From positions 1,632,001 to 1,696,000 of the forward strand of contig CM000150.2 in NCBI GenBank assembly GCA_000004695.1: a stretch of DNA of 64,000 nucleotides, in the 5' to 3' direction. Below the pieces are notes generated by a model. The model was given only the letters and a program-made list of their open reading frames with translations. It was not told the origin of the DNA and did no database searches. Position 1 is the stretch's first letter, and every line of letters starts with the position of its first letter. The position numbers were made by a program, and so were the translations under genes. This DNA comes from Dictyostelium discoideum. Its lineage: Eukaryota. Of this stretch, positions 1 through 64,000 are shown piece by piece.

Positions 1-773
1 ATATGGTCTTGTTACAATGGGTATGATTGGTAGTATGTATTATTATTATTTTAATTATTTATTTATATATATATTTTATTTATTTAAAAATTATTTATTA
101 ATTAAACTTTTTTTTTATTTATTTTTTAAAAAATTAATCAATTATTAAAAAAAAAAAGTACTTTATATGGTTACTAGAGTACCTAGATTCGTGACATGTT
201 CTTCTTATGATGTTTGTTCTTGTAAATTTGTTAATGATTGCAATGCCTTCATAAACGATAATTTATCATAGTAAATAAAATAAATTAAAACATATAATTG
301 TACAAAGCAAATTCCTATTTTTTCGTTTATTTAAAAATAAAACCAAAATATAAATTTTATTTTGGTTAATTTTTTTTTTTTTTTTTTTTTTCTAATCAAA
401 TAAATAAAAGATTAATTATAAATAATTTTTTATATGTGTTCAAATTTTATTTTTGTATTGGCAAAACTTATTAAAATAACTCGGAACATTGTCCCACTTA
501 GTTCAAAGGTTTTCTGTAATCAATAATGGCAATGGCACAGTGAGTGAAAGTTTCAAGCTTTCTTCAAACAAAATTACCCTTTCAATTTTTTGTATTTATA
601 GTAAATTCCCAGCCATTTTATTGTTTAATTAATGTTTTTTTAAAAATGTATACAATATTTAGTTATGATTCCAATTATTATATTAAGTTTCTTATATGCG
701 ACCAAAAATGTTTTTTCACCAAAAAAAATTTAAAAATGCATTGGAGCAAAATTAACAAAATTTCATAATAAGT

Positions 774-846
774 GCCTGGATGGCTCAGTAGGCAGAGCGA
801 GCGGCTGTTAACCGCTAGGTCCATGGTTCGATCCCATGTCTAGGCG
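774..846 (+). tRNA. tRNA-Asn (anticodon GTT)
   Basis: The sequence folds as a cloverleaf. The acceptor stem is GCCTGGA/TCTAGGC with one G:T pair. The anticodon stem is AGCGG/CCGCT and the loop is CTGTTAA, giving anticodon GTT. The T-loop is GGTTCGATCC. No CCA is encoded. Confidence 0.85.
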
Positions 847-876
847 ATAATTTTCCACCACAATTACACGGTTTAA

Positions 877-887
877 GGGTTCGATTC
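877..887 (+). promoter_or_regulatory. External B-box-like element (GGGTTCGATTC) about 31 bp downstream of tRNA-Asn
   Basis: The motif matches the pol III B-box consensus GGTTCGANTCC and lies outside the tRNA body. The same arrangement recurs downstream of the other two tRNA genes in the window. Confidence 0.6.
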
Positions 888-975
888 TGACCAAAATGAA
901 ACGGAGGTATTGAAAAAAAAATAAAATTAAAAAAAAAATAAACCTTCATCTATAACTAAGGTATCCCCCAATAAT

Positions 976-1136
976 ATATATTAAAGTAATATGATATATA
1001 ATATAGTTTAAAAAATTTAATACAATTGAATAATAAAAATAAAACCGTTTAACAAACACCGCCGAAAAGACACAAGTACATTCCTTGAAGGTCTGATCAC
1101 AGGTAAAAAAAAAAAAAAAATATATTAAAGTAATAT
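976..1136 (+). mobile_element. 5'-truncated non-LTR retroelement remnant (TRE3-like position) with poly(A) tail and 17-bp target-site duplication
   Basis: A direct repeat ATATATTAAAGTAATAT occurs at 976-992 and at 1120-1136. Between the copies lies about 127 bp that ends in a GC-richer core (CCGTTTAACAAACACCGCCGAAAAGACACAAG...GATCACAGGT) followed by A15-16 abutting the second repeat. The first repeat is 130 bp downstream of the tRNA-Asn 3' end (846). Confidence 0.5.
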
Positions 1137-1310
1137 AAAAAAAATCTATATTATCCAACTTTCTTTATAGTTTCTTAACATTTTAAACATGCACCAAAAT
1201 ATCTTTTTTTTTATTTTAAACTTTTTTTTTTTTTTAGATTTTTAATTTTTAATTTTTTTTATTTTTTATTTTTTTATTTTAAACTTTTTTTTTTACCCAA
1301 CACCCTTGTA

Positions 1311-2303
1311 ATGGATAATAATAATAACAATATTATTAATAATAATAATAATAATAACGAAAAAAATGAAATATTATTTTGGAAAGTTTATAGAAATGTT
1401 TATTTAAATAAACAAATTTTTACTCAATTGGAGAATGACTCAATTGAATATCAAAACCCAAAAAAGTATTATATTGATAATAGAATAAAGTTTAAAAATG
1501 TAAATTCATTAGAAAGTATGGTATATAAAAGGCAATTTAATCTTTTAGAATATAAGTTAAGAAATAATGAATATATCAACCTTAAACATGGAATTAGAGC
1601 ATTTGTTGATTTTATTTATGACGATTTTAATGAAAGAATAGAATTATTTAAATTATTTTTAGAGAAATATTTAGTAGCTGTCCAAGATTATGGAAAAATT
1701 GTAAGTGATGCAATTGATCTTAAAAGATACCAAGTTTTAAAAATATTATTAAATGAACCATACTGTTTTAAAATTGATAAAAGTTGTTATCGAAAAATTT
1801 TAGTTGACTATAAAGGTAGTCATCATCATCATAAAAATGAGGATTTAATTATACAATTAGTTAATAAACACACTACAGATCAAGTTAAATTAATGGCAAT
1901 CGATCAATATGATTCAATGTATCGTAAAACTGGCAGTAAAATTCTAATTAAAATTAAAATGGAAATTTTAATTTTAATTAGAATTTTAAATGTCGCTTTA
2001 AATCTTCCACCCTCGGATAAATATAATACTCGTTATTATTATTCTTATAGTATCTTAAGTACTTTTAAAACCTTGGATACAAGAATTCACAATAATTCAA
2101 ATCATACCAATTTTAATCATCATTTACAATTAATAAATTTAAAAGATAAATTATTGAATTTAAATTTCTATAAAAATGATTATAATGACACTTTTAGTTA
2201 TTATTGGTTAAATCAACTTTCAAACTTTAAAGGTTATAATAAATTATTAATACCTTTAATTTTATTACATTTTAAAATTTATTTTATTTATAAAAATATT
2301 AAA

Positions 2304-2352
<49 letters not shown>

Positions 2353-3778
2353 TTTTACCAGAAAACATTGAAAATGAAATTAAAGAAATTTTAGGTGAAG
2401 ATTATTTAATAGATTATGAATTTAAAGAAAAACAATTATTAAGGTTATTAATAATTGAAAGTCAATCAAAATCATTATATAGATTTTATTATGAAAGATA
2501 TAGTCAAACTATTGAACAAAACTTGATTACAAAATTTAAAGTACCAATTTATGAATCATCTAATGTTTTTGATGATTTACAAATATTGGCTAAACTTGGA
2601 TTTAATGAAAATCTCAATAGAATAATTCAATGTATAAATGATTTTATTAATGATCATAATGTTAGAATTTGTAAAAACTTTCATAAATATTTTGAAATAA
2701 TAAGATTTATTAGAAATTATATATTTAATAATTTTAATTGTAATGAAAATTATAGTAAATTAATTGAAGTAATGTCAATTAATGGTGTGGGATTAACAAT
2801 ACTTTATTTACCAAGTAAATGGAATTCTTATTTAAAATATTTTACTCTTGAACAATTTAAAAATGATAAAGTTTTAATTTCAGATAAACAAGTTATAAAA
2901 TGGTTAAAATCAATTGAAAAAAAAAAGAATAAAATGTTTTCATCAGTTTTATCAGAATATTATAAAAAAAGAAGAAATAATTTAATAGAGTTTAGTTGTA
3001 ATGAAATTGCTCAATATGCAATCAAAAAATTAGAGATTGGTAATTTTTCAAATAAATTCCCACCAATTAAATTTGATATTATCAAATGGTCAACCATTGA
3101 AAATCAAAATCCAATTTCAAATATTATTAATGAACTTTCTTTTCAAAATTACAACATTTTAATTGAATCTGATCAAGATAATAATAATATTGATATTGAT
3201 ATTGTTAAAAATAAAAAGAAAACAAATTTTATTATTCAATTAAATTATAACCTTTATAAATTAATTAATAATGATAATTATTCAGAAATTCGTAAATTTT
3301 TAATTCAAAATTTAATTAAAAGAATTTTAAAAATTAATGGTGGTAATGCTTTAAATCAAATATTTAAAACTACAAGTTTTAAAGATACTTTACAAAATTA
3401 TCCATTCACATTTTTTGAAACATTTATAAACTCTTTTAATAACTTTGAAATTGAAAATGTTATAATGTTTTTAAATAGTGGAATTGATTTCATAAAATAT
3501 CAATATGATTTTCAACTAGTTTGGAATAAAAAAGTCGATCAAGTTATAGACATTTACAAAAAAAAATATTCATTTGGTTTTAATTACACAAATATAATAA
3601 ATAATATTAAAAGTGAAGTGGTTTTAAATTTTATTAACTATTGGTTAACTCAAGATAAAATTCCATTCAATTCTGAAATTAATAAATTAATAGTAAATCA
3701 TTTATTTAAAAAGTTAATTCAAACTCAAGGTATTACAATTTATCAAGTTTCAAAAATTAGAAATTTAATATTAAATTT

Positions 3779-3816
<38 letters not shown>

Positions 3817-4454
3817 TACCAAATAATAATGATAAAATAATATTTTTAGAAGAAACAAATTTTCATACTTTTTTTTATCTTTATAATAAGACACCAAAGA
3901 TTTCACATTATATAGAGAGTACAGAGTATTCAATTTTTAATTTAAATTCAAATTCAGATGCAAGTTTATTTGATTTTCAATTTATTTATAAGGAATCATT
4001 TGAAAGATTAATTGAAATTTTAATGGAAAAGGATAATGGTAATGAGCCTACCAATAAAAAGGTAAATAATCAACTATTATACTTTTTAGTGATAAGAAGA
4101 ATTGATTTGTTTTTTAATCACCTTCAAACTATTAGAAAATTGGGATTGAATTTTAGATTTAGTAAATATTCAGAATTGATAAAAATTATTCAACATCAAC
4201 AATTTAGTGGAAATTCAAATGATTCTTTAAAAACTTTTATTAATGAATATAGATTAACAAATTCTAATATCACTGAACAATCAATTGCATCACAACTCTT
4301 AATTGAATCAGTAAAATTAAATAGTAAAGAAGAAATTATTAATTTCATTATTGAAAACTATCAACCAGAAAAAATAACTCTTCCATCTTCAACCATTGAT
4401 AATCCTTTAGTTCAAAAAATTTTAAAAAATTATCCAAATTTGTTGAAGTTTTAA
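1311..4454 (+). CDS. Hypothetical Asn-rich protein (1047 aa), paralogous N-terminus to the ankyrin-repeat gene at 36764-39736
   Basis: A single long ORF that opens with poly-N, then EILFWKVYRNVYLNKQIF. Poly-N (2300-2345) and poly-S (3781-3819) runs are present. A poly-T/A promoter-like region lies immediately upstream. Confidence 0.6.
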
Positions 4455-4629
4455 AAGTGATCAATTCTAAAAATAAATGTGGTAAAAATGGAAAAGTAAA
4501 ACTATGAAAAAATAAAAAATAAAAAATAAAAATAAAAATAAAAATAGAAATAAAAATAAAAAAATAAAGATATTGATAAAAAACATTCAAATGTGAATAA
4601 TAAAAAGGTATATTTAATTAAAACTGTGC

Positions 4630-4667
<38 letters not shown>

Positions 4668-4807
4668 GAATGGTTACTTTCATTTTTTTTATATCTTATA
4701 TCATTTTGTATTTTCGAATATATACTATATTAATATTAAAAATAAATAAAATTTAATAATTGTTAAAAAAAAAAGAAAAAGAAAATGAAAAAAAAAAAAA
4801 AAAATTT

Positions 4808-4844
<37 letters not shown>

Positions 4845-5374
4845 CAAAGTCAACACCAAAATTTGCCCTAAAAATAAAAAAAAAAAAAGGGCTTTTTTTT
4901 TGTTATGTTACCTTCTTGTAAAAAAAAAGAAAAAATAAGAAAAAAAAAAATAAAGAAAAAAAAAAAAATTGACACTTCATTTTTTTGGAATTAAAGTATT
5001 AAAAAAAAAAAAAAAAAAAAAAGATCAATGTGTGTTAAATATATGAAAAAAAAAAAAAAATTTCACCCATAATAACAATAATAATACTATCACACTTTCA
5101 CAAACACACACACACTTAAAACATTTATAAATTTTCATTTTTTTTTATTTTTTTATTTATTTTTATAGTATTCTCTTTTAAAAAAAAAACAATAACATAT
5201 TATTATTTGAATATTTTTCAAATTTAAAATTATTTATTTAAAACAACACAACAGAAACAATTCATATATATAATTATATTAGATACAAATAGATATAGAT
5301 ATAATAAATAAATAAATAAATATATATAAATATATATATTTATAAATATATATTTGTAAATATATAAATATAAA

Positions 5375-5504
5375 ATGAAATGTATATCAAATATAACATC
5401 AAGTAGCAGAAAACAAAAATTTTTAATTTTATTTATCCTTGTTGCAAGTTCTATATTGTTGATGTTTTATGATGAATTTAGTTTTATAACAGTATTTAAT
5501 AAAG

Positions 5505-5535
<31 letters not shown>

Positions 5536-7913
5536 CTATAGAACAAATCAATTTAAAGATAACGATAATATTTTTTACACTAATCGAATTTTAGAAGAAA
5601 CTAGGAATTCAGATGTTGTCATTTTTCTATGGGATCCATCATCAGAACGCGATGATTGGACAGGAATTTTAAAATCTAATAATTTAGTAACACAACAACA
5701 AATTGATGATTATAATAATAAAAAATCTTTATTTACTTCAACAACATCAACAACTTCTCATCCTTATACTAGTAGTAGAAGTAGTACTAGTACTAGTAGT
5801 AGAAGTAGTACTAGTACTAGTAGTAGAAGTAGTACTAGTGGAGGTAGAAGTAGTAGTGGAGGTAGTAGTACTAGTAGTGGAGGTAGTAGTACTAGTAGTG
5901 GAAGTAGTAGTACAACTAGTAGTAGAGGTAGTAGTACCACTAGTAGAAGTAGTAGTACTACTGGTATTAGAGGTGGTAGTAGTACAACTCAACAAACTGA
6001 AGTGGAAGCAGCAGCAGCAGTATCAGGTCAATTATCAATAGATTTTAATCAAAAATCACTATCAATAAAATTAAATGAAGTATTTAATGAAAAGAATAAA
6101 TGTTCATGTTCATGTAGATTTACAAATCTTCAAGAAGAGATTGTTGAGTCACATTTAATTTTATTTGATCCAGTTTATTTACATAAAGATAATTGGAAGA
6201 GATCACCATTAAAGTTACCAGAGAAACATTCACATCAAAAGTTTGGTTTATTTCATTATAACTCAAAGAGTCAATATTCAATACTCTCTAATAAACCATA
6301 TAATAACTTGATGGATATTGATATCTCTTACCTAAATAGTGATCATAATCTTGATATCACTTTAGCATGTCCACCCAATTCATCTTTTACCCTTGACGAC
6401 ACTTCAAAATTATTATTAAAAAAACACAAAGATTGGGATAAACGTAATAATTCTGCAATTTTCATTTCTTCAAATTGCGTAGATGGTTTATCATTATCAA
6501 GAACTGTATGTTTTTTTAAAAAAAAACAAATAATAACAATATAATAATATTAATTTATTTTTTTTTTTTTTTTATGTGATTTTTTAGAATTTAGTAAAAG
6601 AATTATCAAAAATTATTAAAATTGAATCATTAGGCAATTGTTTGAATGATAATACAGTTAATATTAAAAGTAAAGAAGAATTAGGATCAATTTATTCAAG
6701 AATTGAGTATAATATGGAAATTTATAAGAAAGCGAAATTTGTAATTTGTTTTGAGAATGAAAATTCAACAAACTATGTAACAGAGAAAGTTTATACTGCT
6801 TTATATGCTGGTGCAATACCAATTTGGATGGGTGCTAAAAATATTGATCAATATGTACCAACGGGTTCGATTATCAATGGAAATGAATTTAATAATATTA
6901 ATGAAATTGGTGAACATATAAAATCAATAATAGATGGTAAAATTGATTATAAAAGATATTTCAAATGGAAAGATGATAATGATAATCAATCATTAGAGAG
7001 TAAAGTTATTGATAAATTAAAACGTTGTATTAATACAGTTGATATGAAATGTAAAATTTGTGAGACCATTTATAAATCGATTGAGCAATCTGATAGGGAT
7101 TATCTATCATCAACTGTTGCTGCAAAGAATTATCATTATGTTTCAAACAATATTGGATATTATACACCCCAATTTGTGTCAATGAAAGGATTGGGTGACC
7201 ATATCTTTGTCAATAGGAATGAAGATACTTGTAAGAATTGTTTTAATCTTGATGATCATTATACCCTAATGGCATGGGTCAAGCCATCAACATTCTCTGA
7301 TCAGAGAATTATTGATAAGAATCATGCGGGAACAATTAGTGGATACAATTTCGATATTCAAAAGACATCAGGTGGTCGTGGTGTGGCTAGACTATGTGCG
7401 GGTACAGCATGTTTTGAATCCTTCAAGAGTATACCCAACGATTTATGGTCACATGTTGCTGTGGTGTTTAGTTGTAATAATTTAGATGTTCAAAAGAATC
7501 GTGTCACTTTTTATATAAATGGTGTGTTTAATGCAGAGTTTGATAATTTTAAACCAACTAAAATTAATGACTTCCCTTTGGTAATTGGTAAATCTGGTAA
7601 AAAAACTGAATCAACAAGTTATCATGGTATGATTGATGATATAATGATCTTTAATATCTCTCTAACCTCTGATGATATCAAATATGTACTCTCTTCAAAA
7701 CCAAATCTTTCCACCTTTAAATTTGCAAATGATCTTCAACTCTTTTATGATTTCGATTATAATCCAAATAATCCAAAATCACATGATCGTAATATAGTTC
7801 GTGATAAATCAATTTATAAAAATGATGGTACCTTTGCTAGTGGTTCAAGTGATGACTATTCTGAAAAAATAACTTCAATAAGTAAAGAAATATCTTTTAA
7901 TAAAAAATTATAA
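5375..7913 (+). CDS. GT10 alpha-1,3-fucosyltransferase-like type II membrane protein with Ser/Thr-rich stalk and C-terminal ConA/LamG-like domain; exons 5375..6505 and 6588..7913
   Basis: N-terminal TM anchor KFLILFILVASSILLMF. A 5760-5990 stalk repeat (SSRSSTSTS)n. The intron is GTATGT...TTTTAG (6506-6587) and keeps the frame in phase 0. The GT10 motif FVICFENENSTNYVTEKVYTALYAGAIPIWMGA is present. The C-terminal jelly-roll motifs are WSHVAVVF, YINGV and IDDIMIFNISLT. Confidence 0.7.
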
Positions 7914-8027
7914 AAAAATAAAACTAATAATAATAATAATAATAATAATAATTAATTTTATTTTATTTTATTTATTTATTTGAGGATATGTACAATTTAT
8001 AGTTATTATTATTATTTTGTAAATTAT

Positions 8028-8576
8028 TTATATTTGTAATTTTAATTTTTCAATTATTTTTAAAGATTCATCTATGTGAGAAGTTGAACTAAGTAAACCA
8101 TCATGTATACCTGCTATAATACCATGTTTATCAATGATGAATGTTTTTCTACCAGGTAATAATATACCGTTAACACCATATAATTTAGCTAATTTACTAT
8201 GTTTATCTGTCAATAATGTGAATGGTAATGAATATTTTGAAACGAATGATTTATGACTATCTTCACCATCACTACTAACCCCGATTACTTCTGCACCGGC
8301 TTCTATAAATTTTTGATATTTATCTCTAAATTCACAACTCTCTATAAAAGTATGTAAGAATGTTGTTATTTTATTAGTATCAATGAATGTTAATGAGGTA
8401 TTGTAATAAATAAATTAAATATTACCTTTTGTGCATACTGGACTATTATCTTTTGGATAAAAGTATAAAACGATTGGTTGACTCTTATCTTTAAATTCTT
8501 TGAGTGTAACTGTTTGACCTAAATAATTTTTAGCTTCAAAATCTGGTGCAACATTTCCAACTTTTAATTTTGTCAT
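8028..8576 (-). CDS. Peroxiredoxin, BCP/PrxQ type (about 154 aa); exons 8576..8426 and 8341..8028
   Basis: The spliced product reads MTKLKVGNVAPDFEAKNYLGQTVTLKEFKDKSQPIVLYFYPKDNSPVCTKESCEFRD...SLPFTLLTDKHSKLAKLYGV...TFIIDKHGII. These are the FYPKD...C and resolving-Cys motifs of BCP-type thiol peroxidases. The intron GTAAT...TTTTATAG spans 8425-8342. Confidence 0.7.
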
Positions 8577-8872
8577 TCTTTTATTGATTTTTTTATATTA
8601 TATTGATTTTTTAATTTATGAACTAAAATTATTAATTATTAATTGTATAATTATTATTTATTTGATTGATTGTTGTATATTATTAAATTTATATTTTTAA
8701 TGATTAATAAAAATAATTTATTTTTGTTTAAATATTATTTTAAAAATAAACACTGAACACTTCGAAATAATTCATTATGCAAAAGAACCTATTTATTTAA
8801 AAAATCGTCATTTTCCGACATGAAGAATCAAAAGAATGAAAAAAAATAAAATTCAAAGAAAGGGATTATATG

Positions 8873-8917
<45 letters not shown>

Positions 8918-9106
8918 AAAATGTATAAAGAATTCCAACTATCAAAAAGTGGATAAAATGAAAAAAATTAATTATTTTATAACTTTAAATTAAATCTTTG
9001 ATATAATTTTTATTTTATTTATAAATAAATAATTTATTTTTTTTTTTTTTTTTTTTTTTTTTTCTTTACATAATTTTGGATGAATTCCAATTGGGATAGT
9101 GCATAA

Positions 9107-9971
9107 TTAATTTCCTTCGAAAAAATATTGAGATGGGCTATATGTTTGAGATCTATTTAAAATTTCTTTATCTTTATACATTTTTGGTAACATGAAAGAT
9201 GGATTCCAAGTTTTTTGTAATTCTGTAACGTCTGAAGAAACTTGATATTTTCCCTTTGATTCATAGGGTCTATTTTCTATACCGTCAGTATTAAAGAAAA
9301 CGATTTGTGCTAAACGTCTACCCACTACTAATGGAATTGAATAGTGTCTACTATTATTAGTGATCTCCATTGTCCATCTACTAACATAACCGACATCTCC
9401 CATACCTGCACATTTACAAACCTAAGTATATATATATAAATATATATAAATAATAATATTAGTATTTAAATAAAATACTAATATTATTATTATATATAAT
9501 AATAATAATAATAATTACTTCAATAAAATTTCTACCCATTGAAGATCTTGCTTTCATCATTGTTGTTACAGTTTTATTACCACCAATAAATTCATTTGTG
9601 TGAGCTAAAATTGTTTCTTTAGGTTTAATCCAAATGATTAATTCGTCATCGGCTATATTGTCTAATTTAATACCAGACCTTGCTGACCATGATGCATGAG
9701 TCTCTGCTTTTTTAAATGATCCCCAAACTCTATCAACCATTTCTTCAGAGTATGGATTATAAACACCTGCTCCTGATTCTGGCTCGGTTTCTCTATAATA
9801 ATAAGGTCCAAGTGTGACGTCATAAGATGATGTTGATAAATTGTCTCTAACAAATGGTGTTATAACAACTGTACCAATTTCCATATGTCTTAATATTGCT
9901 TTATCTGATAATAATGAAAATTCTTGTTTTTTACTATCATTATTATCATTATTATTTGTTGGTTCGTTCAT
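9107..9971 (-). CDS. dCTP deaminase-like (dUTPase fold) protein; exons 9971..9519 and 9421..9107
   Basis: Block-wise similarity to bacterial Dcd: ILRHMEIGTVVITPF, YDVTLG, ARSSMGRNFIE, AGMGDVGYVSRWTMEITNNS, PLVVGRRLAQIVFF. The intron GTAATT...CTTAG spans 9518-9422 and keeps the frame. Confidence 0.6.
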
Positions 9972-10643
9972 ATTTTTTTTTAATTTTTTTTTTTTTTTAT
10001 GAAAAATTAATATTAAATATTAAATTAAAGTTGGGATTTGGTTGAAAAAAAAAAAAAAAAAAAAAAATTGTTTTTTTATTATGAGCTATTTATTTCCCAA
10101 AATAAAAAAAAAAAAGTGAAATAAAAGTATTATTGGAAAAAAAAAAAATAAAAATAAAAATAAAAACTAATTCAATGATAACATTGTTGTAAATCAATAA
10201 TTTTAATAAAAATAATAAAGTTTTTTTTTTTTTTTAATTTTTACAACTTAAACTAAAATGTTCTTTTTTTTTTTTTTTTTTTTTTAATTTTACAACAAAA
10301 TTTATTTTTTTATTTCATATTTTTATTTTTATTTTTTTATTTTTTTTTTTTTTTTTTTTTTATTGCTTGAAAAAATCTCTTTTGAATTTTTTAATTTGAA
10401 ACACAGTAACCGAATAAAGATTTTTTTTTTCGTCTTTCAAAAAAAAAAATAAAATACAATAAATAATAAAAAGTAAACAATTCAATTAAAAAAATAATAA
10501 ATAATAAATGTCAAATAAAAAATAAAATAATAAAAATAACTAAACGAATAACATTTTAAAAATAAATAACATAAAAAAATAAAATAAAATAAAAAATAAA
10601 TGTTTAAAAAATAAAAAAAAATTAAAAATCTAAAAATAAATTG

Positions 10644-10676
<33 letters not shown>

Positions 10677-10717
10677 TAATAAAAAAATAAAATATCCAAG
10701 AAATAAGACTTACCATA

Positions 10718-13146
10718 ATGAGAAGGTAAGAAAAAAAAAAAAAAAGATATTAATCTCTTAAACAACAAAGTATATTTATTGTTTTTTTTTCTAATTATTT
10801 TTAAATAATAATAATAATAATAATAATAGAATTTATAAAGTTAATTATTTTACAAGAAATAAATCAATAGTTTTCATAATATTAGTATCATTTATAGTTT
10901 TATTTAAATTTCAATATGATGTTATTAAATTAAGTGAACAATTACAAAAAGAAAAGATTATCAGTTCACAAAAACAAATAGAATTGGAAGAACTTGGTTC
11001 GTATATAAATTTGTTGGAAAGAAGATTTATAGAATTAGGTGGTGACAGTGAAAATTGGGGTTGTAAAAGAAGTAGTAACAATAGACCTCAATTAATCTCG
11101 AGTAGTGATAATTACAATGATGATGATTATGATGGTGGTGATTATTACTATGATGAATATATTGAAGATGATAATATTAAGTTATTATCATTAGAAACAA
11201 TGATGAGAATTCAAGAATTAAAATATGATCCAAATATTGTACAATCACCAAGATGTATAAAAGAAGCCAATTCAATTAAATTAATGTGTTCAAAATTTAA
11301 ATATAATTATAGAACTAAATATAATTTTATTGGTATTCATGATCAATTAAATAATACATCACCAATAAAATCAAAATTTTCATCATTTGAAAATGGCAGT
11401 GGTGTTGGTGCTGGTGGTGCTAGTGATGATGATATTAAAGATTCAAATTTATTAATTTTAAGAAATCCATCAAGTGGTGTTTCAAATTTTAAAGTTTCAA
11501 AAAGAGCAAAACTTTCATTTGAAGAAGTATTGATCGATGTTAATGATGTTTATATTGCACCAAGTTTTGGTAGTAGTTGGGGTGATTTTAATGGTGATGG
11601 TTGGATTGATCTTTATATTGGTAATCATTATTGGCCATCTAGATTATTTTTAAATGAAAATGGTACATCATTTAGAGATGTTTCATCAAATTATATAAAA
11701 GGATATGATAAAATGAAATTTTTGGATAAACATGCCTCAGCATGGGCTGATTTTAATAAAGATGGAAATTTAGATCTATTAGAGACAACAGGTGCAAAGT
11801 ACGGTACAAGTTCATTACCAAATAATTTATATGTTAATTATGGTGGTGGTGGTACTGGTGGTGGTACTTCTAATTCAAGTGGAGATTCTCCCCAATTTTG
11901 GTCAGAAGAAGCTGTAAAAAGATCAATTGATTATCCATTTGCAAGAGGTAGAACTATAACATGGTTAGATTATGATAGTGATGGTGAGTTGGATGCATTT
12001 GTATCTTCACAGAAAAGATCGGATGGTAAGGGTGATAGTGCACTTTTTAGACAAAAAAAAGGTGGCCAATTCTTTGATGTTAGTAAATTCGTTGGTATGA
12101 ATATAGTTACAATGATTCTATTCGTTAGACAAACTGATTTAGATAATGATGGTGAATTGGAACTATTGTTAATAAGTTACACATTTCCATTCAAAGTTTA
12201 CCATACCAATAGAGATGACCCATATAAAGCATTCACCGATGTAACCTCATCCTTTTTTCCATTGAATACTGATGAAGTTGAGAAACATCAAGTTGCAATT
12301 GAAAATTCCACAATTAGATGGGTACCTTCTTCGGCTAAAACTGGTTTAATATCAATTGTTAGTGATTTGGCATTTGGTGATATGGATGGTAATGGTTGGC
12401 AAGATGTTATCATCGCTAGGAATTATCATGGTACTTGTATAGTTTCCATCTATTATAATCATGGATTATATGAGAATGATAAAGAGAGAATTCAAGATCA
12501 ACCAGGTATTAGAAAATCTTCGAAATTAAAATGGAAACTTTTAGATATCTATAGTGATAATACCACCAAATGCGGTTCATTGGTAGTTGCCGATTTCAAT
12601 AATGACTTCAATTTAGACATTTATTTAGTCACTCATCTAACTCACTCAAATTCACCCAATGTAATGATTTTCAATGATGGTGATGGTGGTAATTTCTCAA
12701 TTAGGGCTGATGGTGTCGGTGCTGGTGGTTCAACATTTGGTAAAGGTGAATCAGTAACAATGGCAGATTATAACAATGATGGTTACTTGGATTTACTAGT
12801 TACCAATGGTAAAGGTTCACCACCCTTTGATGTTGGTCCAGTTCAATTATTTAAAAATTTAAATTCCGGTAGAAATTGGTTAGAGATTGAATTGATTGGT
12901 ATTAATGAGAATGCTCATGGTTTTGGTTCAAGAATTACAATCACTGCTTGTAAAAAAACTCAATTTCGTGATGTTGAATCAGGTGTTCACTTTTCAGCTC
13001 AAAACTCTTTTCGAACTCATTTCGGTCTTAATTTTTGTCCAAAAATTACTGAAATTAAAATTTATTGGCAACGTTCAAAACAATATCAAATCTTAAAAAA
13101 TATTAATCCAAATCAAATTTTAAAAATTACTGAAGATGTTTTTTAG
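10718..13146 (+). CDS. FG-GAP repeat / ASPIC-UnbV (CRTAC1-like) protein with N-terminal signal-anchor. The 8-nt exon 1 is at 10718..10725; exon 2 starts at 10830 or 10857 and runs to 13146
   Basis: The microexon is ATGAGAAG|GTAAGA. Downstream is an open frame encoding the hydrophobic segment SIVFIILVSFIVLFKF. Repeated FG-GAP motifs are present (DFNGDGWIDLYIG, DFNKDGNLDLL, DYDSDGELDAFV, DMDGNGWQDVII, DYNNDGYLDLLV). The C-terminal UnbV/ASPIC motif is NWLEIELIGINENAHGFGSRITI...HFGL. The track ORF at 10984 begins at a TTG internal to exon 2. Confidence 0.65.
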
Positions 13147-13381
13147 TTAAATAAAAACAAAAAATAATAATAATAAAAGTGAATATATGAATTATATATT
13201 TTAAAATACAAAATCAAATATCAAATTTTAAAAAATTACTTAAGATGTTTATTCTTTTTTTTTTTTTTTTTATATAAACAATTTGTAAAAAAAAGATAAA
13301 TCTAAAAATTTCATTTTTATTTTTATTTTTTTTTTTTTTTTTTTTTTAATCCCACAAAATTCTGATTCGGTTAAAAAAATG

Positions 13382-13427
<46 letters not shown>

Positions 13428-13549
13428 CGTTTTTTAATTTTTTTTTTTTTTATTTTATTTTTTATTTTATTTTTTTATTTTTATAATTTTTTCGTCTTTT
13501 TTGTTATTGTTATTATTTAATAATAATAATAAATAAATAAATAAATAAA

Positions 13550-56501: not shown

Positions 56502-57200
56502 ATGGCTGGTGATCACTCAACTGAATTACAGTTAAATCATACAGATAACATCACAACCAATACAAATAATACCTCCACAACCTCAACAACAAAAAACAAA
56601 AGTGCAAAAATCGACACACCTGAAAAACAAACCCCAACAAACCAACTCTCACTAAACAAAGGACTTGATAATCAATTAGATATCATTGCACCTCCATCAA
56701 TCACAAGACCACTCTCTTTCTTAGAAAAAAACAATAACACCATCAACATTAAGTGTTACTTTAATCAACCACACATCCTTGAAGAATTAACCTCTAAAGA
56801 TGACACAAGAATCCAACAAATTCACAAAAACATTCACAAACTCTTCGAAGATATACTGTCGCCATCAGCATTTAAAATAATTGGTGCAACTGCCTTCGTA
56901 AATTGCAACGTTGATAAATTAACTTCAATAATCAACCTTCAAAACCAACTTGCACTAAATATAGACAAACTCAATAATGAAATTTCACACAAAAGTGATT
57001 CTTCAAATAATAATAACGGGAAAAACTCATTATCAATGAGCAATCCAACCGATCCAACAATTGTACCACAAAAACCTCTACAATCCCAACCAAACAAACC
57101 AAGTGCACCAACTCCAAATACAATAAATACAAGAAGAAGCAGCAATGCCCTGACTACACAACCAGTCAATACTGGTGCTGCCAAACCTAGTAAGGTATGA
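56502..57200 (+). CDS. Retrotransposon ORF1 protein (232 aa) of the TRE3-like element
   Basis: An intact ORF whose stop overlaps the ORF2 ATG. It is T/N/P-rich and has no recognisable enzymatic motif. Confidence 0.55.
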   Translation: MAGDHSTELQLNHTDNITTNTNNTSTTSTTKNKSAKIDTPEKQTPTNQLSLNKGLDNQLDIIAPPSITRPLSFLEKNNNTINIKCYFNQPHILEELTSKDDTRIQQIHKNIHKLFEDILSPSAFKIIGATAFVNCNVDKLTSIINLQNQLALNIDKLNNEISHKSDSSNNNNGKNSLSMSNPTDPTIVPQKPLQSQPNKPSAPTPNTINTRRSSNALTTQPVNTGAAKPSKV

Positions 57201-58463
57201 GCTCAAAAATCAACTTTATAACATGGAATTGTAGAGGATTCACTGAAAACCCAAACAATCAACACAATTCCTACCAAAAAGCTGTTGACACACTACAACT
57301 ACTTATATCAAAACTTCCACCTCGTCCAACAATCTCAATACTCACTGAACTCAATTCATCACCATTACAACTTAAACATTATTTTCCCGATCACATCATC
57401 TCTGTCACCAAACGAGGAAATGGTGTAATCATCATTAACCATAACCCAAACACACTCAAACTCAAACACATATCAACAATTGATATTACCAATCAATCCC
57501 AAAACAATAAAGAAATTTCACACAAAAGTGATTCTTCAAATAATAATAACGGGAAAAACTCATTATCAATGAGCAATCCAACCATGGTAGAGCTATTTTA
57601 GCAGACGTTATATTTCCAAATCAATTACCAATTGGTATTCTTGGAATTTACGCACCAGCATCAAATAATACCATCAAAAAGAATTCATATGCAACTTCAC
57701 TACAAACACTTCTCCACAACCACTCAACAAACCCAATACCAAACCAATCCCAACATGTATCTATTATCGCAGGAGATTTCAACTCTATCCACAACGACAA
57801 TTCACTATAAGATGATATTATCCAATCCTACACATACCAACACCATTTAATTGATCAAGGTGAATTTAAAAACACTCCAACTCATACACATGGCAACAGA
57901 TTAGATAGAATATATACTCAATACAATAGAATAGACCCTGAAAATATATATACACAAGTCCACCAAATTCCATCTTCATTATCAGATCATAATCCAACCA
58001 TGAAGCAATCAATATTATCAATCATTTAATAACTAATCACAATAACACATCAATCAATCAATTTACAAACTGGTCAAAAGTAAAATCAAAAATTATTAAA
58101 ACTCTAAAAAACTATCAATATAACAAAGACAAACAAACTCAACGTTCAAAACAAATACTATTAGGAAAAGCAGCAAAATTCAAACATCTTGAAGAACAAT
58201 GCATCGCTGAATACAATATTATATGTAACAAAAACAAATTACATCAAAACCACACAAACATATTAAAAAAACATATAAATGGAGAAATACCTTGCAAGTA
58301 TCTATCAGCAATACTAAACAAAAGATCAAAACATGCAAAAATTGAATCAATCCAATATGGTAACATCATTACATCCGACCCCGACCAAATTGAAAATGCG
58401 TTTGTTGAATTCTACACAAATCTATATAGCTTACAAATATGTTGTCCAATTACTCACCAGCTC

Positions 58464-58910
58464 ATGCCAAACACATGGCCCATCATAAAAAATGAATATT
58501 TGAATGGTTTAGACTCACCATTTATACAAGATGAAGTTGAAGCTGCAATTAAAACCTGTAACCCCAACGAATCACCCGGTCCAGATGGCGTTACAAATGC
58601 TTTCTACTTTAATCATTTAAACCAAGTTAAACCAATTCTCACTACATTATTCTACGATATACTAGAAAATCCTCACCACATCACAACAGAATTCACCGAA
58701 GGTCTTATACACACAATATACAAGAAAGGCAACCCCTTACTCATATCAAATCGTCGTCCCATTACACTTCTAAACACTGATTACAAGATCCTCTCAAAAG
58801 TAATCAATGCACGTCTTCTGAGAATACTTCCTTTCATCATCAACAACAACCAAACTGGTTTCGTACCCCACAGATTCATCATAGACAACATCATCAACAT
58901 CAATGAATAA
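58464..58910 (+). CDS. Reverse-transcriptase fragment of the retrotransposon ORF2 (disrupted)
   Basis: Non-LTR RT motifs SPGPDG and RPITLLNTDYKILSKV. The frame is broken on both sides. Confidence 0.7.
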   Translation: MPNTWPIIKNEYLNGLDSPFIQDEVEAAIKTCNPNESPGPDGVTNAFYFNHLNQVKPILTTLFYDILENPHHITTEFTEGLIHTIYKKGNPLLISNRRPITLLNTDYKILSKVINARLLRILPFIINNNQTGFVPHRFIIDNIININE

Positions 58911-61169
58911 ATCAACTACCTCAAATCTAAAAACCTCCCTGGTATAATCACACTATTTGACTTCTTTAAAGCATTTGATTCTATCTCTCACCTTGTTTTA
59001 ATACTATCAAAAGAACATTAATTCATATTGGTATACCAATAAAATTAATAAATTTAATCCACAAGCTATTATTTGATTCACAAGCAAAAATTTCAATTAA
59101 TGGTAAAACCACCAGAAAATTCGATATTAAAAGAGGTGTAAAACAAGGTGACCCAATCTCAGCCACTTTATTTGTAATTGTAATTGAAATATTAGCAAGA
59201 ACAATAAATGCAGACAATACAATAATTGGATTACCAATTTCATCCAATCCACAAATTAAAATCAAATTTACCCAATTTGCAGACGAATCTACAACATACA
59301 ACATCAACTACGAACAACAACAATCAATCAAACATTTCGATAATTTATGTGCTAAAACATCATCATCATTAAATTTTGACAAAAGTGCAATAATAGAAAT
59401 CAACCCCCACAAAATCACTGATAAACACATAATAAACAACGTTCCACAATCAAAAAGAATACCAATAACCAAAAAAGATTAATCAGAAAGAGTCCTAGGC
59501 TATTTCTTTAATAATAATGGTTTACATAGGAAATTACCAGAAACAATGAAAACACTGAATAAATCATTAGTACTATGGAAAACTAGTGGCACACCAATAA
59601 CATATTTATCATACCTTGAAGAATTTACAAAAGATGAAGAAATTCAAATTAATAAATTAATCTCATGGTTTATGAATTCCGCAAATTCTGAATCACCAAC
59701 TCTCAATACCAATTCCATTGAAAACAACACATCAACCATCCATTCACGTGCAAAATTACCTTTGATGTGTTATGATAGATCATTAAAACCATTAAAAGAA
59801 GGTGGTTGGGGTATGTGGAATATACAATTACGAAAAGTTGCTCAAAAGAATTGGATATACAACAGATTTTTACAAATGCATATATCTGCAAACAATTCAA
59901 TATACATGATAAGTTGGATGGATCAAATCATCAACAAATCAATCTCTTCTCCATACCTTATAAAAATTAAAAAAGAATGGGAAAACTATGCAACTCAAAT
60001 TGGACATCTAAAAGATAAAGTTAAAATCCTACAACCAATATTAATAAAAAATCAAACCTCTCAAACATTAACCACAAATAATATTCCACTACCACCAACA
60101 CTCAAAGAAATCTACTCGACAATACTCAACAATCACCAATGTAAATCAAAAGACTATATTGGCAAGAAATATTCAGATCTACTTCTTACTTCGCACCAAC
60201 AATTAATACAACTATTATGGAAATACACATACGACCAACTATTTGTCAAAATTCAAAAATTAAAAGATCCAAAAGGCCGTGATACAATGCAAAGATTCCA
60301 TGCTAGATGTCTTCCGATTAATCACCTACACAACAAAGTTTGCCCCATTTGCAACAATGAAATGAATAATGATCCCTATGGTCATTTGTTTTTCAATTGT
60401 CAGCACACAATCAACTTCATAAACCACGACAAATTAAAATATTTTATATATAAAAATTGCAATGGAAACAAAAACTGGTCACTAACAAAAAACCAAACAA
60501 CAAAATTATACACTCATTTATAAACCACAAACAAACAACAAAGCATTTAAACCAGATCCAACTATCATGAATGGGGGGAGGAGACAGGGGACAGGGGACA
60601 GGGGACAGGGGGGGAGATTTGAAGTTTTTTTTTAAATTTTTTAGTCAGTTGCAAATACAAATACATTGGCATATAATAAATAAAACTATTGATTGGAGTG
60701 AAATAAATAATCCAATAAATAAAAGAGAAAAAAAAAAAAATTCCGAATGAATAAATAAAATAAATCAACTTCCATTAATATTAATATTAAAGAAAAAAAA
60801 AAATTAAATATATAATTCCAACAAACAATTATTTTTAAAAATTAAAGAGTGGAAGCTAAATTTGGAATGTTAAAAGATTTTTGTGTCAGATTTTTTATTA
60901 AAAAAAAAAATTAATTTAATAATAAATTGTATATTAAAAAAAACATGACCACCAATGATTATGAAAACGTTTTAAAAAAAACACGTATTTAAAAATGAAA
61001 AATTATCTTGAAAAAATGAGTTTTTTAACAAAATTATGTGACTTTTTTTAAGTTTTGGCATAGGGTTTCCTTTTTAGATTAACAAAAAATATTGCAAAGT
61101 TGGTTATATTCAATAACAATATTAAAAATGGTTAATTTATCTTAAAAAATCGATAAAAAATTAATAATG

Positions 61170-61234
<65 letters not shown>

Positions 61235-61319
61235 ATAAAAAAAAAAAAAAAAGAACAATCAGTTTCAAAAATAATAAATAAATTAAATAAATCAAATAAA
61301 TAAATAAAAAAATAAAAAA

Positions 61320-61952
61320 ATGGGTATTGAAAATCAATTTCAACAACAAATTCCACAACCATTGTTAGTTCCAGTAAATGAAATAAACCAAGAAAAATAT
61401 ATTGTCAACCAATATTCAAAAACTCAACTTAAAGGTTCATTTTTAAAGGGATTTTCTGAAACATTTCCATATGAATTGACAAATGTAATGGCTCCACAAG
61501 ACTATCAAAGTATTATTAAAGAAATAAATGGAATATCAAAAACTAAAAAAATTCCAATCAAAGGATTTTTCGGTTTATTAGTAGTTTCAATCACTCTTTT
61601 ATTCTTTAGTCCTTTGGCTTTCGTCGTTATTTTCCCAATTGCAATTTCTTTAATTACAGTTTCATTAGTTTGTGTGCAATATTTCTCAAAGAGAATTCAA
61701 GAGAAAATTGAAAAAACCTTAATTAATTTTAATAATGTCTTTGCAATTCGTAGAGTTAACATTGAACTTTCAAAGAAATGTATGTTTTTGAAAACCAAAG
61801 TTAAAATTGTCTATCCAGCATCTCTTGCAATTCAACCAGTTATGTACAATATTCAACCAATTCAACAAGCTTTTTATCAACAACCAACAACAGTTGGAAA
61901 AGTTGAAACAACCAAAAATGAAGATACAGCTTCTTTATTATCAAAAGTTTAA
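61320..61952 (+). CDS. Small hypothetical membrane protein (210 aa) with one long hydrophobic hairpin
   Basis: An intact ATG ORF. The hydrophobic region GFFGLLVVSITLLFFSPLAFVVIFPIAISLITVSLVCV is present. The termini are Q/P-rich. Confidence 0.4.
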   Translation: MGIENQFQQQIPQPLLVPVNEINQEKYIVNQYSKTQLKGSFLKGFSETFPYELTNVMAPQDYQSIIKEINGISKTKKIPIKGFFGLLVVSITLLFFSPLAFVVIFPIAISLITVSLVCVQYFSKRIQEKIEKTLINFNNVFAIRRVNIELSKKCMFLKTKVKIVYPASLAIQPVMYNIQPIQQAFYQQPTTVGKVETTKNEDTASLLSKV

Positions 61953-62067
61953 ATAATTTATTTTTTTAAAATTAATTTATAAAATAAATTATTATCAGTT
62001 TTTTAAATAACATTTAATGATTTTTTATTTTTATTTTATTTTTTTAAAATTTTTAAAATTAAAATAA

Positions 62068-63156
62068 TTATTGCCATCTTTTGGCACCATCTTTCATTAA
62101 ATAATTTACAGCATCATTAAATGAAATTGTTGAATAACCTGATGAATCATATCTAGAAGCAAATGAATCACTTCTTAAAACTGGTAATAACATGAAGGCA
62201 CGTGATCCATTATCATAAACAACAACACCATTTGAATCAAAGAGCCATTTATATCTTCTATAATAATCGTATTCCAATAATCTAAAGTAATAAATTTGGT
62301 TATTAGATAATAGGTAAAATTAAAAAAATAAAACTATTTAAATGGAAATCTTACTCGAATGCATAAATCATATAGTTTTGGTAAACATAGTAATAATTAT
62401 TTGATAATTTTTGAGTTACATGAGTAAGCTATAGGTAAAAAATAAAGAAAAAATTAGTAAAAAATATTAAAAAAAAAGGAATGGATTGTTGTTTTTGTTT
62501 TATAGAGGTACCTCTTCATCATTAATTTGTTTATAGTCATAACCAGTGGTTAATTCTAATGTCTCTTCACATTTTGCAATACCTTCTACCAGACCTTGTT
62601 GGGATTCAAGAGAATAAGCTTTTATGAAGGACGAACCTTTCATTTGTGTTAATGAAGTGTCAACATCAAATCCGGATACTCTTTGGTCATAAAGATATCT
62701 TAAATAGCATGCAACTGGCTTTGCTACAACTAATTTTCAAAAAATAAAATTTAAAATTATTAATAATCTTAAAGATAATGGTTAATTAAAAAAGGTAATG
62801 TTTTTATAATGGCTTACTGTTAAAACGGTATGAAACTGAAGTATTTTCTGATTGTTTATAACCAACATAAAAATAAACCTTCTCCGACCATTCTGATTCA
62901 CACATAACAAATGGTTGTGGTAGTGTTTGATTGGTGGTAGCATCTGAAATATCTGACTATTTTCCATTGATATCAATATCTATAGATTTAATTTCTTTAT
63001 TTAAAATATAATAAAATTAATAATTACATTTTTTTTACATGTTACACTATTATTTAAATCAAAATCTCGTAAAGATGCTAAATTTGAAAATTGTTTTTGT
63101 AACTCTACATCATTAATATGTATTACTTTTGTTTTTTTATCTTCAATAGATTCCAT
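62068..63156 (-). CDS. Five-exon hypothetical gene (about 250 aa); exons 63156..63046, 62956..62818, 62729..62512, 62428..62355 and 62281..62068
   Basis: Manual splicing with GTAAG-type donors and AG acceptors gives a continuous frame: MESIEDKKTKVIHINDVELQK...|SDISDATTNQTLPQPFVMCESEWSEKVYFYVGYKQSENTSVSYRFN|IVAKPVACYLRYLYDQRVSGFDVDTSL...|LTHVTQKLSNNYYYVYQNYMIYAFE|ELLEYDYYRRYKWLFDSNGVVVYDNGSRAFMLLPVLRSD.... Codon usage is coding-like. I did not recognise the family. The exon 1 donor (GTAACA) is the weakest junction. Confidence 0.4.
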
Positions 63157-63578
63157 TTTTATTTATTTTTGTTTAAAAAAAAAAAAAAATAATTCAAAAA
63201 AAAGAAAAAAATCTAATTTTAAAAAAAAAAAAATATATCTCAAAAAAAAAAAAAAAAAAATAATTAAAAAAAAAAAATTAAATAAAATAAAATAATCGAT
63301 TGCTTATCGAAGAAATTAGATATTAATTTTTTTTTTTTTAATAATTAATCAATTAAGATCCGCAAAAAACCAAGATAGCAAAAAAAAAAACCGTTTTAAA
63401 ATGTTTACAAATTTTATTTTATTTTAATTATTTTATTTTAGTTTTTTTTTTTTTTTTAATAGATAATAAAGATATTTGATAATTTTTTATATTGGTTGTG
63501 ATCATCACAATGATTGTGAGATGAGATATTTTATTTTTATTTTATTTTTTTTATTTTTTTTTTTTATTTTCAACGTAA

Positions 63579-64000
63579 CCATGATTGATCAATTACAGAA
63601 ACGTCTTTAATGTATTCACTCCTATCAATTTTAAAAGTTTCACCAAACAAGACAAATTGATTAGACTCTGGAACAACAGAAGAAGTTGGGTGTAACAAAA
63701 CCTTACGAATTGGTTCAACAATGGTTTCATAAGAATTATCAGTTGTTGATTTTGCTACATTGTTAAAGAAACCCGATAAAAATGATTTTTTAATATGATC
63801 AGTTGATTGTTTACTACTACTTCCATCATCATTACATGATAATAATTTAACTGAAACTTTTGTTAAACAATTTAATAATTGATTTTTAATTTGTTGAACA
63901 GTTTGAATCGTTTGAAAATTAATTTGATTATCATTACACCAAATTGGTGAACATTTATTTGAAATAAATGAATTGTAAACATTTAATAATGTTAAATGAT
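63579..64000 (-). CDS. C-terminal end of a DEAH-box RNA helicase-like protein (gene continues beyond the window)
   Basis: The minus-strand frame is open from the window edge to a TGA at 63581-63579. Its tail ...LLHPTSSVVPESNQFVLFGETFKIDRSEYIKDVSVIDQSWLR resembles the OB-fold C-terminus of DEAH helicases (LHPSS...W..Y.E.V.TTK.Y.R.VT.I...WL). Confidence 0.35.

What the first reader, a model, noticed from the sequence alone, without database searches (positions are those of the whole stretch)
976..1136. Tiny poly(A)-tailed retroelement relic with a perfect 17-bp target-site duplication 130 bp downstream of tRNA-Asn
The direct repeat ATATATTAAAGTAATAT (976-992 and 1120-1136) brackets about 127 bp that ends in a GC-richer unique core plus A15-16 directly abutting the second repeat. 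This is the classic footprint of a severely 5'-truncated non-LTR retrotransposition event. Its distance from the tRNA matches TRE3-type targeting. It would be a second, independent tRNA-targeted insertion in this window.
Basis: seen in the sequence. Interest (0 to 1): 0.5.

Follow-up and report, generated by a model that had tools for sequence, protein, structure and literature searches.

The report
Truncated TRE3 retrotransposon stub behind tRNA-Asn
The 144-bp feature is a dead, severely shortened copy (the last 111 bases plus the poly(A) tail) of a known Dictyostelium tRNA-gene-targeting retrotransposon of the TRE3 group, flanked by the duplicated target site; it is an ordinary relic of a well-described process.

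Summary
ATATATTAAAGTAATAT occurs exactly twice in the window, at 976-992 and 1120-1136. The copies bracket 127 bp that end in A15-16.

Bases 994-1104 are 110/111 identical to the last 111 nt of the 3' UTR of full-length non-LTR retrotransposons in a D. discoideum assembly (L006). They are about 96% identical to L007, about 90% to a D. cf. discoideum copy and about 77% to a D. citrinum copy.

The parent elements encode ORF1 and an ORF2 with an endonuclease domain followed by a reverse transcriptase domain. They end in ...CACAGGT(A)n and carry 14-18 bp target-site duplications. [quoted passage not shown]

The window copy has the same orientation. It lies 129 bp past tRNA-Asn and 98 bp past an external B box.

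The parent is about 4.7 kb long and is the most divergent TRE3 ORF2 found here. That points to TRE3-C, but no named reference sequence was available.

The copy starts exactly at the 3' edge of an internal A-tract, after one extra G. No empty-site allele could be retrieved. This is a known kind of feature and of low interest.

The parts
773..847 (+). tRNA-Asn (anticodon GTT), the Pol III gene that served as the targeting landmark. Its internal B box GGTTCGATCCC is at 825-835.
   Evidence: ARAGORN; Rfam RF00005 64.3 bits; B-box motif position
878..888 (+). External B box (ex-B) GGTTCGATTCT, 31 bp after the tRNA end. The insertion site begins 98 bp downstream of its start.
   Evidence: Motif scan and sequence. 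Equivalent ex-B boxes follow tRNA-Lys in L001 and tRNA-Pro in L006. The role of ex-B in TRE3 targeting is taken from PMC5911963.
976..992 (+). Target-site duplication, upstream copy (ATATATTAAAGTAATAT)
993..993 (+). A single G at the 5' junction. It is absent from the target and from D. discoideum parent copies, which have A here. It could be an untemplated or cap-derived addition, or a source variant.
   Evidence: Alignments
994..1104 (+). The terminal 111-nt 3' UTR module of a TRE3-family non-LTR retrotransposon (tentatively TRE3-C), ending in the family's ...TCACAGGT terminus
   Evidence: 110/111 identical to L006; 78/79 identical to L005 in the BLASTN match, with a 16-nt deletion in L005; 85.7% to L002, E=7e-34; 77.5% to D. 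citrinum L001, E=2e-22
1105..1119 (+). Poly(A) tail (A15; A16 if base 1120 is counted)
   Evidence: Parent copies carry A15-A25 tails at the same position.
1120..1136 (+). Target-site duplication, downstream copy

Best explanation
This is the product of one target-primed reverse transcription event by a TRE3-group non-LTR retrotransposon, most likely TRE3-C.

Proposed sequence of events:
- The element's machinery was directed about 100 bp downstream of a B box, here the external B box of tRNA-Asn. This step is inferred from the published targeting rule.
- The endonuclease nicked the bottom strand at the left edge of what became the duplication (975/976).
- The exposed 3' end primed on the RNA's poly(A) tail.
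- Reverse transcriptase copied only the last 111 nt of the 3' UTR and stopped on reaching the element's internal A30-40 tract.
- The cDNA end was joined to the top strand, which had been cut 16-17 bp downstream. Repair produced the 16-17 bp duplication.

The result is a 127-bp, promoterless and ORF-less relic in the same orientation as the tRNA. It cannot move again and has no demonstrated function.

Shown here: the identity of the sequence, its boundaries, its orientation, its distances, and the behaviour of sister copies. Inferred: the order of nicking, stalling at the A-tract, and the TFIIIC/B-box dependence.
For: 1. Homology. Bases 994-1104 match the 3'-terminal module of full-length elements: L006 110/111, L007 96%, L005 78/79 in the BLASTN match, L002 E=7e-34, and D. 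citrinum L001 E=2e-22.
2. Continuity with coding sequence. In those loci the module is contiguous with ORF2. The layout is ORF2 stop, then GTAGTAG(T), then an internal A run of about 31-40 nt in the loci checked, then the module, then poly(A). ORF2 has Exo_endo_phos at residues 8-211 followed by RVT_1 at 493-737.
3. Sister copies behave as TRE3. Their duplications are ACAATCTAAACAAA (L005), AGACAACATAGCAC (L006) and GTTAGTACTAGATGATTT (L001). They start 72, 69 and 84 bp after tRNA-Leu, tRNA-Pro and tRNA-Lys, in the tRNA's orientation, and 90-105 bp from the internal B box.
4. The window copy starts 98 bp from ex-B, in the same orientation and 129 bp after the tRNA. This lies within the published 40-150 bp window and within the 14-305 bp range given for TRE3-C.
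5. Even shorter stubs of the same terminus exist: GGT+A24 with a 16-bp duplication in L001, and CACCGCTTTTAGGT+A14 in L007.
6. A repeat with an abutting poly(A) is rare by chance, 0.02 per shuffled window.
Against: - No empty-site allele was obtained, so the insertion was not seen as a presence/absence polymorphism.
- The subfamily name rests on two indirect arguments. One is element length: about 4.69 kb plus tail, against published consensus lengths of 4734 bp (TRE3-C), 5229 bp (TRE3-A) and 5279 bp (TRE3-B). The other is ORF2 divergence. Neither is a comparison with a named reference sequence.
- The exact coincidence of the 5' end with the internal A-tract, and the extra G, are not explained by random 5' truncation. 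They leave room for a short-template variant of the mechanism.
Confidence: 0.93

Rival explanations
1. The 111-nt post-A-tract module is mobilised as a unit of its own. A short, capped and polyadenylated transcript would start at the end of the internal A-tract and be retrotransposed in trans by TRE3 proteins. That would make it a SINE-like hitch-hiker rather than the aborted copy of a full-length RNA.
For: The 5' end coincides to the nucleotide with the 3' edge of the internal A-tract. An extra G sits at the junction (993); in LINE-1 such a G is attributed to reverse transcription of the cap (own knowledge). The 'ORF2 stop, A-tract, module, A-tail' architecture is conserved in three species, as if the module were appended behind an older tail.
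Against: There is only one such copy in the 64-kb window. The other truncated copies of the family do not share its 5' end. Two of them also begin at A runs (L005 and L006), which suggests that A-tracts are general truncation or joining points. Still shorter stubs exist, with 3 nt and 14 nt of the terminus. There is no Pol III A or B box in the insert, no Rfam match, and only a weak consensus fold with one compensatory pair.
Confidence: 0.05
2. A longer or full-length TRE3 copy was inserted here and later lost its 5' 4.5 kb through an internal deletion, for example recombination or slippage between A runs.
For: The family has several long A runs: in the 5' UTR, before ORF1 and in the 3' UTR. 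These could mediate deletions. One copy (L005) carries a 16-nt internal deletion in the module.
Against: The upstream duplication abuts the module directly, with no residual A run and no 5' sequence. A deletion would have had to end exactly at the element/target junction. The duplication is perfect and the module is 99% identical to an intact copy, so there has been little time for secondary events.
Confidence: 0.02
3. The repeat is a chance match in AT-rich intergenic DNA, and the A run is ordinary Dictyostelium low-complexity sequence.
For: Direct repeats of 17 nt or more within 400 bp arise about 1.3 times per shuffled window. A runs are very common in the window.
Against: Homology to a retrotransposon 3' end with E values of 1e-22 to 1e-35. 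The ends of that homology coincide exactly with the repeat and the tail. The composite signature occurs 0.02 times per shuffle.
Confidence: 0.005

Closest known systems
Dictyostelium discoideum TRE3 elements (TRE3-A/Tdd-3, -B, -C, -D), probably TRE3-C
   Same: The sequence is the 3' terminus of an element with ORF1 and an ORF2 containing an endonuclease domain, a reverse transcriptase domain and a zinc-finger-like motif. It has an oligo(A) tail and a target-site duplication. It sits downstream of a tRNA gene, in the tRNA's orientation, about 100 bp from a B box. The parent's length of about 4.7 kb matches the published TRE3-C consensus of 4734 bp.
   Different: It is only a 127-bp stub with no coding capacity. 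The subfamily name was not checked against a named reference sequence. The 129 bp from the tRNA end is at the far side of the 40-150 bp window, because the external rather than the internal B box appears to have been used.
5'-truncated LINE-1 insertions in mammals
   Same: The same footprint: 3' end present, poly(A) tail, flanking duplication of about 7-20 bp, an abrupt 5' end, and occasionally an extra nucleotide at the 5' junction.
   Different: Targeting is to Pol III genes rather than to loose TTTT/AA sites. The truncation here coincides with an internal homopolymer tract of the element.
SINEs and other non-autonomous retroposons that share a LINE 3' tail
   Same: A short unit carrying only the partner LINE's 3' end and an A tail.
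   Different: There is no internal Pol III promoter, no evidence of a multi-copy family with a common 5' end, and the sequence is contiguous with ORF2 in the parent elements.

Membership tests
TRE3 (tRNA-gene-targeted non-LTR retroelements integrating 3' of tRNA genes) | The sequence belongs to a non-LTR element whose ORF2 carries an APE endonuclease, then a reverse transcriptase, then a zinc finger | tested here: met
   The module is contiguous with ORF2 in L002, L005, L006 and L007. Pfam finds Exo_endo_phos at 8-211 and RVT_1 at 493-737 in P0019. A C-x2-C...H-x4-C motif (CKICNKRFTDPYLHLFIDC) is seen in the L001 ORF.
TRE3 (tRNA-gene-targeted non-LTR retroelements integrating 3' of tRNA genes) | Integration about 40-150 bp downstream of a tRNA gene | tested here: met
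   The duplication starts 129 bp after tRNA-Asn. Sister copies start 69-84 bp after their tRNAs. In L004 the element's inferred 5' end (1910) lies 131 bp after tRNA-Ser. The rule is taken from PMC5911963.
TRE3 (tRNA-gene-targeted non-LTR retroelements integrating 3' of tRNA genes) | Same transcriptional orientation as the tRNA gene | tested here: met
   The tRNA is on the + strand and the poly(A) is at the distal (+) end. The same holds in L001, L004, L005 and L006.
TRE3 (tRNA-gene-targeted non-LTR retroelements integrating 3' of tRNA genes) | Position about 100 bp downstream of an internal or external B box | tested here: met
   98 bp from ex-B (878) and 151 bp from the internal B box (825). 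Sister copies lie 90-105 bp from their internal B boxes.
TRE3 (tRNA-gene-targeted non-LTR retroelements integrating 3' of tRNA genes) | 3' oligo(A) tail and a flanking target-site duplication | tested here: met
   A15-16 tail and a 16-17 bp perfect duplication. Sister copies have 14-18 bp duplications.
TRE3-C subfamily specifically | Nucleotide identity to the TRE3-C reference consensus | not testable with these tools
   No named reference sequence was reachable. Indirect support 1: the parent is about 4.69 kb plus tail (5' UTR 221-222 nt; ATG to module end about 4467 nt), against published lengths of 4734 (C), 5229 (A) and 5279 (B). Indirect support 2: it is the most divergent TRE3 ORF2 here, 34% identical to the window's other TRE3. 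That fits the paper's remark that TRE3-C is the outlier.
SINE-like non-autonomous retroposon | Internal Pol III promoter (A and B boxes) or another own promoter | tested here: not met
   No A- or B-box-like motif in 993-1104 (the motif scan finds B boxes only at 825 and 878). No Rfam family matches.
SINE-like non-autonomous retroposon | Many genomic copies sharing the same 5' end | not testable with these tools
   Only the window and seven loci could be scanned, and they hold one such copy. No whole-genome search of a Dictyostelium assembly was available.

The most novel reading that the evidence does not exclude
The 111-nt module behind the internal A-tract of this TRE3 family would be a separately transcribed, capped mini-template that is retrotransposed on its own. 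The stub behind tRNA-Asn would then be a full-length copy of that mini-element, with the extra G reflecting its cap. This would be a SINE-like parasite, or a 3' module promoter, in a TRE3 element.
Probability: 0.05. Interest if true: 0.45.

Novelty: already known. Interest (0 to 1): 0.12.

Why it matters
It matters little beyond annotation. The stub marks one more use of a tRNA gene as a safe landing site by TRE3 elements, here apparently through the external B box.

At 99% identity to an intact copy and with a perfect duplication, it is probably a recent event and could serve as a strain marker.

The only mildly interesting point is mechanistic. In this family the 5' ends of truncated copies, including this one, fall at A runs of the element, and stubs of only 3-14 nt plus poly(A) exist. 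A genome-wide census of these ends could show how reverse transcription aborts, or how 5' ends are joined, in an extremely AT-rich genome.

Tried and rejected
- Rfam scan of 600-1400 at E up to 10 found only the tRNA, so the core is not a known ncRNA.
- The core has no second copy in the window and does not match the window's other TRE3.
- Empty-site search. Exact-product look-ups failed for the neighbouring ORFs 1311-4454 and 5375-6544 and for the small ORF 544-768. A protein search with the non-repetitive N-terminus of the neighbour gene found nothing. The full-length search was swamped by low-complexity words and returned only two D. citrinum proteins.
- The D. citrinum locus L001 has a different tRNA (Lys, opposite strand) upstream of the similar gene, so it is not an empty-site comparator.
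- Two metagenome scans, one for the flank and one for the core, found nothing.
- Naming the subfamily. The AX4 protein P0135 is not in the gene-position index. Literature searches for core sequence strings and for DDB gene IDs found nothing. The Glöckner 2001 paper is not held, and the supplementary RT alignment of PMC5006619 is an image.
- Consensus RNA fold of the module: -6 kcal/mol with one compensatory pair, so there is no support for a conserved structure.
- L004 turned out to lack the 3' end of the element.
- I first recalled TRE3 as lying tail-to-tail with the tRNA. The literature and five loci show the same orientation as the tRNA instead.

Full report
**Observation**

The window is Dictyostelium-like DNA with 22% G+C. 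ARAGORN places tRNA-Asn(GTT) at 773-847 on the + strand, and Rfam agrees with 64 bits.

The 17-mer ATATATTAAAGTAATAT lies at 976-992 and 1120-1136. It has no other exact copy in the window, and the next best match has two mismatches. The repeat cannot be extended on either side.

Between the two copies lie 127 bp (993-1119). They end in ...TCACAGGT followed by an A run at 1105-1120. The last A of that run can belong either to the tail or to the repeat, so the tail is A15-16 and the duplication is 16-17 bp.

The repeat alone is not remarkable. Dinucleotide shuffles within 500-nt blocks give about 1.3 non-low-complexity direct repeats of at least 17 nt within 40-400 bp per window. A repeat of at least 15 nt abutted by at least 12 A arises only 0.02 times per shuffle, and the real window contains exactly one, this one.

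**What it is**

A protein search with the neighbouring ORF returned a D. citrinum protein whose locus I fetched as L001. BLASTN of the window against L001 gave an unexpected match: window 992-1120 against L001 3268-3146 on the minus strand, 77.5% identical, E=2e-22.

Reading that region shows a 5'-truncated non-LTR retrotransposon 84 bp downstream of a tRNA-Lys. It has these features:
- the C-terminal 472 codons of an ORF2, with a CKIC...H...C zinc-finger-like motif;
- a 3' UTR of the form stop, an A-tract, about 130 nt, then poly(A);
- its own 18-bp duplication, GTTAGTACTAGATGATTT.

That ORF is 99.6% identical to P0018 and 56% identical to P0019 and P0020. These were hits from a search started with the window's other retroelement.

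Loci carrying P0020 (D. cf. discoideum, L002) and three D. discoideum members of the P0019 cluster (L005, L006, L007, all from GCA_054883475.1) share one architecture. After the ORF2 stop come GTAGTAG(T), an internal A run (about 31-40 nt in L002, L005, L006 and L007), a module of about 110 nt ending in CACAGGT, and the poly(A) tail.

Identity of window 994-1104 to those modules:
- L006: 110 of 111 positions; the only difference is T for G at 1077.
- L007: 96%.
- L005: 78/79 in the BLASTN match; the 14 bases beyond a 16-nt deletion in L005 read as identical in the alignment.
- L002: 85.7% by BLASTN, E=7e-34.

The homology begins one base after the upstream repeat and ends at the poly(A) that abuts the downstream repeat. 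The feature is therefore the 3'-terminal 111 nt plus tail of this retrotransposon family, flanked by a target-site duplication.

**The parent family behaves as TRE3**

ORF1 (290 codons) and ORF2 (1147 codons) overlap by one base at TAATG. ORF2 has an endonuclease domain at residues 8-211 and a reverse transcriptase domain at 493-737.

| Locus | tRNA gene | Target-site duplication | Duplication start after tRNA end | Distance from internal B box |
|---|---|---|---|---|
| L005 | tRNA-Leu | ACAATCTAAACAAA (14 bp) | 72 bp | 93 bp |
| L006 | tRNA-Pro | AGACAACATAGCAC (14 bp) | 69 bp | 90 bp |
| L001 | tRNA-Lys | GTTAGTACTAGATGATTT (18 bp) | 84 bp | 105 bp |

All three copies lie in the tRNA's orientation. 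In L004 the element's 5' end lies 131 bp after tRNA-Ser.

The literature gives the same rule. [quoted passage not shown] They are positioned relative to either the internal B box or an external B box that most D. discoideum tRNA genes carry (PMC5911963; PMC5006619).

In the window the internal B box is at 825 and an external B box, GGTTCGATTCT, is at 878. The duplication starts 151 bp from the former and 98 bp from the latter. The geometry fits ex-B-directed TRE3 integration, and the poly(A) is on the tRNA's strand at the distal end, as required.

**Which TRE3**

No named reference sequence could be reached, so the assignment is indirect.
- The true 5' end appears to be GAAAAACATATCC..., because two independent copies start there (L004 at 1910, L007 at 1280). 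That gives a 5' UTR of 221-222 nt.
- From the ATG to the end of the module is about 4467 nt, so the element is about 4.69 kb plus its tail.
- Table 1 of PMC5006619 lists consensus lengths of 5229 bp (TRE3-A), 5279 bp (TRE3-B) and 4734 bp (TRE3-C), with a partial TRE3-D.
- This family is also the most divergent TRE3 ORF2 relative to the window's other TRE3: 34% identity, against 43% for the P0010 family. That agrees with the paper's remark that TRE3-C is the outlier.

I therefore call it TRE3-C tentatively, at about 60%.

**The 5' end**

The element-derived sequence starts at 994. That is at most one A into the internal A-tract, and it is preceded by a G (993) that is neither target nor D. discoideum element sequence. 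So the truncation lies exactly at the 3' edge of the A-tract.

The two other 5'-shortened copies I could read also begin at A runs. L005 begins at the 5' UTR A run, where the junction is blurred by A-rich microhomology. L006 begins at the A run just before ORF1.

Still shorter stubs of the same terminus exist:
- GGT+A24 with a 16-bp duplication, ACAGCATTTCTCACCA, inside another TRE3 fragment in L001;
- CACCGCTTTTAGGT+A14 directly behind the tail of the L007 element.

All matches to AGGT+A10 in the window and in the fetched loci are such termini. Severe 5' truncation is therefore common in this family, and A runs look like preferred stop or joining points.

The most economical mechanism is target-primed reverse transcription that aborted at the internal A-tract. 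The extra G would then be an untemplated addition. I cannot exclude that the template was a short capped RNA beginning at that point; this is the novel case, at about 5%.

**Rivals**

- Chance is excluded by the homology.
- A later internal deletion of a longer copy would have had to end precisely at the element/target junction and leave no A run. I rate it about 2%.
- A SINE-like unit lacks a promoter (no A or B box in the insert, no Rfam match) and shows no evidence of multiple copies with a common 5' end. Only about 120 kb could be scanned.
- A consensus fold of the module across four sequences is weak, at -6 kcal/mol with one compensatory pair. No structural claim is made.

**Age and function**

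Identity of 110/111 to an intact-looking copy, together with a perfect duplication, suggests a recent event. The copy has no ORF and no promoter, and it cannot transpose. It adds 144 bp between the tRNA gene and the start of the downstream ORF at 1311. No effect on either can be inferred from sequence.

**What could not be done**

No empty-site allele was found. The gene-position index did not return the neighbouring genes. The last protein search found nothing, and the metagenome scans were empty. The D. citrinum locus has a different tRNA at the corresponding place, so it is not informative.

**Verdict**

This is an ordinary dead copy of a known retrotransposon family at its known kind of target. 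Novelty: already known. Interest: low.

Noticed in passing
window 56380-61240 (+), behind tRNA-Thr 56222-56293: A degenerate TRE3 of a different family, 80-95% identical at the protein level to P0001-P0008 and 34% identical in ORF2 to the stub's parent. It begins roughly 90-130 bp after tRNA-Thr, which has an ex-B box at about 56323. ORF1 is 56502-57200. ORF2 is broken by several frameshifts and stops. A long 3' UTR ends in an A run of about 55 nt at 61176-61232. Its exact ends and its duplication were not determined.
   Followed up: partly
window 54052-54294: The first 69 bp of an intron-containing tRNA (anticodon GTA; ARAGORN reports 'tRNA-???' at 54235-54318), plus 8 bp of its upstream flank, are duplicated with one mismatch. 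The two copies flank a 105-bp insert ending in ...CCTGGACCGGT-A8-T-A5. This looks like a poly(A)-tailed insertion into a tRNA gene with an unusually long duplication. The insert matched none of the fetched TRE loci.
   Followed up: partly
L001 3076-3019 (minus strand), D. citrinum: A minimal retro-insertion consisting of only GGT plus A24, flanked by a perfect 16-bp duplication ACAGCATTTCTCACCA. It sits inside another TRE3 ORF2 fragment that lies in tandem behind the first element.
   Followed up: partly
L007 5982-6010, D. discoideum: Directly after the poly(A) tail of a full-length element comes CACCGCTTTTAGGT plus A14. This looks like a second, internally collapsed copy of the same 3' module. 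It may be a template-switch product or a tandem mini-insertion.
   Followed up: no
L005 2389-2430 and L006 1475-1500: The 5' junctions of two further copies of the family fall at A runs of the element. Together with the window copy, this suggests that A-tracts are preferred truncation or joining points.
   Followed up: partly
window 1311-4454 (+): A 1047-codon ORF next to the stub. Its non-repetitive N-terminal 307 residues found no relative at E<=1e-10 in the 5.8-billion-protein collection. The full-length query found only two D. citrinum proteins. Its exact product is not in the gene-position index.
   Followed up: no
L007 1-1278: A tandem pile-up in which two partial copies of another TRE family (P0010-like, ORF2 of 1059 aa) precede the element. 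The element is inserted immediately after the poly(A) tail of the second copy.
   Followed up: no
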